Part shown: piece by piece, positions 1-64,000 of the stretch | How the letters are laid out: each line of letters opens with the position of its first letter | Position numbering within the stretch: the first letter of the stretch is position 1 | DNA from: Escherichia phage vB_EcoM_ECO78 | DNA: 64,000 nt | Strand: one strand, 5' to 3' | Sequence record: PP526941.1 | Notes under the pieces: generated by a model | Told to the model about the DNA's origin: nothing | Database searches by the model: none | What the model saw: only the letters and a program-made list of their open reading frames with translations | Program-made: the position numbers and the translations under genes

Positions 1-1060
1 AAGATTGCTTTTTATTGCGAATATCATTCGCCAACGTCTGCTGGGTTTTAATATTATCTCGGTATTCATCAACGAGAACTTTTAAATTATCACGATGTGT
101 TGAAAGCTGTTCAAACGAATGCGTACATTCAGAAACTTTATCTTTAATTTTAGAAACAACTTTATCACCGGAACTTAATTGTGACAAACAGGTTGGACAT
201 AATCCACCTTCGTGATACATATTAATGACTTTATTATACGAGTCAATTTTTGATTTAATTAAAAATGCTTCTTGACCGATTTTATTAAATGCATCAGTCG
301 GGTCTTCATCCAAAACAATATTAACTAATCTTTCATTAGCTTCTTCTATTTCCGATTTTAGCGTTCTAGCTTCTTTTGCCAAATCATCATACATATTCTG
401 TAGACGAGTAAGATTGTCACCAGTTAATTTTTTCTGGCGTTCAACGTTATCATTATATATTTTAATTTGTTGGATAATACTATCTTTTTTAACATCAAGC
501 ACTTGGTTTTGTGAATTTAATTCACGTATTAGTGCTTTATTAAGCTTATCCATTTCAGCTAATGTTCCTACCTCAAGCAGGTCTTCCACAAGCTTTCTTC
601 GTGCAGGGGTCGACAAACCCATGAAAGGGGTATACCCTGCTGTACCAAGGACAACAATCTGCTTGAAACTGGCATATGACATTCCGATAAGCTGTTCAAA
701 TTCTGCTTGGAAATCTTTACTGCTGGCAGATTCATTAAGACGTGTACCGTTAACGGTGATTTCGAAAACGTTTGGTTTTTGTCCTCTTTTGATATAGTAC
801 TTTTTCTCATCATATTCCATCCACAGTTCAACTAAAAGTTCTTTCTTATTTGTGCTGTTTATTAATTGGCCTTTCTTTACATCACGAAATGGCTTGCCAA
901 AAAGCCCAAATGTGATGGCTTCTAGCATAGTAGACTTACCACCGCCATTTCGTCCAGTAATAAGAGTTTTTTGAACCTTATCTAATTGAATGTCAATAGG
1001 ATTTCCACCTACTGACATTATATTTTGATACCTAACTCGGTTTAGTTTAAAATTCTTCAC
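1..1060 (-). CDS. 46: Recombination endonuclease subunit gp46 (Rad50/SbcC-like ATPase), N-terminal part; gene runs off the window start
   Basis: Open minus frame from GTG at 1060 (SD AAGGAA upstream; alternative ATG at 1018) to window edge; Walker A GRNGGGKST; CPTC zinc-hook motif; GTGA overlap with upstream ORF stop. Confidence 0.85.
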   Translation of the reverse strand, partial: MKNFKLNRVRYQNIMSVGGNPIDIQLDKVQKTLITGRNGGGKSTMLEAITFGLFGKPFRDVKKGQLINSTNKKELLVELWMEYDEKKYYIKRGQKPNVFEITVNGTRLNESASSKDFQAEFEQLIGMSYASFKQIVVLGTAGYTPFMGLSTPARRKLVEDLLEVGTLAEMDKLNKALIRELNSQNQVLDVKKDSIIQQIKIYNDNVERQKKLTGDNLTRLQNMYDDLAKEARTLKSEIEEANERLVNIVLDEDPTDAFNKIGQEAFLIKSKIDSYNKVINMYHEGGLCPTCLSQLSSGDKVVSKIKDKVSECTHSFEQLSTHRDNLKVLVDEYRDNIKTQQTLANDIRNKKQS

Positions 1061-1320
1061 AAAAGATTCCTTTTAATGTATCTTTTAGACCATTCTATCA
1101 TATCATCATAATCTAAAAAGTATTCATCAAATTCAGCCATGCAAACAACACCTTGTGCTGTTTTTGATGTAATATAAATTATTCCAACATATCTAGAATC
1201 TTCTTCGGTATAATCAATGTTTGCTATGAATTCATCATTGATGTCAAATGTCGAAAACTTCACAGTATGCATCCTTAATACAAGATACAGCCATATCTTG
1301 TAATGATTTAGGTGTGTCAT
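1057..1320 (-). CDS. Hypothetical small protein (46.1 position); start uncertain
   Basis: 87-aa ORF between gp47 and gp46; overlaps upstream ORF by about 77 nt so true start may be internal. Confidence 0.4.
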   Translation of the reverse strand: MTHLNHYKIWLYLVLRMHTVKFSTFDINDEFIANIDYTEEDSRYVGIIYITSKTAQGVVCMAEFDEYFLDYDDMIEWSKRYIKRNLL

Positions 1321-1507
1321 TATCTAAAATGTTGAAGTTAAAAGATACAGCCCAGTCAGTGCAGACCGTAACCTTTTTAATACAATTATCTTCAACCTCT
1401 AGCGGTTCAAACCAATATTCAATAATTTCTTTATGCCCAATATCATCTTTTACTTCGCATTCAAAATGCTGACTCATCATAACATTTTTAAATTCATCAA
1501 AAGTCAT
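1244..1507 (-). CDS. Hypothetical small protein (46.2 position)
   Basis: 87-aa ORF; ATG overlaps gp47 stop (ATGA coupling). Confidence 0.5.
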   Translation of the reverse strand: MTFDEFKNVMMSQHFECEVKDDIGHKEIIEYWFEPLEVEDNCIKKVTVCTDWAVSFNFNILDNDTPKSLQDMAVSCIKDAYCEVFDI

Positions 1508-2523
1508 TGTGTTGCCTCTACATATAGCTGATTTGCATATTGAATAAGTGCTTCACGATCAGAATCAGTGATGTCTGGAATTGCATTAATGTATTCTTCC
1601 ATCAACGTCTGAAGCGATTGAACTTCAACTTCTTCACTGTCATCTGACTCGACAGAGTTATCAATCTTTGACACAACTCGTAATGAATGCACAACTTTTT
1701 CTAGTTCAGATTCGAACTTCGTCAGATTTTTGTCTACTTCAGTTACTATAACACGTACTGATAGATTTGTAAAATCTTTATAGTCAATTTTTCCTTTAAA
1801 CGGATAATGAATTCTACGATGCCAGGTAGTATTGTTTGGAATAAATTCCATTCGTTCTGTTTCTGTATCAAACATCCAGAACCCGCGAGGGTCATTCTCG
1901 TCACCTGCAGTTAGTGTCCATGGTGTCCCAATATATCTGACGTTAGCAGCCTCAGAGATAGTATGGAAGTGACCAGACCACACTTCTTTATAAGTCTTAA
2001 GGAAATCAGGTTCAAGACCATGAGATTTCATTCCTTTATAAAAATAAAATCCATTCAGCTCCCAGTGGCCAACACAAAAAGAAGCAGATGAAGTTTTGAT
2101 GTGTTCAAGAATTTCACCAGTATTTTCTTCACACATCCAAGGAATTAAATCAATCAAACATCCGTCAAAATCTACTGTAGTAGGCTTATCATATACTTTA
2201 ACATTAGGATATTTAGCCAAAAGCTCAGTAGAAGCATTTGGAGTTAAAGTATTTTTAAAGTGCATATCATGGTTTCCTACAACAGTATGTAGGGTAATAC
2301 CAGCATCATCAAGCATTTGAACTATTTCACGAGCGAACTCCATAGTTTTATGTGTGATTGCTTTTCGCACATCAAAAATATCGCCGTATTGAATCCATGT
2401 AGTAATTCCATTTTTCTTAGAATATTCTATTGCTTGTTTAATTCCATCCAACTGAATGGATTGAACCCACTCATCATCGGCTTTAACACCTAAATGCCAA
2501 TCACCTAAATTTAAAATTTTCAT
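1504..2523 (-). CDS. 47: Recombination endonuclease subunit gp47 (Mre11/SbcD-like phosphoesterase)
   Basis: 339 aa; calcineurin-like phosphoesterase motifs GDWHLG, GDIFD, GNHD; upstream of gp46 as in T4. Confidence 0.9.
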   Translation of the reverse strand: MKILNLGDWHLGVKADDEWVQSIQLDGIKQAIEYSKKNGITTWIQYGDIFDVRKAITHKTMEFAREIVQMLDDAGITLHTVVGNHDMHFKNTLTPNASTELLAKYPNVKVYDKPTTVDFDGCLIDLIPWMCEENTGEILEHIKTSSASFCVGHWELNGFYFYKGMKSHGLEPDFLKTYKEVWSGHFHTISEAANVRYIGTPWTLTAGDENDPRGFWMFDTETERMEFIPNNTTWHRRIHYPFKGKIDYKDFTNLSVRVIVTEVDKNLTKFESELEKVVHSLRVVSKIDNSVESDDSEEVEVQSLQTLMEEYINAIPDITDSDREALIQYANQLYVEATQ

Positions 2524-2660
2524 ATATCAAGAACCGTCATTGAAATGCAAAATAAAATTATTGAAATAAATCCATCTGGTGTGCTAAAGAACCCAATCCA
2601 ACATGCTCTAGTGAATAGATAAAATGCAAGAAAAAGTATCACATATCCAAGAAATATCAT
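2520..2660 (-). CDS. Small hydrophobic protein (46 aa), putative membrane peptide
   Basis: ATG at 2660, stop overlaps gp47 ATG (ATGA); translation MIFLGYVILFLAFYLF... is strongly hydrophobic; below the 60-aa cutoff of the ORF track. Confidence 0.35.
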   Translation of the reverse strand: MIFLGYVILFLAFYLFTRACWIGFFSTPDGFISIILFCISMTVLDI

Positions 2661-2684
2661 TATATCAAACTCCGTATAAAGCTA

Positions 2685-2700
2685 AAGGGCCGAAGCCCTT
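2685..2700 (-). terminator. Stem-loop GGGC-UUCG-GCCC immediately after a-gt stop; terminator or RNA-stability hairpin
   Basis: Perfect 4-bp GC stem with UUCG tetraloop on minus transcript, followed by a U-rich tract. Confidence 0.45.
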
Positions 2701-3902
2701 TATTTTGTAATAATGTCAAACTGTTCTTTAAAGCAGAAGCTTGAATCTTGATGTTGATACAAAAATTCATACGCTTTTTCTCGCTCACGGTCATAAAGAG
2801 CTCGGTCAGATGACAGTTCTTTAATACGTTCAAACGTTGATTCCATATCATTTTCATCAAACCAAATGATACCGCTATCATGCGAGGTCAAAGGAGTATT
2901 ATCAACACGGAATTTTAAATTTTCGCCAGTAGATTTCCAAAATACCGGAATTGTTCCACATGCACCAAGCTCGAGATGAGTATATTCTAAAGAACGCTGT
3001 AGATATTTTTTATCCAACTTACTCAACTGATAACCAAATCCGGATTTACTCATACGCTCAAGCATTTCGCTATTTACATAACGGTCAAGAATTTGCGTTG
3101 GCAAATTAGGAGCAATTTTAATTTGGTCTACTTGATGAAGACGATAATACTCATATGGAATTCCTTTTTCTTTAATAGGAATGAACGCTGGAGAACGCTC
3201 CAGACCTTCCATAATAGTACTTAGTCCTGCAGGTTTAAGATGTTTTTCATGAAAATCAAACATCTGATAAAAACCTTTCCATGTAGTCGTACGACCAATC
3301 CAACGGTTGATATTCATGTTAATTTCAGAAACATCTTTCCAGTAGGTTGACCGAACCTTCGCAATATCCATAGGAGGCTGAAAGTTATATACTGTCGGTG
3401 CTTCTTCAATATCATCAAACAAAGAAACTGTTTCAGGATACCACTCTTTCATCAGAACTTTATTAAAATCACCATTATCAGAATGGCTAAAAATAACATC
3501 AGCTCGACGAACAGTTTCTTCTAATCCCAAATTTCGGCGCAAAGAAAGAGAAGAATGGTCATGTTGATAAACTACAACACGAACTGAAGGTTTAATGTTA
3601 TCAATAATTTTTTTATAGTTATTAATAGTGTCTTCTTCAACTGAAGTAGCAGGAACTGAATTGATAATTAGAATATCACAATCATTTACCAGCTTAAGTG
3701 TTTTATCGTATTCTTTTGCCAATAAAACCGGAATTGAAAATGATTTATAATCATGCGCGCAATTACGAGTAAATGATTTATCTTTAGCATAAACCAAAGT
3801 TACTTCATGACCATTTTTAATAAACCAATCACGTTGCTCAAGAGAAAATTTAGTTACACCGCAACCTTCAAGACCTCGAGCCATAAAAATACATACTTTC
3901 AT
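2700..3902 (-). CDS. a-gt: DNA alpha-glucosyltransferase (HMC alpha-glucosyl transferase)
   Basis: 400 aa, same length and near-identical N-terminus (M.ICIFMARGLEGCGVTKFSLEQRDWF) to T4 a-gt by recall; position between 47 and 55. Confidence 0.85.
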   Translation of the reverse strand: MKVCIFMARGLEGCGVTKFSLEQRDWFIKNGHEVTLVYAKDKSFTRNCAHDYKSFSIPVLLAKEYDKTLKLVNDCDILIINSVPATSVEEDTINNYKKIIDNIKPSVRVVVYQHDHSSLSLRRNLGLEETVRRADVIFSHSDNGDFNKVLMKEWYPETVSLFDDIEEAPTVYNFQPPMDIAKVRSTYWKDVSEINMNINRWIGRTTTWKGFYQMFDFHEKHLKPAGLSTIMEGLERSPAFIPIKEKGIPYEYYRLHQVDQIKIAPNLPTQILDRYVNSEMLERMSKSGFGYQLSKLDKKYLQRSLEYTHLELGACGTIPVFWKSTGENLKFRVDNTPLTSHDSGIIWFDENDMESTFERIKELSSDRALYDREREKAYEFLYQHQDSSFCFKEQFDIITK

Positions 3903-3968
3903 TTAATATCCTCTTTGTTTTGGTTTATTTTACCAAAAATTTATAAAGCAATATAGGAGCCGAAGCTC

Positions 3969-4142
3969 CTATCCGCATAATACGCCATACAAAGGCTCAT
4001 TAGAACTTCTAAATTTTATGCGCTTATATGTTATAGTTCCTTCTGCTTTAGCTTTATCATGAGACTCTTTAAAGCGTCTCATCATTTCCTCTTTAGAGGA
4101 ACGAATTTTATTATAATCTATTTCAGAAGTCTGGGTGTTCAT
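3969..4142 (-). CDS. Possible small ORF (57 aa), unknown function
   Basis: ATG at 4142 to TAG at 3969; weak SD; stop overlaps GGAGC-UUCG-GCUCC hairpin at 3957-3970. Confidence 0.25.
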   Translation of the reverse strand: MNTQTSEIDYNKIRSSKEEMMRRFKESHDKAKAEGTITYKRIKFRSSNEPLYGVLCG

Positions 4143-4145
4143 CTT

Positions 4146-4352
4146 TCACAGTTGCCACCATTTTTTGACTTGATAAGAATCAACCCACACTTTCATATTA
4201 GGGTCTGCTCTTACAATAGGAGGATTAACTTCTTTAATTGAACTATCATGGTATTCTTTTTCAGAAATTTTCACACAAAGATGACCATTCAAAGATTCAG
4301 TAAATCCTGCATTAATTTTAAGACGCTTGAATTTTACGTGTGTAAGCATCAA
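4146..4352 (-). CDS. Hypothetical protein (68 aa)
   Basis: ORF in the a-gt to 55 interval; overlaps upstream ORF end. Confidence 0.4.
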   Translation of the reverse strand: MMLTHVKFKRLKINAGFTESLNGHLCVKISEKEYHDSSIKEVNPPIVRADPNMKVWVDSYQVKKWWQL

Positions 4353-4635
4353 TCATATCCTCAATCTGCGATCTAGTAGTCTTCCAAAGAATACTAATGA
4401 GTTCATCGTTATATGGCTGTTTTAGAATATCCCGACTTTTCTTGATAGCATATTCGTATTGAGCAAAATTATTATTTTCAGCTGCAATCTGAGCGTGCTT
4501 ATAAAGACGGTTCAGTTCGCGTTTGTTTTTAGACAATAACTTATTTGCTTTTCTTTCTGCTTCAAGACGGTTCTTTTCTTCAATAGAAGAAATAAGCTTT
4601 TCCACTTCATCATTAATTTCGGGTTTATCAGTCAT
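4318..4635 (-). CDS. Hypothetical protein (105 aa), coiled-coil rich
   Basis: ORF with charged heptad-like sequence; a-gt to 55 interval. Confidence 0.55.
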   Translation of the reverse strand: MTDKPEINDEVEKLISSIEEKNRLEAERKANKLLSKNKRELNRLYKHAQIAAENNNFAQYEYAIKKSRDILKQPYNDELISILWKTTRSQIEDMIDAYTRKIQAS

Positions 4636-4636
4636 A

Positions 4637-4855
4637 TTATTTCTCTAATATAAAATAAAAATCATCATCTGTTAAATGATACCGATAATTTAATTCTACA
4701 CCATTAGATTTAAAAGCGGTATCATACGGATTTTCTGGATCAATATCAATGTCAAGAGCTAAAACTTCCCTGAGATACATTTTAAGTAAATAGGGAATAG
4801 CTTCAACTTCAGGTATTTCTTCCAAGAATCCGGAGAGGTTAATCGTTAGCCTCAT
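4637..4855 (-). CDS. Hypothetical protein (72 aa)
   Basis: ORF whose ATG lies within the last codons of gene 55. Confidence 0.45.
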
Positions 4856-5396
4856 ATAAAAAATCCAAACTAGGAGAATCGTCTACAACACTTTTCTTTT
4901 CAGCCCCTGGTGTTCTATAGGTTGATTCTTCGTAATGCGTCATTTTATCGTAGATGTCTTGAATAAAAGTTTCATCTACTAACGCAACCATATCGTCGTC
5001 ACGACTGTCATAGACATTGTGAACGAAGTAACTATATTTCTTTGCAACTTCCTTACGTTCTTTTTTAATACGTTGGACGAATGCATTAAAACAAGCTTGA
5101 GTTATATACGCATGTGGGTTTTTATATTTCGTTTCATCAAAATTGTGAAGCCCCTTAATAGAAGCTTCTATACCATCTGCAATCATTTCTTGTTTCCAAG
5201 ACTGGGTGTATCCTGAAAAGTTGAAACGTTTAGATAAGCCTTCTGCAATAAGCATAATGGCTAATCCGATAGTATCATTCTGACGAACTACTTTATTTGG
5301 GTCTTTATTATTTGCTAATTCTGTTTTCCAATCAATAATAGCTTGTAAAAGCTCTTTATTGTTTACGTAATTATATTTAGGCTTAGTTTCTGACAT
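4839..5396 (-). CDS. 55: Late-transcription sigma factor gp55
   Basis: 185 aa from second ATG ([21 protein letters not shown]...), matches T4 gp55 length and N-terminus by recall. Confidence 0.9.
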
Positions 5397-5474
5397 TTTC
5401 ACCTCTTAGCTCAATTCATAGATCTATTATATCATAATATTTGAAGATCTATCTTAAAGCATAGAGGATATCAG

Positions 5475-5744
5475 TTATCTAAGTAAACAGTATGCTTGGA
5501 ATACTTTCTCCATCATCTTTTTAAATTCATGAATATCTATATAATGACTAGTTAGATCAGCATGATATAAAAAGTCTAAAAACTTTTCATGTGTACTAAC
5601 ATATTCACTTTCATTTAATTCAGAAACATGACTTTCCCAATATCCAACACCAGTCTTATTTGGGAAAAATGAAATTTTCATGTATTGATCAACATAGAAA
5701 ATGCCATAATTTTCAATAGTAATAGAAATATTAATTAATTTCAT
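5475..5744 (-). CDS. Hypothetical protein (89 aa)
   Basis: ORF in 55.x block. Confidence 0.5.
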   Translation of the reverse strand: MKLINISITIENYGIFYVDQYMKISFFPNKTGVGYWESHVSELNESEYVSTHEKFLDFLYHADLTSHYIDIHEFKKMMEKVFQAYCLLR

Positions 5745-5956
5745 ACATTTATCAGCTTAGCCGCTCCAAGAGCTGCATCTAGTGAATCAAATTGGTCAAC
5801 ATATTCAATCAATTCGCCATAATTGGCATATAACCACCATTGGCTAAATTCATACTCAAGGATGAATCCGTTTCCTTCAATTTGAGTTAAACCAATGCCA
5901 TTTGTATTTACTTCATATCCAGCGAGACGTAAATCATTAATAAGAGCTTCGTTCAT
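5741..5956 (-). CDS. Hypothetical protein (71 aa)
   Basis: ORF; start overlaps upstream stop. Confidence 0.5.
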   Translation of the reverse strand: MNEALINDLRLAGYEVNTNGIGLTQIEGNGFILEYEFSQWWLYANYGELIEYVDQFDSLDAALGAAKLINV

Positions 5957-5958
5957 AA

Positions 5959-6285
5959 TTATACCTTAGTAATTTTCAGGTCTGCAAATTTTTTCTTGCG
6001 TTGATTTTTCATGCGACGAATAGTCTTATCGGAAATTTCATGCTTTTGATAAGCTTTAGATTCTACACCAAAAGCTTTAACATCAAATTCTGACAAGATA
6101 TACTGAACCAGCAATTCACGGACAGTATTGCGTCCAATCTTCTGATCGTTCTGTTTCATCGTCTGATGAAGCTCTTTTTCCCATTTATCCAAAATTTGAG
6201 GAGTTACAATATCGCCTTTTTCTAGCAAAGAAACTACTTTATCATATGCATAAGAATTGATGGCGTTTTTAATTTGAATAGTCAT
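5959..6285 (-). CDS. Hypothetical protein (108 aa), basic C-terminus
   Basis: ORF with SD GAGGATAA upstream of ATG. Confidence 0.55.
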   Translation of the reverse strand: MTIQIKNAINSYAYDKVVSLLEKGDIVTPQILDKWEKELHQTMKQNDQKIGRNTVRELLVQYILSEFDVKAFGVESKAYQKHEISDKTIRRMKNQRKKKFADLKITKV

Positions 6286-6320
6286 ACATTATCCTCAATT
6301 ACGTTAAAATTTTATTATCC

Positions 6321-6338
6321 AAAAAAGGGCCGAAGCCC
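6321..6338 (-). terminator. Rho-independent terminator (GGGC-UUCG-GCCC + U6)
   Basis: On minus transcript GGGCUUCGGCCC followed by UUUUUU, directly after stop of ORF 6339-6539. Confidence 0.65.
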
Positions 6339-6539
6339 TTAGCTAAACTTTTTGGCACCCTTCCAGCCTTCATACATCATTGCGGCTGATATTAATATTG
6401 CTCCTGAGCAACTTGAATATTTGTGATTCCAAAACCAGTTTAGAAAAACTTCGTCATCAATACCTTGAGCTATCATATTTTCAAAGAACTGACGACGAGC
6501 TTCAGCAATTCGTTGCGATAATTTAGATTCAGGATTCAT
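6339..6539 (-). CDS. Hypothetical protein (66 aa)
   Basis: ORF followed by terminator hairpin. Confidence 0.5.
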   Translation of the reverse strand: MNPESKLSQRIAEARRQFFENMIAQGIDDEVFLNWFWNHKYSSCSGAILISAAMMYEGWKGAKKFS

Positions 6540-6674
6540 TTAAATTTCCCACCAATTGCCATTTTCATCAATAAATTTAATCCAATCATTTACTGACCAC
6601 TTAGTTGTATCACCTTTTGGAGTAACATTTAAAGTGTATAGCCCTTGCTTAAAAAGCATTCGTTTGATATTCAT
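6540..6674 (-). CDS. Hypothetical small protein (about 44 aa from internal ATG)
   Basis: SD GAGGAAA then ATG (MNIKRMLF...); track ORF 6540-6758 extends upstream into neighbouring gene. Confidence 0.4.
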   Translation of the reverse strand: MNIKRMLFKQGLYTLNVTPKGDTTKWSVNDWIKFIDENGNWWEI

Positions 6675-6681
6675 ATTTTCC

Positions 6682-6975
6682 TCAGCTGTAACGATAACAC
6701 TCATTTGATTTGCGCTTAGCAACTCGTTGAGAAGTATTGTAATCAAAATCATCGTCAATGTAAACTGATTTTTTCAACTTTCTTACTTCGCCACGTAATT
6801 GGCGATTTAGCTCATCTTTAACTTCTGAATCAATGCCTTTCATTCTACGCCATTTATCTGAGCGAAAAATGTTTTCAACCATATCTTTATGACTTACACC
6901 ATCAGGAGCTTTACGCTTTCCGAAATAGTCATAATCACGAACTTTCAAGTCTTTACGACGATACGTTTTACCCAT
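6682..6975 (-). CDS. Hypothetical basic protein (98 aa)
   Basis: SD AAGGAAA 9 nt before ATG (MGKTYRRKDLKV...); lysine/arginine rich. Confidence 0.55.
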   Translation of the reverse strand: MGKTYRRKDLKVRDYDYFGKRKAPDGVSHKDMVENIFRSDKWRRMKGIDSEVKDELNRQLRGEVRKLKKSVYIDDDFDYNTSQRVAKRKSNECYRYS

Positions 6976-7144
6976 GGAGTTTAATTTCCTTAGCAACTGA
7001 ACTAAATACGGCACGATCGCAAATCATCTGTTTATTCCATTTAAGTACAGTATAATGAACATCTAGATCATCTACTGCTGTAACAATAACAATATGTCCG
7101 TTAACACGATAATACTGATCTCTTTTAATCTCTTTATCAACCAT
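6968..7144 (-). CDS. Hypothetical small protein (58 aa)
   Basis: SD GAGGA 6 nt before ATG at 7144; stop overlaps next start; not in ORF track (under 60 aa). Confidence 0.4.
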   Translation of the reverse strand: MVDKEIKRDQYYRVNGHIVIVTAVDDLDVHYTVLKWNKQMICDRAVFSSVAKEIKLHG

Positions 7145-7174
7145 ATCAAATCCTCAAAGGCAATTCATATGTTA

Positions 7175-7204
7175 ATAATACCACAGTTTGAACTTGTTGT
7201 AAAC
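7175..7204 (-). promoter_or_regulatory. Early (sigma70-like) promoter
   Basis: Minus strand GTTTAC - 18 nt - TATTAT with TGG extended -10 and A/T-rich upstream. Confidence 0.6.
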
Positions 7205-7283
7205 AACTTTGTGAAAAATATTTTAGGGAATGATAAGAAAGGAACGATAGCTTAGAATGGTAATATACAGAATGTGAGAAAGA

Positions 7284-7300
7284 AAGGCCCAGAGGGCCCG
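7284..7300 (-). terminator. Stem-loop GGCCC-UCU-GGGCC after nrdH; putative terminator
   Basis: GC-rich hairpin followed by U-rich tract on minus transcript. Confidence 0.5.
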
Positions 7301-7302
7301 TC

Positions 7303-7611
7303 TTAATCTTCTATGATATCTCTATCATATCCAAGTGAAATGAGAGTTTCTTTGAAGTGTTTAATGTTCTTTTGTCTAGAATCATTAATGAAAATGACTG
7401 GATAACGAATGTTAAGAGATGTGAATCCAGCGCGTTTAGCAAGAGATACAATCAGTGGACGATCATACTCAATCTTACCATTATTTGTAAGAACTTTATA
7501 GAAAGTAAAAGGAGCATTGAGCTCCTTTAGAAGTTTTGTAACTGATTGACATCCAGGACAACGACCTACTTCATCTGGAATTCCATAGACTTCAATCTTA
7601 TTTTGTTTCAC
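7303..7611 (-). CDS. nrdH: Glutaredoxin/NrdH-like redoxin
   Basis: 102 aa; CPGC redox motif near N-terminus; adjacent to nrdG/nrdD. Confidence 0.8.
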   Translation of the reverse strand: MKQNKIEVYGIPDEVGRCPGCQSVTKLLKELNAPFTFYKVLTNNGKIEYDRPLIVSLAKRAGFTSLNIRYPVIFINDSRQKNIKHFKETLISLGYDRDIIED

Positions 7612-7613
7612 AA

Positions 7614-7826
7614 CTATTCCTTACTAAGAGCAGCATTCAGCTTGTTAGTAATTTTATCCAGACGCTCATTGAATTCACTAGAAGATAAGCCCTTTTCTGG
7701 AGAAATCAAACTAATCACGAAAAATATAGCAATAAAAGGAATAAGGAAAATAGCTCCAACTGCCATAAACAGAAAGAATGTTACAGTTGTAAGAAAATCA
7801 GCTAAACCTTTACGAAATTTATACAT
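7614..7826 (-). CDS. Small membrane protein (70 aa)
   Basis: Central hydrophobic stretch VTFFLFMAVGAIFLIPFIAIFFVISLI. Confidence 0.55.
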   Translation of the reverse strand: MYKFRKGLADFLTTVTFFLFMAVGAIFLIPFIAIFFVISLISPEKGLSSSEFNERLDKITNKLNAALSKE

Positions 7827-7944
7827 TTACCTTTACCTTTAATTAATTAACCAAGCATTGATAAGCACTAAACTATATTGCGAATAAAATTCTGGACCAA
7901 AATGAAAAATCATATCATTTATAGTGTCCATAATATAATTCAAT

Positions 7945-8415
7945 TTAATCATGTTTCCACACCCCATCGGTATTTGACCAAAGTCGCTGATTATCTGATC
8001 CTCGCCACAACTTTTTGGTCGGAAGATTTTTCTCATACTTCCCATCAATAATAACATCAACATATTTAAGCATTTCTAGTTGTTTAATATCTTCAAACTT
8101 ATATCCTGTCCACAACCAAATGCTTTTATTGGGATAAAGATTTTTTACTGTTTGAACAATGCAATGAATAACATCTCGGTTATCAGGATAGAGAGGGTCT
8201 CCTCCAGTTATAGTTAATCCTTCTATATAATCATTATTCAAACATTCAATCAATTGTTCTAGTGTTTCACCAGTGAATGGAATACCATTTCTAGCATTCC
8301 ATGTTGATTTATTATAACACCCTTCACATTTATGCAAACAACCTGTAACGAAAAGAACGACCCTGCAACCAGGGCCATTCACAAAATCGCAAGGATAAAA
8401 TCTATCATAATTCAT
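7945..8415 (-). CDS. nrdG: Anaerobic ribonucleotide reductase activating protein (radical SAM)
   Basis: 156 aa; CxxxCxxC motif CLHKCEGC; overlaps nrdD stop. Confidence 0.9.
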   Translation of the reverse strand: MNYDRFYPCDFVNGPGCRVVLFVTGCLHKCEGCYNKSTWNARNGIPFTGETLEQLIECLNNDYIEGLTITGGDPLYPDNRDVIHCIVQTVKNLYPNKSIWLWTGYKFEDIKQLEMLKYVDVIIDGKYEKNLPTKKLWRGSDNQRLWSNTDGVWKHD

Positions 8416-10229
8416 TGGTGTTTAACCCTATGCATGATTTCTTTATTTTTACCGAGATTAAATCCGCGTTCGTTCGGATTTCCCAAATAACCACATGTTC
8501 TTCTTATGGTATTCATCTTTTTAGGATCAGTTTCTCCACAAATAGAACAAACAAATCCGTTTTCAGTAGGAGTCATTTCATGGGTACTTCCACATGTAAA
8601 ACATTTATCTACTGGCATATTAACACCAAAATAATCTAAATGTTGTGCAGCATAATCCCATACAGCCTCAAGACCTTTTAAGTTATTTTTCATATCAGGA
8701 AGTTCAACATAAGAAATGTGACCACCTGTCGCAATGAAATGATATGGCGCTTCACGAGAAATCTTTTCAAACGGAGTAATATTTTCTTCTACTGAAACAT
8801 GGAAACTATTAGTGTACCAACCTTTATCGGTAACATCTTTTACACTTCCATATTTTTCTGTATCGAGTTTACAGAAGCGATAACAAAGGTTTTCAGCAGG
8901 AGTAGAATATAAACTAAAAGCAAATCCAGTTCTTTCAGTCCACTGTTTAAGATGAGCATTCATTTTAGTTAAAATTTCTTGCCCAATATCGCGACCGACA
9001 AGAATATTCAATTCGTGAATACCAATGTATCCCAAAGACACTGAACTTCTACCGTTTTTAAATAACTCAATTATGTCGTCATCAGGTTTAAGACGAACCC
9101 CGAATGCACCTTCTTGGTAAAGAATAGGAGCAACAGTTGCTTTAACTCCTTTTAAGGAACTAATTCTACACATCAAAGCTTCAAAACATAAATCCATTCG
9201 TTCATTGAACAATTCGGCAAATTTCTGTTCATTGAATTGTGTTCCAATATAAGAATCTAACGCAATGCGAGGAAGATTCAGTGTTACAACGCCAAGATTA
9301 TTACGTCCATCAAGAATTTCATTACCAGTCGAATCTTTCCATACGCTCAAGAAACTACGGCAACCCATTGGAGAAACAGGAATAGATGAACCAGTGATAG
9401 CTTTATTATTCTTAACTGAAATAATATCAGGATACATTCTTTTGCTTGCACACTCTAAAGCAAGCTGCTTAATATCATAGTTCGGGTCGTCTTTATAAAG
9501 ATTAACACCTTCTTCAACGAACATAACAAGCTTAGGGAAAATAGGAGTTATCCCATCACGACCAAGACCTTTAATACGATTTTTCAGAATTGCTTTCTGA
9601 ATCATTCGTTCAGTCCAGTCAGTTCCCGTACCAAATGTAATTGTTACAAAAGGCGTTTGTCCGTTTGAACTAAAGAGAGTATTTACTTCATATTCATAAG
9701 CTTGGAATGCATCGTATACGTCTTTTTCTGTTTTAGATTGAGCATAATTCAACGCATCAGCGATTTGCCATTTTTCTGCATCCTCAATATGTTTTGCATA
9801 GGTGCGTTTAACATAAGGAGAAAGTACTTTATCTACATTCGCAAAAGTCGTTCCGCCGTATTGGTGAGAAGCAACTTGCGCAGTAATTTGTGCCATAATT
9901 GCAGTAGCAACGCCAATTGATTTAGGAGTTTCAATCTGTGCATTACCGAGCTTAAATCCGTTCTCAAGCATTCCTTTTAAATCTACTAAACAACAATTAG
10001 TAAATGGAAGAGCAGGGGAATAATCAATATCGTGGAAATGGATAATTCCGCTTTCATGCGCTTTCATAATAAAAGACGGGACCATATTTTTGGCAATGTG
10101 TTTAGACACAATACCAGCCATAAGGTCCCGTTGAGTTGGAAAAACACGAGAATCTTTATTAGCATTCTCGTTTAAAAGGTCTTTATTAGTTTTATGAATC
10201 AATCCTTCAATTTCTTTTTCAATTGTCAT
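8412..10229 (-). CDS. nrdD: Anaerobic ribonucleoside-triphosphate reductase (glycyl radical enzyme), uninterrupted
   Basis: 605 aa; C-terminal glycyl-radical motif RTCGYLG and Cys-rich zinc site; single continuous ORF. Confidence 0.9.
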   Translation of the reverse strand: MTIEKEIEGLIHKTNKDLLNENANKDSRVFPTQRDLMAGIVSKHIAKNMVPSFIMKAHESGIIHFHDIDYSPALPFTNCCLVDLKGMLENGFKLGNAQIETPKSIGVATAIMAQITAQVASHQYGGTTFANVDKVLSPYVKRTYAKHIEDAEKWQIADALNYAQSKTEKDVYDAFQAYEYEVNTLFSSNGQTPFVTITFGTGTDWTERMIQKAILKNRIKGLGRDGITPIFPKLVMFVEEGVNLYKDDPNYDIKQLALECASKRMYPDIISVKNNKAITGSSIPVSPMGCRSFLSVWKDSTGNEILDGRNNLGVVTLNLPRIALDSYIGTQFNEQKFAELFNERMDLCFEALMCRISSLKGVKATVAPILYQEGAFGVRLKPDDDIIELFKNGRSSVSLGYIGIHELNILVGRDIGQEILTKMNAHLKQWTERTGFAFSLYSTPAENLCYRFCKLDTEKYGSVKDVTDKGWYTNSFHVSVEENITPFEKISREAPYHFIATGGHISYVELPDMKNNLKGLEAVWDYAAQHLDYFGVNMPVDKCFTCGSTHEMTPTENGFVCSICGETDPKKMNTIRRTCGYLGNPNERGFNLGKNKEIMHRVKHQ

Positions 10230-10699
10230 TTTAAACTCTTTCTAAGCTGCTTCTTAAATGAAGCTATTAATTGTGTTTTGGTGTCAGATTCATTATATTC
10301 AAATCCTCTTTGAAGCATCTCAGCCATCATTTCCTCTTTTCCTAAACGAGAAAATTCCTTTGATTTATCTCCAACAAAGTTAGGGTGAATATTATTTTGG
10401 GTGTAATCGGATTTTAAATAAGTAAGTAAATTTTCTAACCATTCAAGATAATCAACCCCTTGTCCCTTTAAGCCAGAACGATTAAATTTATGTTTCATTT
10501 GACCTTCTGCGGCATTGCAGAGATTACAAAGCAATCCACGCACCTTTCCTGCTTTTGGTCCATTTAATTCATGGTCATGGTCAAGGTGATTAGCTTGAAC
10601 ATCAGGATTTAGTTCTCGTTGGCAAATTAAGCATTTACCGTTTTGTGCATCATAAAATTTCTGTTTTTCTTCTTTATATAATTTGCCAGTCAATAACAT
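10226..10699 (-). CDS. 49: Endonuclease VII (Holliday junction resolvase)
   Basis: 157 aa; zinc-binding CLICQ...HLDHDH; matches T4 gp49 by recall. Confidence 0.9.
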   Translation of the reverse strand: MLLTGKLYKEEKQKFYDAQNGKCLICQRELNPDVQANHLDHDHELNGPKAGKVRGLLCNLCNAAEGQMKHKFNRSGLKGQGVDYLEWLENLLTYLKSDYTQNNIHPNFVGDKSKEFSRLGKEEMMAEMLQRGFEYNESDTKTQLIASFKKQLRKSLK

Positions 10700-10740
10700 A
10701 ATAAACCCTTACCTTAAATAGATAAGGGTATTTATTATTT

Positions 10741-11226
10741 TCAAGTATTGTAAAACATTTGATGCAATCGCTTATATTGCTGAATCATTCGGTCAGAAAA
10801 AGAAATTTGAGTTTCAAGCCATTCAATGTACTCTGCGGCAGCTTGCATTAAATTTCCTTCATAACCATCGTTATTTTCTTGTGCAGCTAATTTAGCTAAT
10901 GCGTATGAAATGCGTTCACCTTGAAAATCGGCTTTAGGCTTCTGAACAACTTGATTAGTTCTCTCTACAACTTCTTCAATTTCGCCATTTTCGACTGATT
11001 CAGTATTCCACAAACACCAATATGTAATTGGCTTATCGTAGATATTAATAATCTTTCCATCAGAAAGTTCAATTTCAATAATTCCAGTATCAGGCTCTAT
11101 ATCATCTTCACATTCTTTTGCAAGTTCACGAACTTTAAAGACAGCACCTGCACTAAGTTCCGGCCAGTAATTACACAGTCCTATATCAACACGATTAATT
11201 CTAAACCACTTATCTACTGTAATCAT
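10741..11226 (-). CDS. Hypothetical protein (161 aa); positional equivalent of T4 pin
   Basis: Track ORF starts at TTG; SD GGAGA 6 nt before ATG at 11226; early promoter upstream. Confidence 0.55.
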   Translation of the reverse strand: MITVDKWFRINRVDIGLCNYWPELSAGAVFKVRELAKECEDDIEPDTGIIEIELSDGKIINIYDKPITYWCLWNTESVENGEIEEVVERTNQVVQKPKADFQGERISYALAKLAAQENNDGYEGNLMQAAAEYIEWLETQISFSDRMIQQYKRLHQMFYNT

Positions 11227-11266
11227 GTCCCATCTCCATATCAATTAAGTCATTTATCGTTGGTTC

Positions 11267-11296
11267 ATTATATACTGTTTCTTCATCAGTGTAAAC
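11267..11296 (-). promoter_or_regulatory. Early promoter
   Basis: Minus strand GTTTAC - 18 nt - TATAAT. Confidence 0.55.
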
Positions 11297-11348
11297 CGGT
11301 TCTTCCGGCTCTGGCTCTACAGTTTCCCATCTAGCCGCCCACCAGGGT

Positions 11349-11543
11349 TTAACACCGAAGCTTATTAAGTTCTTCATAATCAATCCAGGATTCTAATCCT
11401 GATGGCAAATCAGATTCAATTTCCCAAAGAAGCTCTTCAATTTTCTGAAGACGATCTAGTTCTTCAGCTGGAATAGTAACCATTGATGGAGTTCTTGATA
11501 CACTAATATCGTAAATCATATTTACCCCAGTTTGACCATGCAA
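11349..11543 (-). CDS. Hypothetical acidic protein (64 aa)
   Basis: ORF between nrdC and pin-like gene. Confidence 0.45.
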   Translation of the reverse strand: MHGQTGVNMIYDISVSRTPSMVTIPAEELDRLQKIEELLWEIESDLPSGLESWIDYEELNKLRC

Positions 11544-11737
11544 TCACCGTATTTCCACTTAGAAATAGACTTTTCACCATTAGAATAATAAACTTCGAGT
11601 TTAGCACGATTATTTTTAATTTGAATAACCTTGGCTGTCATCAAAGTTCCATACCCGTAGTAAACTGCAACTTCATCACCTACATATACCGCGCTTCCGC
11701 GGTAATCATGGATATAATCAGTTCCTTCGAGAATCAT
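11522..11737 (-). CDS. Hypothetical protein (71 aa)
   Basis: ORF; start overlaps nrdC stop. Confidence 0.5.
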   Translation of the reverse strand: MILEGTDYIHDYRGSAVYVGDEVAVYYGYGTLMTAKVIQIKNNRAKLEVYYSNGEKSISKWKYGDCMVKLG

Positions 11738-11997
11738 TTAAAGTATTCCCGCAATTGGTCAAATCCACCAATATGACTTCCATCAGGAGCAAATATTTGT
11801 GGCATTGTCAAGCCGATTTGAGTATCACGACCTAGTTTCGTCAGAAGCTCAGCTATTTTCTCATCATCAAAAACACCTTTTTCCGGCATAATGTTGATAA
11901 ATTCAAATGGCTGTTTCTTCACGGTCAAAAGACGTTTTGCATTATCGCAATACACGCATTTATGGATGTTGCTATCATAACCATATACTTTAAACAT
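11734..11997 (-). CDS. nrdC: Thioredoxin (glutaredoxin-like) NrdC
   Basis: 87 aa; CVYC active site; same length as T4 NrdC. Confidence 0.85.
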   Translation of the reverse strand: MFKVYGYDSNIHKCVYCDNAKRLLTVKKQPFEFINIMPEKGVFDDEKIAELLTKLGRDTQIGLTMPQIFAPDGSHIGGFDQLREYFK

Positions 11998-11998
11998 A

Positions 11999-12241
11999 TT
12001 ATTCCTTAATTCCTAGTACTTGTTTAAAAGTCTCGTCGTAATCAAGACTTTGGCCCGTTTGTTCTTTATGTTTGTATATAATATCACTTACTTCTGATAG
12101 CATATTTTTATATGAACGAGTTAAAGCAGATTTAAGCACACTGTATCTATCAGGAAATTTACCATGTTCATTATAATAAGCTATTGCTAATTCACGGACT
12201 GCCTTTTCAGCAGTCTCCATATATTCTTTACGCTTGGTCAT
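11999..12241 (-). CDS. Hypothetical protein (about 80 aa)
   Basis: Internal ATG ([13 protein letters not shown]...) chosen because longer ORF overlaps the upstream gene in another frame. Confidence 0.45.
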
Positions 12242-12542
12242 TTTCTTCTCGGTCAAATCGGTGTTTACAATGACGACATTTATAACGAAGATTACTAGTC
12301 TGCCAATGAACCAATTGGACCTGTTCAGTTCCACATTCAGGGCAATTAGGAACGTTTTTAGAAGCACGTTCGCGGCGTTCAACCATGACCATTACAGAAT
12401 CCCAATTAACAGGAGGGCTATAATCATCACAACCATGAATCTTTCCACGCATTTCCAGATCGTCTTCTTCACCAGCCATAATAATTTTAATTAGACTAGA
12501 ATTACTTGAAGCTGCAATGTCTTCTAATAGACGCTTTTTCAT
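12228..12542 (-). CDS. Zinc-ribbon protein (104 aa)
   Basis: Cys pairs CPECG ... CRHCKH; ATGA overlap with upstream gene stop. Confidence 0.6.
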
Positions 12543-13468
12543 TTCAATACCTCAATAGCATTACGTAAACCATTTGCTTTTGCATTAAGAGCTTTTAACA
12601 ATTTGGTGTGTTCTGCAATTTGGGCTTCAACTTCAATCAAACGAGCATTGAGATATTCGCGTTCTTCGCTCAGGTTATCAACCTTTTCTACTTTAGGTTC
12701 TTTTACAACTGGCTTATACGTATTAGGGTTCTTCAGTTTAATTAGAATGCGTGAGCTGTATAACATTGAACCATTATCTTCGGTTTCATCATACATTTCC
12801 ACTACATCCATGATTTTTAACATCATGCGGAGTTTATAAGACAACGAACGAATAGTTTTGTTGTGCTTATTAATTTCTCTAGCTGTCATGGTGCCGAGAT
12901 TACGTGAGTAATAATAAGGAACCTGGATATTAATTAATACTGATGAACCACCTGGCTTGTGTGTTACTTCATCAGCAATAACCCAGTCCTTAACGTGAAC
13001 TGTATTTGTACGGTCATCGCCCGCGGTAAATAGTTTGCGAGCATGCTTAAAAAGCATATTCACTTGGTCATTGAATTGACAAGCAAATTTATCAGCAAAT
13101 TTAGTTTCAGGAATGGTAGATAACCAATCAGCCAAATGGGTCTTTTTAACATCGTTAACAATAGTAAATTCAACCAAATCGGTTATAGATGTCGCAGATT
13201 TAATGAAGCTCGGCTTCATAAAGTTTTCAATGTTATCACGAGCTACAGTAGAAGATAACATACGAGAACGTTTAAACCATTCAAGCAAATTGCCTAACGA
13301 ATGAGAATAAGCGTTCTGTGTATCTTTACAGATATGATTTTCCTGGCCAACATATTGAAGGAAATCACGAAGAATATTATTGATTACTGCTCTGTGTCCT
13401 ATCTGATAATTACGATGTTTAGTAATAAGACTGTCAAAATAATCAATATAATGTTTACGAGTTTTCAT
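12539..13468 (-). CDS. Paralog family member A (309 aa), C-terminal coiled coil
   Basis: N-terminus MKTRKHY; block FKRSRMLSSTVARDNIENF shared with neighbours; heptad-rich C-terminal 50 aa. Confidence 0.7.
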   Translation of the reverse strand: MKTRKHYIDYFDSLITKHRNYQIGHRAVINNILRDFLQYVGQENHICKDTQNAYSHSLGNLLEWFKRSRMLSSTVARDNIENFMKPSFIKSATSITDLVEFTIVNDVKKTHLADWLSTIPETKFADKFACQFNDQVNMLFKHARKLFTAGDDRTNTVHVKDWVIADEVTHKPGGSSVLINIQVPYYYSRNLGTMTAREINKHNKTIRSLSYKLRMMLKIMDVVEMYDETEDNGSMLYSSRILIKLKNPNTYKPVVKEPKVEKVDNLSEEREYLNARLIEVEAQIAEHTKLLKALNAKANGLRNAIEVLK

Positions 13469-13520
13469 GTTCTTCTCACTTGGTTAATGATTTATACTCC
13501 GAGCCATCCTTGGCTTTAAA

Positions 13521-14522
13521 TTACTTAATTAACTGTAAAGCTTGTTCCAAACGATCCAGACGATTAACAGATTCTTCCCAAATCCTTTTAGCCTGCTCAT
13601 ATTCTTTCTGCGCTTTATTAGAAATTTCTAGAACTTCTTTATAAGCTTTTTCTAATGCAATAACTTCTGGACGAATTTCTACCGATTCAGGCGAATCATC
13701 AAGATTATCCATTAGTTCCTCAAGGGTAGTTTCTTCTTTAGGAGTATTCACAATTTCATCACATTTTTGTTGGTAAATTTCTTTATCAGTTAGTGAATAA
13801 GCACACTTTACTTCACGAAGACTAACTACAATTTTATATCCTTCCCAACCGCATATATTCTTAAAAGGATAAGTATGAATATTTTCTACTGTTTCCATAC
13901 AAAGTAATGCGGTCTCTAATTGACGAGTTATAGTGCTAGCAATTGAGAAAAATTTATTAATATTCTTTTGGTTAGTTTCTGGTGTAAAAAATCCATAATT
14001 CACAAAAATAGATACTTTATTTTTATCAAGTTCATATTCTTTTATGATAATCATATCAGAAGCCAAAGGATGAATTTGACGATAATCGCCATAACATAAT
14101 TTAGAAGCTGATTTTAGAATTTGTCCTCTGAAAAGTCTGAAATTACTAATCCAACGACGAGTAAAAATATTCTCAGGGTCTTCTTTGACATTAAGATGAT
14201 AAGAATTAACATCACCGAACCAATTATATCCTACTACATCTTTGGTTCGTTTAATTTCTTTCCCAAAATTACCAAGAATATCCCGATTAACCAAATATGA
14301 AAGAAGACGAGACTCTTTAAAGGTTTTCTTGATAACATCTTTATCTACACGGCTAGAAATTTTACGAATTTCATGAATAAATTTAGCAGAAGAAACAATA
14401 CCTGCATCAACACTATTGAGCCACTGATTGATAATAGAAAGAACGCTATTTTGGCCAAACATCGGTATAGCTTTATCATCAATAACGCTATTGAATGATT
14501 TGATATATTCGTTGCGAGTCAT
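13521..14522 (-). CDS. Paralog family member B (333 aa), C-terminal coiled coil
   Basis: SD GAGGAG before ATG (MTRNEYIKSF...); block FKESRLLSYLVNRDILGNF; C-terminal coiled coil. Confidence 0.7.
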   Translation of the reverse strand: MTRNEYIKSFNSVIDDKAIPMFGQNSVLSIINQWLNSVDAGIVSSAKFIHEIRKISSRVDKDVIKKTFKESRLLSYLVNRDILGNFGKEIKRTKDVVGYNWFGDVNSYHLNVKEDPENIFTRRWISNFRLFRGQILKSASKLCYGDYRQIHPLASDMIIIKEYELDKNKVSIFVNYGFFTPETNQKNINKFFSIASTITRQLETALLCMETVENIHTYPFKNICGWEGYKIVVSLREVKCAYSLTDKEIYQQKCDEIVNTPKEETTLEELMDNLDDSPESVEIRPEVIALEKAYKEVLEISNKAQKEYEQAKRIWEESVNRLDRLEQALQLIK

Positions 14523-14550
14523 AATAATCTCCTCAGTAGAAAGTAAGAAC

Positions 14551-14580
14551 ATTATACCACATCCTTGTGGCAAAGTAAAC
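14551..14580 (-). promoter_or_regulatory. Early promoter upstream of paralog B
   Basis: Minus strand GTTTAC - 18 nt - TGGTATAAT (extended -10). Confidence 0.65.
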
Positions 14581-15584
14581 TAATTCAGTGCATTTAATGC
14601 ATTGTTCAGTTTAGAACGTTGCTTTGTCAGATTTTGAACCCTTGACTGAGCTTGTTCTAACACCTTTTCAGCTTCTAGCATTTCATTGGTTGCTTTAACT
14701 AATTCATCATCTACTGCCTTGATAGACTTCTCAATCGCGTCAGCGTGCCATTTTTCTACAGGTTTAAAATTTGAATTTTCAGTAGGAAGAAAACTCACTT
14801 TATTAAGTTTACATGCATCTATGTTACTTGAACTATACATCCAAAATTTAGAATCGTTTGATGAGTAGTTATCTTGCACTTCATGCTTTTTCTCTTGCGG
14901 GACTTCGTCCTTTCTCAAAAAATCGTATTTAAATGAAACGATCATATCAAGTTCATATGTTGTTGTGTCTAATTTAAATCGCTCAAAACGAGGTAAAATC
15001 TTAGACTGAACAGCGGCAACAACATCCATATACTTAAATGCTTCTGTCAACTGCGATTTAAGGCATTCACAAATTGAAAGAGAATTTTTTGTATTAGGTT
15101 TAAAGCTAATTCGTGCAGTTCTGTTATTTTCTTTTAATGGTCTTACTTCCATCTGAAGAGTATAACCATCAAATTTCAGGTTCTTTAAGTTAATGTCAGA
15201 GCCTTTTAATCGACTAGCCGTCGACAAAATTTGCTTTAATTGTTTACGGAATAGAGCAATAAATCTCCATTCAATACGATAATGATTTGGATTAAAAAAT
15301 CCAGATGATAAATCAACCTTACTCTGACCAACGCCTTGAACAAATAGAGGATTTTTATAATCAATAGTTTTACAGAAATCGGTGAGCTGCTCACGAGCCG
15401 TCATTTGTGTAATATACCCCGCTTTACTAAAATGACGTAACCATTCACTGCTATTCATATATTTAAAGTGAATATCACGATTAACTTTATCAGGGTCTAA
15501 ATTATTTTGGCACAAAAATGTCATAACATCACGAGTATAGCTGGCATTACGAACCATATCTTCAATTTGAGAACGAGTTTTCAT
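14580..15584 (-). CDS. Paralog family member C (334 aa), C-terminal coiled coil
   Basis: N-terminus MKTRSQIEDM; block FSKAGYITQMTAREQLTDF; SD AAGGAA; C-terminal coiled coil. Confidence 0.7.
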   Translation of the reverse strand: MKTRSQIEDMVRNASYTRDVMTFLCQNNLDPDKVNRDIHFKYMNSSEWLRHFSKAGYITQMTAREQLTDFCKTIDYKNPLFVQGVGQSKVDLSSGFFNPNHYRIEWRFIALFRKQLKQILSTASRLKGSDINLKNLKFDGYTLQMEVRPLKENNRTARISFKPNTKNSLSICECLKSQLTEAFKYMDVVAAVQSKILPRFERFKLDTTTYELDMIVSFKYDFLRKDEVPQEKKHEVQDNYSSNDSKFWMYSSSNIDACKLNKVSFLPTENSNFKPVEKWHADAIEKSIKAVDDELVKATNEMLEAEKVLEQAQSRVQNLTKQRSKLNNALNALN

Positions 15585-15592
15585 GGTGTTCC

Positions 15593-16483
15593 TTAAGATT
15601 TAAGTAAATCGACAATTTTAATTAACTTTTCACGCTCAGATTTAGCTTTACTACTCAGTCCAGATAGTCTGAAAATTTCATCATCATATTGTTGAATAGA
15701 AATATTCAGCTCTTCAATTTGCTTATTAAAATAATCAATTTGTTCAGAATGTTTTTCGTTACTACGAACTGGTACAGGTTTTGTAGGCAATTTAGTTGAA
15801 CTGGATTCATCCGGGCGATAAATTAAAATGCAATTTGAACCAATCGGGCATTTAGCACCAGATGAATATTCTAATGTTCCGGCTTCTTTTAAAACTTCAA
15901 AAGCTAAACAGAGATGATGCCCCATATTAACATAATCTGTAGAGCGAGCTCTGATATAATAATCATCGCCCCTAATACTAAATTTAAAGCATTTAAGGTC
16001 TTCTGTATTATTAGTTTTAAAAATCATTTGTTTATCTAGACCTTTAGCCAATCGAGCACCTAATGCTAATAATCGTCGTTGATTTTCCCACAAATCCGTA
16101 ATCATTTGGTCGAATGATAATTTTGGCATTAGTCGACCATAAAGGTCATATCCTTTATTATAATTACGAAGGATTTCACTCGCGTTAATGCGAGACAATG
16201 CTCCAATTTTATTAAGGGCTTTCATAATGCGATTAGATAAACTCATTCCAGATCCGTTTGTTCGCTGCAAATGTTTTTCTAATCCAAATCCAATATCAAC
16301 TTTAAACTTATCTAAAATTTCTGCATGAACATCTCTGTCGATAACATTCAAATCCAAAGTTGAGTTAAATCTATGAAAAAATTTATCTGGCTCTCCACGA
16401 CGAAGTACAGTCCATTCATTCATCATTTTTTTATTAACTAAAGATTTAATTACTGCATTGACATTATTAATTGCTACTGACAT
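15593..16483 (-). CDS. Paralog family member D (about 296 aa), C-terminal coiled coil
   Basis: Track ORF begins at TTG; SD GAGGAAAAT before ATG (MSVAINNV...); more divergent but same size and coiled-coil tail. Confidence 0.65.
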   Translation of the reverse strand: MSVAINNVNAVIKSLVNKKMMNEWTVLRRGEPDKFFHRFNSTLDLNVIDRDVHAEILDKFKVDIGFGLEKHLQRTNGSGMSLSNRIMKALNKIGALSRINASEILRNYNKGYDLYGRLMPKLSFDQMITDLWENQRRLLALGARLAKGLDKQMIFKTNNTEDLKCFKFSIRGDDYYIRARSTDYVNMGHHLCLAFEVLKEAGTLEYSSGAKCPIGSNCILIYRPDESSSTKLPTKPVPVRSNEKHSEQIDYFNKQIEELNISIQQYDDEIFRLSGLSSKAKSEREKLIKIVDLLKS

Positions 16484-16490
16484 ATTTTCC

Positions 16491-16898
16491 TCACTCAATT
16501 TCAATTTTACTAAATATACAGAATAAGATGGAACAGACTATATAAGCACCACACACAGATTGAACTAATACCATTCCAAAGAACCAAACAATATTATCAA
16601 ACAATGTCTGTTTTACGTCGAAAGGACGTAAACTTACAGTAATATTATCACCTTTTTCTATTGATGAATACATCTCTGGGGAAATATATTCACTAAATCT
16701 ATAACCGTCTTTTAGTTCATATACGGCAATAAACGATAAACTAGACCCTTTTCCTTGTGTTCCTGTAATGGTATTAACTACAGTAACATCATAATCTTTA
16801 TAATGCATATAATCATTAATTGCGTAATAACCATATGCAACTACTACACATAAACAACATATCAATAAATTCAATCTTTTAATTATCAACTGTTTCAT
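16491..16898 (-). CDS. Membrane protein (135 aa), N- and C-terminal TM segments
   Basis: Hydrophobic N-terminus LLICCLCVVVAYGYYAI and C-terminus WFFGMVLVQSVCGAYIVCSILFCIF. Confidence 0.6.
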   Translation of the reverse strand: MKQLIIKRLNLLICCLCVVVAYGYYAINDYMHYKDYDVTVVNTITGTQGKGSSLSFIAVYELKDGYRFSEYISPEMYSSIEKGDNITVSLRPFDVKQTLFDNIVWFFGMVLVQSVCGAYIVCSILFCIFSKIEIE

Positions 16899-16934
16899 AA
16901 TAATCTCAATTAAAAGGGCTTAGAACCATTATAC

Positions 16935-16965
16935 CATCCTTGGTATAAAGCGGTTATGCGAGTAC
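16935..16965 (-). promoter_or_regulatory. Possible middle-type promoter (MotA-box-like)
   Basis: Minus strand CGCTTTA (one mismatch to TGCTTtA) - 12 nt - TGGTATAAT. Confidence 0.35.
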
Positions 16966-17481
16966 CGTCTTTAACCGTTCTTCAAACTTCCGAAGAGTAT
17001 TTTGGCGTTCAGCTCTTTGCTTTTTGTAAGTTTCAATACGCTCTGAAATGAGAGTGTATCGTTCATTTACTGATTCTTTCATAAAATCAGGAATTTCACG
17101 AGAAGCTTTAATCTCGTCAAATTTATCAATAACAGCTTGCTCTTCAGCAATTAAGTTATCATACATTAAAATATCTTTCTTGATGAACTCAATATCTTCT
17201 TGAGTTACACGAGATAATTTAGATGCTTTATCCTTTTTGTACTGTTCATTAGTATCACGAGACCAGTGTAATGTACGATTTTTATTCGTATTCTTGTAAA
17301 TTTCTACAATACCAATCTCATCAATAATAACGATCCAATTCCAACGGGATTTGTAAATTTGTCCTCCATCAACTGTGATTTCACCTCCGATTGAGATGTC
17401 ATTAAAGAACTTGCTTTGTGCTTCTGATTTAAATTTACCATCGTTGTAATTTACCAGGTTGAAAATATCTTTAGCGTTCAT
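16954..17481 (-). CDS. Hypothetical protein (175 aa), C-terminal coiled coil
   Basis: ORF with SD GGAGG; charged helical C-terminus. Confidence 0.6.
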   Translation of the reverse strand: MNAKDIFNLVNYNDGKFKSEAQSKFFNDISIGGEITVDGGQIYKSRWNWIVIIDEIGIVEIYKNTNKNRTLHWSRDTNEQYKKDKASKLSRVTQEDIEFIKKDILMYDNLIAEEQAVIDKFDEIKASREIPDFMKESVNERYTLISERIETYKKQRAERQNTLRKFEERLKTVLA

Positions 17482-17509
17482 TTTGTGTTCCTCCGTAGTT
17501 GATAGTTGT

Positions 17510-17539
17510 ATAGTACCACAGAGGAACAGTCTTGTAAAC
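17510..17539 (-). promoter_or_regulatory. Early promoter with conserved initial-transcribed block
   Basis: Minus strand GTTTAC - 18 nt - TACTAT followed by ACAACTATCAAC and SD GGAGG. Confidence 0.65.
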
Positions 17540-17541
17540 CA

Positions 17542-17847
17542 CTAAAAGAAACTTCTTTCACAATTTTTTCCACTGAACCATGCACTTACCGCTTTCTTGG
17601 TCTCAGGGGCAGTGTTATCCATAAACCATTCAAAGGCAGCCTTTTTATGATTCTGGAGGGCTTCTCGGGCTTTAATCTGCTCACGGTCTATTAACACTAA
17701 CATATGAGCCTTTCTTGTCACCATGGGCTTCTTATGATTTTTTGAATACTCCCAGTCATTTGTCCATCGCATTGTCGTTGCGAACTGAAATACTGCTTCT
17801 TTAATTTTAGTTTCGTAAATTTCACGAGCCTTTGAGTATAACATCAT
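17542..17847 (-). CDS. Hypothetical protein (about 101 aa)
   Basis: SD GGAGG before internal ATG; track ORF 17542-17856. Confidence 0.5.
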   Translation of the reverse strand: MMLYSKAREIYETKIKEAVFQFATTMRWTNDWEYSKNHKKPMVTRKAHMLVLIDREQIKAREALQNHKKAAFEWFMDNTAPETKKAVSAWFSGKNCERSFF

Positions 17848-17945
17848 TACCTCCATTCACCAGTTTAATTCTAGTCATCTTTTTAATGGCAGTCCATATA
17901 ATCTATTTCTGAACTGCCTTTTTGTCATAGAAGTCCTCTTATGAA

Positions 17946-18914
17946 TTATTTCAGAAGAGTAACCTCAGCGATTTCTTCCCAACCGTTTTTGTCGGTCATA
18001 ATAAAGTCAGCAAGATAAAGAGCAGTACGCAGTGAAACATTACGTAAACGGTTAACATTGACTTTCATCCATGATAATGCTTTATAAGTTTCTTCATCAG
18101 AAAGACCGCGCTTTTGCATCATGTCAGTTGAAAGAATAACATCTTCAACCCTGACCATAATTTCTTCATTAGTGTGAACACCCAAATCCAAATAAACTGA
18201 GCGGGACACTAATGCTTGTAAATGTGGAGCAAGTTTAGTACCACGGTCTAATTCGCGGTCAATGTCAACGTTTGTGATAAAAACAATCGTTCCTTTAAAT
18301 TCAAACTCACGCTCAATGCCTTTTTCTTCTAAGTAAGAAGATGCAGTGCTCCAGCAGACTTTACGGGTCTCTCCAGTGTCCAGAGCAGCTTTCAGAAGAT
18401 TAAGAATGTCCATATCAGAGAAAACATCCACATCATCAATCAAAAGGACAGAATTCTCTTCACGATTATTCCAGAGCTGTTCATAAAGACCGATACCAGA
18501 GATTTTACCATTAATGCTTTTATACTCAATGTATCCAATATCATTTGCTTTATTTAAAGCTTTATCTAAAGAATACGTTTTACCAATACCTGCCGCACCA
18601 GAGATAATTAATGAACGAATGTTTCCGTTAATAATACCATTCGTCATCATTCCCATAACATTAAATCTTTTATTAATGCGGGTTTTCATATCTTCATATG
18701 ATTCTTTAACTTCTTCAACTTTTACACCATCATATGAAATGTCTGATTTGTAAACCCAAACACCGCGACGTTTACCGTCAATTTCAACAAAAACTTTACC
18801 ATCTCCTTGTGCATCTACCGGAGCATTATCTGGGAACCATTCACCTAAGAGCTCAAAAGTTCCAGAGATTTCTTTACCGAAGTAGATACCCTTATTGATA
18901 GTTACAGTTTTCAT
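17946..18914 (-). CDS. P-loop NTPase (AAA-like ATPase), 322 aa
   Basis: Walker A GAAGIGKT and Walker B VLLIDDVD; SD GGAG before ATG (MKTVTINKG...); track ORF begins at TTG. Confidence 0.7.
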   Translation of the reverse strand: MKTVTINKGIYFGKEISGTFELLGEWFPDNAPVDAQGDGKVFVEIDGKRRGVWVYKSDISYDGVKVEEVKESYEDMKTRINKRFNVMGMMTNGIINGNIRSLIISGAAGIGKTYSLDKALNKANDIGYIEYKSINGKISGIGLYEQLWNNREENSVLLIDDVDVFSDMDILNLLKAALDTGETRKVCWSTASSYLEEKGIEREFEFKGTIVFITNVDIDRELDRGTKLAPHLQALVSRSVYLDLGVHTNEEIMVRVEDVILSTDMMQKRGLSDEETYKALSWMKVNVNRLRNVSLRTALYLADFIMTDKNGWEEIAEVTLLK

Positions 18915-18948
18915 TTTATTCTCCAAATCCGTATCAGTTGATAGTTGT

Positions 18949-18978
18949 ATAGTACCATAAAGCTTTATGCTTGTAAAC
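18949..18978 (-). promoter_or_regulatory. Early promoter with conserved block
   Basis: Minus strand GTTTAC - 18 nt - TACTAT, then ACAACTATCAAC. Confidence 0.65.
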
Positions 18979-19002
18979 CGTTTTGTGAAAAATTTTTGAA
19001 AT

Positions 19003-19026
19003 AAAAAAGGGAGCCCGAAGGCTCCC
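19003..19026 (-). terminator. Rho-independent terminator (GGGAGCC-UUCG-GGCUCCC + U6)
   Basis: 7-bp GC stem, UUCG loop, U6 tail on minus transcript right after the NTase-fold gene. Confidence 0.7.
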
Positions 19027-19028
19027 TA

Positions 19029-20042
19029 TCATTTATAATAACTTCGGTGGTTTTCAAGATAGACCTTCTCAAGGAAGTCATCCCAAAAACCCATGTCCAC
19101 TTTTTGCTGCATACCGTTCTTAGAAGCTTCAGTAGATGCTGCTTCTACTTGATCGACCACATCTTCCAAAAACTCTTGAACGGTTTTAAATGGATGTTTA
19201 CCTAACTTCACGTCGAGAATAAATGGAGCGTCTTGAAGTGGATAAACCAAGTCACCAGTTTTGTAAATTTCCAATAGTTGAAGTCCACCACGACAAGCAT
19301 GGCTCAGAGCTTTCCAGTCAATGCCTTCATTGGCTTCGGCCTTACGAGCACGTTCGCCATATTCAGCATCTAATTTGTTCAGTGACTGCTTAAGCTCAAT
19401 AAGAGAAAGCGTTGTCTGATATTTACGACCCAACACTGTGTAAAACGTTTGTGGGCCTGTTTTCTCATGATTATGGAACACCCATTCACAGAATTCGTTT
19501 TCTGGAAGACGATGCTTAATATCTTCAACTTTAGTGCGACGCTGCTTAATAGAACCATCTTCTTGGTAATCAACCCATTGCTCAGGGATTTGATTAACTA
19601 CTTTCAATACATCACGTAATGCAGCCAAACGAGAACCCTTGACACCATATTTAGAGGCTTGTTTACGAACATACCCTAAATAGGATTTCATATTAGTTGT
19701 ATAGAAACGAGATCGGTTGTCTTGAATAAACTTCCACACATCAGGCAAATCAGATTTAACCACTAGTTCAGGTGGAGTGTGAAGCATATCTAATGCTACA
19801 GTTTCACCATCTGCTGCTAATTTAAAGAAATACTTAAGACTGTATAGTTCATGGTCAATATCATCTTTAGTGTTTTTAGATGATGTATTGTTAGTGTTTT
19901 TACTCATATGCTCTTTAACATTTCCGATAAGAATATCGCGAGCAGGAGGAACAAAGATTTCTTTAAAATCTACATCAGATTCTGGAGTAGAAGTTCCATA
20001 AAGATGACTACCAAAATAGCTTTTCATTACTGTTTTCATCAT
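19029..20042 (-). CDS. Nucleotidyltransferase-fold protein (Pol-beta superfamily-like), 337 aa
   Basis: N-terminal motif YFGSHLYGTSTPESDVDF (GS ... D.D signature); ATGA overlap with upstream gene. Confidence 0.7.
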   Translation of the reverse strand: MMKTVMKSYFGSHLYGTSTPESDVDFKEIFVPPARDILIGNVKEHMSKNTNNTSSKNTKDDIDHELYSLKYFFKLAADGETVALDMLHTPPELVVKSDLPDVWKFIQDNRSRFYTTNMKSYLGYVRKQASKYGVKGSRLAALRDVLKVVNQIPEQWVDYQEDGSIKQRRTKVEDIKHRLPENEFCEWVFHNHEKTGPQTFYTVLGRKYQTTLSLIELKQSLNKLDAEYGERARKAEANEGIDWKALSHACRGGLQLLEIYKTGDLVYPLQDAPFILDVKLGKHPFKTVQEFLEDVVDQVEAASTEASKNGMQQKVDMGFWDDFLEKVYLENHRSYYK

Positions 20043-20500
20043 TCAGCCTTATATTCAATAACAGGACATACTTTAGCTTTACGCGCTTTTAAAAATTCGA
20101 CGATAATAGATTTCTTGGGTTGAATAGGAGGTAAACCTTTATACGCCCTATCAATATTTTCTACATGTAAAGCATAATCCTTTTTCCATTTATAATCTTT
20201 ATATTTTTCATGCAGTTGTGTAGGAATAACAAATGAACCGATAATAAGTAAAACAAGAAAAATGGCAAGTATAAATGCTGATGGAATAAGAGTCCATAAA
20301 CTACCAAAAATAAGCCATTTCTGCATGATTTCTGCACAGATAATAGTTAGACCTGCGAGTATAGTACATCCGAAAAAAGAAACGAAAAATGTAGGGATAA
20401 CAATAGACCAAAAATATGCACACAGTGTCTTAGGTCGTTTCCATTCATCATTAAACAGTTTGAATAATTTATAGTGCCAAGAGTTTTCATTAATAATCAT
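20039..20500 (-). CDS. Integral membrane protein (153 aa)
   Basis: Two or more long hydrophobic segments. Confidence 0.6.
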   Translation of the reverse strand: MIINENSWHYKLFKLFNDEWKRPKTLCAYFWSIVIPTFFVSFFGCTILAGLTIICAEIMQKWLIFGSLWTLIPSAFILAIFLVLLIIGSFVIPTQLHEKYKDYKWKKDYALHVENIDRAYKGLPPIQPKKSIIVEFLKARKAKVCPVIEYKAE

Positions 20501-20502
20501 AA

Positions 20503-21024
20503 TTATCCTTTCATTGAAGGCGTAACGGTTGTTAAATATTTAATCATAGCTTCAGCTTCTGATTTCGATAATGAAATTTCTCCATTGTTTTGACGAATAG
20601 AAATAAAATCCGGATGACGGTCACCACCAGCTTTTAAAACACACATATAAGTATCAGTTTCACCTTCAATATTTGAAATGATTGAAGCAGTTCCACATGA
20701 ATGTGGTTTTTGATAAATCAATGCAGCTTTTCTTCCACCGTTTGACTGTTCATAAACTTTTAACACATCAAACAAATCGCTTCTTTTATCAATAGCTAAA
20801 ATGTTATTTTCATCTTCAATATTAAATCCTTCGGATACTTCATAAAGCGTTACCCATAAATCGCCAATGTCAATAACAGCATTTACTTTTCCATGACTTT
20901 CAAGAGCATTACAAATTTTCTTAATTTCATCATAACTCATTTTAATAATATCATCTCCTTGAATAAGGAAGATGTCATTTTTAAATTCAACACGAATTAA
21001 ACCACTTCCACTTGAAATAAACAT
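20503..21024 (-). CDS. Hypothetical protein (173 aa), paralog of next gene
   Basis: C-terminal motif SKSEAEAMIKYLTTVTPSM shared with 21031-21588 (TKDEAIALKTYLDSVIPTM). Confidence 0.6.
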   Translation of the reverse strand: MFISSGSGLIRVEFKNDIFLIQGDDIIKMSYDEIKKICNALESHGKVNAVIDIGDLWVTLYEVSEGFNIEDENNILAIDKRSDLFDVLKVYEQSNGGRKAALIYQKPHSCGTASIISNIEGETDTYMCVLKAGGDRHPDFISIRQNNGEISLSKSEAEAMIKYLTTVTPSMKG

Positions 21025-21030
21025 ATTTCC

Positions 21031-21588
21031 TCACTTTGAAATCATAGTTGGAATGACAGAATCAAGATAAGTCTTTAGCGCAATAGCTTCGTCTTTGGTA
21101 AATGTGACAATATGCGATCGAAAATCATCAATTTGACGAATAGTTAAGACATCTCCATCTTCATAACATTTTGATACGTTTAAAACAGTTTCATCATTCT
21201 GATTGCAAGCGTTAGTAATAATAGCATTGCAATTTTTAAACCATTTTAAACTATGTTTTCTTTCATTAGAATAATAAAAATATTTAATCTTATCTATAAA
21301 ACTGTCCCAATGAATAACTGATAGGCATATTGACTCGCTTTCAATATTAAATCCTGGGCATGAAGAATAAAAATGAATTTTATGCTCATCATTAATGCTT
21401 ACAATTTTATCAGTATAAGGATTTTCAATTTGGGTTAAATGAATGATTTCACTAGGCGTAAAATACATCATATCATCTTCTTGCGTCAAACGATACATAT
21501 TATTTACTTTTTCTATAGCTAATTCACCAAAAAGTAAACTAACTTCTAATACTAATCGTTTCATATTGATTCTCTTCGACTCACTCAC
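21031..21588 (-). CDS. Hypothetical protein (185 aa), paralog of previous gene
   Basis: GTG start with SD AAGGAG 9 nt upstream (ATG alternative at 21564); shared C-terminal motif. Confidence 0.55.
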   Translation of the reverse strand: MSESKRINMKRLVLEVSLLFGELAIEKVNNMYRLTQEDDMMYFTPSEIIHLTQIENPYTDKIVSINDEHKIHFYSSCPGFNIESESICLSVIHWDSFIDKIKYFYYSNERKHSLKWFKNCNAIITNACNQNDETVLNVSKCYEDGDVLTIRQIDDFRSHIVTFTKDEAIALKTYLDSVIPTMISK

Positions 21589-21723
21589 AATTACATACTC
21601 CTTTGAATAATATCAATAATGTTGTTCACCAAATTATAAGTAAACATTGGGTAATTATATTGAATCATCACATACACAACAAACAAAACTTTCATTCTCT
21701 TCTCCTTGGCAGTTGACAAGATT

Positions 21724-21753
21724 ACTATACCATAACCTTGCCAACTTGTAAAC
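21724..21753 (-). promoter_or_regulatory. Early promoter
   Basis: Minus strand GTTTAC - 18 nt - TATAGT. Confidence 0.6.
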
Positions 21754-21755
21754 CA

Positions 21756-21929
21756 TTAAATGACGTTTTCAATAAAATTCTGAAGCTTTGTGTGAGCATC
21801 AACCATGATTTTCATTTCTTCCTTTGCGAAAGCTGTACCTCTTTCTCGAGCAGAATACTCATAGTCAGAAACTGCATTAGCATATTCTTCAATTAGCTTC
21901 ATTAAAAACATCTGCTTTTCAGTTTTCAT
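21756..21929 (-). CDS. Possible small ORF (57 aa)
   Basis: ATG at 21929; not in ORF track; overlaps end of upstream ORF. Confidence 0.3.
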   Translation of the reverse strand: MKTEKQMFLMKLIEEYANAVSDYEYSARERGTAFAKEEMKIMVDAHTKLQNFIENVI

Positions 21930-22113
21930 TATTCCACCTAATCATTTCAAGATATTGAACTAACTTAGCTTTGGATTTATCCAAATCTCTTTTAGCTGCT
22001 TCTATACCGTCGTATGAATATCCTTCACAATGCTCAACTGCTAATTGATATGAATCTATTTCAATATCACGTGCTAATTTAATGATTTTTTCAAACTGTT
22101 CACGTGTTAGCAT
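21919..22113 (-). CDS. Hypothetical protein (64 aa)
   Basis: ORF. Confidence 0.5.
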   Translation of the reverse strand: MLTREQFEKIIKLARDIEIDSYQLAVEHCEGYSYDGIEAAKRDLDKSKAKLVQYLEMIRWNNEN

Positions 22114-22115
22114 AC

Positions 22116-22334
22116 TTAAACTCTCGTATTATGATCGATAATTTCATCAAGAAACATATCTAACGCTTCTACAGCATTATCAACTTTAGCTTCAAGTTCT
22201 TCAATACCTGATAAGGCAAAGTTAATTCGTTCCTCATCTGCTTTACGAATTAAAGCTACCAATTCCTTAATTTTATCAGCTTGTTCGATACTAATCATTA
22301 TTCCACCACATATGAAAGAGAGAATATTGCACAC
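22116..22334 (-). CDS. Hypothetical protein (72 aa)
   Basis: ORF. Confidence 0.5.
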
Positions 22335-22531
22335 GCCATGTGAGTTGCAACTTCATCACACATATTATAACGTTTCTTAAGAAGTTCTACAAGTTCTTCA
22401 CTAGTAACTTCATCCATGTCGACGAAAAAATCACCATTAATGATGACGTAGATATTTCCTTCTTGATTAAGTGCTTCAATTTTCATGATGTTCTCCTCTT
22501 TATCCGATGGTTGTATAGTACCACAGCTCAA
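22298..22531 (-). CDS. Hypothetical protein (77 aa)
   Basis: ORF downstream of early promoter. Confidence 0.5.
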
Positions 22532-22544
22532 ACGGAAAGTAAAC
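22515..22544 (-). promoter_or_regulatory. Early promoter
   Basis: Minus strand GTTTAC - 18 nt - TACTAT. Confidence 0.6.
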
Positions 22545-22554
22545 CGGTAAAATG

Positions 22555-22576
22555 AAAAAAGTCTCCCGAAGGAGAC
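22555..22576 (-). terminator. Rho-independent terminator (GUCUCC-UUCG-GGAGAC + U6)
   Basis: Hairpin plus U6 on minus transcript immediately after ORF 22582-22968. Confidence 0.7.
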
Positions 22577-22581
22577 TAATG

Positions 22582-22968
22582 TTATTCGAGGGAAAGAAGA
22601 TACTTACTCTGGTAAAACATTCCAGTAATATCATCTATCGTGCTTTGGATGGCTGGAGGCATTTCTTTATAAATGCTGTTAGATTGGTCTAGTATGTGAT
22701 CAATCATTTTAATTGTGTCGGTAGGAAGTTTACTGGCATCTGGAATTGAAGGTGTGTATTTTCTACCAGAATACCCCAAATATTGTTCACCAAATTTATC
22801 AATCAAATCTGGCAACTCGGAGAAAATAAAATCGTATGCTTTGTGTCTAGCATAATTTTTAGTTTCAAAATGTGCAGAATGAAAATAAGCTTGTGCAGCC
22901 ATTAATAAACCTAAGTATTCATCTGCCTTTGAAGGTTTTCCACTTTGTGAAAAGTCGCTGAATTTCAT
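22582..22968 (-). CDS. Hypothetical protein (128 aa)
   Basis: ORF; ATG overlaps rI stop. Confidence 0.6.
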
Positions 22969-23258
22969 TCAGTCTCCAATTTAATGTTCATAATTCTAGC
23001 GTATGATTGTGCCATCTCCGCGCCTCGCTCTATACATTCAAAATCAGAAGAGCACGGGTCATTTTTATAGGTCGTTCTCATAAAACTATAGAATTGTTCA
23101 GACGATTCTACGCTTTTATTTTCAAAAAGTGTATAAACGTGCCTAATACCAGATTCCATAAATTTATCAAAATGAGGATCGACATTCGCTTCAATCGATG
23201 GAGATAAAACAAATGACAATCCTAGCATGGCAAATAGTGCCGTTGCTTTTAAGGCCAT
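22965..23258 (-). CDS. rI: Lysis-inhibition regulator rI (periplasmic antiholin partner)
   Basis: 97 aa; signal peptide MALKATALFAMLGLSFVLSPSIEA; matches T4 RI by recall. Confidence 0.85.
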   Translation of the reverse strand: MALKATALFAMLGLSFVLSPSIEANVDPHFDKFMESGIRHVYTLFENKSVESSEQFYSFMRTTYKNDPCSSDFECIERGAEMAQSYARIMNIKLETE

Positions 23259-23270
23259 AAAGGCCTCCTA

Positions 23271-23483
23271 TCATTTTTGTCCTGTATTTACTTTATGCCG
23301 ATGCACGGCCTTAACTTTATCAAGGTATTTTTCAAAATTTCGCAATCTAGTATAGTCTGCCGGAGATTGGTTGAGTGATACTTCTCGACGCAAAGCTGAA
23401 ATGATATTTCCAACTTCCCTACGAATTTCATCTAATTGAAGCACAGTAAGATTGCGAAGTTGCTTTTCAGTTAATTGTAGCAT
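23271..23483 (-). CDS. Hypothetical protein (70 aa)
   Basis: ORF between tk and rI, preceded by TATAAATA. Confidence 0.5.
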
Positions 23484-23508
23484 ATATACCCCTTTAGTTA
23501 GATAAACC

Positions 23509-23516
23509 TATTTATA
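23509..23516 (-). promoter_or_regulatory. Late promoter TATAAATA
   Basis: Exact TATAAATA on minus strand about 25 nt upstream of ATG at 23483. Confidence 0.5.
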
Positions 23517-23525
23517 ACTTTTGCA

Positions 23526-24107
23526 CTAACCGAGCTTTTTAGTTAATTCATTCCAATGTTTTCTACACAAAGAAACATAAATTTCATCACCAATACAGAT
23601 TTGATTACCTTCTTTAACTGGTGTTCCATCTTCCATTAATCGAGCTGTCATAATCGCTTTTTTACCGCAATGACAAACTGCTTTTAGTTCAATAAGTTTA
23701 TCTGCAATCGCTAAAAGTTCTTTAGAACCTTCAAATAATTTTCCAGCGAAATCAGTCCTTAGCCCATAAGCCATAACAGGAACATTATATGTATCAACAA
23801 TTCGGCTTAATTGATGCACCTGTTCAGTTTTTAAAAACTGAGCTTCATCTACAAATACGCAATGAATATCTTTTTGTGCTTCAGCCCATTTATAGAACTC
23901 GAAAATATCCATATCATCTGTGATAATATTCGCTTCCTGTTTAATTCCAATGCGAGAAACGACTTCACAGACAGAGTCGCGAGTATCAATAGCAGGCTTA
24001 AGAACTAATACACTCATTCCGCGTTCTTTATAATTATGTGCAGCAGTCAAAAGAGAAGCAGATTTTCCAGCATTCATTGCTGCATAAGTAAAAATTAAAC
24101 TCGCCAT
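23526..24107 (-). CDS. tk: Thymidine kinase
   Basis: 193 aa; P-loop AAMNAGKS; C-terminal Cys cluster; matches T4 Tk length. Confidence 0.9.
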   Translation of the reverse strand: MASLIFTYAAMNAGKSASLLTAAHNYKERGMSVLVLKPAIDTRDSVCEVVSRIGIKQEANIITDDMDIFEFYKWAEAQKDIHCVFVDEAQFLKTEQVHQLSRIVDTYNVPVMAYGLRTDFAGKLFEGSKELLAIADKLIELKAVCHCGKKAIMTARLMEDGTPVKEGNQICIGDEIYVSLCRKHWNELTKKLG

Positions 24108-24116
24108 ATCACCTTC

Positions 24117-24323
24117 TTAAAGCGTATTCACATAAGCTATTAATTCGTTTTCTTTCTTATCAAACCGATCAGCAAATTCTTCTTGCTGTTCGGGAGATAT
24201 CGGGCCATATTCATCATAAAAGATGTTTGCTTCTGCATGCTCATCTAGAAGTTCATGGATAAGCTCAAACAATTTATCTTTTTGTTCTTTACTCAGACTC
24301 ATAACCATGTAACCTTTAAGCAA
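24117..24323 (-). CDS. Hypothetical acidic protein (68 aa)
   Basis: ORF. Confidence 0.45.
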   Translation of the reverse strand: MLKGYMVMSLSKEQKDKLFELIHELLDEHAEANIFYDEYGPISPEQQEEFADRFDKKENELIAYVNTL

Positions 24324-24511
24324 TATTCTTCTACATGCTGTTTACGACCTTTCTTATCAATAAAGGTATATTCAACGAATGTTCCAATGTAGTCTTTATC
24401 TACATCATGTAGACTATTAATTGGGCATTTAGTACGGCAAATGCGTTCCCATTGACGAATAATTTCTGCTTTGTTTTTAGGATCAAACGGATGCGGGTAA
24501 TGTATTTTCAT
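24299..24511 (-). CDS. Hypothetical protein (70 aa)
   Basis: ORF. Confidence 0.5.
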   Translation of the reverse strand: MKIHYPHPFDPKNKAEIIRQWERICRTKCPINSLHDVDKDYIGTFVEYTFIDKKGRKQHVEEYCLKVTWL

Positions 24512-24962
24512 AATCCACCACTATTAAATCAATATCAGGAGTAAACATGTCGATTAATTTAGAAACCTTATCCCAATCACCGCCAGCAATACCACAACCT
24601 ATGCGTGGAATGTAAATTACTGGTTTAAACAAAAGGGTTTCTGCCTGTAGATTTAATTCTATCATGCAGTTTACTAAAGCACCATAATCAAGATTAGGAC
24701 CTGGTTCGTATTGCGTATACAAGTTATAACATATGCCAAAACCATTAGGTTTATGTTTAAAAACAATAGACATATCACCGAGTTTTTCACGCGAACCATA
24801 TTCAGTTGTGGTCTTATCTATTTCTAAAATTTTGGGATAGGCTCTTGCTAATTGACCAGCTACACCACTACCCATTGTATGAAAACAATTGCACCCGTGC
24901 GCAATAATATTACCTTCAAGAAAGAGGGCGACAATATCGCCCTTGATATATTTTACAATCAT
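24483..24962 (-). CDS. Macro-domain protein (ADP-ribose binding/hydrolase-like), 159 aa
   Basis: Motifs GDIV ... NIIAHGCNCFHTMGSGVAGQLARAYP and IPRIGCGIAGGDW resemble macrodomain signature; ATGA coupling. Confidence 0.7.
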   Translation of the reverse strand: MIVKYIKGDIVALFLEGNIIAHGCNCFHTMGSGVAGQLARAYPKILEIDKTTTEYGSREKLGDMSIVFKHKPNGFGICYNLYTQYEPGPNLDYGALVNCMIELNLQAETLLFKPVIYIPRIGCGIAGGDWDKVSKLIDMFTPDIDLIVVDYENTLPASV

Positions 24963-25306
24963 CTAGTACTCAATCCTCGATTATAAGAATCTACCAAACG
25001 GTCAACCATTGAATGACAAGCGGCTTTATCTTTCTCCTCCGCAACTGAACATTCTAACGTATTCCACTTTTTAGCATATCGTTTTAATAATGTATCGTTT
25101 TTGTATCTGCTTGATTTATCTCTTTCTCCATCTTTATATGCATATATTAATTTCTGTGCAAATTCAGCTTGGCATGCTTTATTTTTCCCACAATAATCTG
25201 CCGCAGTGCGGTTTGCATATTCTCTAATTTCAGTATATGATGTATCTGCTGACGCAGAAGCAGAAAATGAAATTAATCCTATACATAAAACCAAAATTTT
25301 AGTCAT
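24959..25306 (-). CDS. Secreted small protein (115 aa); vs position
   Basis: Signal peptide MTKILVLCIGLISFSASASA; Cys-containing mature part. Confidence 0.55.
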   Translation of the reverse strand: MTKILVLCIGLISFSASASADTSYTEIREYANRTAADYCGKNKACQAEFAQKLIYAYKDGERDKSSRYKNDTLLKRYAKKWNTLECSVAEEKDKAACHSMVDRLVDSYNRGLSTR

Positions 25307-25844
25307 TTACTATTTCCAAAAGTTTATTATTTTTAAGGTAATTAGCCTTTTCTAGGACTTCAGAAGCATATTTAGAACCTGCTTTAACATTCCATCCCGA
25401 ATTATAAGAGGATATTGCTTTTCTTATATCGCCCTTATGTATATTTAACCAATAAGAAAGTTCAATGTACGCCCAGGAAGCTGAATTGGATCGTTTATTC
25501 AACATTCTTTTTATTTCAGCATCGGTCATATTATAACCAAGTTCCTTAACTCTTGCTCGCATAGTAGGCAAATAATTTTGGAACATTCCGTAGGCGTGGT
25601 GCTTTGGTTTAGATTTTAAATTAACTCCGCCAGAGCTTTCTTGCCATAAAATAGCAGCCATTATATGACCCAATCCGCTCTTGTGGATATTTTTATGTGT
25701 TTTATATTTTCCATCCTTAGAAAATTGTTCCCCGAATTGATACGCGTAACGCATGTTATCGAGTTGGACATTACTGAAAGTATGCTCGGAGCTATGCGCC
25801 ATCATTGAAATGGCCAATAGACCAGCGAGTAGTGCTTTTCTCAT
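25299..25844 (-). CDS. Secreted lytic-transglycosylase-like protein (SLT domain)
   Basis: Signal peptide; SLT-like motifs AILWQESSG and YGMFQ. Confidence 0.65.
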   Translation of the reverse strand: MRKALLAGLLAISMMAHSSEHTFSNVQLDNMRYAYQFGEQFSKDGKYKTHKNIHKSGLGHIMAAILWQESSGGVNLKSKPKHHAYGMFQNYLPTMRARVKELGYNMTDAEIKRMLNKRSNSASWAYIELSYWLNIHKGDIRKAISSYNSGWNVKAGSKYASEVLEKANYLKNNKLLEIVND

Positions 25845-25851
25845 GCTTACC

Positions 25852-26313
25852 TCATTGAGTTTTAATTACTGCTTTAGAAGCCTTTCCTGGTAAACGACGA
25901 CTGTTGATAATTGCCATCCTACATTGAAGTGACGGGTCTTTGAACTTCTCGTTAGGTTTACAAACTGTAAATCCGAGCCAAAGATTTCCATCTGTGATTT
26001 CTAAACGTCCAGGGCGATATTCAACCCCATCAATAAAATCCTCGTCAATGTCAGGACGCGGAGGCATACTCAGGAATTCATTAACTTCTAAAACATGGTC
26101 TTTTATTTTGTGGAATAATTCAAAAACGTATGTCTCATCAATCTCCCGTTGAATTGCACGATCAAGAAGATGCTGAGAATATTTTAGATGAAACGATGAG
26201 ACTCCTGCTGCTTTTGATGCCTCACGAATCTCATTGTTAATTTGACGAAACTCCGACTCAAAGTGACGACGAAGCTTATTTCGACGGATAAAAACTTCTG
26301 TATTGATAGTCAT
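25852..26313 (-). CDS. regB: Endoribonuclease RegB
   Basis: 153 aa, same length and position as T4 RegB; sequence recalled as RegB-like. Confidence 0.8.
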   Translation of the reverse strand: MTINTEVFIRRNKLRRHFESEFRQINNEIREASKAAGVSSFHLKYSQHLLDRAIQREIDETYVFELFHKIKDHVLEVNEFLSMPPRPDIDEDFIDGVEYRPGRLEITDGNLWLGFTVCKPNEKFKDPSLQCRMAIINSRRLPGKASKAVIKTQ

Positions 26314-26340
26314 GTTATTCTCCTCTTAACTGATAGAAAA

Positions 26341-26370
26341 ATTATACCACAGTCAAGAGGAAAAGTAAAC
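26341..26370 (-). promoter_or_regulatory. Early promoter upstream of regB
   Basis: Minus strand GTTTAC - 18 nt - TATAAT; SD GAGGAG before regB ATG. Confidence 0.65.
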
Positions 26371-26372
26371 AA

Positions 26373-26651
26373 TTATTCTTTAAATCTAATCAATTTATTC
26401 ATAGACTTTGAAACTTCTGCACGAACCTCATGTAGATTTTTGAGCTGTTCAAGACGTTGCTCATAGTAAGCAATTTCATCTTCTTCAAGACAGTCCTGTG
26501 AATCTTCTTTAAGATAACGTGCATAGTCCTGAAAAGCGTTACGAACTACTTCCTGGAAATCATCAAGACTTTGAATTTTCTTAGGAGCAGCAGATACACG
26601 ACGAGGGGCAGTATAATACTCATAACCAAACCCTGCGCTTAATTGAGCCAT
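26373..26651 (-). CDS. Hypothetical protein (about 92 aa)
   Basis: Internal ATG start ([12 protein letters not shown]...) abutting upstream stop. Confidence 0.5.
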
Positions 26652-26917
26652 TAGTATTTTTCCTCTGGTTGGAACACTGCACGACAAGCCCACATACTGG
26701 CTTCTTTGAGTTTCGTTTTAGCAATAGTTAACTGATCGAGGCTTTCGGCGTAATTCTTCGCGAGTTCATCATCTTCACAGCTATCAAATGCTTCCCAAAA
26801 TTCATCGTATAAAGCATCAAAGATAAGTCCTAAACGAACTTCAGCGTCTTTGATAGCATTCACTTTACCGATTTTTTCGTCGGTATGTGGCTTATAACCT
26901 TTAATATCTTCAATCAT
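26651..26917 (-). CDS. Candidate Acb2-like cyclic-oligonucleotide sponge (vs.4 position), 88 aa
   Basis: Fourth ORF beyond the vs-like gene in a vs.1 to vs.8-like series; SD GAGGAAG before ATG ([11 protein letters not shown]...); assignment by synteny and recall only. Confidence 0.45.
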
Positions 26918-27131
26918 ATTTGACTTCCTCACCAGTACCCAAGTCATATTCAACTAAACGAATAGGTTCATGAATGCCATATCCCTGAACAGAAATTTCT
27001 GTAGTAGGATAAATTCCATTAATATCACCCATGTTCCATGCTTCGTTAAATTGCTGTTCGCCTGAATTACTAAACCATTCGGCGAAAGCATTTAGCACAT
27101 CTTCAGAACCTTCAATAATTATCTTTGCCAT
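26910..27131 (-). CDS. Hypothetical acidic protein (73 aa)
   Basis: ORF. Confidence 0.5.
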   Translation of the reverse strand: MAKIIIEGSEDVLNAFAEWFSNSGEQQFNEAWNMGDINGIYPTTEISVQGYGIHEPIRLVEYDLGTGEEVKYD

Positions 27132-27493
27132 TACAAACTCTCGGTAAAGGTACGAGCGATAACGTCGCGCTGCTGTTCCGGAGTCAGAGAGTTAAAGCGA
27201 ACTGCATAACCGGATACACGGATGGTCAGCTGCGGATATTTTTCCGGATGCTTAACTGCATCTTCCAGAGTTTCGCGACGCAGAACGTTAACGTTCAGGT
27301 GTTGACCACCTTCAATTTTAACTGTAGGTTGTGGCTCAATTTCAATTTCACGGGCATGCAAACCGTAGAAAATTTCTGGGTCTACAAAAGAGTCCTCTTT
27401 AAAGGTTTTAGAGACAATAATTCGTGCTTGAATACCATCTTCAAAATAAATAGTACCTTTATGTGTGCCTTCAAGAATTTGATATGCTTTCAT
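27131..27493 (-). CDS. GrcA/YfiD-like autonomous glycyl-radical cofactor protein
   Basis: C-terminal 60 aa [60 protein letters not shown] identical to recalled E. coli GrcA; host-like codons (CTG/CGT/CCG). Confidence 0.85.
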
Positions 27494-27500
27494 ATAAACC

Positions 27501-27830
27501 TCAATTAGAAAATAAATTTATCCAAGATTGTTCTTTAATTAAAAATGGCTCAGAATCATATGCCATTAAACTCTGGGTAATTAATCCTTTAAAAGGTCCA
27601 TCAATAAACTCCATTGTAAAATATGGAATTTTATTCATTAGCCGTGCATTAGGAGCAGTGCACAAAACTCTGCATCCTTTGAATACGCCTTTTTGTAATT
27701 TGTATTGCTTGGGATAAAATTCGCTCAAAATATTATTATTCGCTAAAATTTCAAAATGATTCACCAATTTATTTTTAATAGTTTTTGGCGAAAAATAAAG
27801 ATATTCGAAAAGCTGAGTGTCTGTCATCAT
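27501..27830 (-). CDS. Hypothetical protein (109 aa)
   Basis: ATG overlapping upstream stop (ATGA). Confidence 0.5.
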
Positions 27831-28366
27831 TGCATTCCGATTACGAAAAACTGTGGACGAGTAATACCACCAATACAACAGTTAATATTACAGCAGTGGT
27901 GTACAGTGTCAATATGGACACTATAAATCTTATCCATATCAGGAGATTTGACAGGCTCATCAATTATATACAAAATTCGCGAAAGCGATAAACCTCTGAA
28001 CTTGCTTCCTTTATTACCTATAAAACTGCGCACAGAATCAGTAAATAAACGAAAACGTATATCATCATTAGAATAACGCGAAAATTCCTTTTTAATGTTA
28101 TTTGCAGAAATTTTAGCGTAAGCTGAAGTATTAGAAAGAACAATAACTGTTCCGCCATCATACAGCCAATTAGCAGCAAAGTTAGTCACAGCAATTGATT
28201 TACCGGATTGACGTCCACCATCTAGTCGAAGTGTGCAATACTGTTTAAGTAAGTCTTCAAATGGCGGGATATATTCGTTTTTACAAATTTCTTCTACTCT
28301 AGCATCAGAATGGTGTGTAAAAGCATTCATCAGGGATAGATAAGGACCAGTTAAAAATGTTCTCAT
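27827..28366 (-). CDS. P-loop protein (179 aa), unknown function
   Basis: Walker A LDGGRQSGKS; C-terminal Cys/His cluster HHCCNINCC. Confidence 0.6.
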   Translation of the reverse strand: MRTFLTGPYLSLMNAFTHHSDARVEEICKNEYIPPFEDLLKQYCTLRLDGGRQSGKSIAVTNFAANWLYDGGTVIVLSNTSAYAKISANNIKKEFSRYSNDDIRFRLFTDSVRSFIGNKGSKFRGLSLSRILYIIDEPVKSPDMDKIYSVHIDTVHHCCNINCCIGGITRPQFFVIGMQ

Positions 28367-28518
28367 TTCTTCTCTCTAAGTTTGGGCCATTCCGTGGCAC
28401 ATGAATTGTCCATTTCTGTATTTACCCATTACCGCGCTTGGGCTCGACCTTATTACAGGTTGGCGGGAATCCCTCATAGAATCATGAGGTCCAGCTTGTT
28501 CCCATATTTCTTATTTGC

Positions 28519-28992
28519 TTATTTGAATGATTTGACGTACTGAATAGAGCCTTTACTATTCACGAAAGCGATTTTACCATTTTTATTATACATGGTAGCA
28601 GTACGCTGATAGCCATAAGTTTGTTTACCAGATTGATAACCAACTAATGCGAAATTATCTTCACCCATTTTATTCTGTTTAGCGCGAATACGTTCATGAC
28701 CGTGTGCCATAAGAACCTTAGCATCACCAGTTGAAATTGATCTACGAGTTTTTTCATCTTCAACTGTATTAACAAAGTCGTCAAATGAATCAAATTTAGC
28801 ATGGGATTTATTATACAGTTTTCCATCTACTGCATAATTATATCCCTGTACATCCATCTCAACTTCTGTACCATCATCCAATACAGCAGTGATTTTTTGA
28901 CCTTTTTTAAATTTCAAAAGATCAGTAAAAGATTCAGCAATAATTTGAGAATTAATAGCTGCTTCAGTGATAAATTCTTGATATGTTTTCAT
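28519..28992 (-). CDS. Internal-protein-like (capsid targeting sequence) protein, 157 aa
   Basis: N-terminal CTS MKTYQEFITEA typical of T4 internal proteins; SD AAGGAAA. Confidence 0.65.
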   Translation of the reverse strand: MKTYQEFITEAAINSQIIAESFTDLLKFKKGQKITAVLDDGTEVEMDVQGYNYAVDGKLYNKSHAKFDSFDDFVNTVEDEKTRRSISTGDAKVLMAHGHERIRAKQNKMGEDNFALVGYQSGKQTYGYQRTATMYNKNGKIAFVNSKGSIQYVKSFK

Positions 28993-29001
28993 ATGTTTCC
29001 T

Positions 29002-29418
29002 TTAAATGTAAATATTTTTGCCGTAATACTTGTACCAGTGTGGCTTCATTAAAATTTTTTCATCGAGTCGTTGTTGACTCAATTTAATAGCTGATTTGCA
29101 TGGATTATAATCATTTTTCCATTCTGCTGGAATATCGCTGATGTCAGGAACTTCAGTATCTTTTATACTAAACCCACGTTTTAAGCATTCCGTTATAATG
29201 TCTGATTGACGCTTTCGCAAAAATTCTAACTTATCGTAAAAGAACGTAACATGACCAGAGCCTAAAATAAACTCGGAAGATATTTTAAAATCTTTAACCC
29301 GCTTACCATTTGCCACATGTTTACGAACTATACCAAAAACACGCGGCAATTCACGATACTCAGCCATAAGATGTTGGTCGGTCAGTTCAGAAACAAGTGT
29401 TAAATTGATACGAGTCAT
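29002..29418 (-). CDS. denV: Endonuclease V (pyrimidine dimer DNA glycosylase)
   Basis: 138 aa from ATG with SD GGAGGA ([12 protein letters not shown]...); matches T4 DenV by recall with a few substitutions. Confidence 0.9.
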
Positions 29419-29445
29419 AATTTCCTCCAAGTAGTTGATGAATGT

Positions 29446-29475
29446 ATAGTATCAAAGTCCTTGGAGGAAGTAAAC
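29446..29475 (-). promoter_or_regulatory. Early promoter upstream of denV
   Basis: Minus strand GTTTAC - 18 nt - TACTAT with conserved downstream block. Confidence 0.65.
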
Positions 29476-29476
29476 A

Positions 29477-30279
<803 letters not shown>

Positions 30280-30720
30280 TTAAAAGAGGCTGTTCATTAT
30301 TCGGTAAAGTGAAGGACCCATCACATATTGCCATTGAGTACGAGGAATAAGAGCAAAAGCGTCCATCTCTGGAATCATAATACCATCTTTATTTTCAAAA
30401 TAAGACTCGCAACGGCAATTTCTGAACATCTCATGCTCTACTGGAATCGTATAATAAAATAACTGTAAGTCTTTATTACTAGAATATTTAAATACACCTA
30501 GGTCTTCTAGAAGGTCTGGATTATAATTGCTAAAACCAGTCTCTTCTAAACATTCTCTTCGTGCTGCATCTAGTGTGTTTAAATCAGAATTTTCTACACG
30601 GCCCTTTGGAATATCCCAACGATGTGCCATCATTCCAGGCTTACGAGAACCAGTAACCCGACCCATAAATAAATCTTTATCTTCTGTCATAAAGATAATA
30701 CCAGCTGATAATGTTTTCAT
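30280..30720 (-). CDS. nudE: Nudix hydrolase
   Basis: Nudix box GRVENSDLNTLDAARRECLEETGF; SD AGGAAA before ATG (MKTLSAGIIF...). Confidence 0.8.
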   Translation of the reverse strand: MKTLSAGIIFMTEDKDLFMGRVTGSRKPGMMAHRWDIPKGRVENSDLNTLDAARRECLEETGFSNYNPDLLEDLGVFKYSSNKDLQLFYYTIPVEHEMFRNCRCESYFENKDGIMIPEMDAFALIPRTQWQYVMGPSLYRIMNSLF

Positions 30721-31205
30721 TTTAATTTCCTGCATTCAGTGATAAAGTTATTTAAATTTTGAGTATATTTCTTTTCATCAAAAATCTTTTGTTGTCTACG
30801 TAAACGCCATGGCATTTCAATGAACACGCACCATATTCCTGATAATATTGCTGCAGTAAAAATATTAACAAATATAGTACAAAGAGCCCAATCTCCTATT
30901 CTGTCCATTGGATTTTTTCCAAAGAAGTAAAATACGAATGATGACACAGGAAGACTGATAATATACCACAGAAGCATATTCTTGTCTGTAAACCAATCAG
31001 CGTTCGTTAACTTAGCGCGACCATTATGAATACACACGAATTTATCATCTGTTACAGTAGATGGCTTAACTGGTTGATATCCCATTCTAAACTCCCTAAT
31101 CAACAAATTTTTCATATCTTCGGAACAGCCATTCCAGTCAACTCTATCAACTGAAATGCCATCATCCCCATCATCTAAATCATACCAGCGAGTTTTTAAA
31201 ATCAT
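30717..31205 (-). CDS. Membrane protein (162 aa)
   Basis: Hydrophobic segments LLWYIISLPVSSFVFYFF and ILSGIWCVFI. Confidence 0.55.
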   Translation of the reverse strand: MILKTRWYDLDDGDDGISVDRVDWNGCSEDMKNLLIREFRMGYQPVKPSTVTDDKFVCIHNGRAKLTNADWFTDKNMLLWYIISLPVSSFVFYFFGKNPMDRIGDWALCTIFVNIFTAAILSGIWCVFIEMPWRLRRQQKIFDEKKYTQNLNNFITECRKLK

Positions 31206-31564
31206 CTAATTTTCCTGCAATCACTCACAAACTCTTTCATTGATTCATTTTCAATATAAGACATGTAGCTGTTATATTCTTTTAATTGTATTTTGTAATC
31301 CTTTTTTCTTTGCCAATTTATTTTAAAATTATCATAATGAAAATATAACATGATACCAAAGAATGAAAATGATGAAATCGCTATAGTATAATGAAGTTCA
31401 CTCCAAACTTCTATTATATTTACTGTGCCGTCGATATTTAAAATAAGACAGTCAATTAACAATCCAATAAGACTACCCGCAAGAGCTGCAGCCAACGCCA
31501 CAGCAAAAATTAAAAATGACTCAGGAAGCGAATATTTGACTTTATTTAGTTTTGGCTTTTGCAT
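31202..31564 (-). CDS. Membrane protein (120 aa)
   Basis: Two hydrophobic helices. Confidence 0.55.
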   Translation of the reverse strand: MQKPKLNKVKYSLPESFLIFAVALAAALAGSLIGLLIDCLILNIDGTVNIIEVWSELHYTIAISSFSFFGIMLYFHYDNFKINWQRKKDYKIQLKEYNSYMSYIENESMKEFVSDCRKIR

Positions 31565-31938
31565 CGTGATTCCTTAACAAATTTCATAATTTCATCAAAT
31601 TCATACGCAGCAAGTTTAAGCTGGTGTTCCTTTTTAATCTTTTTACACTGTGCTTTCCAATCACGTATGCGTTTACGATAATGTCTTCCTTGATACCAGT
31701 ATCCTACCCAATTTACAGGTACTAATAAAAATGGAACTATTAATGGAAGAATTAGCATTAACACAAGTATTTCGCCAGAATCAATATCAGTCATAACATC
31801 TAAAACACCTCCAATAATCAGTAGAATTACAAATGATATGAGTATAACAGGACCTATTAATACATCAGTAGAAATTATCTGGCGCTTTAATTCATACTTT
31901 AAGGGTTTACTTGGAAGATACATTGATGGCTTTGACAT
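31546..31938 (-). CDS. Membrane protein (about 130 aa)
   Basis: SD AAGGAA before internal ATG (MSKPSMYLP...); two TM segments. Confidence 0.5.
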   Translation of the reverse strand: MSKPSMYLPSKPLKYELKRQIISTDVLIGPVILISFVILLIIGGVLDVMTDIDSGEILVLMLILPLIVPFLLVPVNWVGYWYQGRHYRKRIRDWKAQCKKIKKEHQLKLAAYEFDEIMKFVKESRCKSQN

Positions 31939-32515
31939 ATTCTCTACATTCCTTAACAAATTTTTCTAGTAATAAATCGCTTTCAAAATTAGGATTTTCC
32001 ACGAATTTATCAAAAAGATCATCAACAATAGTTAAGATATTCTTTTTACTAAGAATACGCTTATTTTCATGCTTTGTTTCAGAATCAACTATAAGAGTAA
32101 AGAAATATTTCTTTCCCTGAAATTTTACCGTAGTATCAATATAAAATAAATTTGACTTTTGTAAATTACGTTTAAACCATGCGTCACTTAAACTATAAAT
32201 GCCAAGATAATCATAATCGTCATTTAAATAACAAACTGTCCATTCAGGAGAAATGAAATCAGTAAATTCAACATCAAAATCACATGTCAATGAATGAATT
32301 GATTCAATACTTTTAATGAGTATTCCAGGACGTATTAAAGACTTTTTACCTCTACAAAATCTTCCAGAAAGGCTTTCATCAGTTTCATATGAAGACCCCC
32401 AATAGTAATTACGTCCTTCTGCCATGCGTTTAAGAGCATTTAGTAATTGGTCTGGAACATCAACCTGTCTTTGGAACTCTTCAAACATTGAATTGAAATC
32501 ACTTTGCATTTTCAT
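31907..32515 (-). CDS. Hypothetical protein (202 aa)
   Basis: ORF. Confidence 0.55.
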   Translation of the reverse strand: MKMQSDFNSMFEEFQRQVDVPDQLLNALKRMAEGRNYYWGSSYETDESLSGRFCRGKKSLIRPGILIKSIESIHSLTCDFDVEFTDFISPEWTVCYLNDDYDYLGIYSLSDAWFKRNLQKSNLFYIDTTVKFQGKKYFFTLIVDSETKHENKRILSKKNILTIVDDLFDKFVENPNFESDLLLEKFVKECREYVKAINVSSK

Positions 32516-32536
32516 TCCTATTTACTCCAAGTAATA

Positions 32537-32550
32537 GGGGCCGAAGCCCC
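32537..32550 (-). terminator. Stem-loop GGGGC-UUCG-GCCCC (RNA hairpin, possible terminator or processing site)
   Basis: 5-bp GC stem with UUCG loop between two genes; no clear U-tail. Confidence 0.4.
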
Positions 32551-32556
32551 TTATCA

Positions 32557-33150
32557 TTATTTCAGAGAATTAATGTATTCCTGAACATCGGCAGAGGTGG
32601 TTTCAACCCCAGAAATATTACCGTTAAAGGTTTCAACTCGAGCGAGAGTATCTTCAATATCAACCTTAGTCAGTGCTGCAATTTCAACTACATCATCAGC
32701 AGTACTAATTCCAAGGGCATTTGCTGCACGAGTTTCACGGATATATTCCAATTTAACTGCAAGTTCTTGACGAGCATCATCTAACTCAACTACTTTCTTG
32801 GCGATTTCAATTCGCATTTCAGCATAACCATCAGCTTTAGTAGTCAACTGCTCAGCTGTTCGACGATATAGTAAACCGAGTTTAGCATGCATTGTTACAT
32901 CTTGACCTTCAAAAAGAAGCTTGCGAATTTCACGCTCTTTTGATTCGGCCTGCTTATTCTTTTCGACAATAAGTTCACGAATACGTTTTTCTTCATTAAT
33001 AGATTTAACAGAAGCAGTTTTTAGGTCTTTAATTTTATCAAGTAGTTTTGCTGCTGCAGCAGTATACTGTTCTTCAACAGATAGATTTTTAGCCATAGCA
33101 GAACCAAGTTTAGTGCGAATAAACTCAACAATTTTCTTCAGTGTGTTCAT
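32557..33150 (-). CDS. Coiled-coil protein (197 aa), possibly PspA/IM30-like
   Basis: Mostly helical, heptad-rich sequence; family assignment is by impression only. Confidence 0.55.
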
Positions 33151-33222
33151 AGTATTTCCTTAGGTTGATTAAGATTTAAAATCCGTGGAAGAATTATATC
33201 ATGTTATCTGAGTGATGTAAAC

Positions 33223-33558
33223 TTATTCTTCGTCTAGCTCATCGATAAAACCGTCGATGGCCTCGATAACTGCATCATTGATAGCCAATAAAGTAAAATC
33301 ATCGTCAGTGCCTTTAGAAAATTCTAAAGCATTGATATATGCTTGATTAGCAAGTTCCCAAGCCTTTTTAAAATAAGGAGCTTCATCATCAGGGCCAACG
33401 AAACGTACACCTTCAAAGATACGGTTAGCATAATCCAATACCCACTGTACAGGCATATTTTGAGAACGTTCGTTAAACTCTTTAAAGTCCTTAGATTCAA
33501 AAAGCTCTTCGGGATAATTATTTCTATTACAAAAAGCTTTACTAAAGTTACGTTTCAT
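33223..33558 (-). CDS. Hypothetical acidic protein (111 aa)
   Basis: ORF. Confidence 0.55.
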   Translation of the reverse strand: MKRNFSKAFCNRNNYPEELFESKDFKEFNERSQNMPVQWVLDYANRIFEGVRFVGPDDEAPYFKKAWELANQAYINALEFSKGTDDDFTLLAINDAVIEAIDGFIDELDEE

Positions 33559-33611
33559 ATTGTTCTCCTCAAGTTGGGCTCATAATATCTCAATCATGAG
33601 CCCATGTAAAC

Positions 33612-33875
33612 TTATTTCATATTATTGAAATATTCTTCTGCGATTTCGTCGTTATCATGGTAAACTTTAGAAGACAGTTTAACATAACCTTCAGCAGCGA
33701 ACATGTTAATCACAACCTTTACAGTATACCACTGACCGTCTTCATTACCCATTACTGCATAGGTTTCAAACATCGGATGGTCAGGACCGATAACTTTAAT
33801 ATCATTCACCGTACGACCAAAATCTTCTGAAACACATTTCATAAAGAAGTTGAACAGTTCGCCGTAATTATCCAT
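33612..33875 (-). CDS. Hypothetical protein (87 aa)
   Basis: SD GGAGAAT before ATG (MDNYGELF...); track ORF begins at TTG. Confidence 0.55.
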   Translation of the reverse strand: MDNYGELFNFFMKCVSEDFGRTVNDIKVIGPDHPMFETYAVMGNEDGQWYTVKVVINMFAAEGYVKLSSKVYHDNDEIAEEYFNNMK

Positions 33876-33918
33876 TTTATTCTCCAAGTTGTTTTCTGTA
33901 TCAGTAGTTGATAGTTGT

Positions 33919-33948
33919 ATAGTACCATGGAAGAACAGGGATGTAAAC
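33919..33948 (-). promoter_or_regulatory. Early promoter with conserved block
   Basis: Minus strand GTTTAC - 18 nt - TACTAT, then ACAACTATCAAC. Confidence 0.65.
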
Positions 33949-34082
33949 CGTTTTGTGAAAAAAATTTTTAAAAAGTTTTAGGGAATTCTAGGGTCAGGAG
34001 GGGCAATTAAAAGATAGGATAATATATTATAAAGGGTAGAAACTAAATGATGCCTAGAGAGGTCCAGAAAGGCCTAGATACC

Positions 34083-34107
34083 AAAAAGCCCTATCATTTA
34101 GATAGGG
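34083..34107 (-). terminator. Rho-independent terminator after 187-aa IP gene
   Basis: CCCTATC/GATAGGG 7-bp stem followed by CUUUUUGG on minus transcript. Confidence 0.6.
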
Positions 34108-34115
34108 ATTTAAGA

Positions 34116-34679
34116 TTATTTGCTTAGTTTAGTTATTATAGCTTCGGCAGCAGCTTTTAGCTTAGATGCGGTGTTAATACGATTTTTAATTTCAGTATAC
34201 GCATCGCCAAGAACATCAAGGCTATCGGAATAAACACTTACACTATTGCGTTCGCTATTTGAAATAGAACCTTTAGTTTTACGATCAAAATCAGTGTACA
34301 CGTCTTGAAGATCACGGGCTGCCTTCTTTGCATCATCCAATGCATCAAGAGCTTTATTCAAAGCATTAACATATTTTTTAGTATCGAACATATTCTTAGA
34401 AATTTTAACAGGTGCACGTTCAGGAGTAGCTAAGGCAGATTTAGGAACCTGAGCGCCTGATGCTAATTTCTTAGAAATTTTGAAAAATGCTTTATTGAAT
34501 TTATTTTCTTGACTCATCGTAAAAGAACTATTATCAATGTTATACATTTCAATAGCTTTAGCTTTCCACTTAAGAAAATCGCCACGGTCTTTTGGGTCTA
34601 ATTGGAAGAATACTTTAGTAAGATCTGCTTCAGATGGTAATTTTGCTGCTTCGGTTAAAAATTCGGCGTAGGTTTTCAT
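34116..34679 (-). CDS. Internal-protein-like protein (CTS), 187 aa
   Basis: CTS MKTYAEFLTEAA; own SD and terminator. Confidence 0.7.
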   Translation of the reverse strand: MKTYAEFLTEAAKLPSEADLTKVFFQLDPKDRGDFLKWKAKAIEMYNIDNSSFTMSQENKFNKAFFKISKKLASGAQVPKSALATPERAPVKISKNMFDTKKYVNALNKALDALDDAKKAARDLQDVYTDFDRKTKGSISNSERNSVSVYSDSLDVLGDAYTEIKNRINTASKLKAAAEAIITKLSK

Positions 34680-34762
34680 TTAAAATCCTTGAAATAATTT
34701 ATTGGTTATTAATTATTTATCACGTTGTTATATGTAACAGTATTATCCGAGCGATTCAAACT

Positions 34763-34790
34763 AAAAAGCCCCAACCTTTCGGCTGAGGCT
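34763..34790 (-). terminator. Rho-independent terminator (repeat copy 1)
   Basis: GCCUCAGCC-GAAA-GGUUGGGGC + U5 on minus transcript; near-identical to copy at 35317-35345. Confidence 0.6.
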
Positions 34791-34797
34791 AAGAATG

Positions 34798-35271
34798 TTA
34801 TTTGATTTGTTTAGCAGACCAAATGCGGTCTTTAATAATTTTTTGGATGTCTTCAACATATTCAAGAGAGTGAACATGTGGGTTATCTTTGAAACTATAA
34901 GCACGAGCTAACTTTTGGCCTTCGGTTTTGATTACTAAAAGCTCTTTAAGGATAGCTTCATATTTAGCGATAATGCCTTTAACAATATTTTTTTCTTGTG
35001 CAGCTTTAGGATCTGCTTTAGGAGCAGGTTTACCCGAAGCCTTTGCAAAAGCAGCTCCAGTAGCAACTAAACTTTTCCAAGCCATACTAACTGCATTCCC
35101 TGTAAATCCTTCTGCTTTCATATCGCGAGCAAATTGGAATCGTGATTCATCGGAAGCATCTTTATAGGAATATTTACCCGCGGCAATGGCAGCTTTTGCA
35201 ACAGCTTGAATTTCGGTGCTAGATGCTTCATTTAACACCGCTTCATTTAAAAATTGAGCATATGATTTCAT
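34798..35271 (-). CDS. Internal-protein-like protein (CTS), 157 aa
   Basis: CTS MKSYAQFLNEA; Ala/Lys-rich; late promoter upstream. Confidence 0.7.
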   Translation of the reverse strand: MKSYAQFLNEAVLNEASSTEIQAVAKAAIAAGKYSYKDASDESRFQFARDMKAEGFTGNAVSMAWKSLVATGAAFAKASGKPAPKADPKAAQEKNIVKGIIAKYEAILKELLVIKTEGQKLARAYSFKDNPHVHSLEYVEDIQKIIKDRIWSAKQIK

Positions 35272-35307
35272 CTTATTTCCTGTTTTAATTCGTGGTTTTA
35301 ATATACT

Positions 35308-35315
35308 TATTTATA
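35308..35315 (-). promoter_or_regulatory. Late promoter TATAAATA
   Basis: Exact TATAAATA on minus strand about 37 nt upstream of IP gene ATG. Confidence 0.5.
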
Positions 35316-35316
35316 C

Positions 35317-35345
35317 TAAAAAGCCCCAACCTTTCGGCTGGGGCT
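35317..35345 (-). terminator. Rho-independent terminator (repeat copy 2)
   Basis: GCCCCAGCC-GAAA-GGUUGGGGC + U5 on minus transcript, downstream of the structured RNA region. Confidence 0.6.
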
Positions 35346-35389
35346 AAGCCTTGCGGCAACCTTGTCGGGGTTCCACCTGCTAAGGCAAG

Positions 35390-35656
35390 TGTTTGTACGA
35401 AACGCCGGGATTCGAACCCGGTTACCAAGCAGTTGACGCTACTCAATATTTTTAAAAGGCCATATCTCGACCATATCCGAACGTTCCGTCAAAAACGCTA
35501 CTCGGCTTACGGCAAAGATATTTCCTCGAATCGATAATTCGGTGCGCCGTTTCTGCTGTGATGTAAGGGGGCATTAACCGATCGCAAAGATTTGTTAATG
35601 CCAGTCCTTACCCAGGGAACATCAGTCCGACGACTTACCGGTAGCGACCCGGTTTC
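35390..35656 (-). ncRNA. Putative small stable RNA(s), tRNA-like 3-prime module (T4 species 1/2 RNA-like)
   Basis: About 265-nt ORF-free, GC-richer segment at the distal end of the tRNA cluster; hairpins ACCGG/CCGGT and CATTAAC/GTTAATG; T-arm-like CCGGGTTCGAATCCCGG with acceptor-like CGGAACG/CGTTTCG. Confidence 0.4.
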
Positions 35657-36007
35657 TTAATATTCTTTTAAAGCATCAATCTGTTCACGGCGTTTACGCC
35701 ATAAATCAATTGCTTCATACGCAGATTCAGCATTTCGAATTAGCCGACATTTATATAAAGACTTATGATTTTGATATTGTGTAGATAACGGAATTTTATC
35801 TAAAAGGTCTTTACGTTCAAAATATTCGTAACCATCTAAACCAAATGAACGATTTTTAAGAAATTGCCAATGTCCAAATTCGTTTTCAACATAAACATAA
35901 TCTGCATGCTGATAAAGTAAATTAATTACACGTTCAGAAATAACAGTATCATTATGATTAAAATAGAATGTTAAATCATGAACTACTAAATAAACATTAC
36001 CTTTCAT
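35657..36007 (-). CDS. Hypothetical protein (116 aa) inside the RNA gene cluster
   Basis: ATG 18 nt downstream of tRNA-Arg 3-prime end with SD GAGGAAAAT. Confidence 0.55.
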   Translation of the reverse strand: MKGNVYLVVHDLTFYFNHNDTVISERVINLLYQHADYVYVENEFGHWQFLKNRSFGLDGYEYFERKDLLDKIPLSTQYQNHKSLYKCRLIRNAESAYEAIDLWRKRREQIDALKEY

Positions 36008-36025
36008 ATTTTCCTCACTTATAAT

Positions 36026-36101
36026 TGGTCGAGGCAGTAGGGATCGAACCTACGACCCAGGACTTAGAAGGTCCTTGCTCTTCCTTCTGAGCTATGCCCC
36101 G
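36026..36101 (-). tRNA. tRNA-Arg (anticodon UCU)
   Basis: 76 nt; cloverleaf by eye: acceptor CGGGGCA/TGCCTCG, anticodon loop CTTCTAA, T-loop GGTTCGATCC, encoded CCA. Confidence 0.8.
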
Positions 36102-36105
36102 TAAT

Positions 36106-36181
36106 TGGGGTGACCGATGGGAGTCGAACCCATGACTACGAGAATCACAATCTCGAGTTCTACCAACTAAACTACGGCCAC
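36106..36181 (-). tRNA. tRNA-His (anticodon GUG)
   Basis: 76 nt; acceptor GTGGCCG/CGGTCAC, anticodon loop TTGTGAT, T-loop GGTTCGACTCC, encoded CCA. Confidence 0.75.
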
Positions 36182-36294
36182 ATTAATACCTACTCCAACA
36201 ATCAAGATGTCTTCACACGAAATTAAGAGAAGAGTGATCAGTTCAACCCTATAATCGCGTCAAGTAGATATTAATGTGACAGTTGTCACAAATT

Positions 36295-36369
36295 TGGCGG
36301 ACGTGATAGGATTCGAACCTATAACCAATCGCTTAACAGGCGATCGCTCTGCCATTGAGCTACACATCC
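36295..36369 (-). tRNA. tRNA-Asn (anticodon GUU)
   Basis: 75 nt; acceptor GGATGTG/CACGTCC, anticodon loop CTGTTAA, T-loop GGTTCGAATCC, encoded CCA. Confidence 0.8.
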
Positions 36370-36373
36370 AAAT

Positions 36374-36460
36374 TGGTGGGGAGTGATGGAGTCGAACCAC
36401 CCGAGTCGCAATGACAATGGATTTACAGTCCACACCGCTACCTCTACGGGATAACTCCCC
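36374..36460 (-). tRNA. tRNA-Tyr (anticodon GUA), long variable arm
   Basis: 87 nt; acceptor GGGGAGT/ACTCCCC, anticodon loop CTGTAAA, T-loop GGTTCGACTCC, encoded CCA. Confidence 0.75.
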
Positions 36461-36473
36461 TTAATTCTTAATT

Positions 36474-36548
36474 TGGTGGCCCTGGGTGGAATTGAACCAC
36501 CATCTGGCGATTATGAGTCGCTTGCTTGAACCTTCCAGCTACAGGGCC
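36474..36548 (-). tRNA. tRNA with anticodon CAU (Ile2-like or Met)
   Basis: 75 nt; anticodon stem-loop GCGACTCATAATCGC resembles tRNA-Ile2 (lysidine type); T-loop GGTTCAATTCC; encoded CCA. Confidence 0.7.
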
Positions 36549-36556
36549 AAATTTTC

Positions 36557-37039
36557 TTATTTTATGTAATATTTATTTAAAAACTTTCTAGCTTGAGTAT
36601 GGCTAACATTTATAGCGTTTGCATAATTTTTAATAAAACCTCGTTCATCCATATTAAAATTTTCTAATATTTTTAATCGTCTAGTTATCTCATCTTGACT
36701 TAAGGTACTTGCATTATTTTTAGAAATTTTTTCTAAGGACTGTGCCGAGTGTTTTCTACCATTAAAATTAAAATTTTTAGATTTTGGAGGAAATCTAGCA
36801 TTTAATCTCGCATCTTTTGTATTTTGATTATTAGTTGCGCAATATATGTTATTTAATGAATATGGTCCTTTATCGCCGAAACGGCACATGCAGTATTCAT
36901 GACCCTTTCTTCCACGCTTATCATAATTTCCCGTCGATTTCCACCAATGCAGCCATTCATCAAAAGTTAAATTCCATTCAATGTTTCTACGTATAGCAGA
37001 ATTCCGCTGAGAAATATATTTTGCATAATCTTCTTTCAT
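36557..37039 (-). CDS. Putative HNH-like homing endonuclease / DNA-binding protein with NUMOD3 motif
   Basis: 160 aa; motif GRKHSAQSLEKISKNNAS (NUMOD3-like), C-terminal HTH-like tail, N-terminal His/Cys/Asn cluster; inserted between tRNA-Ser and the CAU tRNA. Confidence 0.55.
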   Translation of the reverse strand: MKEDYAKYISQRNSAIRRNIEWNLTFDEWLHWWKSTGNYDKRGRKGHEYCMCRFGDKGPYSLNNIYCATNNQNTKDARLNARFPPKSKNFNFNGRKHSAQSLEKISKNNASTLSQDEITRRLKILENFNMDERGFIKNYANAINVSHTQARKFLNKYYIK

Positions 37040-37086
37040 CACAAATTTCTCTACTTATTCAATACACTGAGCTAAATCAGCAAAAC

Positions 37087-37176
37087 TGGCGGAGGCGATA
37101 GGATTTGAACCTATGAGTCGCCGGAGCGACTGCCGGTTTTCAAGACCGGTGCATTAAACCACTCTGCCACGCCTCC
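37087..37176 (-). tRNA. tRNA-Ser (anticodon UGA), long variable arm
   Basis: 90 nt; acceptor GGAGGCG/CGCCTCC, anticodon loop CTTGAAA, T-loop GGTTCAAATCC, encoded CCA. Confidence 0.8.
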
Positions 37177-37178
37177 AG

Positions 37179-37252
37179 TCTCCATACAAGGATTTGAACC
37201 TTGGACCTCCTGATCCCAAATCAGGCGCTCTACCAAACTGAGCTACACGGAG
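37179..37252 (-). tRNA. tRNA-Pro (anticodon UGG)
   Basis: 74 nt; D-arm GCTCAGTTTGGTAGAGC, anticodon loop TTTGGGA, T-loop GGTTCAAATCC; CCA not encoded. Confidence 0.8.
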
Positions 37253-37262
37253 TAAATTAAAT

Positions 37263-37336
<74 letters not shown>

Positions 37337-37341
37337 AAATT

Positions 37342-37428
37342 TGGTGCGAGAAGTGGGACTCGAACCCACAAGGAAATCATTCCGCAGCATTTTAAGTGCT
37401 GTGCCTTTACCAATTTGACCATTCTCGC
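37342..37428 (-). tRNA. tRNA-Leu (anticodon UAA), long variable arm
   Basis: 87 nt; acceptor GCGAGAA/TTCTCGC, anticodon loop CTTAAAA, T-loop GGTTCGAGTCC, encoded CCA. Confidence 0.8.
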
Positions 37429-37429
37429 G

Positions 37430-37502
37430 CTGGGAATAAAGGACTCGAACCTTTGCATCCTGGAATCAAAATCCAGTGCCTTACCAACTTGGCTAATTCC
37501 CA
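37430..37502 (-). tRNA. tRNA-Gln (anticodon UUG)
   Basis: 73 nt; acceptor TGGGAAT/ATTCCCA, anticodon loop TTTTGAT, T-loop GGTTCGAGTCC; CCA not encoded. Confidence 0.8.
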
Positions 37503-37588
37503 ATTATTAACAAAGGCTCTCAAACAAGAACCCTTGATGATAGAGGGTATTAATCAGTGCGGTATGAATTAATAATAACAAATAATTC

Positions 37589-38113
37589 TTAAAGCAAATT
37601 AAACATTTTAACGGTCGGCAAAACAATTTCTTCTTCTATATAAGAGTATTTAACACTCTCAACTACACGCAAAAAATCATAATCATAATACTCAGAAGCA
37701 TTACCTAAAATATTAATAAGTCCTTCAAGCACTTTATTACCATTCGCAAAGAATAAGTCAAATACACGTTCTTCGTCTTCTTCGGATTTATTACCAAGGT
37801 CAACTTCTATATCAAATACCTTTTTAATGAATTCTGGATAAAGTTGTTCTGAGAACAGTCCTTCAACCAAGTATTCATAAATAAAAAGCGATTGCTCGCT
37901 GAACAAGCCATTACCACAATAGCGTTCAGCTTTAGTACTAGAATGTCTGCTTTTAAACTTCTTTAAAAGATATTGGAATTGTAAGATTTCATGCTCTTCT
38001 ACGCCAAACAATGTTTTGGTTTTATAGTTATCACCGTCATTTTCCCAGGTAGTGACATCAATTACGTAACCCTGCGGAATTGTAGTACCTAAACAAATAT
38101 TCATTTTCACCAC
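37589..38113 (-). CDS. Hypothetical acidic protein (174 aa)
   Basis: ORF upstream of the tRNA cluster. Confidence 0.55.
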   Translation of the reverse strand: MVKMNICLGTTIPQGYVIDVTTWENDGDNYKTKTLFGVEEHEILQFQYLLKKFKSRHSSTKAERYCGNGLFSEQSLFIYEYLVEGLFSEQLYPEFIKKVFDIEVDLGNKSEEDEERVFDLFFANGNKVLEGLINILGNASEYYDYDFLRVVESVKYSYIEEEIVLPTVKMFNLL

Positions 38114-38397
38114 GCTGCATTAATATAAGTATATTTAATACATTCAAGACCCAAAGGATTCTTGAAAATATCATATTCAAGAGGACCTTTTTCTGTTTCG
38201 ATAAAGAAATCAAAATTTACTGTATTAAATTTACGGTCTTCCTTCACTAATTTAACTTGAGAAGATGAACGGTCAATGTAAACCTTTTCAACTTCAAAAC
38301 ATGTTAAAATGCCATAATCATCAATCAAGGCTTTAGCCGCGTCTTGATCATATTTATATCCATTTTCAATGGACGATACTTTCGCATAAAGAATCAT
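38107..38397 (-). CDS. Hypothetical protein (96 aa)
   Basis: ORF. Confidence 0.5.
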   Translation of the reverse strand: MILYAKVSSIENGYKYDQDAAKALIDDYGILTCFEVEKVYIDRSSSQVKLVKEDRKFNTVNFDFFIETEKGPLEYDIFKNPLGLECIKYTYINAAW

Positions 38398-38399
38398 TA

Positions 38400-38810
38400 T
38401 TAACCTTTATCAACAATAGTATGAGTATGGGCATTTACAATTTGCCACCAGTCGAAACTATCGCCAAATCGTTTTGATTTATTGTCTTCAATAATTTGGC
38501 GTAATTCATCTTCTGTTTCAGCATACGCAATCAAATCATCATATCCACCACAAGGATAGTAATTATCGCCTGCGAACAAAAGAAAATTTACTTTAGATGG
38601 GTCTACATAATAATGCTCTTTAGGATATTTAGTTCCTTTCCAATCAGTTACTTCAACATAACGGTAAGAAAATCCATTTTTACTTTCAACCCAACTCCAC
38701 GCTTCAAAAGGAGTATTAAAAACTTTATCAGGTATTAAATTACCTTCAAAATGAGAAGGATTTGCATAATCCCCAGCATAAACATAGTATTCGTTAATGT
38801 TAATACTCAT
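38400..38810 (-). CDS. Hypothetical protein (136 aa), Tyr/Trp-rich
   Basis: ORF. Confidence 0.55.
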   Translation of the reverse strand: MSININEYYVYAGDYANPSHFEGNLIPDKVFNTPFEAWSWVESKNGFSYRYVEVTDWKGTKYPKEHYYVDPSKVNFLLFAGDNYYPCGGYDDLIAYAETEDELRQIIEDNKSKRFGDSFDWWQIVNAHTHTIVDKG

Positions 38811-38996
38811 CTATTCACCTTTAGAAATTTTATCCATAACGATAGCAATTAAACCAATTAAAAATGCTACTACAAGTGAAAACACGTTTTCTGCTGTAGT
38901 CAATAATCCGCATATAAATCCAACAAACATTGAAAAACTAAAAGCAGAAGCAGAAATTGCAATAGCAACATTTCGAATTAATTCACAACGTTTCAT
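38811..38996 (-). CDS. Small membrane protein (61 aa)
   Basis: Two hydrophobic segments; downstream of early promoter. Confidence 0.5.
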   Translation of the reverse strand: MKRCELIRNVAIAISASAFSFSMFVGFICGLLTTAENVFSLVVAFLIGLIAIVMDKISKGE

Positions 38997-39024
38997 TTTA
39001 TTCTCCTCGGTAGTTGATAGGGTA

Positions 39025-39054
39025 ATAGTATCACAACTAAAACCCTATGTAAAC
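39025..39054 (-). promoter_or_regulatory. Early promoter
   Basis: Minus strand GTTTAC - 18 nt - TACTAT, then conserved TACCCTATCAACTAC block. Confidence 0.6.
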
Positions 39055-39072
39055 AACTTTGTGAAATATTTA

Positions 39073-39360
39073 TTACAAAAGATTTTTAGCAATAATCTTG
39101 AGATGTGCCGCAGAAATGTGTTTAGCTTTAAACAACGCAGTTTCTTCAGCAGGAGAGATAACGATTGTAGCACCATCCTTTTTAGCAGACCACCCATCAC
39201 CTAGGTAAACAGTACCTTTGATTTCTTCGCCATCAACCAAACTAATCATTGGTTTACCTTCTCGTCCTTTATTTGCTTTAATAACTTCAGAAGTAAGAGT
39301 AGCTTCAGTAATAGTAGAAACCGGGATAGTTGTAGAAGTAAATTCTTTGAAAGTTTTCAT
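39073..39360 (-). CDS. Internal-protein-like protein at the ipI locus (CTS), 95 aa
   Basis: CTS-like N-terminus MKTFKEFTSTT; same size and position as T4 IPI but different body sequence by recall. Confidence 0.6.
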   Translation of the reverse strand: MKTFKEFTSTTIPVSTITEATLTSEVIKANKGREGKPMISLVDGEEIKGTVYLGDGWSAKKDGATIVISPAEETALFKAKHISAAHLKIIAKNLL

Positions 39361-39390
39361 TTTATTTTCCTAATTAATTTTGATGAGATA

Positions 39391-39420
39391 ATAGTATCAC
39401 TACCTCATCAGTATGTAAAC
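39391..39420 (-). promoter_or_regulatory. Early promoter upstream of ipI-like gene
   Basis: Minus strand GTTTAC - 18 nt - TACTAT. Confidence 0.65.
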
Positions 39421-39432
39421 AACTTTGTGAAA

Positions 39433-40129
<697 letters not shown>

Positions 40130-40130
<1 letters not shown>

Positions 40131-40855
40131 TATAGTACCTTTAGTGTATTTTTAATTTTAGAAAAAAGTTCTTCAAGAGAACCATCGTTTGTAATTACTA
40201 AATCGCCATCACGAATTGGCAATCCAGCTTCTGTAATATGTGTATCATTGGATTTTTGACCAGGACGAACTACATGAATTACTGTAGCACCCATCGCCCT
40301 AGCCGCATCCATTTCATGATCTTGACGGGTATCAGGAACGATATAATAATCATAACCTGAGTTAAATTTATCAAGATAATCTAAAGCAAATAATTTTACC
40401 CAATACATGCGGTCGAAGTTATTAACAATCAAATCCGTACCTAGGGCTTGCATCAGACGACGGACTGACCATTGATCTTCAATATTATTTATAACGTCAG
40501 CAATCTTGTTAAATGCTACGAAAGTAACTGATTCTTTTCCTTCGTCATCAAAAACAAACACGCCTTTAATTGGGCTTTTACTATTAAGATAGCAAAATGC
40601 TTGTTCCATAATCGTAATTACTTCTAATTTAGTCAGATTTAAATTAGTCTCACGATCATAGTCAATTCCTTCAAACTCTCTACGAGTTAAGCAAGGATAA
40701 TCAGTGTTTGCTGCAAATACGCCCCATGCATAAGCCAATGCATCCTTAATAGGACCAGCAAGTTGGTATTTAATTGCAGAATAATTGCTCATGATAAAAT
40801 CGGCAGTAGTATCTTTTCCACTACGCTTTACACCGCTTAAAAAGATTAGTTTCAT
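40130..40855 (-). CDS. 1: dNMP (deoxynucleoside monophosphate) kinase gp1
   Basis: 241 aa from ATG with SD GAGGAG (MKLIFLSGVKRSGKDT...); P-loop GVKRSGKD. Confidence 0.9.
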
Positions 40856-40880
40856 GTGTTTCTCCTCAAATTTAATTAAG

Positions 40881-40908
40881 ATTATAACACACAAAACTGA
40901 AGCATTAA
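40881..40908 (-). promoter_or_regulatory. Middle promoter (MotA box) upstream of gene 1
   Basis: Minus strand TAATGCTTCA (MotA-box consensus) - 11 nt - TATAAT. Confidence 0.5.
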
Positions 40909-41435
40909 ACTTCTGCTATAATTTTTCCATCTTTTTCTACTTGAAAATAGGTGTAAGGAATCGTTGCTGTACATACTAAAGCCGGGTCTGAATCTTCTGT
41001 ATAGCTAAATTCTACTTCAGACAGGTCAGAAACCCAAGGCTTATAAAAATTTATTGACATCACGATTTCAGTTTTGCTATTATCTAAGATGTAAAGCGTA
41101 ATGTACTCAGGACCTGTTTTTTGGGAAGTATTTTCACCTGTAAGATAGTTGCTAGTTCCTAGCATCCATTCATACATTCCTATCCACGACTTAAGTTCTT
41201 CATCAACTATAAATCTCACGATGAGTGGATCGTACTCAAATGTAGCACCTGGACGTTGTGCTCGGCCCAGTCCAAACGGCCCAGTCACGGTATCAGTAAC
41301 AGGTATTCTAATTCCTGGAATAGGAACTGACTGAGCATTTAAAGTAAAAGCAGATGTAGTATTACTATGTGGTATTGATACTACAAAGTTAGTTGTATTT
41401 GCTTGGTTAAAAATTTGTTGCAGAGCTTGCGACAT
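40905..41435 (-). CDS. 3: Tail completion / sheath stabiliser protein gp3
   Basis: 176 aa from ATG with SD GAGGAA (MSQALQQIFNQ...); position between genes 2 and 1. Confidence 0.8.
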   Translation of the reverse strand: MSQALQQIFNQANTTNFVVSIPHSNTTSAFTLNAQSVPIPGIRIPVTDTVTGPFGLGRAQRPGATFEYDPLIVRFIVDEELKSWIGMYEWMLGTSNYLTGENTSQKTGPEYITLYILDNSKTEIVMSINFYKPWVSDLSEVEFSYTEDSDPALVCTATIPYTYFQVEKDGKIIAEV

Positions 41436-41541
41436 ATATTCCTCATAATGCTTTATAACTGTTGGTGGTATAATGGGTCTAAGTCCCTTCCATTCAATTC
41501 CATTTAGAACAAACAACAGAAAAGAATGGAAGATAATAGAA

Positions 41542-42366
41542 TTAAATATTTGACCAGACTTTGTTTGCAGAGAAACGTTTTCCTTTTGAAACGAACTGCT
41601 GAAGTGGCATTAACACAACGTTCGCCCAGTCTTTCGGGGCGATTTCAACAAGGCTACCCATAATATTACCGGGTATATATGCCTTAATCATTTGGTCTGC
41701 ACCCCTAAATCCTTTCACTTGACTCCAATCAATTTTTAATTTCGTTTTATTAGTAATAGTAGGTGTATTTGAATATTGCTTTAAAAGCTCTTCTAGGAAT
41801 TGCTGACGAGCTTTAGGTGGAATATAGTGCAAGTTTAATCCGTACATTAAATTATGCTTACCTAAACCAAGGTAAATTATCAAAGGAAATTTATCCCAGT
41901 AAGGAAGAGTTTCCTTGTGTTTAGCATCATAAGCAAAAGCATATATTCGTCCCGGCTGCGGGCGAACAACTTTATGTCCTTTTACTTGCTTAATAGTTTC
42001 AGCAAACCACTTTCTAGTTTTATTATTAATTGCTGCGCCTTCATTACGAATTTTATCACGCAATGTTTGCCTGAATGAATTTATCATAAGCAGTTGTCTT
42101 TCTTGCTTATTGAGTTTATTCATTGGTTTTGATTCAAGCTTTTGAATCTTTTCAGCTGTTTTAATTCCTGAAGCATATTTTGACATTGCTGAAGTAAACG
42201 TAGAGTATTTTATTCCTCTTTCTTCAGCAAATTGCTTTCCTGTCATTCCTTTTGCTTTGGCCTTTTTATATTCAAGACCTATCTGAATCCATTTCTTTTC
42301 GTTTAATGATTGCTTAACCTTTGGAACTTGGGGAGTGCTTTCATTAATTATTTGAAAAATAGCCAT
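41542..42366 (-). CDS. 2: DNA end protector protein gp2
   Basis: 274 aa, same length as T4 gp2; basic N-terminal half; overlaps gp4 stop. Confidence 0.85.
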
Positions 42367-42818
42367 TATGCCCCCTTAAAGCCAAGAGCTCGTAATCCAT
42401 CTTCTGTTAGAATTCTAAATTTTATTCCACGCTTTTCAGCTAAAGATTGTGCTGCTTTCCATTTGTCAGTATTAACAGAATATGTATAAATTTCATTCAT
42501 AAATCTTTTCTTCGCTGCGGTTGTTAGATGTGCTGGTTTAACTGGTGGTTGTGTTTCTTTTTTAGGTTTTATTTCAATGAAAAATTCTTGTCCAGAAGAA
42601 TCTTTCATCCAAATATCCATGAAGTATCTACGTTTTTTCCCTTCTGCATTACAAAAATAAGGAATTACTGCTGTTTCACTACCCCATGCAATAATTTCTG
42701 GATTTTTATCTAACCATTCAAAAAAGAATTTTTCCCAATTTGATCTATACGTAATTTTTTTAGGGTCACCTCTATATTTTGATATATTTTTAGGAACCCA
42801 TTTTCCAGAATATGCCAT
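42366..42818 (-). CDS. 4: Head completion protein gp4
   Basis: 150 aa; position and size as T4 gp4; late promoter upstream. Confidence 0.85.
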
Positions 42819-42829
42819 TGGATTCTCCT

Positions 42830-42837
42830 TATAAATA
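42830..42837 (+). promoter_or_regulatory. Late promoter TATAAATA for gene 53
   Basis: Exact TATAAATA on plus strand about 29 nt before gp53 ATG. Confidence 0.6.
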
Positions 42838-42844
42838 GATAATA

Positions 42845-42852
42845 TATTTATA
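42845..42852 (-). promoter_or_regulatory. Late promoter TATAAATA for gene 4 (divergent)
   Basis: Exact TATAAATA on minus strand about 27 nt upstream of gp4 ATG. Confidence 0.6.
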
Positions 42853-42865
42853 AACAGGAGGGCCC

Positions 42866-43456
42866 ATGCTCTTTACATTTTTTGATCCGATTGAATATGC
42901 GGCCAAAACGGTGAATAAAAACGCGCCGACTATTCCTATGACAGATATTTTTAGAAACTATAAAGACTATTTCAAACGTGCTCTTGCGGGATACCGCTTA
43001 CGTACTTATTATATCAAAGGTTCACCACGCCCGGAAGAATTAGCAAATGCTATATATGGAAATCCGCAGTTGTATTGGGTTTTATTGATGTGTAATGATA
43101 ATTATGATCCATATTATGGATGGATTACTTCACAAGAAGCAGCTTATCAAGCATCTATACAAAAATACAAAAATGTAGGTGGAGACCAAATAGTATATCA
43201 CGTGAATGAGAATGGTGAAAAATTTTATAATTTAGTATCATACGATGATAATCCACATGTTTGGTATGACAAAGGCGATAAAGCTAGAAAATATCCTCAA
43301 TATGAAGGAGCACTTGCTGCTGTCGATACGTATGAAGCGGCTGTTCTTGAAAATGAAAAACTTCGTCAAATAAAAATAATAGCAAAATCAGACATCAATT
43401 CATTTATGAACGACCTTATACGTATAATGGAGAAATCTTATGGAAATGATAAGTAA
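42866..43456 (+). CDS. 53: Baseplate wedge protein gp53
   Basis: 196 aa, first plus-strand late gene; size and synteny as T4 gp53. Confidence 0.85.
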   Translation: MLFTFFDPIEYAAKTVNKNAPTIPMTDIFRNYKDYFKRALAGYRLRTYYIKGSPRPEELANAIYGNPQLYWVLLMCNDNYDPYYGWITSQEAAYQASIQKYKNVGGDQIVYHVNENGEKFYNLVSYDDNPHVWYDKGDKARKYPQYEGALAAVDTYEAAVLENEKLRQIKIIAKSDINSFMNDLIRIMEKSYGNDK

Positions 43457-45167
43457 TAACCTTAATTGGTTTGTTGGTGTTGTTGAAGATAGAATGGACC
43501 CATTAAAATTAGGTCGTGTTCGTGTTCGTGTGGTTGGTCTGCATCCACCACAAAGAGCACAAGGTGATGTAATGGGTATTCCAACCGATAAATTACCATG
43601 GATGTCAGTTATTCAACCTATAACTTCTGCAGCAATGTCTGGAATTGGAGGTTCTGTTACTGGACCGGTAGAAGGAACTAGAGTTTATGGTCATTTTTTA
43701 GACAAATGGAAAACTAACGGAATTGTCCTTGGCACGTATGGCGGGATAGTTCGCGAAAAACCTAATAGACTTGAAGGATTTTCTGACCCAACTGGACAGT
43801 ATCCTAGACGTCTAGGAAATGATACTAACGTATTAAACCAAGGCGGAGAAGTAGGATATGATTCGTCTTCTAATATTATCCAAGATAGTAATCTAGACAC
43901 TGCGATAAATCCCGATGATAGACCGCTATCAGAGATTCCAACTGATGATAATCCAAATATGTCAATGGCTGAAATGCTTCGCCGTGATGAAGGATTAAGA
44001 CTAAAAGTTTATTGGGATACAGAAGGATATCCGACAATTGGTATTGGTCATCTTATCATGAAGCAGCCAGTTCGTGATATGGCTCAAATTAATAAAGTTT
44101 TATCAAAACAGGTTGGTCGTGAAATTACCGGAAATCCAGGTTCTATTACAATGGAAGAAGCGGTAACTTTATTTGAACGTGATTTAGCTGATATGCAACG
44201 TGACATTAAATCACATTCTAAAGTTGGCCCAGTCTGGCAGGCAGTTAATCGTTCTCGTCAAATGGCATTAGAAAATATGGCATTTCAGATGGGTGTTGGC
44301 GGTGTAGCTAAATTTAACACAATGTTAACTGCTATGTTAGCTGGAGATTGGGAAAAAGCATATAAAGCCGGTCGTGATTCATTGTGGTATCAACAAACAA
44401 AAGGCCGTGCATCCCGTGTTACCATGATTATTCTTACGGGAAATTTGGAATCATATGGTGTTGAAGTGAAAACCCCAGCTAGGTCTTTATCAGCAATGGC
44501 TGCTACTGTAGCTAAATCTTCTGACCCTGCTGACCCTCCTATTCCAAATGACTCGAGAATTTTATTTAAAGAGCCAGTTTCTTCATATAAAGGTGAATAT
44601 CCTTATGTGCATACAATGGAAACTGAAAGCGGACATATCCAAGAATTTGATGATACCCCTGGGCAAGAACGATATAGATTAGTTCATCCAACTGGAACTT
44701 ATGAAGAAGTATCACCGTCAGGAAGAAGAACAAGAAAAACTGTTGATAATTTGTATGATATAACCAACGCTGATGGTAATTTTTTGGTAGCCGGTGATAA
44801 AAAGACTAACGTCGGTGGATCAGAAATTTATTACAACATGGATAATCGTCTTCACCAAATAGATGGAAGCAATACAATATTTGTACGTGGCGATGAAACT
44901 AAGACGGTTGAAGGTAATGGAACTATCCTAGTTAAAGGTAATGTTACTATTGTAGTTGAAGGTAATGCTGACATTACAGTTAAAGGAGATGCTACCACTT
45001 TAGTTGAAGGAAATCAAACTAACACAGTAAATGGAAATCTTTCTTGGAAAGTTGCTGGGACAGTTGATTGGGACGTTGGTGGTGATTGGACAGAAAAAAT
45101 GGCATCTATGAGTTCTATTTCATCTGGTCAATACACAATTGATGGATCGAGGATTGACATTGGCTAA
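43440..45167 (+). CDS. 5: Baseplate hub / tail lysozyme gp5
   Basis: 575 aa; internal T4-lysozyme-like domain MAEMLRRDEGLRLKVYWDTEGYPTIGIGHLI; C-terminal VxGxxxxx beta-helix repeats. Confidence 0.9.
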   Translation: MEMISNNLNWFVGVVEDRMDPLKLGRVRVRVVGLHPPQRAQGDVMGIPTDKLPWMSVIQPITSAAMSGIGGSVTGPVEGTRVYGHFLDKWKTNGIVLGTYGGIVREKPNRLEGFSDPTGQYPRRLGNDTNVLNQGGEVGYDSSSNIIQDSNLDTAINPDDRPLSEIPTDDNPNMSMAEMLRRDEGLRLKVYWDTEGYPTIGIGHLIMKQPVRDMAQINKVLSKQVGREITGNPGSITMEEAVTLFERDLADMQRDIKSHSKVGPVWQAVNRSRQMALENMAFQMGVGGVAKFNTMLTAMLAGDWEKAYKAGRDSLWYQQTKGRASRVTMIILTGNLESYGVEVKTPARSLSAMAATVAKSSDPADPPIPNDSRILFKEPVSSYKGEYPYVHTMETESGHIQEFDDTPGQERYRLVHPTGTYEEVSPSGRRTRKTVDNLYDITNADGNFLVAGDKKTNVGGSEIYYNMDNRLHQIDGSNTIFVRGDETKTVEGNGTILVKGNVTIVVEGNADITVKGDATTLVEGNQTNTVNGNLSWKVAGTVDWDVGGDWTEKMASMSSISSGQYTIDGSRIDIG

Positions 45168-45696
45168 TATACTTCCAATGAGCGCTGATTTAGGAGAATC
45201 CATGGAAGGTTCTTCTATCGACGTCACCTTTACCGCTCAATTAGAAACAGGTGAAACGTTAGTATCTATAAATATAACTAGTTACGAAGAAACTCCTGGG
45301 GTTTTAGTAGAAGAAAATCGCTTATATGGAACATATGAATCTGTATTTGGTTTTGGAAATGACGCGTTGAAATATCGTTTAGGCGATGAATTTAAAACTG
45401 CTGCTTCATGGGAAGAACTTCCTACTGATTCTGACACTCAGTTGTATTTGTGGAAAGCTCCTCAGAATCTCCAGAAGACATTCACTTACGAAGTAACATT
45501 AATATATGACTACCAAGAACAAAGTGAATCTGGAGGTTCTGGCAGTAATTCTAGATCATCTTCTGATACTACTGAACCAACGGATCCTCCTGCTCCAGTA
45601 AGAAAAACTCTCGTTAAAAATTATACTAAAACTATAGTTGGAAATTGGAGCCGTTGGGCTAATAAATTGAGAAGCTATGTGTATGAGAGGCCATAA
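45142..45696 (+). CDS. 5.1: Hypothetical protein 5.1
   Basis: ORF between gp5 and gp5.4; track ORF begins at TTG, first ATG at 45142. Confidence 0.6.
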
Positions 45697-45990
45697 ATGT
45701 CAGGATTAAGTTATGATAAGTGTGTTACTGCTGGCCATGAAGCGTGGCCTCCAACAGTTGTGAATGCTACACAAAGTAAAGTATTCACTGGAGGAATTGC
45801 TGTTCTCGTAGCAGGCGATCCAATTACAGAACACACAGAAATTAAAAAGCCATATGAAACACATGGCGGAGTGACACAACCTAGAACTTCTAAGGTATAT
45901 GTCACTGGAAAGAAAGCTGTTCAAATGGCTGATCCAATATCATGCGGTGATACTGTGGCTCAGGCATCATCTAAAGTATTCATTAAATAG
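45697..45990 (+). CDS. 5.4: PAAR-repeat tail spike tip protein gp5.4
   Basis: 97 aa; small Cys/His-containing protein directly upstream of gp6, as T4 gp5.4. Confidence 0.8.
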
Positions 45991-45998
45991 GATTTAAA

Positions 45999-47981
45999 AT
46001 GGCAAATACCCCTGTAAATTATCAATTAACAAGAACAGCAAATGCTATTCCCGAGATATTCGTCGGGGGTACGTTTGCTGAAATAAAACAAAACCTCATT
46101 GAATGGCTTAATGGCCAAAATGAATTTTTGGATTATGATTTTGAAGGCTCAAGATTAAACGTTCTGTGTGACCTTTTGGCTTATAATACGCTGTACATTC
46201 AGCAGTTTGGTAATGCTGCTGTATATGAAAGCTTTATGCGTACTGCTAACTTACGAAGTTCAGTTGTTCAAGCTGCACAAGATAACGGATATTTACCTAC
46301 TTCAAAATCAGCTGCTCAAACTGAAATTATGCTAACTTGTACAGACGCATTGAATAGAAATTACATTACAATTCCTCGCGGAACTCGCTTTTTAGCATAT
46401 GCAAAAGATACTTCTGTTAATCCATATAACTTCGTTTCTACCGAAGACGTTATTGCTATTCGTGATAAAAATAACCAATATTTTCCACGTTTAAAATTGG
46501 CCCAGGGACGTATAGTAAGAACTGAAATCATTTATGATAAATTAACACCTATTATCATTTATGATAAAAATATTGATAGAAACCAGGTTAAATTATATGT
46601 TGATGGAGCGGAATGGATTAACTGGACGAGAAAGTCAATGGTTCATGCTGGTTCTACATCAACAATTTATTATATGCGTGAAACTATTGATGGAAACACT
46701 GAATTCTATTTTGGCGAAGGTGAAATTTCTGTTAATGCTTCTGAAGGAGCTTTGACTGCTAATTATATTGGAGGTCTTAAACCTACTCAGAACTCTACGA
46801 TTGTCATTGAGTACATCAGTACTAATGGTGCTGAAGCGAACGGCGCAGTCGGATTTTCATACGCAGATACATTAACAAATATAACTGTCATCAATATTAA
46901 TGAAAATCCAAACGATGACCCAGATTTTGTTGGGGCAGATGGAGGCGGTGATCCAGAAGATATTGAGCGTATCCGCGAATTGGGTACTATTAAACGCGAA
47001 ACTCAGCAACGATGCGTAACTGCAACTGACTATGATACATTCGTTTCAGAGAGATTTGGTTCTATTATTCAAGCTGTTCAGACTTTCACTGATTCTACTA
47101 AACCTGGTTATGCATTTATTGCTGCTAAACCTAAATCAGGCCTGTATTTAACTACCGTACAGCGTGAAGATATTAAAAATTATCTCAAAGACTATAATTT
47201 AGCTCCTATTACGCCATCAATTATTTCTCCTAATTATCTTTTTATTAAGACTAATTTAAAAGTCACATATGCTTTAAATAAACTGCAAGAATCCGAGCAG
47301 TGGCTTGAAGGTCAAATAATTGATAAAATTGATCGCTATTATACCGAAGATGTAGAAATTTTTAACTCGTCTTTTGCCAAGTCTAAGATGTTAACTTATG
47401 TAGATGATGCAGACCATTCTATCATTGGTTCATCAGCGACAATTCAAATTGTTCGTGAAGTACAAAACTTCTATAAAACACCTGAAGCAGGTATTAAATA
47501 CAATAATCAAATAAAAGATCGTTCTATGGAATCTAATACGTTTTCATTTAATTCTGGACGAAAGGTTGTAAATCCTGATACTGGTTTAGAAGAAGATGTA
47601 TTATATGACGTTCGTATAGTATCAACAGACCGAGATTCTAAAGGAATTGGTAAAGTTATTATTGGTCCATTTGCTTCTGGCGATGTTACAGAAAATGAAA
47701 ACATTCAGCCGTATACAGGCAACGATTTTAACAAATTAGCAAATTCTGATGGACGCGACAAATACTATGTTATCGGTGAAATAAATTATCCAGCTGATGT
47801 GATTTATTGGAATATCGCTAAAATTAATTTAACATCTGAAAAATTTGAGGTTCAGACTATTGAATTATATTCTGACCCAACCGATGATGTTATCTTTACT
47901 CGCGATGGTTCACTGATTGTATTTGAAAATGACTTACGTCCACAATACTTAACTATCGATTTGGAGCCTATATCACAATGA
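45999..47981 (+). CDS. 6: Baseplate wedge protein gp6
   Basis: 660 aa, same length as T4 gp6; synteny. Confidence 0.85.
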   Translation: MANTPVNYQLTRTANAIPEIFVGGTFAEIKQNLIEWLNGQNEFLDYDFEGSRLNVLCDLLAYNTLYIQQFGNAAVYESFMRTANLRSSVVQAAQDNGYLPTSKSAAQTEIMLTCTDALNRNYITIPRGTRFLAYAKDTSVNPYNFVSTEDVIAIRDKNNQYFPRLKLAQGRIVRTEIIYDKLTPIIIYDKNIDRNQVKLYVDGAEWINWTRKSMVHAGSTSTIYYMRETIDGNTEFYFGEGEISVNASEGALTANYIGGLKPTQNSTIVIEYISTNGAEANGAVGFSYADTLTNITVININENPNDDPDFVGADGGGDPEDIERIRELGTIKRETQQRCVTATDYDTFVSERFGSIIQAVQTFTDSTKPGYAFIAAKPKSGLYLTTVQREDIKNYLKDYNLAPITPSIISPNYLFIKTNLKVTYALNKLQESEQWLEGQIIDKIDRYYTEDVEIFNSSFAKSKMLTYVDDADHSIIGSSATIQIVREVQNFYKTPEAGIKYNNQIKDRSMESNTFSFNSGRKVVNPDTGLEEDVLYDVRIVSTDRDSKGIGKVIIGPFASGDVTENENIQPYTGNDFNKLANSDGRDKYYVIGEINYPADVIYWNIAKINLTSEKFEVQTIELYSDPTDDVIFTRDGSLIVFENDLRPQYLTIDLEPISQ

Positions 47982-50900
47982 CAGTAAAAGCACCTTCAGT
48001 CACTAGTCTCAGAATTTCCAAGTTATCCGCAAATCAGGTGCAAGTACGCTGGGATGACGTTGGTGCTAATTTCTACTATTTTGTAGAAATCGCTGAGACA
48101 AAAACAGACTCGGGGGAAAATCTCCCGAGCGATCAATATCGTTGGATTAATTTAGGATATACAGCAAACAATAGTTTCTTTTTTGATGATGCTGATCCAC
48201 TAACATCATACATCATTAGAGTAGCTACAGCTGCACAAGATTTTGAGCAATCTGATTGGGTTTATACAGAAGAGTTTGAAACTTTTGCTACGAATGCTTA
48301 CACATTTCAAAACATGATTGAAATGCAATTAGCCAATAAATTCATTCAGGAAAAATTTACTCTTAATAATTCTGATTATGTTAATTTTAATAATGATACT
48401 ATAATGGCTGCATTGATGAATGAATCATTTCAATTCAGCCCATCATATGTTGATGTTTCATCAATCAGTAATTTTATTATTGGTGAAAATGAGTATCATG
48501 AAATACAAGGTTCTATTCAACAAGTATGTAAGGATATTAACCGAGTTTATTTGATGGAATCAGAAGGGATTCTATATCTTTTTGAGCGTTATCAACCTGT
48601 AGTTAAAGTATCCAATGATAAAGGACAAACTTGGAAAGCTGTAAAGCTCTTCAATGACCGTGTAGGATATCCTTTATCTAAGACAGTATATTACCAATCT
48701 GCGAACACAACATACGTTCTAGGATACGACAAGATTTTCTACGGCCGCAAATCTACTGATGTTAGATGGTCAGCCGATGATGTCAGATTTAGTTCTCAGG
48801 ATATAACATTTGCTAAACTTGGCGACCAATTACATTTAGGATTTGATGTAGAAATTTTTGCCACTTACGCGACTTTACCAGCGAATGTATATCGCATTGC
48901 AGAAGCTATTACTTGCACCGATGATTACATTTACGTTGTCGCCAGAGACAAAGTTAGATACATAAAAACGAGTAATGCACCTATAGATTCTGATCCATTA
49001 TCTCCAACATATTCGGAAAGACTTTTTGAACCTGATACAATGACTATAACCGGAAATCCTAAAGCAGTATGCTATAAAATGGATTCTATCGGTGATAAAG
49101 TTTTTGCTCTTATTATTGGTGAAGTTGAAACATTAAATGCTAATCCTAGAACATCAAAAATAATTGATTCTGCTGATAAAGGAATATATGTTTTAAATCA
49201 TGACGAAAAGACGTGGAAAAGAGTTTTTGGTAATACCGAAGAAGAAAGAAGACGTATTCAACCCGGATATGCGAATATGTCAACTGACGGTAAATTAGTT
49301 TCTCTGTCTTCGAGTAATTTTAAATTTTTAAGCGATAATGTTGTTAATGACCCTGAAACTGCAGCAAAATATCAGTTAATTGGCGCTGTTAAATATGAAT
49401 TTCCTCGTGAATGGTTAGCTGATAAGCATTATCATATGATGGCATTTATAGCGGATGAAACATCTGATTGGGAGACTTTTACTCCTCAACCAATGAAATA
49501 CTACGCAGAACCATTCTTTAACTGGTCTAAAAAATCTAACACACGTTGTTGGATAAACAACTCTGATAGAGCTGTAGTAGTTTATGCTGATTTAAAATAC
49601 ACCAAAGTTATAGAAAATATTCCGGAAACATCACCAGATAGATTAGTTCATGAATACTGGGATGATGGTGATTGCACTATAGTAATGCCAAATGTCAAAT
49701 TCACTGGATTTAAAAAATACGCATCAGGAATGCTTTTCTACAAAGCCTCCGGTGAAATAATTTCTTACTATGATTTTAACTATCGTGTGAGAGATACAGT
49801 AGAAATTATTTGGAAACCTACTGAAGTATTTTTAAAAGCATTTTTACAAAACCAAGAGCATGAGACTCCTTGGTCACCAGAAGAAGAGCGTGGACTAGCT
49901 GACCCTGATTTAAGACCATTAATTGGCACAATGATGCCTGATTCTTATTTGTTACAGGATTCAAATTTTGAGGCATTTTGCGAAGCATATATTCAATATC
50001 TTTCTGATGGATACGGAACTCAATATAATAATTTACGGAATCTTATTCGTAATCAGTATCCACGAGAAGAGCATGCATGGGAATATTTGTGGTCAGAGAT
50101 ATATAAAAGAAACATTTATTTAAATGCTGATAAACGTGATGCTGTTGCGAGATTCTTTGAATCACGTAGCTATGATTTTTATTCTACTAAAGGAATTGAA
50201 GCATCATACAAGTTTCTTTTTAAAGTTCTTTATAATGAAGAAGTTGAAATTGAAATTGAATCTGGGGCTGGTACTGAATATGATATAATCGTTCAATCTG
50301 ATTCTTTGACTGAAGATTTAGTAGGACAAACGATTTATACGGCAACAGGAAGATGTAATGTTACTTATATAGAAAGAAGCTATTCTAATGGTAAATTGCA
50401 ATGGACCGTAACTATTCATAATCTTTTAGGACGATTAATTGCTGGTCAAGAAGTTAAAGCAGAAAGACTCCCTAGTTTTGAAGGCGAAATTATTCGTGGG
50501 GTTAAAGGAAAGGATTTGCTTCAAAACAATATAGACTATATTAATAGAAGTAGATCATACTATGTAATGAAAATTAAATCCAATTTACCTTCTTCTCGTT
50601 GGAAATCTGACGTTATTCGTTTTGTTCATCCAGTAGGATTTGGATTTATAGCAATTACACTTTTAACAATGTTTATTAATGTTGGTTTAACTCTTAAACA
50701 TACAGAGACTATAATTAATAAATACAAAAACTATAAATGGGATTCTGGATTGCCTACTGAATATGCTGATAGAGTAGCTAAATTAACTCCAACCGGCGAA
50801 ATTGAGCATGACTCAGTAACAGGCGAAGCAATTTATGAGCCTGGCCCAATGGCTGGTGTAAAATATCCTCTTCCTGATGACTATAATGCTGAAAATAATA

Positions 50901-51076
50901 ATTCAATATTTCAAGGTCAATTGCCGTCTGAACGACGTAAATTAATGAGTCCTTTATTTGATGCATCTGGAACAACATTTGCACAATTTAGGGATTTAGT
51001 TAATAAACGTCTAAAAGACAATATAGGAAATCCAAGAGACCCTGAAAATCCAACACAGGTTAAAATAGATGAATGA
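47978..51076 (+). CDS. 7: Baseplate wedge protein gp7
   Basis: 1032 aa, same length as T4 gp7; synteny. Confidence 0.85.
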   Translation: MTVKAPSVTSLRISKLSANQVQVRWDDVGANFYYFVEIAETKTDSGENLPSDQYRWINLGYTANNSFFFDDADPLTSYIIRVATAAQDFEQSDWVYTEEFETFATNAYTFQNMIEMQLANKFIQEKFTLNNSDYVNFNNDTIMAALMNESFQFSPSYVDVSSISNFIIGENEYHEIQGSIQQVCKDINRVYLMESEGILYLFERYQPVVKVSNDKGQTWKAVKLFNDRVGYPLSKTVYYQSANTTYVLGYDKIFYGRKSTDVRWSADDVRFSSQDITFAKLGDQLHLGFDVEIFATYATLPANVYRIAEAITCTDDYIYVVARDKVRYIKTSNAPIDSDPLSPTYSERLFEPDTMTITGNPKAVCYKMDSIGDKVFALIIGEVETLNANPRTSKIIDSADKGIYVLNHDEKTWKRVFGNTEEERRRIQPGYANMSTDGKLVSLSSSNFKFLSDNVVNDPETAAKYQLIGAVKYEFPREWLADKHYHMMAFIADETSDWETFTPQPMKYYAEPFFNWSKKSNTRCWINNSDRAVVVYADLKYTKVIENIPETSPDRLVHEYWDDGDCTIVMPNVKFTGFKKYASGMLFYKASGEIISYYDFNYRVRDTVEIIWKPTEVFLKAFLQNQEHETPWSPEEERGLADPDLRPLIGTMMPDSYLLQDSNFEAFCEAYIQYLSDGYGTQYNNLRNLIRNQYPREEHAWEYLWSEIYKRNIYLNADKRDAVARFFESRSYDFYSTKGIEASYKFLFKVLYNEEVEIEIESGAGTEYDIIVQSDSLTEDLVGQTIYTATGRCNVTYIERSYSNGKLQWTVTIHNLLGRLIAGQEVKAERLPSFEGEIIRGVKGKDLLQNNIDYINRSRSYYVMKIKSNLPSSRWKSDVIRFVHPVGFGFIAITLLTMFINVGLTLKHTETIINKYKNYKWDSGLPTEYADRVAKLTPTGEIEHDSVTGEAIYEPGPMAGVKYPLPDDYNAENNNSIFQGQLPSERRKLMSPLFDASGTTFAQFRDLVNKRLKDNIGNPRDPENPTQVKIDE

Positions 51077-52073
51077 TTCAAGTGTTATCTATCGTGCGAT
51101 AGTTACTTCAAAATTTAGAACAGAAAAAATGTTGAATTTTTATAATTCAATTGGAAGTGGTCCGGATAAAAACACTATCTTTATCACATTTGGAAGATCA
51201 GAACCGTGGTCATCAAATGAAAATGAGGTGGGCTTTGCCCCACCTTATCCAACCGATTCTGTATTAGGCGTAACTGACATGTGGACGCATATGATGGGAA
51301 CCGTAAAAGTTCTTCCATCAATGCTTGATGCAGTTATTCCTCGTCGAGATTGGGGAGATACTCGATATCCTGATCCATACACATTTAGAATTAACGATAT
51401 TGTAGTGTGTAACTCAGCTCCTTACAACGCTACTGAATCAGGCGCAGGCTGGTTAGTATATCGTTGTTTAGATGTTCCTGATACCGGAATGTGTTCAATA
51501 ACATCTTTAACTGATAAGGATGAATGCCTTAAGTTAGGTGGAAAATGGACTCCTTCTGCTAGGTCAATGACTCCGCCTGAAGGCCGAGGAGATGCTGAAG
51601 GAACAATTGAACCCGGAGACGGGTATGTGTGGGAATATCTATTTGAGATTCCGCCTGATGTATCTATAAACAGATGCACGAATGAATATATCGTGGTTCC
51701 TTGGCCTGAGGAATTAAAAGAAGACCCGACTAGATGGGGGTATGAAGATAATCTCACTTGGCAACAAGATGATTTTGGATTAATTTATCGTGTTAAGGCA
51801 AATACTATCCGTTTTAAAGCATATTTAGATTCAGTTTATTTTCCTGAAGCTGCATTGCCGGGAAATAAAGGATTTAGACAAATATCAATAATCACGAATC
51901 CTCTTGAAGCTAAAGCTCATCCAAATGACCCAAACGTTAAAGCTGAAAAGGATTATTATGACCCAGAAGATTTAATGAGGCATTCGGGTGAAATGATTTA
52001 TATGGAAAATAGGCCACCTATTATTATGGCAATGGATCAAACAGAAGAAATCAATATTCTGTTTACATTTTAA
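51069..52073 (+). CDS. 8: Baseplate wedge protein gp8
   Basis: 334 aa, same length as T4 gp8; followed by terminator. Confidence 0.85.
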   Translation: MNDSSVIYRAIVTSKFRTEKMLNFYNSIGSGPDKNTIFITFGRSEPWSSNENEVGFAPPYPTDSVLGVTDMWTHMMGTVKVLPSMLDAVIPRRDWGDTRYPDPYTFRINDIVVCNSAPYNATESGAGWLVYRCLDVPDTGMCSITSLTDKDECLKLGGKWTPSARSMTPPEGRGDAEGTIEPGDGYVWEYLFEIPPDVSINRCTNEYIVVPWPEELKEDPTRWGYEDNLTWQQDDFGLIYRVKANTIRFKAYLDSVYFPEAALPGNKGFRQISIITNPLEAKAHPNDPNVKAEKDYYDPEDLMRHSGEMIYMENRPPIIMAMDQTEEINILFTF

Positions 52074-52078
52074 ATTAA

Positions 52079-52101
52079 GGGAGCCCATGGGCTCCCTTTT
52101 T
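52079..52101 (+). terminator. Rho-independent terminator after gene 8
   Basis: GGGAGCCC-AUG-GGCUCCC hairpin followed by UUUUU on plus transcript. Confidence 0.7.
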
Positions 52102-52104
52102 CTT

Positions 52105-52112
52105 TATAAATA
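52105..52112 (+). promoter_or_regulatory. Late promoter TATAAATA for gene 9
   Basis: TATAAATACTAT on plus strand about 25 nt before gp9 ATG. Confidence 0.65.
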
Positions 52113-52136
52113 CTATAAACTCATAAGGAAACCGCT

Positions 52137-53003
52137 ATGTTCATTCAAGAACCAAAGAAATTGATTGATACCGGCGAAATTGGTAACGCTTCTACTGGTG
52201 ATATCTTATTCGACGGTGGTAATAAAATTAATAGTGATTTTAACGCAATTTATAATGCGTTTGGCGATCAGCGTAAAATGGCAGTAGCAAATGGTACTGG
52301 CGCTGATGGCCAAATTATCCATGCTACTGGATATTATCAAAAACACACTATCGCAGAGTATGCAACTCCTGTAAAAGTTGGTACTAGGCATGATATTGAT
52401 ACTTCTACCGTAGGCGTAAAAGTTATTATTGAAAGAGGAGAACTTGGTGATTGTGTTGAATTTATTAACTCTAATGGATCAATATCAGTTACTAATCCTT
52501 TAACTATTCAAGCCATTGATTCAATTAAAGGCGTTTCAGGTAATTTAGTAGTAACTAGCCCATATAGTAAAGTTACTTTACGCTGTATTTCATCTGATAA
52601 TTCTACGTCGGTTTGGAATTATTCTATTGAAAGTATGTTTGGACAAAAGGAATCACCAGCTGAAGGTACATGGAATATTTCTACATCCGGATCAGTTGAT
52701 ATTCCATTATTTCATCGTACTGAATACAATATGGCTAAATTGCTAGTTACGTGCCAATCGGTAGATGGAAGAAAAATTAAAACAGCAGAAATAAATATTC
52801 TTGTGGATACTGTTAATTCAGAGGTAATTTCTTCTGAATATGCTGTCATGCGGGTTGGGAATGAAACCGAAGAAGACGAAATCGCTAATATTGCATTTAG
52901 TATTAAAGAAAATTACGTAACGGCGACTATAAGTTCTTCAACTGTCGGTATGAGAGCAGCAGTTAAAGTTATCGCTACGCAGAAAATCGGGGTGGCTCAA
53001 TAA
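52137..53003 (+). CDS. 9: Baseplate wedge / long tail fibre socket protein gp9
   Basis: 288 aa, same length as T4 gp9; synteny. Confidence 0.85.
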   Translation: MFIQEPKKLIDTGEIGNASTGDILFDGGNKINSDFNAIYNAFGDQRKMAVANGTGADGQIIHATGYYQKHTIAEYATPVKVGTRHDIDTSTVGVKVIIERGELGDCVEFINSNGSISVTNPLTIQAIDSIKGVSGNLVVTSPYSKVTLRCISSDNSTSVWNYSIESMFGQKESPAEGTWNISTSGSVDIPLFHRTEYNMAKLLVTCQSVDGRKIKTAEINILVDTVNSEVISSEYAVMRVGNETEEDEIANIAFSIKENYVTATISSSTVGMRAAVKVIATQKIGVAQ

Positions 53004-54811
53004 TGAAACAAAATATTAATATCGGTAATGTTGTAGATGATGGTACCGGTGACTACCTGCGTAAAGGTGGTATAAAAATAAATGAAAACTTTGATGAGCT
53101 TTATTATGAACTCGGTGATGGTGATGTTCCATATTCAGCCGGTGCCTGGAAAACTTATAATGCTTCATCAGGACAAACATTAACAGCAGAATGGGGAAAA
53201 TCATACGCTATTAATACATCTTCTGGAAGAGTGACTATAAATCTTCCAAAGGGTACAGTTAATGATTACAACAAGGTAATTAGAGCTAGAGACGTATTTG
53301 CTACATGGAACGTTAATCCAGTTACACTCGTAGCTGCTTCCGGCGATACGATTAAAGGGTCTGCAGTACCAGTTGAAATTAATGTTCAATTCAGCGATTT
53401 AGAACTAGTGTATTGCGCCCCAGGACGTTGGGAATATGTCAAAAATAAACAAATTGACAAAATTACCAGTTCAGACATTAGTAATGTAGCTCGTAAAGAA
53501 TTTTTAGTTGAAGTTCAAGGACAAACGGACTTTTTAGATGTTTTCCGTGGAACTAGTTATAATGTAAATAACATCAGAGTAAAACATCGTGGTAACGAAT
53601 TGTATTACGGCGATGTATTTAGTGAAAACAGCGATTTTGGCTCTCCGGGCGAAAATGAAGGAGAACTAGTTCCTCTTGATGGATTTAATATTCGATTAAG
53701 ACAGCCTTGTAATATTGGCGACACTGTTCAAATTGAAACATTTATGGATGGTGTATCGCAGTGGAGAAGTTCATATACAAGACGTCAAATTAGACTGTTA
53801 GATTCAAAATTAACGTCAAAAACTTCTCTAGAAGGAAGCATTTACGTTACTGATTTATCAACAATGAAATCAATTCCATTTTCTGCTTTTGGATTAATTC
53901 CAGGAGAACCTATTAATCCAAACTCTCTTGAGGTTCGTTTTAATGGAATTTTGCAGGAATTGGCTGGCACAGTTGGAATGCCATTATTTCATTGTGTTGG
54001 TGCCGATTCAGACGATGAAGTAGAATGCTCTGTTTTAGGTGGAACTTGGGAACAATCTCATACCGATTATTCAGTTGAAACTGATGAAAACGGCATACCG
54101 GAAATTTTACATTTCGATAGAGTATTTGAGCATGGTGACATTATCAATATCACCTGGTTTAATAATGATTTGGGTACATTATTAACAAAAGATGAGATTA
54201 TTGATGAAACTGATAATCTCTATGTATCGCAAGGACCGGGAGTAGATATTTCTGGTGATGTAAATTTAACAGACTTCGATAAAATTGGTTGGCCAAATGT
54301 AGAAGCAGTTCAATCTTATCAACGCGAATTTAATGCTGTTTCAAATATCTTTGATACGATTTATCCTATTGGAACTATATATGAAAACGCTGTTAATCCA
54401 AACAACCCTGTTACATATATGGGATTCGGCTCATGGAAATTATTTGGGCAAGGAAAAGTTTTAGTTGGATGGAATGAAGATATTTCGGACCCTAACTTTG
54501 CTCTAAATAACAACGATTTAGATTCGGGTGGAAATCCTTCGCATACTGCAGGTGGAACAGGTGGTTCTACTTCTGTTACATTGGAAAATGCTAATCTTCC
54601 TGCAACTGAAACAGATGAAGAAGTTCTAATAGTTGATGAAAATGGATCAGTCATTGTTGGTGGGTGTCAATACGATCCAGATGAATCCGGTCCAATCTAC
54701 ACTAAATACCGTGAATCTAAAGCATCTACTAACTCTACTCACACTCCGCCAACATCAATAACTAACATTCAACCATATATTACAGTTTATCGTTGGATAA
54801 GGATTGCATAA
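53003..54811 (+). CDS. 10: Baseplate wedge protein gp10
   Basis: 602 aa, same length as T4 gp10; synteny. Confidence 0.85.
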
Positions 54812-55470
54812 TGAGTTTACTTAATAATAAAGCGGGAGTTATTTCCCGCTTAGCCGATTTTCTTGGTTTTAGACCTAAAGCTGGTAATATAGATGTAATG
54901 AATCGTCAATCAGTTGGGTCAGTGACAATTTCTCAATTAGCGAAAGGATTTTATGAACCAAACGTAGAATCAGCTATTAATGACGTTCATAATTTTTCTA
55001 TAAAAGACGTTGGTACAATTATTACTAATAAAACTGGTGTTTCTCCTGAGGGTGTTTCTCAAACTGATTATTGGGCATTTTCTGGAACTGTAACAGACGA
55101 TTCTCTTCCTCCTGGTTCTCCTGTTACAGTATTAGTATTTGGTCTTCCAGTTTCAGCAACAACTGGAATGACGGCAATTGAGTTTGTTGCAAAAGTTCGT
55201 GTTGCCCTTCAAGAAGCTATTGCGTCATTTACTGCTATCAACTCATATAAAGACCATCCAACAGATGGTAGTAAATTAGAAGTTACTTATTTAGATAATC
55301 AAAAACATGTATTAAGCACATATTCTACATATGGAATAACTATTTCGCAGGAAATTATTTCTGAGTCTAAACCTGGCTATGGTACATGGAATTTATTAGG
55401 CGCGCAAACTGTAACTTTAGATAATCAGCAGACTCCTACAGTATTTTATCATTTTGAGAGAACAGCATGA
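54811..55470 (+). CDS. 11: Baseplate wedge / short tail fibre socket protein gp11
   Basis: 219 aa from ATG at 54811 ([10 protein letters not shown]...); track ORF begins at upstream TTG. Confidence 0.85.
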
Positions 55471-57050
55471 GTAATAATACATATCAACACGTTTCTAATG
55501 AATCTCGTTATGTAAAATTTGATCCTACCGATACGAATTTTCCACCAGAGATTACTGATGTTCAGGCTGCTATAGCAGCCATTTCTCCTGCTGGCGTAAA
55601 TGGAGTTCCTGATGCATCGTCAACAACAAAGGGAATTTTATTTCTTGCCACTGAACAGGAAGTTATAGATGGAACTAATAATACCAAAGCAGTTACACCA
55701 GCAACGTTGGCAACAAGATTATCATATCCAAACGCAACTGAAACTGTTTACGGATTAACAAGATATTCAACCAATGATGAAGCCATTGCCGGAGTTAATA
55801 ATGAATCTTCTATAACTCCAGCTAAATTTACTGTTGCTCTTAATAATGCTTTTGAAACGCGAGTTTCAACTGAATCCTCGAATGGTGTTATTAAAATTTC
55901 ATCTCTACCGCAAGCATTAGCTGGCGCAGATGATACTACTGCAATGACTCCATTAAAAACACAGCAGTTAGCTATTAAATTAATTGCGCAAATTGCTCCT
56001 TCTGAAACTACGGCTACAGAGTCTGACCAGGGTGTTGTTCAATTAGCAACAGTAGCACAGGTTCGTCAGGGAACTTTAAGAGAAGGCTATGCAATTTCTC
56101 CTTATACGTTTATGAATTCATCTGCTACTGAAGAATATAAAGGCGTAATTAAATTAGGAACACAGTCAGAAGTTAACTCAAATAATGCTTCTGTTGCGGT
56201 TACTGGCGCAACTCTTAATGGTCGTGGTTCTACAACGTCAATGAGAGGCGTAGTTAGATTAACAACAACGGCTGGTTCACAGAGTGGAGGCGATGCTTCA
56301 TCAGCCTTAGCTTGGAATGCTGATGTTATCCACCAAAGAGGCGGTCAAACTATTAATGGAACACTTCGCATTAATAACACACTTACAATAGCTTCAGGTG
56401 GAGCAAATATTACCGGAACAGTTAACATGACTGGCGGTTATATTCAAGGTAAGCGTGTCGTAACACAAAATGAAATTGATAGAACTATTCCTGTCGGAGC
56501 TATTATGATGTGGGCCGCTGATAGTCTTCCTAGTGATGCTTGGCGTTTTTGCCACGGTGGAACCGTTTCAGCGTCAGATTGTCCATTATATGCTTCTAGA
56601 ATTGGAACAAGATATGGCGGAAGCTCATCAAATCCTGGATTGCCTGACATGCGTGGTCTTTTTGTTCGTGGCTCTGGTCGTGGCTCTCACTTAACAAATC
56701 CAAATGTTAATGGTAATGACCAATTTGGTAAGCCTAGATTAGGTGTAGGTTGTACTGGTGGATATGTTGGTGAAGTACAAAAACAACAGATGTCTTATCA
56801 TAAACATGCTGGTGGATTTGGTGAATGGGATGATTCTGGGGCATTCGGTAATACCCGTAGATCAAATTTTGTTGGTACACGTAAAGGACTTGACTGGGAT
56901 AACCGTTCATACTTCACCAATGATGGATATGAAATTGACCCAGCATCACAACGAAATTCCAGATATACGTTAAATCGTCCCGAATTAATTGGAAATGAAA
57001 CACGTCCATGGAATATTTCTTTAAACTACATAATTAAGGTAAAAGAATGA
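55467..57050 (+). CDS. 12: Short tail fibre protein gp12
   Basis: 527 aa, same length as T4 gp12; Ser/Thr/Gly-rich fibrous sequence. Confidence 0.85.
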
Positions 57051-58510
57051 CAGATATTGTACTGAATGACTTACCATTCGTTGACGGCCCTCCTGCAGAG
57101 GGCCAGAGCCGCATTTCCTGGATTAAAAACGGCGAAGAAATTTTAGGAGCTGACACACAGTATGGAAGTGAAGGCTCAATGAATAGGCCTACAGTTTCTG
57201 TATTAAGAAATGTTGAAGTTCTCGATAAAAACATTGGAATACTTAAAACATCTTTAGAAACTGCAAATAGTGATATTAAAACAATTCAGGGCATCTTAGA
57301 TGTATCTGGTGATATTGAAGCTTTGGCCCAAATAGGTATCAATAAAAAGGATATTTCTGACCTCAAAACGCTAACCAGTGAACATACAGAAATATTAAAT
57401 GGTACTAATAATACGGTTGACAGTATTCTTGCCGATATTGGTCCATTTAACGCCGAGGCCAACTCTGTATACAGAACGATCAGAAATGATTTACTGTGGA
57501 TAAAGCGTGAACTTGGACAATACACTGGTCAAGATATTAATGGTCTTCCTGTTGTAGGAAATCCTAGTAGTGGAATGAAGCATCGCATTATTAATAATAC
57601 TGATGTCATTACTTCACAGGGAATACGTTTAAGCGAATTAGAAACAAAATTTATTGAATCTGATGTAGGTTCTTTGACTATTGAAGTTGGTAATCTTCGT
57701 GAAGAGCTTGGACCGAAACCGCCATCATTTTCACAGAACGTTTATAGTCGTTTAAATGAAATTGACACTAAACAGACAACATTTGAATCTGACATTAGTA
57801 CTATTAAGACCTCAATAGGATATCCAGGAAATAATTCGATTATCACGAGTGTTAATACAAACACTGATAATATTGCATCTATTAATTTAGAGCTAAATCA
57901 AAGTGGAGGTATTAAACAACGTTTAACCGTTATTGAAACTTCTATTGGTTCAGACGATATTCCTTCGAGTATTAAAGGCCAAATTAAAGATAATACAACT
58001 TCAATCGAATCTTTAAATGGAATCGTCGGTGAAAACACTTCATCTGGTTTAAGAGCGAATGTTTCGTGGTTAAACCAAATTGTTGGAACTGATTCTAGCG
58101 GTGGACAACCTTCTCCTCCTGGGTCTCTTTTAAACCGAGTTTCTACAATTGAAACTTCTGTTTCAGGCTTGAATAATGATGTTCAAAACCTACAAGTAGA
58201 GATTGGTAATAACAGCACAGGAATTAAAGGGCAAGTTGTAGCGTTAAATACTTTAGTAAATGGAACTAATCCAAACGGTTCAACTGTTGAAGAACGCGGA
58301 TTAACCAATTCAATAAAAGCTAACGAAACTAACATTGCATCAGTTACACAAGAAGTGAATACAGCTAAAGGCAATATATCTTCTTTACAAGGCGATGTTC
58401 AAGCTCTCCAAGAAGCCGGTTATATTCCTGAAGCTCCAAGAGATGGGCAAGCTTACGTTCGTAAAGACGGCGAATGGGTATTGCTTTCTACCTTTTTATC
58501 ACCAGCATAA
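57047..58510 (+). CDS. wac: Fibritin (whisker antigen control, neck whiskers)
   Basis: 487 aa; long heptad coiled coil; C-terminal foldon [27 protein letters not shown]. Confidence 0.9.
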
Positions 58511-58513
58511 CAT

Positions 58514-58529
58514 GGGGCCGCAAGGCCCC
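58514..58529 (+). terminator. Stem-loop GGGGCC-GCAA-GGCCCC after wac (hairpin, weak terminator)
   Basis: 6-bp GC stem with GCAA tetraloop; no U-tract. Confidence 0.4.
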
Positions 58530-58541
58530 AAAGGATTTTAA

Positions 58542-60243
<1,702 letters not shown>

Positions 60244-60284
60244 TAAATATTATAAACTAATTAAAGCCCAGATTAGGAGAAATC

Positions 60285-63422
<3,138 letters not shown>

Positions 63423-63453
63423 ATATATTAAAGCATATTAAAGAGGATTAAAA

Positions 63454-64000
63454 ATGACTTTATTATCTCCGGGCATTGAGCTCAAAGAAACTACGGTTCA
63501 AAGCACCGTGGTTAATAACTCTACTGGTACAGCAGCTTTGGCCGGTAAATTCCAGTGGGGTCCTGCTTTTCAGATTAAACAGGTTACAAATGAAGTAGAT
63601 TTAGTTAACACTTTTGGTCAACCAACCGCTGAAACTGCTGACTATTTTATGTCTGCGATGAATTTCTTGCAGTACGGAAATGACTTACGAGTAGTTCGTG
63701 CTGTTGATAGAGATACCGCTAAAAACTCATCGCCAATTGCTGGTAATATTGAATACACAATTTCTACCCCAGGTAGTAACTATGCGGTTGGAGATAAAAT
63801 CACGGTCAAATATGTTTCAGAAGATGTTGAAACAGAATGTAAAGTTACCGAAGTAGATGCTGATGGAAAAATTAAGAAAATTAATATTCCTACCGCAAAA
63901 ATTATCGCTAAAGCTAAAGAAGTCGGTGAATATCCAGAATTAGGTTCTAACTGGACTGCGGAAATTTCTTCGTCTTCCTCTGGTTTAGCTGCAGTAATAA
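63454..64000 (+). CDS. 18: Tail sheath protein gp18, N-terminal part; gene runs off the window end
   Basis: ATG at 63454 with SD AAGAGGA; open frame to window end; position after gene 17. Confidence 0.8.
   Translation, partial: MTLLSPGIELKETTVQSTVVNNSTGTAALAGKFQWGPAFQIKQVTNEVDLVNTFGQPTAETADYFMSAMNFLQYGNDLRVVRAVDRDTAKNSSPIAGNIEYTISTPGSNYAVGDKITVKYVSEDVETECKVTEVDADGKIKKINIPTAKIIAKAKEVGEYPELGSNWTAEISSSSSGLAAVI

Follow-up and report, generated by a model that had tools for sequence, protein, structure and literature searches.

The array of four minus-strand genes considered here is the nrdC.3–nrdC.6 block of a T4-like phage, and it probably encodes four ancient, diverged paralogues that serve as non-enzymatic early proteins binding host immune sensors. 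The genes themselves are old T4 ORFs and the anti-Dsr1 phenotype of nrdC.5 has been published; the modest new point is that nrdC.3, nrdC.4 and nrdC.6 appear to be remote paralogues of nrdC.5.

The locus and its expression

The window, i.e. the whole stretch of 64,000 nt that was analysed, is DNA of a T4-like phage (Tequatrovirus). A database search matched the region to 656 phage records, the T4-named records label the array genes NrdC.3–NrdC.6, and the gene order from nrdC to nrdC.10 is kept in synteny with T4-like phages. The original prediction had placed four consecutive minus-strand genes of 309, 333, 334 and about 296 aa at the position of the T4 nrdC.x genes; all four ORFs are present, and judged by sequence they are the orthologues of T4 NrdC.3, NrdC.4, NrdC.5 and NrdC.6 themselves:

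12539–13468, minus strand: nrdC.3 orthologue, 309 aa (phrog_1435, E 5e-117)
13521–14522, minus strand: nrdC.4 orthologue, 333 aa from its ATG (phrog_1435, E 1.4e-166; matches labelled PF26897, precomputed)
14551–14580, minus strand: T4 early-type sigma-70 promoter of nrdC.4 (GTTTAC, 17 nt, TGgTATAAT)
14580–15584, minus strand: nrdC.5 orthologue, 334 aa (Pfam DUF7235, PF23882)
15593–16483, minus strand: nrdC.6 orthologue, 296 aa from its ATG (phrog_2257, E 1.7e-151)

The predicted span began correctly at 12539, but its end at 16504 corresponds to a TTG further upstream, which homologues leave unused, and the ATG of NrdC.6 brings it to 16483. NrdC.3 and NrdC.4 belong to the same PHROG family (phrog_1435), PF26899 is the precomputed Pfam label on 105 of 105 NrdC.6 matches, and NrdC.5 matches PF23882 over aa 1–334 with 373.6 bits, the gathering score being 30. 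The nrdC.5 gene lies between nrdC.6 and nrdC.4, and its product shares 90.6% protein identity with that of T4 strain 147; NrdC.3 is a non-T4 allele with about 59–61% identity to T4 NrdC.3, flanked by genes at 97–100%. As predicted, three of the proteins start with MKTR or MTR (MKTRKHY in NrdC.3, MTRNEY in NrdC.4 and MKTRSQ in NrdC.5), while NrdC.6 starts with MSVAIN. An Rfam scan of the region returned no matches, and thus nothing points to an RNA element there.

The clear early promoter predicted before nrdC.4 is borne out; the G in the stop codon of nrdC.5 is the first base of its -35 element. Some records carry a 343-aa form of NrdC.4, whose ATG (14552–14550) overlaps the end of the -10 element, so that a transcript from this promoter encodes the 333-aa form; given its own early-type promoter, NrdC.4 is probably expressed early. 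The promoter-like upstream regions proposed for the other genes find no support at NrdC.5 and NrdC.6, where the 8 and 7 nt that separate them from the gene before hold a Shine-Dalgarno sequence only. Both genes must therefore be co-transcribed with nrdC.7, nrdC.6 and then nrdC.5 presumably being reached by read-through from this upstream gene.

Pfam, NCBIfam and PDB sequence searches and a fold search found no enzyme domain or solved relative, in keeping with the earlier observation that no catalytic motif is visible. Searched with the NrdC.5, NrdC.4 and NrdC.6 profiles, the PDB yielded no chain of relevance at E <= 1; the sub-threshold matches (PHL, integrase SAM-like domain, keratin, designed helical repeats) are weak or compositional. 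A HMMER profile search with NrdC.5 retrieved only 14 proteins among 1.84 billion representatives and no bridge to a characterised family, which leaves little comparative leverage. Many GenBank records label array genes as 'thioredoxin' or glutaredoxin; no such Pfam family was matched at E <= 1, the CxxC motif occurs in none of the four proteins, and the label is probably an annotation artefact deriving from the gene name nrdC.x.

Relatedness and common architecture

The four genes had been described as clearly related; the relatedness stands, the clarity does not. In an all-against-all BLASTP comparison one of the six pairs was significant (NrdC.3–NrdC.4, 28% identity over 160 aa, E 1.5e-7), the other five gave E > 0.1 throughout, and plain HMM searches between the families left NrdC.5 and NrdC.6 unlinked. 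Profile–profile comparison with hhalign, controlled in five of the six pairs by 16 column shuffles and a reversal, links the remainder unevenly. NrdC.3–NrdC.4, the sixth pair, reaches a probability of 98%, NrdC.3–NrdC.5 reaches 89% (E 2e-6, z 15 against the shuffles) and NrdC.4–NrdC.5 reaches 61% (E 8e-5, z 8). NrdC.6 is the most divergent array member, with probabilities of 1.5–16% and E-values of 0.0017–0.035 against the other three, and z-scores of 5.9, 4.7 and 3.6 against NrdC.3, NrdC.4 and NrdC.5, respectively. In each of the five controlled pairs the real score lies above every one of the 16 shuffles and above the reversal. As a negative control, NrdC.8, a coiled-coil protein encoded nearby, attains only z 1–2; coiled-coil composition alone is thus insufficient for the paralogue signal. 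NrdC.8 was also considered as a fifth, truncated member, since its tail is a coiled coil and the Foldseek matches include a KPV15 protein of 175 aa; at the level of sequence it was rejected on the same z-scores. A scan of the region found no long DNA repeats between paralogues, which indicates that the duplications are old. The superfamily of NrdC.3, NrdC.4, NrdC.5 and NrdC.6 proposed here is supported, strongly for the first three and less so for NrdC.6.

The profile–profile alignments are anchored by a conserved block, predicted as shared and degenerate in the fourth gene, which was located in all four:

13220–13276, minus strand: conserved block of NrdC.3 (FKRSRMLSSTVARDNIENF, aa 65–83)
14265–14321, minus strand: conserved block of NrdC.4 (FKESRLLSYLVNRDILGNF, aa 68–86)
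15375–15431, minus strand: conserved block of NrdC.5 (FSKAGYITQMTAREQLTDF, aa 52–70), on model helices 45–54 and 57–68
16160–16216, minus strand: conserved block of NrdC.6 (LNKIGALSRINASEILRNY, aa 90–108), on model helices 82–92 and 95–107

The predicted heptad-rich coiled-coil ends of about 50 aa are likewise recovered, by heptad score in all four proteins and by AlphaFold2 in NrdC.5 and NrdC.6:

12542–12685, minus strand: C-terminal coiled-coil tail of NrdC.3, aa 262–309, ending ...NAIEVLK (heptad score)
13524–13673, minus strand: C-terminal coiled-coil tail of NrdC.4, aa 284–333, ending ...QALQLIK (heptad score)
14583–14759, minus strand: C-terminal single long helix of NrdC.5, aa 276–334, ending ...NALNALN (heptad score; AlphaFold2, 276–333)
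15596–15757, minus strand: C-terminal helical hairpin of NrdC.6, aa 243–296, ending ...IVDLLKS (heptad score; AlphaFold2, 243–272 and 277–295)

Two independent AlphaFold2 models (NrdC.6, pLDDT 78; NrdC.5, pLDDT 76), taken together with the alignments, suggest a common order of a variable N-terminal helical part, the conserved two-helix block (a helix-turn-helix block in all four), a second helix pair that carries an A-x-(K/R)-L...G-D motif in all four, a beta-hairpin/helix/beta-hairpin, a disordered linker of 15–45 aa and the C-terminal coiled coil, whose helix probably drives oligomerisation.

It is quite unlikely that NrdC.6 is unrelated to the others, in which case the array would comprise three paralogues and one further gene with only the coiled-coil tail and generic helices in common. 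Such a reading could draw on the low hhalign probabilities of NrdC.6, its lack of an MKTR start and the TM-scores of its model to the Foldseek matches it has in common with NrdC.5, which are only 0.2–0.5. However, its z-scores surpass the controls that NrdC.8 fails, its alignments to the other three cover the globular block and the second motif beyond the tail, and the secondary-structure elements of the NrdC.5 and NrdC.6 models follow in identical order, element by element. Foldseek against BFVD furthermore yielded four viral proteins common to both models (from phages PM2, fHe-Yen9-01, PS2 and Merlin), aligned over approximately full length at 11–15% identity, and in phage Manna NrdC.6 and NrdC.4 are naturally fused in frame (NrdC.6::NrdC.4). 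The common matches are Straboviridae proteins of about 300–370 aa (Citrobacter phage Merlin gp91, and proteins of Pectobacterium phage PM2, Serratia phage PS2 and Yersinia phage fHe-Yen9-01) which, unlike the array, are single copies where checked. Merlin gp91 lies in a syntenic nrdC region, adjoins an NrdC.7-like gene and has a similar tail end (...SAVEALNE); the 313-aa fHe-Yen9-01 match is absent from the 16 kb of that phage searched, and the same 16 kb encode a 292-aa family member, gp94.

Variation of the array

Sequence change is faster in the array than in the genes around it, the number of copies varies, and in-frame chimeras occur naturally; rate and copy number agree with the original prediction. 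Values of dN/dS are mostly 0.14–0.36 for NrdC.3–NrdC.5 and 0–0.12 for nrdC, nrdC.8, nrdC.9 and nrdC.10; being below 1 gene-wide, they do not demonstrate positive selection. NrdC.3 displays the strongest cassette-like allelic diversity in the whole block, its central part (aa 91–270) sharing only 40–57% identity with the T4 copy. NrdC.3 is absent from Gaprivervirus and Dhakavirus, the NrdC.5-like gene of SP18 is split, NrdC.6 is the only array member kept in ACG-C40, and a natural NrdC.5::NrdC.3 fusion occurs besides that of Manna. With all four genes lost or fused among natural isolates, none of them is essential. NrdC.6, conserved at 93–98% within Tequatrovirus with a dN/dS of 0.06–0.15, is close to its housekeeping neighbours and resembles an arms-race gene less.

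The conservation of NrdC.6 also bears on an alternative that we consider possible but on balance unlikely, namely that NrdC.5 is the sole anti-defence factor and that the other three have other early functions (host takeover, regulation, nucleic-acid binding) or are dispensable relics. Functional data exist for NrdC.5 alone, and the literature on nrdC.3, nrdC.4 and nrdC.6 holds nothing beyond genome announcements. In addition, aa 30–86 of NrdC.3 resemble the N-terminal SAM-like (core-binding) domain of tyrosine recombinases (PF02899; Pfam E 0.07, NCBIfam E 0.0015), hinting at a nucleic-acid-binding helical module, but these matches fall far short of the curated thresholds (13.9 against 22.3 bits in Pfam, 17.8 against 279 in NCBIfam). 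The dispensability of all four genes also argues against this alternative, and the cassette-like diversity of NrdC.3 would be unexpected in a regulator of a conserved process.

Anti-defence function and its wider context

The anti-defence role is a published phenotype in the case of T4 NrdC.5. On MG1655 with dsr1, a deletion phage plates again when T4 nrdC.5 is supplied in trans; the gene, which the study calls an early one, thereby counteracts the SIR2 defence Dsr1 (Srikant et al. 2022, eLife, PMC9391042). The window NrdC.5 is the orthologue, in the same position and with a full-length PF23882 match; about 9% of its residues differ from the T4 allele, from which the activity is known, and there is an indel in the disordered linker. 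The anti-defence role suggested for the array has published backing in one member and would extend by inference to NrdC.3, NrdC.4 and NrdC.6, which as remote paralogues (<30% identity to T4 NrdC.5, separate PHROG families and Pfam labels) are good candidates for similar jobs. No catalytic domain is recognisable in the proteins. Their most likely mode of action is stoichiometric, and we envisage that they directly bind and neutralise host immune proteins. NrdC.5 would counteract the SIR2 NADase Dsr1, while the other three would be directed against further defence proteins or further variants of such proteins. Specificity may reside in the N-terminal and beta-alpha-beta parts, which evolve fast, with block and tail forming a conserved scaffold.

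NrdC.5 and its relatives might instead work indirectly, by restoring NAD+ or by removing or masking the phage trigger sensed by Dsr1, which we judge decidedly improbable. Pathways that rebuild NAD+ are known to defeat DSR1, and a 2026 preprint reports recognition of phage major capsid proteins by the sensor domain of Dsr1 (PMC12803255), so that a capsid-shielding protein would produce the same phenotype; the eLife evidence for nrdC.5 is the plating phenotype, mechanism being outside that study (PMC9391042). Yet sequence and fold searches yielded no nucleotide-metabolism or other enzyme domain, nrdC.5 is an early gene whereas the major capsid protein is made late, and a variable head on a coiled-coil tail suits a binder more than an enzyme. 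A more speculative and rather improbable proposal is that the family constitutes a modular decoy platform. As a conserved scaffold, the block, the helix pair and the oligomerising tail would carry a hypervariable beta-alpha-beta head, one that mimics, or competes with, phage structural proteins sensed by pattern-recognition defences of the host. Different paralogues or alleles would put different sensors out of action, such as the TPR sensor of Dsr1, for which the preprint reports capsid recognition, and swaps of head and tail, as in the two fusions, would create new specificities. The hints at such decoys are confined to weak Foldseek hits that link the NrdC.5 model with tail-completion and tail-terminator proteins (E 0.007–0.09), the cassette variation of the central domain and the chimeras.

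Direct binding of immune sensors, the reading preferred here, has a parallel in DSAD1 of a Bacillus phage, which by the available accounts is a non-enzymatic protein that inhibits DSR2, another SIR2 NADase defence, the role proposed for NrdC.5. By analogy the putative NrdC.5–Dsr1 binding would resemble the DSAD1–DSR2 pairing; no sequence relation was found, the PDB searches with the NrdC.5, NrdC.4 and NrdC.6 profiles missing DSAD1 although structures of the DSR2–DSAD1 complex are reported as published. In T4, dmd, tifA and adfA (the 'anti-TA island') and gp49.2, which inhibits the OLD defence and is encoded in the adjacent early block, likewise belong to clusters whose small accessory genes are non-essential, counter one host defence each and are easily lost or multiplied (PMC9391042, PMC13096335). 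T4 and T6 both have gp49.2 within this pin-to-nrdC block; the window phage has neither gp49.2 nor gp49.3. The nrdC.3–nrdC.6 array differs in being one diverged paralogue family, to which these other T4 genes have no stated relationship.

PHROGs divides nrdC.3, nrdC.4 and nrdC.6 among separate families without known function, given as three, and three accessions likewise appear among the Pfam labels precomputed for their matches; at the level of predicted folds, the proposed superfamily may reach syntenic genes of other Straboviridae genera. For the three orphan genes, carried by hundreds of T-even phages that are therapeutic candidates, the proposed kinship with nrdC.5 makes them testable candidate determinants of host range; their specificity probably resides in the N-terminal and beta-alpha-beta parts, which are variable.

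Identity, starts and expression signals

The region 12539-16504 matches 656 phage records in a megablast search, nearly all of them Tequatrovirus with a top match of 98%, and the phage from which the window derives is T4-like. Records that carry T4 gene names call the four array genes NrdC.3, NrdC.4, NrdC.5 and NrdC.6 and place them between nrdC, nrdC.1 and nrdC.2 at one end and the group nrdC.7 to nrdC.10 at the opposite end.

Array genes in the window
12539-13468, minus strand, NrdC.3, 309 aa
13521-14522, minus strand, NrdC.4, 333 aa
14580-15584, minus strand, NrdC.5, 334 aa
15593-16483, minus strand, NrdC.6, 296 aa

The original prediction ended the array at 16504, which corresponds to an upstream TTG and is revised here: homologues begin at the nrdC.6 ATG (MSV/MSQ), which has GAGG in front of it. 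Some records give NrdC.4 a length of 343 aa; the ATG of this longer form and the last bases of the -10 element in nrdC.4's own promoter overlap. Plus-strand ORFs across the array region are short and without support, an Rfam scan of the region returned no matches and no long DNA repeats were found in it. Of the immediate neighbours, NrdC.2 (12228-12542) has a CPECG...CRHC motif resembling a zinc ribbon, and it too is allelically variable (64-97% identity among close phages). NrdC.7 (16491-16898; 92-97% identity among close phages) looks like a small membrane protein judging from its hydrophobic sequence, and the alternative TTG start of nrdC.6 lies within this gene.

The early promoter proposed for nrdC.4 is of the textbook T4 early type (GTTTAC, 17 nt, TGgTATAAT) and is accompanied by the Shine-Dalgarno sequence GAGGAG. 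The promoter-like upstream regions proposed for nrdC.5 and nrdC.6 did not hold up, as the gaps to the preceding gene (8 nt and 7 nt, respectively) contain just Shine-Dalgarno sequences; both genes are transcribed by read-through from upstream. The 52-nt gap upstream of nrdC.3 (13469-13520) contains a small hairpin (AGCCAAGGATGGCT) and, after it, TATAAAT, a sequence that resembles the T4 late-promoter core TATAAATA and is not an early-type signal.

Graded paralogy and a probable common architecture

The four genes had been described as clearly related; they are related, but in a graded fashion, and BLASTP all-vs-all picks up a single pair, NrdC.3-NrdC.4 (28% over 160 aa, E 1.5e-7), the remaining five pairs all having E > 0.1. 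Likewise, NrdC.3 and NrdC.4 share phrog_1435 in PHROGs while NrdC.5 and NrdC.6 fall into two other families; in Pfam NrdC.5 is DUF7235, and precomputed annotations assign PF26897 and PF26899 to other members. The remaining relationships emerge from family alignments compared with hhalign, using 16 column shuffles and the reversed template as compositional controls; to the NrdC.5 alignment were added its counterparts in Gaprivervirus, Dhakavirus and a Mosigvirus-like contig, which are 23-28% identical to it.

Profile comparison of the NrdC.3 to NrdC.6 families (N3 to N6) with hhalign
N3-N4: probability 98%, E 2e-13, 222 columns, shuffle control not run
N3-N5: probability 89%, E 2e-6, 229 collinear columns, z 15 versus shuffles
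N4-N5: probability 61%, E 8e-5, 226 columns, z 8 versus shuffles
N3-N6: probability 16%, E 0.0017, 122 columns, z 5.9 versus shuffles
N4-N6: probability 16%, E 0.0017, 92 columns, z 4.7 versus shuffles
N5-N6: probability 1.5%, E 0.035, 61 columns, z 3.6 versus shuffles

For the five pairs with controls, all controls scored below all real pairs. The alignments are anchored by two motifs, the conserved block already noted in the original prediction and a second motif 49-75 residues downstream of it, which reads ARKLFTAGDD in NrdC.3, ASKLCYGD in NrdC.4, ASRLKGSD in NrdC.5 and GARLAKGLD in NrdC.6. The neighbouring NrdC.8, which also has a coiled-coil tail, was considered as a further relative and rejected with a z of only 1-2 against all four families; because it scores so low, coiled-coil composition is not the source of the profile signal. 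NrdC.8 itself (16954-17481, 175 aa) ends in a C-terminal coiled-coil-like tail (...RKFEERLKTVLA) and is highly conserved, with 402 records showing at least 99% identity. A 175-aa protein of Klebsiella phage KPV15 is a weak Foldseek match of the NrdC.5 model (E 0.004).

The low hhalign probabilities of all NrdC.6 pairs would suit a NrdC.6 that is not a true paralogue of the other three, an alternative that we consider improbable in view of the controls and of the structure models. AlphaFold2 models of NrdC.6 (pLDDT 78, pTM 0.66, 48 sequences) and NrdC.5 (pLDDT 76, pTM 0.60, 17 sequences) display the identical order of elements: N-terminal helices, a helix pair with the block, a second helix pair with the downstream motif, a beta-hairpin, a helix, another beta-hairpin, a low-confidence linker (aa 228-242 in NrdC.6, aa 230-272 in NrdC.5) and a long C-terminal helix, which is a hairpin in the NrdC.6 model. 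The sequence-based alignment of the two families pairs the helices of these models at consistent offsets, and in Foldseek both models match the same four uncharacterised BFVD proteins at near-full length (11-15% identity, E 1e-7 to 5e-3).

BFVD proteins matched by both models
Pectobacterium phage PM2, 309 aa
Yersinia phage fHe-Yen9-01, 313 aa
Serratia phage PS2, 370 aa
Citrobacter phage Merlin gp91, 334 aa (locus L016, 9166-10170)

Merlin gp91 (N-terminus MNFKTKDDF, C-terminus ...SAVEALNE) adjoins a NrdC.7-like gene in a syntenic nrdC region, and fHe-Yen9-01 gp94 (locus L013, 9459-10337, 292 aa), which contains GARLCSGND and ends in ...ESLRTLK, weakly matches the NrdC.6 and NrdC.3 HMMs. These two distant family members, in Moonvirus and Tegunavirus, are both located in early accessory regions.

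Allelic variation, gene loss and chimeras

Identity to T4 is 59-61% for NrdC.3, 91% for NrdC.5, 94% for NrdC.4 and 98% for NrdC.6, against 99-100% for nrdC, nrdC.1, nrdC.8, nrdC.9 and nrdC.10. The variation of NrdC.3 is cassette-like. Across about 650 records the genus has three or more groups of NrdC.3 alleles (about 95%, 78% and 60% identity), the flanking genes being 97-100% identical. The window's allele and that of the T4 type (about 60%) diverge chiefly at aa 91-270 (40-57%) and keep 80-97% identity at both ends. NrdC.6 is conserved in the block, the helix pair and the tail, and variable in the N-terminus and the beta-alpha-beta domain. With dN/dS mostly at 0.14-0.36 for NrdC.3-NrdC.5 and at 0-0.12 for nrdC, nrdC.8, nrdC.9 and nrdC.10, the array genes evolve faster, yet still under purifying selection.

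The copy-number variation predicted among T-even phages is borne out by gene losses and by split and fused genes. Gaprivervirus and Dhakavirus loci encode NrdC.6, a small ORF, a NrdC.5-like gene and NrdC.4, and lack NrdC.3. In SP18 the NrdC.5-like gene is split, and ACG-C40 keeps only NrdC.6 and a 71-aa NrdC.5 stub (locus L014, 3805-4020). Salmonella phage Manna has lost NrdC.5, and in its Manna_094 (locus L015, 3215-4252) the NrdC.6 body runs on in frame into the final 83 aa of NrdC.4. Among database proteins, P0120 combines a central portion of NrdC.5 with the C-terminal half of NrdC.3, P0231 carries the NrdC.5 tail under an unrelated 120-aa head, and P0122, the NrdC.6 of Shigella phage Sf25, has an 82-aa internal duplication. 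The NrdC.5 family is narrow, with 14 matches among 1.84 billion representatives.

A proposed anti-defence function

Pfam and NCBIfam detect no catalytic domain in the four array proteins. Public records commonly label NrdC.3 to NrdC.10 (window 12539-18914) 'thioredoxin', which for the array proteins was rejected in that they have neither a thioredoxin-fold match nor a CxxC motif; the gene name is the apparent origin of the label.

The sole functional result found in the literature concerns nrdC.5, with none for nrdC.3, nrdC.4 or nrdC.6. A gene-losing T4 clone was unable to plate on ECOR17 or on MG1655 with ECOR17 dsr1, which encodes a SIR2 NADase, and nrdC.5 in trans brought plating back, a result at the level of the phenotype (Srikant et al. 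2022, PMC9391042). The anti-Dsr1 phenotype has thus been shown by others for the T4 orthologue, and the array is real, the arms-race role originally proposed for it pointing in the right direction. In the same early block of T4 and T6, gp49.2 inhibits the OLD defence (published 2026; PMC13096335). Both gp49.2 and gp49.3 are absent from the window's phage, where two small ORFs of 64 and 71 aa take their place in the gp49.1-nrdC interval (11349-11737), as in phage D5505; on this evidence the stretch from pin to nrdC.6 has the character of a variable accessory island.

The most economical reading, which we regard as reasonably probable, is that the four form one family of early, non-enzymatic accessory proteins, each of which binds and thereby neutralises a host immune protein. 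Variable recognition parts would be mounted on a conserved scaffold and an oligomerising tail, and NrdC.5 would target Dsr1. According to a 2026 preprint (PMC12803255), phage major capsid proteins are recognised by the TPR sensor of Dsr1. NrdC.5 might conceivably act indirectly, via the trigger or NAD+, a route compatible with the plating phenotype that we hold to be quite unlikely beside binding by a protein family devoid of detectable enzyme domains. Likewise, the published evidence would fit NrdC.5 as the only anti-defence factor of the array, which is a somewhat doubtful proposition. Within the reading of neutralisation by binding, direct contact with the target and the part played by the tail are inferences, as is an anti-defence role for each of NrdC.3, NrdC.4 and NrdC.6.

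That the genes are T4 ORFs, one of them with a published anti-defence role, is already known; what is new is that a remote paralogy links three DUF/PHROG families that are listed separately, and that it reaches as far as syntenic genes elsewhere in the Straboviridae; together these points nominate nrdC.3, nrdC.4 and nrdC.6 as anti-defence candidates.

Follow-up and report, generated by a model that had tools for sequence, protein, structure and literature searches.

Two adjacent genes of Escherichia phage vB_EcoM_ECO78 (sequence record PP526941.1) end in related sequences, and the question raised by this locus is whether their relationship is confined to these ends or extends over the complete genes, how old the two copies are and which role may be assigned to their products. 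We analyzed both genes, here named A and B, and their surroundings within a window of 64,000 nucleotides, which is the whole stretch of DNA considered in this study.

Gene content of the locus and family membership

The 2-kb stretch around A and B was matched by 502 phage records; many T4-like genomes of Tequatrovirus, e.g. ECP2301, ime09 and BW-1, shared 97-98% identity with it. The two genes themselves shared 97-99% identity with hundreds of deposited T4-like genomes. On the minus strand the order was tk, rI.1, rI, rI.-1, mobD.5, mobD.4, mobD.3, mobD.2a, mobD.2, B, A, a gene for a 153-aa membrane protein, nrdC.11 and nrdC.10. This agrees with an earlier note on the sequence, which had placed the pair in an accessory block between a gene of the nucleotidyltransferase fold (nrdC.11) and rI. 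It corresponds to the orthologous Tevenvirinae slot between mobD.2 and nrdC.11, downstream of rI, as found in T4, ime09, T6, RB27 and others. The individual features were as follows (positions in the window):

21724..21752, minus strand: putative promoter upstream of mobD.2, obtained by a consensus scan (GTTTACA, 17 nt spacer, TG-n-TATAGT)
21591..21695, minus strand: mobD.2, 34-aa product of Y05J type, followed directly by B (T4 annotation)
21031..21588, minus strand: gene B, intact ORF, orthologue of T4 mobD.1 (Y05I), named mobD.1a in ime09
GTG 21588 or ATG 21564, minus strand: alternative starts of gene B, giving 185 aa or 177 aa (ORF list and comparison with T4)
21259..21564, minus strand: N-terminal domain of B, residues 1-102 from the ATG, Pfam stretch 4-100, two beta-beta-beta-beta-alpha repeats predicted
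21034..21258, minus strand: C-terminal domain of B, residues 103-177, Pfam stretch 105-174, five strands and one helix predicted
21043..21099, minus strand: motif TKDEAIALKTYLDSVIPTM of B, helix and tail of the C-terminal domain, exact translation
20503..21024, minus strand: gene A, 173 aa, intact ORF, the second paralogue, named mobD.1 in ime09 and RB32ORF097c elsewhere
20731..21024, minus strand: N-terminal domain of A, residues 1-98, Pfam stretch 2-95, two beta-beta-beta-beta-alpha repeats predicted
20506..20730, minus strand: C-terminal domain of A, residues 99-173, Pfam stretch 102-171
20512..20568, minus strand: motif SKSEAEAMIKYLTTVTPSM of A, helix and tail of the C-terminal domain, exact translation and family alignment
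20039..20500, minus strand: gene for the 153-aa membrane protein, RB69ORF104c/RB32ORF096c type, phrog_944 (E=1e-49), starting 2 nt past the stop of A
19029..20042, minus strand: nrdC.11, RlaP-type nucleotidyltransferase gene (Pfam RlaP, E=2.5e-11; phrog_388; synteny)

The start of nrdC.11 overlapped the stop of the membrane-protein gene, and in related loci the position of mobD.2 was occupied by Pfam Phage_T4_Y05J. Both minus-strand ORFs were recovered with the lengths of 173 and 185 aa given previously, the latter presuming the GTG at 21588. Many GenBank records start B at the ATG at 21564 (177 aa). The upstream GTG is favored by three features: it lies 2 nt past the stop of mobD.2, it is preceded by GGAG, and the codons following it, SE(S/A)KR (here SESKR), are conserved in frame with the MMSEAKR of T4. 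The 185-aa form of B is therefore plausible.

Both proteins carried the same two Pfam domains. The domain T4_y05I_N (PF24449, gathering score 24.9 bits) was matched by A with 120 bits (E=7e-35) and by B with 127.4 bits (E=3.6e-37), and the domain T4_y05I_C (PF24448, gathering score 27 bits) with 83.5 bits (E=1.3e-23) and 74.1 bits (E=1.1e-20), respectively. Both matched PHROG 1502 (phrog_1502) as well, with E=4e-67 for A and E=5e-80 for B. The pair thus belongs to a family that is already catalogued (PF24449/PF24448, PHROG 1502), so that its detection was correct but ordinary. An HMM scan of all ORFs in the 64-kb window revealed no further member.

The closest known system is that of T4. Its MobD.1 (UniProt Y05I_BPT4) shared 84% identity, both domains and the place after mobD.2 with B. 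Gene A resembled it in two-domain architecture and length but represents a separate old lineage, with 27-32% identity to any B-type copy. T4 itself is without A: between its nrdC.11 and mobD.1 lies the HNH homing endonuclease gene mobD, which replaces both A and the membrane-protein gene. The GenBank record of T6 annotates A with "similar to mobD.1; RB32ORF097c" and carries the remark "replaces mobD" for the membrane gene; the paralogy of A and B was hence already known. In the literature we found no functional study on y05I, MobD.1 or nrdC.11.

Full-length homology of A and B and the age of the duplication

In this Tequatrovirus genome, A and B represent a tandem pair of full-length paralogues that belong to the MobD.1 (Y05I) family of T4. 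BLASTP aligned the proteins over 171 columns with E=2e-10, 29% of the positions being identical and 49% positive. The Smith-Waterman score of 109 was well above the background of 2000 shuffles (mean 31.2, sd 5.4, max 68), corresponding to z=14.3; pairwise alignment against such a background was the check that the earlier note had proposed. The similarity was distributed over the complete proteins, with z=8.2 for the N-terminal halves and z=7.7 for the C-terminal halves, and in none of the parts compared did any of the 2000 shuffles equal the observed score. Alignment restricted to the final 25 residues (z=7.0) and the exact translation of both quoted motifs bear out the claim of related C-terminal ends. 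The accompanying description of "otherwise diverged bodies" was too strong, since the homology covers both domains and z was still 9.9 when the last 25 residues were removed. Chance or convergent resemblance of the motif was ruled out as well: both domains scored far above the shuffles and passed the Pfam gathering thresholds.

The duplication that gave rise to the pair is old. Identity of A to the B-type copies was 27-32% throughout, whereas B shared 31-52% identity with B-type sequences belonging to other alleles and other genera. Neighbour-joining placed the A clade, including a T2-type A of 56% identity, outside all B-type sequences, among them the copies of Dhakavirus and Gaprivervirus. 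In the codon alignment A and B shared 48.5% of their nucleotides over the whole length and 52% over the final 25 codons, which rules out gene conversion as the source of the common motif; the motif has consequently been kept at the protein level. Taken together, the distance of A from all B-type copies, the closer relationship of B to those of other genera and the low DNA identity in the absence of conversion argue against a recent event. Of the local duplication proposed earlier, the adjacency of two paralogues stands, but not a recent origin.

Copies of A with at least 90% identity were present in about 433 phage records. A B-type copy of some kind was found in 728 records, and 721 records covered at least 80% of B, all allele types counted. 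In comparison, mobD with at least 95% identity occurred in 47 records, and the T4 arrangement, where mobD is found instead of A and the membrane gene, is thus the minority (47 versus about 433 records). The B locus was strongly dimorphic within one genus: phage RB27 carried an allele, B', with only 49% identity to B next to an A copy with 95% identity.

It could be argued that one of the copies is a redundant, decaying duplicate (an incipient pseudogene), or that the motif merely reflects chance or convergence. The lack of A in T4, the fragmentation of both copies in the RefSeq record of T2 and the truncated family fragments present in databases would fit such decay. On the other hand both ORFs were intact in the window and are widespread among the records counted above, and the dN/dS values obtained with close orthologues were 0.06-0.16 in the case of A and 0.09-0.29 in that of B. 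Purifying selection acts on either copy, and both are functional genes. We regard decay or chance as highly improbable in general, and for the window it is excluded by the shuffle tests together with dN/dS.

The C-terminal domain and the membrane-protein gene

The motif described in the earlier note is the signature of the C-terminal domain, where it forms a single helix with a short tail, and represents the most conserved part of the family. When full-length and stand-alone members were aligned together, the E, Y and L of the motif were invariant and the P nearly so; among the full-length members only, K, E, A, Y and L were invariant.

A profile search of 1.84 billion representative proteins resulted in 29 hits, which were restricted to Tevenvirinae. 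At least one of these, the 1572-aa repeat protein P0070, was rejected as a spurious low-complexity match. About 13 of the hits were stand-alone C-domain proteins of 65-87 aa, all terminating in ...(T/S)KxEAxALxxYLNSVIP(T/S)MK, and a few others were full-length relatives. In addition, a DNA pattern search for related loci returned 10 IMG/VR loci. Stand-alone T4_y05I_C proteins (phrog_7763 / phrog_10804) are exemplified by gp119 of Yersinia phage fHe-Yen9-01 and by the gene upstream of gp102 in Serratia phage CHI14. They share the C-terminal domain, its ...TKxEAxALxxYLNSVIPTMK ending and the slot directly upstream of the membrane-protein gene, but in contrast to A and B they lack the N-terminal double-repeat domain. 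Often they occur as tandem pairs of single-domain genes, where the window has a pair of two-domain genes; such tandem C-domain pairs recur in other lineages with 78 aa + 76 aa and with 63 aa + 74 aa. A natural hybrid, P0011, consists of the N-domain of B and the C-domain of A joined at the common 'ET'; on three independent contigs it takes over the position of the two genes. Judged from these sequences, the N- and C-domains are modular.

The membrane protein next to A (phrog_944) contains two long hydrophobic segments and was found in 848 phage records. A gene bearing the y05I_C domain was located directly upstream of the membrane-protein gene in every locus examined, with a gap of -13 to +10 nt, and was either full length or of the stand-alone form of about 75 aa, depending on the locus. 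The loci comprised those of Tequatrovirus (the window, ime09, BW-1, T6, RB27, phiD1 and PYps55T) as well as IME341 (Dhakavirus), SP18 (Gaprivervirus), fHe-Yen9-01 (Tegunavirus), CHI14 (Winklervirus), a Jiaodavirus Klebsiella phage and several IMG/VR contigs. In a 162-kb phage (L014) the series of Y05J, a small gene, Phage_tudor, the y05I_C gene and the membrane gene was duplicated as a unit. Throughout the Tevenvirinae loci sampled, the C-domain gene is thus coupled to the gene of the membrane protein. The sole exception to the pairing is T4, where B was kept after mobD had displaced A and the membrane gene; because T4 retains B in this situation, B cannot strictly depend on the membrane protein.

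Upstream of mobD.2 the best site of the consensus scan, with 10/12 matches and an extended TG, was found at 21724-21752, although the total of the scan was no higher than that of shuffled sequence. T4 has the same promoter-like element in the corresponding position. The site is likely an early promoter for mobD.2, B, A, the membrane-protein gene and nrdC.11, and it is from this upstream site of T4-early type and its conservation in T4 that we infer early expression. The T4 fragment from nrdC.11 to mobD.3 is lost in viable genome-reduced T4 mutants (PMC9825161). Given this viability, the natural lack of A in T4 and the broken copies in the T2 record, A and B are considered dispensable.

In general, conserved adjacency inside one virus subfamily can reflect inherited gene order and not functional coupling.

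One explanation that makes use of inherited order holds that A and B are soluble and act, independently of the membrane protein, by inhibiting a protein of the host or of a defence system or by serving as a decoy for it; the adjacency would merely be inherited, and the paralogues and divergent alleles would be the outcome of an arms race directed at different targets. Small, acidic, probably early and dispensable proteins in a variable accessory block would suit this role, as would the dimorphic B locus of RB27 beside its well-conserved A, the retention of B in T4 and the tiny, Tevenvirinae-restricted set of homologues. However, searches with PADLOC and the NCBIfam defence and anti-defence models gave no matches for A, B or their neighbours, and selection among close orthologues was purifying, not diversifying. 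The explanation also leaves the constant adjacency of C-domain gene and membrane gene and their joint duplication in L014 unaccounted for. We consider it a possible but fairly unlikely alternative.

Predicted fold, charge and putative role

AlphaFold2 models of A and B had a mean pLDDT of 73 and 80, respectively. For A the N-domain was predicted with a pLDDT of 85-94 and the C-domain with low confidence (46-64), and for B the corresponding values were about 90 and 61-80. According to DSSP the N-domain of both models consists of four strands and a helix, repeated twice, and the C-domain of five strands and a helix, the latter at modest confidence. In B the elements of the N-domain were E3-9 E13-20 E23-28 E31-35 H37-45 E53-56 E62-65 E72-75 E80-83 H86-100. 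Both proteins would therefore contain three repeats of the beta-beta-beta-beta-alpha type in series, with five strands in repeat III at modest confidence. Repeats I and III weakly resembled each other (P=0.0016, with reciprocal secondary HMM matches).

Such an arrangement of three consecutive units of beta-sheet and helix is known from Pur-alpha (PURA; PDB 8cht, 8chw, 3k44, 5fgo) and the PC4-like fold class. In a Foldseek search of the PDB the B model was superposed on Pur-alpha repeat III (5fgo) with probability 1.0, TM 0.68-0.71 and rmsd 2.9 A over 63 columns at E ~0.09, and on repeats I-II (3k44_B) with probability 0.96 and TM 0.37. For B no meaningful fold reached a significant E-value and all Pur-alpha matches had E >0.02, and for A neither a match at E<0.05 nor any PUR match was found in the PDB. 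Matches in BFVD were solely family members and uncharacterised phage proteins.

Other structural matches were rejected. These were sliding-clamp and polo-box matches of the A model (TM <0.2, non-significant, a generic sheet-plus-helix resemblance) and Ctf4, Pob3 and sliding-clamp matches of the B model (TM 0.18, rmsd >15 A). A match of the B model to hydroquinone dioxygenase (probability 0.98, TM 0.33) would suggest an N-domain similar to the vicinal-oxygen-chelate fold, but no conserved set resembling metal ligands stood out among the invariant residues.

At the sequence level the relationship to Pur-alpha was weak. PDB sequence searches with A, B and the C-domain profile gave unrelated proteins at best (E 0.63-1.7). 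The human PURA query sequence matched PDB 8cht at full confidence across the entire 152-residue aligned stretch, with E=7e-97. Pfam PurA was matched neither by the full proteins at E<=1 nor by 17 C-domains at E<=10, and the same applied to PC4 and Whirly. Weak similarity was obtained when the C-domain profile was aligned by hhalign with human and fly PUR repeats (score 18.3-19.7, P=0.003-0.005), a score reached by none of 150 column-shuffled controls. This alignment was in the structurally equivalent register, placing 'VTFTKDEAIALKTYL' opposite 'LTLSMSVAVEFRDYL'. For the N-domain, comparison with PUR repeats I-II by hhalign revealed no similarity (P=0.67). The resemblance to Pur-alpha, as far as the models indicate, is weak and appears confined to the third repeat. 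The phage proteins further differ from Pur-alpha in their shorter repeats (about 100 aa versus about 150 aa for the N-domain), in the five strands predicted for repeat III and in being acidic, not basic.

All 23 of the 23 full-length members were acidic, with a pI of 4.5-5.8 and a net charge of -3 to -13. The net charge of the N-domains was -7 to -8, and acidity was likewise found in nearly all of the stand-alone C-domains. Conserved positions were found in turns rich in Q, E and D ('LTQEDD', 'GFNIExE', 'IRQxDD') and in hydrophobic helix residues. The invariant residues were Q, D, E, K, Y, L, A and T and not basic or aromatic residues of the sheets; only three lysines (K89, K99, K154, numbering of A) and two tyrosines (Y61, Y163) represent conserved basic and aromatic residues. 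A basic or aromatic surface for nucleic-acid binding was not found in the sequences of the 23 full-length members.

These data bear on the proposal that A and B are single-stranded nucleic-acid binders of the PC4/Pur-alpha type, with repeats I and II pairing intramolecularly and repeat III intermolecularly, and act as regulators of transcription or RNA, in line with the Pfam name "putative transcription factor". Three predicted units of four to five strands and a helix in both paralogues, the Foldseek matches of B, the hhalign score of the C-domain beyond all 150 shuffles and the weak mutual resemblance of repeats I and III speak in its favor. A simple unit of four strands and a helix may arise convergently, though, and the proposal has to be set against the lacking similarity of the N-domain to PUR repeats I-II, the A model without a PDB match at E<0.05, the Pur-alpha matches of B above E 0.02 and the failure of Pfam PurA, PC4, Whirly and PDB sequence searches. 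Moreover, if the Pfam label is taken to mean DNA binding, the uniform acidity and the non-basic conserved positions argue against it. Binding of nucleic acids by A and B is thus unlikely in our opinion.

We tentatively prefer a different reading, which we hold to be quite possible without regarding it as probable. A and B would be early-expressed, dispensable, acidic and cytoplasmic accessory proteins, whose C-terminal half-domain of beta-sheet and helix most likely serves as a module for dimerization and partner docking. It would most likely work together with the co-transcribed membrane protein. Homo- or heterodimers of A and B could be formed, and the N-terminal double repeat may be an added, faster-diverging domain that confers specificity. 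Both proteins would most likely act by contacting other proteins, so as to contribute at the membrane to takeover of the host, to exclusion or to counter-defence, and most likely not as DNA-binding transcription factors. The idea of dimerization derives solely from the third repeat, which bears a weak likeness to Pur-alpha repeat III (E ~0.09; C-domain pLDDT 46-80).

A more far-reaching version starts from Pur-alpha as the sole protein reported to have both an intramolecular and an intermolecular PC4-like domain (review, PMC7549692). The MobD.1 family would then be a phage counterpart of this architecture, with an intramolecular double repeat and a third half-domain that needs another chain as partner. 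The A+B pair as well as the pairs of 78+76 aa and 63+74 aa would be obligate heterodimers, and the ...YLNSVIPTM helix and tail would dock onto the co-transcribed membrane protein with its two segments. We consider this version improbable. If true, it would reveal a previously unrecognised three-component early membrane module across Tevenvirinae.

The pair of paralogues in itself adds little, as the family is contained in Pfam and PHROGs, near-identical genes are present in hundreds of genomes and the paralogy is annotated in T6. The analysis does indicate that the Pfam label "putative transcription factor" is weakly supported, the proteins being acidic and the third repeat alone weakly PUR-like. 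The coupling of the C-domain gene to the membrane-protein gene, finally, provides a testable handle on the T4 early block that comprises mobD.1, the membrane gene of RB69ORF104c type and nrdC.11.

Variation of the tandem MobD.1-family genes

The two tandem paralogues are here named A (173 aa) and B (the orthologue of T4 mobD.1). Related loci contained a natural hybrid, P0011, in which the N-domain of B is fused to the C-domain of A. The junction is the 'ET' common to both. A single ORF of 179 aa is present in place of A and B and adjoins the membrane-protein gene on its upstream side. It likely originated from a deletion or an unequal crossover between the tandem paralogues. P0011 was found at three loci:

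L007 4001-4540, P0011
L008 4001-4540, P0011
L009 1306-1845, P0011

Within Tequatrovirus the B locus was dimorphic. RB27 and many others carried an allele, here referred to as B', which is approximately 49% identical to B (L011 952-1494 compared with window 21031-21564). The A gene next to B' in RB27 was 95% identical to that of the window, and the A/B' junction is a sharp mosaic boundary between the two paralogues. In the T2 RefSeq record NC_054931 (L006 1940-3019) both family genes were split into short ORFs of 44, 97 and 57 aa and others, and in a second T2 record B was matched in three pieces. This could reflect true pseudogenisation or sequencing frameshifts.

Compared with T4, the 5' end of B had gained an in-frame insertion of 12 nt (window 21564-21588 versus L003 6829), corresponding to four codons inside the run 'AGAATCAATATGAAACGA'. 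The insertion resembles an incomplete second copy of the neighbouring 'AAACGA'. It gives rise to an internal ATG, which many annotations take as the start (177 versus 185 aa).

Neighbouring genes and the duplicated cassette

Three tandem paralogues matching Pfam DUF7438 (E=7e-13 to 3e-17) were located on the minus strand at window 21756-22319, and a hairpin with a perfect 7-bp GC-rich stem was found further upstream:

within 21756-22319, minus strand, mobD.2a, 57 aa, Pfam DUF7438
within 21756-22319, minus strand, mobD.3, 64 aa, Pfam DUF7438
within 21756-22319, minus strand, mobD.4, 67 aa, Pfam DUF7438
22560-22577, both strands, hairpin AGTCTCC-CGAA-GGAGACT between rI.-1 and mobD.5

The DUF7438 genes are probably the 'first paralogous pair' implied by the earlier note; additional copies were present close to tk in related contigs. 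On the minus strand a run of T comes after the hairpin, which is a predicted terminator-like element between the rI and mobD.5 units.

In at least six Tevenvirinae genera the gene of the two-segment membrane protein (phrog_944, RB69ORF104c type) always had a gene with a y05I_C domain directly 5' of it (window 20039-20500, L004, L005 and L014-L029). Two cytoplasmic motifs were kept in this protein, 'SWH..., RPxxLCxYFW' and 'PPKKSIIVEFxxARKxKxCPxIxY'. At L014 2902-6987 (OQ927978.1) an entire cassette, in the order Y05J (MobD.2-like), small protein, Phage_tudor, y05I_C and membrane protein, was present in two tandem copies, the first of which contained two neighbouring C-domain genes of 78 and 76 aa.

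Annotation of the block and a possible relative

In the GenBank/RefSeq records matched, product names across the mobD/nrdC block are errors that have been propagated. A number of mobD.x genes, B included, were labelled 'molybdopterin-guanine dinucleotide biosynthesis protein MobD' through a mix-up with the gene name. Furthermore, nrdC.10 and nrdC.11 were named 'thioredoxin', a T2 fragment 'prohead core scaffold protein' and one copy of A 'putative SSB protein'.

Weak sub-threshold matches to Pfam DUF7189 (E=2.5e-4 and 4e-3) were obtained with residues 16-41 of A and with 5 of 17 C-domain sequences. They fall on the strand-turn-strand-helix portion of repeats I and III. DUF7189 may represent a further single-repeat relative of the MobD.1 family.

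What the first reader, a model, noticed from the sequence alone, without database searches (positions are those of the whole stretch)
24483..24962. Macro-domain protein in the tk-vs interval
The 159-aa ORF carries macrodomain-like motifs (GDIV..., NIIAHGCNCFHTMGSGVAGQLARAYP, IGCGIAGGDW). Macrodomains bind or hydrolyse ADP-ribose. A phage-encoded one could reverse host ADP-ribosylation defences (DarT-type DNA ADP-ribosylation, NAD-derived signals) or regulate the phage's own ADP-ribosyltransferases. It is translationally coupled to the secreted vs-position gene.
Basis: partly seen in the sequence, partly recalled or inferred. Interest (0 to 1): 0.6.

Follow-up and report, generated by a model that had tools for sequence, protein, structure and literature searches.

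The report
Divergent allele of phage T4 tk.4/adfM
This gene of a T4-like phage encodes a small ADP-ribose-removing (macrodomain) enzyme; it is a divergent copy of T4 gene tk.4 (adfM), which was recently shown to protect T4 from the bacterial DarTG2 defence, so it is real but already explained.

Summary
Window 24483..24962 (-) is a 159-aa ORF with the quoted motifs, and its ATG overlaps the vs stop codon (ATGA). It is a macrodomain: Pfam PF01661 scores 34.4 bits against a cut-off of 22, the AlphaFold2 model has pLDDT 93.5, and the best PDB fold matches are TARG1, BT1257, Poa1p, DarG and SCO6735. The window is a Tequatrovirus and the ORF sits where T4 has tk.4, between tk.3 and vs. It is only 58% identical to T4 Tk.4, while rI, tk, vs and vs.1 are 98-100% identical, so it looks like a swapped allele. 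A 2025 preprint showed that T4 tk.4 (renamed adfM) is the single T4 gene needed to resist DarTG2. The A1pp/macro domain of tk.4 has been annotated since 2006. What I add: this family is not DarG-like in its active site. An invariant Gln84 replaces the catalytic Lys of DarG, TARG1 and PhiKZ AdfM. Asn25, Gln84 and Gly124 match Asn27, Gln85 and Gly128 of SCO6735, a Gln-type enzyme shown to cleave DarT-made ADP-ribosyl-thymidine. The most likely function is early-expressed removal of ADP-ribose from phage DNA. No biochemistry exists for this allele or for T4 Tk.4. Verdict: already known, low interest.

The parts
24483..24962 (-). CDS of the 159-aa single-domain macrodomain protein, a divergent allele of T4 tk.4 / adfM
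   Evidence: ORF list. Pfam Macro 34.4 bits against a cut-off of 22. PHROG 335 E=2e-71. 58% identity to T4 Tk.4 in the same gene position. AF2 model pLDDT 93.5.
24959..24962 (-). ATGA overlap between the vs stop codon and the tk.4 start codon
   Evidence: Sequence. The same arrangement is annotated in T4 and in phage PaulHMueller.
24936..24941 (-). Gly8-Asp9 of the N-terminal KGD motif; by analogy with other macrodomains this is the adenine-contacting Asp
   Evidence: G8 is found in 118 of 121 homologues; position 9 is D in 88 and N in 31. It aligns with KGD of TARG1, SCO6735 and BT1257. The adenine contact comes from general knowledge of macrodomains and was not tested.
24885..24899 (-). His22-Gly-Cys-Asn25-Cys motif. 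Asn25 aligns with DarG N22, PhiKZ AdfM N23 and SCO6735 N27. His22 aligns with Poa1p H23 and SCO6735 H24.
   Evidence: Invariant or nearly invariant in 121 and in 138 homologues. Alignments. Mutational data for the equivalent residues are in PMC9411070 and PMC13309987.
24858..24875 (-). Loop 1, Met30-Gly-Ser-Gly33-Val-Ala35 (the GxG loop of macrodomains)
   Evidence: G33 and A35 are invariant.
24711..24725 (-). Asn80-Leu-Tyr-Thr-Gln84 strand end. Gln84 occupies the position of the catalytic Lys of TARG1 (K84), DarG (K80) and PhiKZ AdfM (K78), and of the essential Gln85 of SCO6735.
   Evidence: Q84 is invariant in 121/121 and 138/138 homologues. The mapping rests on MAFFT, a profile search and hmmalign.
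24573..24608 (-). Loop 2 / phosphate-binding loop, Pro119-Arg-Ile-Gly122-Cys-Gly124-Ile-Ala-Gly-Gly-Asp-Trp130. Gly124 aligns with SCO6735 Gly128.
   Evidence: P119, G122, G124 and W130 are invariant. Alignment.
24483..24511 (-). 29-nt overlap between the 3' end of tk.4 and the start of the downstream tk.3-like ORF (24299..24511)
   Evidence: The same overlap is annotated in phage PaulHMueller. In T4 the overlap is 4 nt.
24512..24870 (-). Segment of the gene that diverges from T4 (about 40-70% nucleotide identity), flanked by 95-100% identical DNA
   Evidence: Sliding-window identity between window and T4. Protein identity per 20-residue block falls from 17/20 at the N-terminus to 4/15 at the C-terminus.
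26341..26369 (-). Sigma-70-like promoter (TTTACT, 17-nt spacer, TATAAT, with TG) upstream of regB; candidate start of the early transcript regB-vs.1-vs-tk.4
   Evidence: Best consensus match in the scan, 10 of 12 positions. This is a consensus match only. The total number of promoter-like sites found was not above the number in shuffled sequence.

Best explanation
The ORF is this phage's allele of T4 tk.4, also called adfM (anti-DarT factor, macrodomain). It is a stand-alone 159-aa macrodomain enzyme, transcribed with the early genes regB-vs.1-vs. It most likely protects replicating phage DNA from the host DarT2 toxin of DarTG2 systems. DarT2 attaches ADP-ribose to thymidine in single-stranded DNA. 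The phage enzyme would bind the ADP-ribose through its two glycine-rich loops and hydrolyse the ribose-thymine N-glycosidic bond, restoring unmodified DNA. Its active site is of the glutamine type described for Streptomyces SCO6735. Gln84, held in place by Asn25, would position the distal ribose so that water-mediated cleavage can occur. It does not use the lysine found in DarG, TARG1 and PhiKZ AdfM. Shown here: domain identity, predicted fold, gene position, and conserved residues. Taken from the literature: the anti-DarTG2 phenotype of the T4 orthologue, and the chemistry of SCO6735. Inferred: that this 58%-identical allele has the same activity and the same target.
For: The ORF passes the Pfam Macro cut-off. 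The AF2 model (pLDDT 93.5, pTM 0.88) matches, in order, TARG1 4j5r (E=8.9e-10), BT1257, Poa1p, T. aquaticus DarG 5m31 (2.9e-8), M. tuberculosis DarG 5m3i and SCO6735 5e3b. DarG is the best family in NCBIfam and the only one in PADLOC, and the match covers only its macrodomain part. The ORF occupies the tk.4 position and is 58% identical to T4 Tk.4. T4 tk.4 was the only significant hit in a transposon screen on a DarTG2 host, and its knockout sensitised T4. T4 lacking both adfA and adfN stays DarTG2-resistant, which had predicted a further factor. Asn25, Gln84 and Gly124 are invariant in 259 homologues and align with SCO6735 Asn27, Gln85 and Gly128. In SCO6735 the Q85A mutant lost all activity, N27S lost almost all, and G128E lost a substantial part; that enzyme cleaves DarT-made dT-ADPr and rescues E. 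coli from DarT (PMC9411070). A DarT-DarG operon is present in an E. coli replicon, so the threat exists in the host range. A promoter-like site lies upstream of regB and no convincing terminator lies between it and this gene.
Against: There is no biochemical assay for this allele or for T4 Tk.4; the T4 evidence is genetic and comes from a preprint. The allele is only 58% identical to T4's, and identity falls to about 30% in the C-terminal third, so specificity could differ. The family lacks the extended Lys-bearing mobile loop after the Gln, which the SCO6735 authors link to high activity on DNA. SCO6735 Val25, which those authors propose positions the catalytic water through its backbone, is Gly23 here. 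The His-x-Cys-Asn-Cys motif is shared with the small-molecule hydrolase Poa1p. In unrelated phages the homologue sits next to NAD-salvage genes.
Confidence: 0.72

Rival explanations
1. It is a hydrolase of small ADP-ribose derivatives in the manner of yeast Poa1p, acting on ADP-ribose-1''-phosphate or O-acetyl-ADP-ribose. This is the 'phosphatase' of current annotations. [quoted passage not shown]
For: PHROG 335 and many GenBank records name it 'phosphatase' or 'Poa1p-like'. His22, Asn25 and Thr29 align with Poa1p His23, Asn26 and Ser30. Poa1p is among the top sequence and fold matches. In Acinetobacter, Vibrio and Pakpunavirus phages the homologue lies beside nicotinamide phosphoribosyltransferase, PRPP synthetase or NARP1 genes. 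A comparative-genomics survey argued that most phage Macro domains target low-molecular-weight ADP-ribose derivatives (PMC9503650).
Against: At the position of the invariant Gln84, Poa1p has Ser, and it lacks Asn80. The Asn-Gln pair is the SCO6735-type DNA de-ADP-ribosylase signature. The only phenotype known for the T4 orthologue is loss of DarTG2 resistance. No NAD-salvage genes flank it in this window. The 'phosphatase' name comes from domain transfer (A1pp), not from an assay.
Confidence: 0.12
2. It neutralises DarT2 mainly without catalysis, either by binding the toxin (interaction-inhibition) or by shielding modified DNA.
For: Catalytically dead SCO6735 Q85A, DarG K80A and TARG1 K84A all inhibited DarT in vitro, and SCO6735 did so most strongly. 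The sharp divergence of the allele from T4 over most of the protein would fit co-evolution with a protein partner.
Against: The protein lacks the C-terminal DarT-binding domain of DarG; the DarG profile match stops at position 141 of 338. Every residue needed for catalysis in SCO6735 is invariant across hundreds of diverse homologues, which points to selection for enzymatic activity.
Confidence: 0.08
3. It reverses or tunes modifications written by the phage's own ADP-ribosyltransferases Alt, ModA and ModB. These are protein arginine ADP-ribosylation and RNAylation.
For: T4-like phages carry three ADP-ribosyltransferases and this is a macrodomain (general knowledge; mentions the Alt/Mod system). 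Nothing obtained here supports the idea specifically.
Against: Characterised enzymes of this macrodomain class cleave acidic-residue esters and thymidine-linked ADP-ribose, whereas arginine-linked ADP-ribose is removed by ARH1-type enzymes. The T4 screen gave a defence-specific phenotype, and anti-defence genes such as this one are non-essential on a standard host. Homologues are widespread in phages that are not known to carry Alt/Mod homologues; I did not check this for the phages.
Confidence: 0.04

Closest known systems
T4 Tk.4 / AdfM (NP_049723; bioRxiv 10.1101/2025.11.20.689424)
   Same: Same position between tk.3 and vs. Same single-domain architecture, 159 aa against 155 aa. Identical first 14 residues. 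All invariant family residues are shared. Same PHROG family.
   Different: Only 58% identical overall, while the flanking genes are 98-100% identical. Loop 2 reads GCGIAGGDW here and GAGIGKGNW in T4. This allele is 4 residues longer and overlaps tk.3 by 29 nt. It has never been tested experimentally.
Streptomyces coelicolor SCO6735 (PDB 5E3B) and Bacteroides BT1257 (PDB 2FG1/2AFC): Gln-type ALC1-like macrodomains
   Same: Gln replaces the catalytic Lys. Asn25, Gln84 and Gly124 correspond to SCO6735 Asn27, Gln85 and Gly128. The His-x-Cys-Asn motif is shared. BT1257 is the best PDB sequence match to the family profile (E=7e-20).
   Different: About 28% identity to BT1257. It lacks the roughly 5-6-residue extension of the mobile loop after the Gln, with the loop lysines cited for DNA processivity (K89 aligned here). 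It has Gly where SCO6735 has Val25. It is phage-encoded rather than chromosomal.
DarG antitoxin macrodomain (PDB 5M31, 5M3I; NCBIfam NF048014)
   Same: Same fold (TM 0.73) and the same presumed substrate, DarT2-made ADP-ribosyl-thymidine. The active-site Asn is conserved. DarG is the best family in NCBIfam and the only match in PADLOC.
   Different: It scores 28 bits against a cut-off of 250. There is no C-terminal DarT-binding domain and no adjacent darT gene. The catalytic Lys80 is replaced by Gln.
PhiKZ gp104 AdfM (Cell Rep 2026, PMC13309987)
   Same: A stand-alone phage macrodomain that counters DarTG2, and it carries the same name.
   Different: PhiKZ AdfM is DarG-like, with Asn23 and Lys78, and its DNA de-ADP-ribosylation has been shown in vitro. 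BLASTP against the window protein finds only a 31-residue match at E=0.009. The two proteins belong to different macrodomain lineages that share a name.
Human TARG1 (PDB 4J5R)
   Same: It is the best Foldseek match (E=8.9e-10, TM 0.72-0.81), and it also reverses DarT thymidine ADP-ribosylation.
   Different: About 20-25% identity. The TARG1 catalytic pair Lys84/Asp125 corresponds to Gln84/Ala126 here.
Yeast Poa1p (PDB 6LFQ)
   Same: HSCNC in Poa1p against HGCNC here. His23, Asn26 and Ser30 correspond to His22, Asn25 and Thr29. This is the source of the 'phosphatase' and 'Poa1p-like' annotations.
   Different: Poa1p has Ser at the Gln84 position, lacks Asn80, and carries a long insertion before loop 2.

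Membership tests
Macro domain (Pfam PF01661) | Profile score above the curated gathering threshold | tested here: met
   34.4 bits against a cut-off of 22, E=2.4e-8, covering residues 22-136 and profile positions 2-117 of 118.
Macro domain (Pfam PF01661) | Mixed alpha/beta macro fold | tested here: met
   AF2 model with pLDDT 93.5. There are 164 PDB matches with E<=0.001, and every one of the 50 best listed is a macrodomain or a protein designed on a macrodomain scaffold.
Macro domain (Pfam PF01661) | Two glycine-rich ADP-ribose/phosphate-binding loops | tested here: met
   MGSGVA (30-35) and PRIGCGIAGG (119-128); G33, G122 and G124 are invariant.
Macro domain (Pfam PF01661) | ADP-ribose binding | not testable with these tools
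   This needs ITC, a pull-down or a co-crystal structure.
T4 Tk.4 / AdfM orthologous group | Position between tk.3 and vs in a Tequatrovirus genome | tested here: met
   The gene order and the 94-100% identical flanking proteins match T4.
T4 Tk.4 / AdfM orthologous group | Full-length sequence homology to T4 Tk.4 | tested here: met
   58% identity over 155 residues without gaps, E=9e-70. PHROG 335 E=2e-71.
T4 Tk.4 / AdfM orthologous group | Confers resistance to DarTG2 | not testable with these tools
   Shown only for the T4 allele, by transposon screen and knockout.
Gln-type ALC1-like macrodomain hydrolases (SCO6735 type) | Gln at the position of the TARG1/DarG catalytic Lys, supported by the conserved Asn | tested here: met
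   Gln84 and Asn25 are invariant in 259 homologues and align with SCO6735 Gln85 and Asn27.
Gln-type ALC1-like macrodomain hydrolases (SCO6735 type) | Extended mobile loop after the Gln carrying lysines (K89, K94) | tested here: not met
   The window protein has the short loop YEPGPN, where SCO6735 and BT1257 have about 5-6 more residues.
Gln-type ALC1-like macrodomain hydrolases (SCO6735 type) | Hydrolysis of thymidine-linked ADP-ribose on DNA | not testable with these tools
   This needs an in vitro assay with DarT2-modified oligonucleotide.
DarG antitoxin (NCBIfam NF048014) | Whole-protein score above the curated cut-off | tested here: not met
   28 bits against 250; only profile positions 2-141 of 338 are matched.
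DarG antitoxin (NCBIfam NF048014) | C-terminal DarT-interacting domain | tested here: not met
   The protein is 159 aa and a single domain.
DarG antitoxin (NCBIfam NF048014) | Catalytic lysine (Taq DarG K80) | tested here: not met
   Gln84 aligns with the Lys of the FPTK motif in E. coli and Klebsiella DarG and in PhiKZ AdfM.
DarG antitoxin (NCBIfam NF048014) | Operon with a darT toxin gene | tested here: not met
   The neighbouring genes are vs and tk.3. Compare the darT-darG pairs in L004 and L005.
Poa1p-type ADP-ribose-1''-phosphate phosphatase | Poa1p key residues His23, Asn26, Ser30 and Gly33 | tested here: inconclusive
   His22 and Asn25 are conserved; Ser30 is Thr29 here and Gly33 is Ser32. 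Poa1p has Ser where this family has the invariant Gln84.
Poa1p-type ADP-ribose-1''-phosphate phosphatase | Phosphatase activity on ADP-ribose-1''-phosphate | not testable with these tools
   The annotation is by domain transfer only.

The most novel reading that the evidence does not exclude
The T4-type AdfM proteins may form a third, mechanistically distinct clade of DNA de-ADP-ribosylases: Gln-type like SCO6735, but with a short loop and a Poa1p-like HGCNC motif. Phages would have recruited it independently of DarG. The sharp allele replacement seen here (58% identity inside 98-100% identical flanks, with a junction inside the gene) may reflect selection for different DarT variants or different ADP-ribose linkages. 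If so, the two Tequatrovirus alleles would differ in which defence systems they neutralise.
Probability: 0.2. Interest if true: 0.5.

Novelty: already known. Interest (0 to 1): 0.22.

Why it matters
This finding changes little. Phage anti-defence enzymes that erase DNA ADP-ribosylation are a current topic, but the gene family, its domain and its role in T4 are already described, and this allele is already in more than 300 GenBank phage genomes. Two smaller points remain useful. First, T4-type AdfM is not an 'orphan DarG'. It carries a glutamine-type active site like SCO6735 and BT1257, so mutants designed on the DarG lysine would miss the mark. The name AdfM now covers two unrelated macrodomain lineages. 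Second, tk.4 is a recombination hot spot with two deeply diverged alleles in otherwise near-identical genomes. That offers a natural experiment on the specificity of counter-defence.

Tried and rejected
1. DarG membership. I tested it with NCBIfam and PADLOC and rejected it: 28 bits against a cut-off of 250, no C-terminal domain, no catalytic Lys and no adjacent darT.

2. Is the missing catalytic Lys a sign of an inactive binder or a new mechanism? I first suspected so. I rejected novelty after reading PMC9411070, which shows that the Gln-type SCO6735 is fully active on dT-ADPr.

3. Poa1p-like phosphatase. I kept this only as a minor rival, because Poa1p has Ser at the invariant Gln position.

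4. Close relationship to PhiKZ AdfM. Rejected: BLASTP finds only 31 residues at E=0.009.

5. A strict Nudix-box regular expression across the window, run to look for a linked ADP-ribose pyrophosphatase (T4 nudE), found nothing. I did not pursue it.

6. Internal terminator. The terminator-like hairpin at 24925-24943 lies inside the coding region and is identical in T4. I do not treat it as a terminator.

7. Promoter scan. The number of promoter-like sites was not above the number in shuffled sequence. Only the regB-upstream site is mentioned, as a candidate.

8. Reference sequences. I recalled the TARG1 and Poa1p sequences from memory and used them only after they matched PDB chains at 100%.

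Full report
**The observation**

Window 24483..24962 on the minus strand is a 159-aa ORF. Its ATG overlaps the stop codon of the upstream 115-aa ORF as ATGA. Its last 29 nt overlap the start of the downstream 70-aa ORF.

The surrounding genes are rI.-1, rI, rI.1, tk, two small ORFs, this ORF, vs, vs.1 and regB, all on the minus strand. The DNA is 98.3% identical to Shigella and Escherichia Tequatrovirus genomes. The window therefore comes from a T4-like phage.

**What the protein is**

- The protein passes the Pfam Macro model: 34.4 bits against a cut-off of 22, covering almost the full profile.
- It belongs to PHROG 335, labelled 'phosphatase', at E=2e-71.
- Sequence searches of the PDB return only macrodomains of one class: BT1257, Poa1p, SCO6735, M. 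tuberculosis DarG and TARG1.
- An AlphaFold2 model built on 63 homologues is confident (pLDDT 93.5, pTM 0.88).
- Foldseek places the model with TARG1 (E=8.9e-10), BT1257, Poa1p, T. aquaticus and M. tuberculosis DarG macrodomains and SCO6735. Coronavirus Mac1 follows further down.
- Both glycine-rich loops are present and their key glycines are invariant.

Neither happened.

**Which gene it is**

In T4 (NC_000866) the gene between tk.3 and vs is tk.4, annotated 'phosphatase; contains A1pp phosphatase motif'. The window protein aligns with T4 Tk.4 over 155 residues without gaps at 58% identity. The neighbours are far closer: rI.-1 98.4%, rI 99.0%, rI.1 100%, tk 99.5%, tk.3 94.3%, vs 99.1% and vs.1 100%.

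Nucleotide identity is 100% through vs and over the first 76 nt of tk.4, and stays about 80-90% to roughly nt 100. It then falls to about 40-70% for the rest of the gene and returns to 95-100% in tk.3. This is an allele replacement with one junction inside the gene.

The window-type allele is common. 318 phage records carry it at 90% identity or more; the best is phage PaulHMueller/Bas45 at 99.4%. Several of these records already call it 'macro domain protein' or 'tk.4: macro domain-containing protein'. The A1pp/macro assignment of tk.4 orthologues was published in 2006 (PMC1524935).

**What is known about function**

A November 2025 preprint (10.1101/2025.11.20.689424) screened a saturated T4 transposon library on E. 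coli expressing DarTG2. It found one significant hit, tk.4. A clean knockout made T4 sensitive to DarTG2. The authors renamed the gene adfM and proposed, without biochemistry, that it removes ADP-ribose from DNA. This fits an earlier finding that T4 lacking adfA and adfN remains DarTG2-resistant (PMC11825919).

A separate 2026 paper used the same name for PhiKZ gp104. It showed in vitro removal of DarT2-made ADP-ribose from DNA and identified active-site residues Asn23 and Lys78, equivalent to DarG Asn22 and Lys80 (PMC13309987).

**The active site is not DarG-like**

This is the point I can add. Alignments by MAFFT, by profile search and by hmmalign to the family profile agree. The strand-end motif N80-L-Y-T-Q84 of the window protein aligns with FPTK of E. 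coli and Klebsiella DarG and PhiKZ AdfM, and with LITK84 of TARG1. The catalytic lysine is therefore replaced by glutamine.

Gln84 is invariant in 121 of 121 close homologues and in 138 of 138 further 50%-cluster representatives. So are Asn25, Gly122 and Gly124, and Asn80 in all but one. I first read this as a possible anomaly. It is not one.

SCO6735 of Streptomyces coelicolor has Gln85 at this position. It efficiently cleaves DarT-made ADP-ribosyl-thymidine and rescues E. coli from DarT. Q85A abolishes its activity, N27S nearly abolishes it, and G128E causes a substantial loss. Its authors propose that reversal of thymidine ADP-ribosylation unifies the whole ALC1-like macrodomain class (PMC9411070).

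Using the SCO6735 sequence recovered from the PDB, window Asn25, Gln84 and Gly124 map onto SCO6735 Asn27, Gln85 and Gly128. BT1257, the closest solved relative of the phage family (profile E=7e-20), also has the Gln.

Poa1p is the source of the 'phosphatase' label. It shares the His-x-Cys-Asn-Cys motif but has Ser at the Gln position (the Poa1p and TARG1 sequences were verified at 100% against the PDB).

Two differences from SCO6735 remain. The phage family lacks the extended lysine-bearing loop after the Gln. It also has Gly where SCO6735 has Val25.

**Membership**

- It is a macrodomain.
- It is the positional and sequence orthologue of T4 tk.4/adfM.
- It has the Gln-type catalytic signature of SCO6735 but not that enzyme's loop.
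- It is not a DarG. It scores 28 bits against a cut-off of 250 and matches only the macrodomain part of the profile. It has no DarT-binding domain, no catalytic Lys and no adjacent darT.
- It is not related in any close sense to PhiKZ AdfM.

**Most likely mechanism**

The gene lies in the early cluster downstream of a good sigma-70-like site in front of regB, with no convincing terminator in between (consensus match only). The protein is most likely made before and during replication. It would bind ADP-ribose attached by DarT2 to thymidines in single-stranded phage DNA and hydrolyse the N-glycosidic bond. Gln84, held by Asn25, would position the distal ribose.

- Shown here: the domain, the fold, the orthology and the conserved residues.
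- From the literature: the T4 phenotype and the SCO6735 chemistry.
- Inferred: that this particular allele has the same activity.

I put this explanation at about 0.7.

The rivals are:

- A Poa1p-like hydrolase of small ADP-ribose derivatives. This is supported by the shared His/Asn motif and by linkage to NAD-salvage genes in unrelated phages.
- Non-catalytic inhibition of DarT2. Catalytically dead SCO6735 does this in vitro.
- Reversal of the phage's own Alt/Mod modifications. Nothing supports this.

**Verdict**

Residual interest lies in three things: the absence of any biochemistry for T4-type AdfM, its glutamine-type site, and the sharp allele replacement at this locus. The family is very large, with 18791 50%-identity clusters at E<=0.001 and 1162 at E<=1e-30. 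That again marks it as a common phage accessory function rather than a rarity.

Noticed in passing
window 24959-25306 (-), vs: The Vs protein, annotated as valyl-tRNA synthetase modifier and 99% identical to T4 Vs, starts with what looks like a classical Sec signal peptide: MTKILVLCIGLISFSASASA|DT, with a hydrophobic core and an Ala-Ser-Ala site. That is odd for a protein said to modify a cytoplasmic enzyme. The HIDEN-SEQ preprint reports that vs is conditionally required in minimal medium and that its role is unknown.
   Followed up: partly
window 24512-24870 compared with T4 (L002): tk.4 is a divergence hot spot. Nucleotide identity to T4 is about 40-70% inside the gene and 95-100% on both sides, and the upstream junction lies inside the coding sequence at about codon 30-40. 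Tequatroviruses carry two deeply diverged alleles of the gene.
   Followed up: partly
window 24108-24323, between tk and tk.3: Only one small ORF lies here (68 aa, 54% identical to T4 Tk.2). T4 has tk.1 and tk.2 at this place, and close relatives have three or four small genes. The best DNA matches span about 373 bp more than the window.
   Followed up: partly
window 24925-24943 (-): A GC-rich hairpin, AGGGCGATATTGTCGCCCT (8 pairs), sits at codons 7-13 of tk.4 and is identical in T4. The scan flagged it as terminator-like, but it is inside the coding sequence. Its significance is unknown.
   Followed up: partly
window 25299-25844 (-), vs.1: The 181-aa Vs.1 protein is 100% identical to T4's. 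It also begins with a signal-peptide-like segment (MRKALLAGLLAISMMAHS), and the literature reports a weak match to the SLT transglycosylase domain.
   Followed up: no
phage records H59, H60 and H63; Pseudomonas phage Adele (PMC12846349): In Acinetobacter, Vibrio and Pakpunavirus phages the homologous macrodomain gene lies next to nicotinamide phosphoribosyltransferase, ribose-phosphate pyrophosphokinase or NAD-reconstitution genes. This hints at a second role in ADP-ribose/NAD metabolism for some members of the family.
   Followed up: no
L004 1145-2865 (E. coli STEC1012 replicon CP061270.1): A darT (DUF4433) - darG (macro) pair is inserted between the hsdS and hsdR genes of a type I restriction-modification locus. 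The literature also describes this arrangement.
   Followed up: no
literature: The name AdfM is now used for two macrodomain lineages with different active sites: T4 Tk.4 (Gln-type, BT1257/SCO6735-like) and PhiKZ gp104 (Lys-type, DarG-like). BLASTP between the window protein and PhiKZ gp104 aligns only 31 residues at E=0.009.
   Followed up: yes

Follow-up and report, generated by a model that had tools for sequence, protein, structure and literature searches.

The window analysed here, a stretch of 64,000 nucleotides from Escherichia phage vB_EcoM_ECO78 (PP526941.1), belongs to a T4-like coliphage, a member of Tequatrovirus. When 21 T4 proteins were placed on it by tblastn, they mapped in T4 order, and all on the minus strand, as rI, rI.1, tk, a tk.2-like gene, tk.3, tk.4, vs, vs.1, regB, vs.3, vs.4, vs.5 to vs.8, denV, e and nudE (Table 1), with identities to T4 of 99% for vs.6, 99% for vs.7, 96% for vs.8, 78% for denV, 94% for e and 97% for nudE. 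The same gene order is found in the annotations of T4, ime09 and T2. The 88-codon open reading frame considered in this report lies between vs.3 and vs.5, on the same strand as its neighbors, within the early run that leads from tk through vs, regB and the vs.N genes to denV. The original prediction had arrived at vs.4 by counting the ORFs as a series matching T4 vs.1 to vs.8, with regB as the second and vs.4 as the fourth. Such counting from vs is valid, since the T4 proteins map in order and the T4, ime09 and T2 annotations agree.

Table 1. Features in and around vs.4 of the window, with the evidence for each.
Feature	Coordinates	Strand	Evidence or remarks
tk.4, macro-domain protein	24483..24962	-	Pfam Macro, 34 bits; 58% to T4 Tk.4
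vs	24962..25306	-	99% to T4 (tblastn)
vs.1	25302..25844	-	100% to T4 (tblastn)
regB	25855..26313	-	100% to T4 (tblastn)
vs.3, downstream of vs.4	26373..26651 (tblastn 26376..26651)	-	98% to T4 vs.3; PHROG 2037
vs.4 / acb2 CDS, anti-CBASS cyclic-dinucleotide sponge (predicted)	26651..26917	-	88 codons + TAA; 7UQ2, PF24729, PHROG 717; tblastn of T4 vs.4 at 26654..26917, 94% to T4
Codons 74-82 of vs.4 (S74, A77, R79, F82), C-terminal pocket and hexamer interface (predicted)	26672..26698	-	39/39 homologues; nucleotide-identical to T4
Codons 44-52 of vs.4, hairpin tip	26762..26788	-	Codon comparison; 4/5 amino-acid changes (L44F, N46S, C50D, F52L); hypervariable segment
Codon 8 of vs.4 (Tyr8), cGAMP base stacking (predicted)	26894..26896	-	39/39 homologues; role from T4 Vs.4 (PMC10097602)
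vs.5, upstream of vs.4	26910..27131	-	73 aa; PHROG 1986 over full length
vs.4 ribosome-binding region	26918..26935	-	GAGGAAG, read directly from the sequence; within the 3' end of vs.5
vs.8	27827..28366	-	179 aa; PHROG 1488 over full length
Ip4-type protein	28519..28992	-	Pfam DUF7412, 318 bits; between vs.8 and denV
Internal head protein	29477..29773	-	93-98 aa; PHROG 3499; between denV and e
Ten tRNA genes	36026..37502	-	Arg, His, Asn, Tyr, Met, then Ser, Pro, Gly, Leu, Gln
Gene 57B (acb1), cyclic-oligonucleotide phosphodiesterase, second anti-CBASS gene	39436..39891	-	100% to T4 57B over 152 aa

The reading frame opens with an ATG at 26917-26915 and closes with a TAA at 26653-26651. Its coordinates and its length of 88 amino acids had been predicted exactly, with the strand left unstated, and the good Shine-Dalgarno sequence that had been noted for it is the GAGGAAG that ends 7 nt before the start codon (5'-CTGGTGAGGAAGTCAAAT-ATG). 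The stop codon of vs.4 shares one base with the start codon of vs.3 (TAATG), and the stop of vs.5 overlaps the start of vs.4 by 8 nt. Tight gene packing with overlaps is typical of the T4 early gene run. T4 vs.4 is alike in its 88 amino acids, its slot between vs.3 and vs.5 and its one-base overlap with vs.3, but T4 vs.5 encodes only 58 amino acids and is separated from vs.4 by a 36-nt gap, whereas vs.5 of the window is longer and overlaps the vs.4 start; the ime09 arrangement of vs.5 and vs.4 is that of the window. A chance ORF was ruled out by the codon changes that separate the frame from T4 vs.4 (13 synonymous against 5 non-synonymous) and by the occurrence of homologues in 1231 phage records, and the same excess of synonymous changes fits purifying selection on vs.4. 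An overlapping gene on the plus strand was likewise ruled out, as ORFs of 30 or more amino acids are absent from that strand beneath vs.4.

A promoter scan of 25800..29600 returned 16 sites against 14.2 +/- 3.6 expected, which is the chance level, and a terminator scan of the same segment returned 2 sites against 2.4 expected; neither a dedicated promoter nor a dedicated terminator for vs.4 was found there. The sole noteworthy minus-strand site, TTTACT-17-TATAAT at 26369..26341, lies upstream of regB and downstream of vs.3 and is irrelevant to vs.4. The overlaps of stops and starts from vs.8 through vs.3 point to translation of vs.4 from a polycistronic mRNA whose start lies further upstream; by analogy with T4 this transcript would be early or middle.

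At the upstream end of this gene run, vs.8 is shorter than the annotated T4 form of 219 amino acids, which includes about 36 upstream codons. In the window the corresponding codons (region to 28486) end in an in-frame TAG (28376-28378), one of the two tandem copies of a 9-nt sequence seen in T4 (CTTATAGAG) having been lost, and in ime09 the upstream part of vs.8 is out of frame. The N-terminal extension of Vs.8 may thus exist in T4 only, or may have arisen as an artefact of annotation. The roughly 110 nt upstream of the vs.8 start (28376..28490) are almost identical to T4, are GC-rich by the standard of this phage (49% against about 35%), and are seemingly non-coding here; a structured RNA was ruled out for this segment, which has no Rfam match and folds no better than shuffled sequences (z -0.45).

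The 3.7-kb stretch around vs.4 has matches in 862 phage records, the best of which are Escherichia phages slur03, slur08 and slur14 at 98.3%, while for a 24-kb stretch the best single record reaches only 96.5% over 93% of the length. Such a patchy match to single records is the usual T-even mosaic. Several parts of the window differ from T4. The tk.4 gene is only 58% identical to T4 Tk.4 while its flanking genes reach 94-99%, and the adjacent tk.1/tk.2 slot is taken by a single 68-aa ORF with 54% identity to Tk.2; this region is a locally swapped module, and the macro domain of the tk.4 product could be relevant to ADP-ribose-based defence. The internal-protein cassette also departs from T4 and has the arrangement of ime09, with an Ip4-type protein and, where T4 has ipII and ipIII, one internal head protein. 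The tRNA genes (the only matches in an Rfam scan of the whole window) number ten, compared with eight in T4, and form a set nearer to that of T2 than to that of T4, as it includes Asn, Tyr and Met but lacks Ile and Thr; the two tRNA blocks are separated by a gap of about 540 nt, and segB does not adjoin tRNA-Arg, unlike in T4.

The identity of the 88-aa product, which had been guessed from synteny and size as an Acb2-like sponge, is now borne out by direct comparison. Its sequence matches T4 Vs.4, whose hexamer with bound cGAMP is PDB 7UQ2, at 83 of 88 positions (94%) without gaps in both BLASTP and phmmer (E 4.4e-53), so that a lack of similarity to the Acb2 family, the outcome that would have spoken against the guess, did not occur. 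The match to the Pfam family PF24729 (Acb2_Tad1_hairpin) scored 71 bits, where the gathering score is 27, and covered all profile positions (1-58 of 58); PHROG 717, the family by which Vs.4 homologues were previously collected (Jenson et al. 2023, PMC10097602), was matched at E 5.6e-32. Similarity to PaMx33 Acb2 (8H2J, 8IXZ) was full-length but weak (E about 0.09), and NCBIfam yielded no model for Acb2 or Acb1.

The predicted fold agrees with the sequence. An AlphaFold2 monomer model built from the single sequence, with a mean pLDDT of 87.2, shows two long antiparallel helices (residues 11-45 and 50-81) that form a hairpin with its turn at 46-49, as expected of the Acb2 protomer of about 90 residues. 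The top matches of this model in a Foldseek search of the PDB were three chains of 7UQ2 (best E 8e-10, about 1e-9; TM 0.73-0.74), followed by PaMx33 Acb2 (8H2X and 8H2J, TM 0.71-0.72), below which only generic helical bundles with E above 0.3 appeared. The rmsd to 7UQ2 is high (6.5-6.9 A) because the terminal tails, which contact other protomers in the crystal, were modelled with low confidence (pLDDT 49 at residues 1-10 and 68 at 81-88).

The residues that carry out ligand binding in T4 Vs.4 are known in detail (Jenson et al. 2023, PMC10097602). In that protein, Y8 and F82 stack on the bases of cGAMP, while H11, K23, R79 and also Y8 make hydrogen bonds or salt bridges to the ligand; S74N interferes with ligand contacts, T12 caps a helix, and L29, F33, A66, A73 and A77 hold the hexamer together. 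All of these residues (Y8, H11, K23, S74, R79 and F82 of the pocket; L29, F33, A66, A73 and A77 of the interface; and T12) are present in the window protein; since T4 Vs.4, to which it is 94% identical, is known to be a hexamer, we infer a hexamer here as well. We recovered 46 IMG/VR loci, which together with T4 and ime09 gave an alignment of 39 distinct full-length homologues with 50-99% identity to the window protein. Y8, H11, K23, A66, S74, A77, R79 and F82 are invariant in all 39; T12, L29 and A73 occur in at least 95%, and F33 in 77%. Across this family, residues 1-33 and 66-88 are almost frozen, and residues 34-65 are hypervariable with indels.

Taken together, the ORF, its homology, its synteny and the conservation of its functional residues make it almost certain that 26651..26917 is the T4 vs.4 (acb2) orthologue and encodes a cyclic-dinucleotide sponge of the T4 type. 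At least 59 phage genomes in public databases encode the exact protein, for the most part under the label "hypothetical protein". A protein 100% identical to it is encoded at 48867..49130 of PV654520.1, a 142-kb record named 'Pseudomonas phage vB_PSGBLB0006' whose listed host is P. aeruginosa. For a gene of Tequatrovirus such a host would not be expected, and the record may have been given the wrong host or contain DNA of a coliphage as a contaminant.

Only five substitutions, all conservative or peripheral (E13D, L44F, N46S, C50D and F52L), separate the window protein from T4 Vs.4, and none of them falls on a listed functional residue. E13D lies at the start of helix 1, where aspartate is the commonest residue in the family. 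The other four are clustered at the hairpin tip in a run of nine codons, for which P is about 0.009 if replacements are placed uniformly, and three of them require two nucleotide changes. Such a cluster could be read as a shift in ligand range or potency away from that of T4, with tip changes altering the packing of the helices and, through it, the trinucleotide pocket, the stability of the hexamer or the affinity. Acb2 homologues do differ in ligand range (PMC10312549, PMC12393519), and a proposal exists that how large the cA3 pocket is depends on helix angles as well as on the contact residues (PMC10312549). One of the mutations found in the T4 screen, L60F, lay outside the pocket (PMC10097602), which leaves some room for effects of non-pocket residues. 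We nevertheless regard a shifted ligand range in this otherwise true orthologue as very unlikely: the ligand-contact, cA3-crowding and hexamer-interface residues are all unchanged, and the patch sits at the inter-helix turn, in the hypervariable, indel-rich middle segment, a pattern that fits relaxed constraint. Synonymous changes crowd there too (26750..26799 holds 11 nucleotide differences from T4), as would fit local divergence through recombination. The tip cluster is thus more simply read as relaxed constraint or as a small recombinant patch. When the alleles of the window, T4 and ime09 are compared, their replacements gather at this same place, and it is conceivable, though improbable, that the hairpin tip (about residues 43-52) of T4-type Acb2 is under diversifying selection, either for escape from a host factor that recognises Acb2 or for tuned hexamer dynamics.

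The nucleotide differences from T4 are also unevenly spread along the gene as a whole. All 21 of them lie in codons 6-59 (26741..26900), and codons 60-88 (26651..26740) show no DNA difference from T4. So abrupt a step in divergence inside vs.4 looks like a mosaic recombination boundary.

The ligand range of T4 Acb2 provides the best guide to that of the window protein. T4 Vs.4 binds cGAMP with a Kd of about 30-84 nM, does not cleave it, and has been shown to inhibit a CBASS effector (PMC10097602, PMC10312549). On a host with a cGAMP-CapV type II CBASS and inactive Cap2, T4 plates about 50-fold less well once vs.4 is deleted. Its ligands are cyclic dinucleotides, with a Kd for cGAMP of about 84 nM in one study, and neither cA3 nor cAAG is bound (Cao et al., PMC10312549). 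It has been proposed that Y37, A57, L60, D61 and T64, together with the helix angles, shrink the trinucleotide pocket of the T4 protein; the D61R mutant gave no rescue (PMC10312549). Because these five cA3-excluding residues are unchanged in the window protein, we infer a dinucleotide-only sponge that would bind neither cA3 nor cAAG, and its ligand affinities would likewise be of the T4 type. The window protein does not belong to the dual-pocket subtype represented by PaMx33 and JBD67, which is marked by R67, T74 and a kinked helix: the position equivalent to the arginine is occupied by D61, as in T4. The Thoeris signal 3'cADPR is the ligand of certain other Acb2 homologues, which bind it through extra terminal beta-strands (PMC12393519); since the termini of the window protein are of the T4 type, nothing suggests such an activity here.

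Binding of cyclic dinucleotides may also carry a cost. T4 Acb2 binds 2',3'-c-di-AMP with a Kd of about 62 nM and thereby triggers Panoptes OptSE, and mutants that escape Panoptes lose Acb2 function, as in F82C (PMC12657218). With Y8 and F82 intact, binding of 2',3'-c-di-AMP would be expected of the window protein, and for this reason the phage should be Panoptes-sensitive. It is against this background that one could ask whether vs.4 in the window is an inactive or decaying copy, like those of T2 or PaMx41, kept by linkage alone. Panoptes selects for loss of Acb2, and such loss is known in nature: the annotated T2 Vs.4 (L051 15591..15851) starts with MKILRD and is without the IKGY motif that contains Y8, in agreement with a published remark that T2 has a mutation likely to disrupt its dinucleotide pocket (PMC12657218), and three T4-like IMG/VR contigs (L046, L048 and L049) carry frameshifted or truncated acb2 copies. 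These natural defective alleles fit selection for Acb2 loss by guard systems such as Panoptes. The window gene, however, has an intact N-terminus and a full-length frame with a Shine-Dalgarno sequence and an ATG, its pocket residues are all in place, its changes are mostly synonymous, and the identical protein recurs across those 59 or more phage genomes. Decay is accordingly an exceedingly improbable account of this copy, and a functional sponge of the T4 type remains the preferred reading.

Comparison with other sponges and with Acb1 places the window protein more precisely. T4 Vs.4 (PDB 7UQ2, PMC10097602) shares with it every cGAMP-contact, hexamer-interface and cA3-excluding residue. PaMx33 Acb2 (8H2J, 8H2X, 8IXZ; Huiting et al. 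2023; PMC10312549) belongs to the same Pfam family, has the same hairpin fold and is a hexameric sponge, and its Y11 and K26 (the base-stacking tyrosine and the pocket lysine) correspond to Y8 and K23 of the window protein; however, the two proteins are only about 24-26% identical, and PaMx33 Acb2 has a second pocket for cA3 and cAAG, of which the T4 type and, by extension, probably the window protein lack a working version (PMC10312549). Tad1 and the Thoeris sponges of the Acb2_43 type share the PF24729 hairpin domain and are oligomeric sponges as well, but they bind gcADPR or 3'cADPR by means of different terminal elements (extra beta-strands in Acb2_43, PMC12393519), whereas the window protein has a T4-type cyclic-dinucleotide pocket.

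Acb1, the product of gene 57B, is directed at the same CBASS signals but has an unrelated fold, and as an enzyme it degrades them instead of sequestering them. The window encodes a 57B protein identical to that of T4; its match to PF23474 scores 202.7 bits, where 27 would suffice, and its gene lies about 12.5 kb from vs.4. The original prediction that this phage, if vs.4 were Acb2, would carry both Acb1 and Acb2 therefore holds, and the co-occurrence of the two has already been described for T4 (PMC10312549). Loss of acb1 left Panoptes restriction of T4 unchanged (PMC12657218).

By extension from the 94%-identical T4 protein, the mechanism by which Vs.4 would counter CBASS in this phage can be outlined. 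First, the 88-aa product would fold into its two-helix hairpin, and six copies would interlock as a hexamer in which pairs of protomers make up three pockets. Second, one molecule of 3',3'-cGAMP, or of another cyclic dinucleotide related to it, would be clamped in each pocket; Y8 and F82 would stack on its bases, while its phosphate-ribose ring would be held by H11, K23, S74 and R79. Sequestration of the signal made by the host CD-NTase would then keep CBASS effectors such as CapV inactive and allow the phage cycle to be completed in vivo, with Acb1 degrading such signals alongside the Acb2 sponge. Finally, the same pockets should bind 2',3'-c-di-AMP and so leave the phage open to attack by Panoptes, a guard system.

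In summary, vs.4 of the window is the re-identification, in a close relative of T4, of a published and structurally solved anti-defence gene, and is as such already known. The Acb2 family, its structure, its mechanism and its counter-defence in the form of Panoptes have all been published, and the discovery value of the finding is accordingly small. Its value lies in annotation, as most phage records still list this exact protein, along with hundreds of its close relatives, as a "hypothetical protein". Correct naming predicts resistance to cyclic-dinucleotide CBASS together with sensitivity to Panoptes-type systems, which would be useful in the choice of T4-like phages for therapy.
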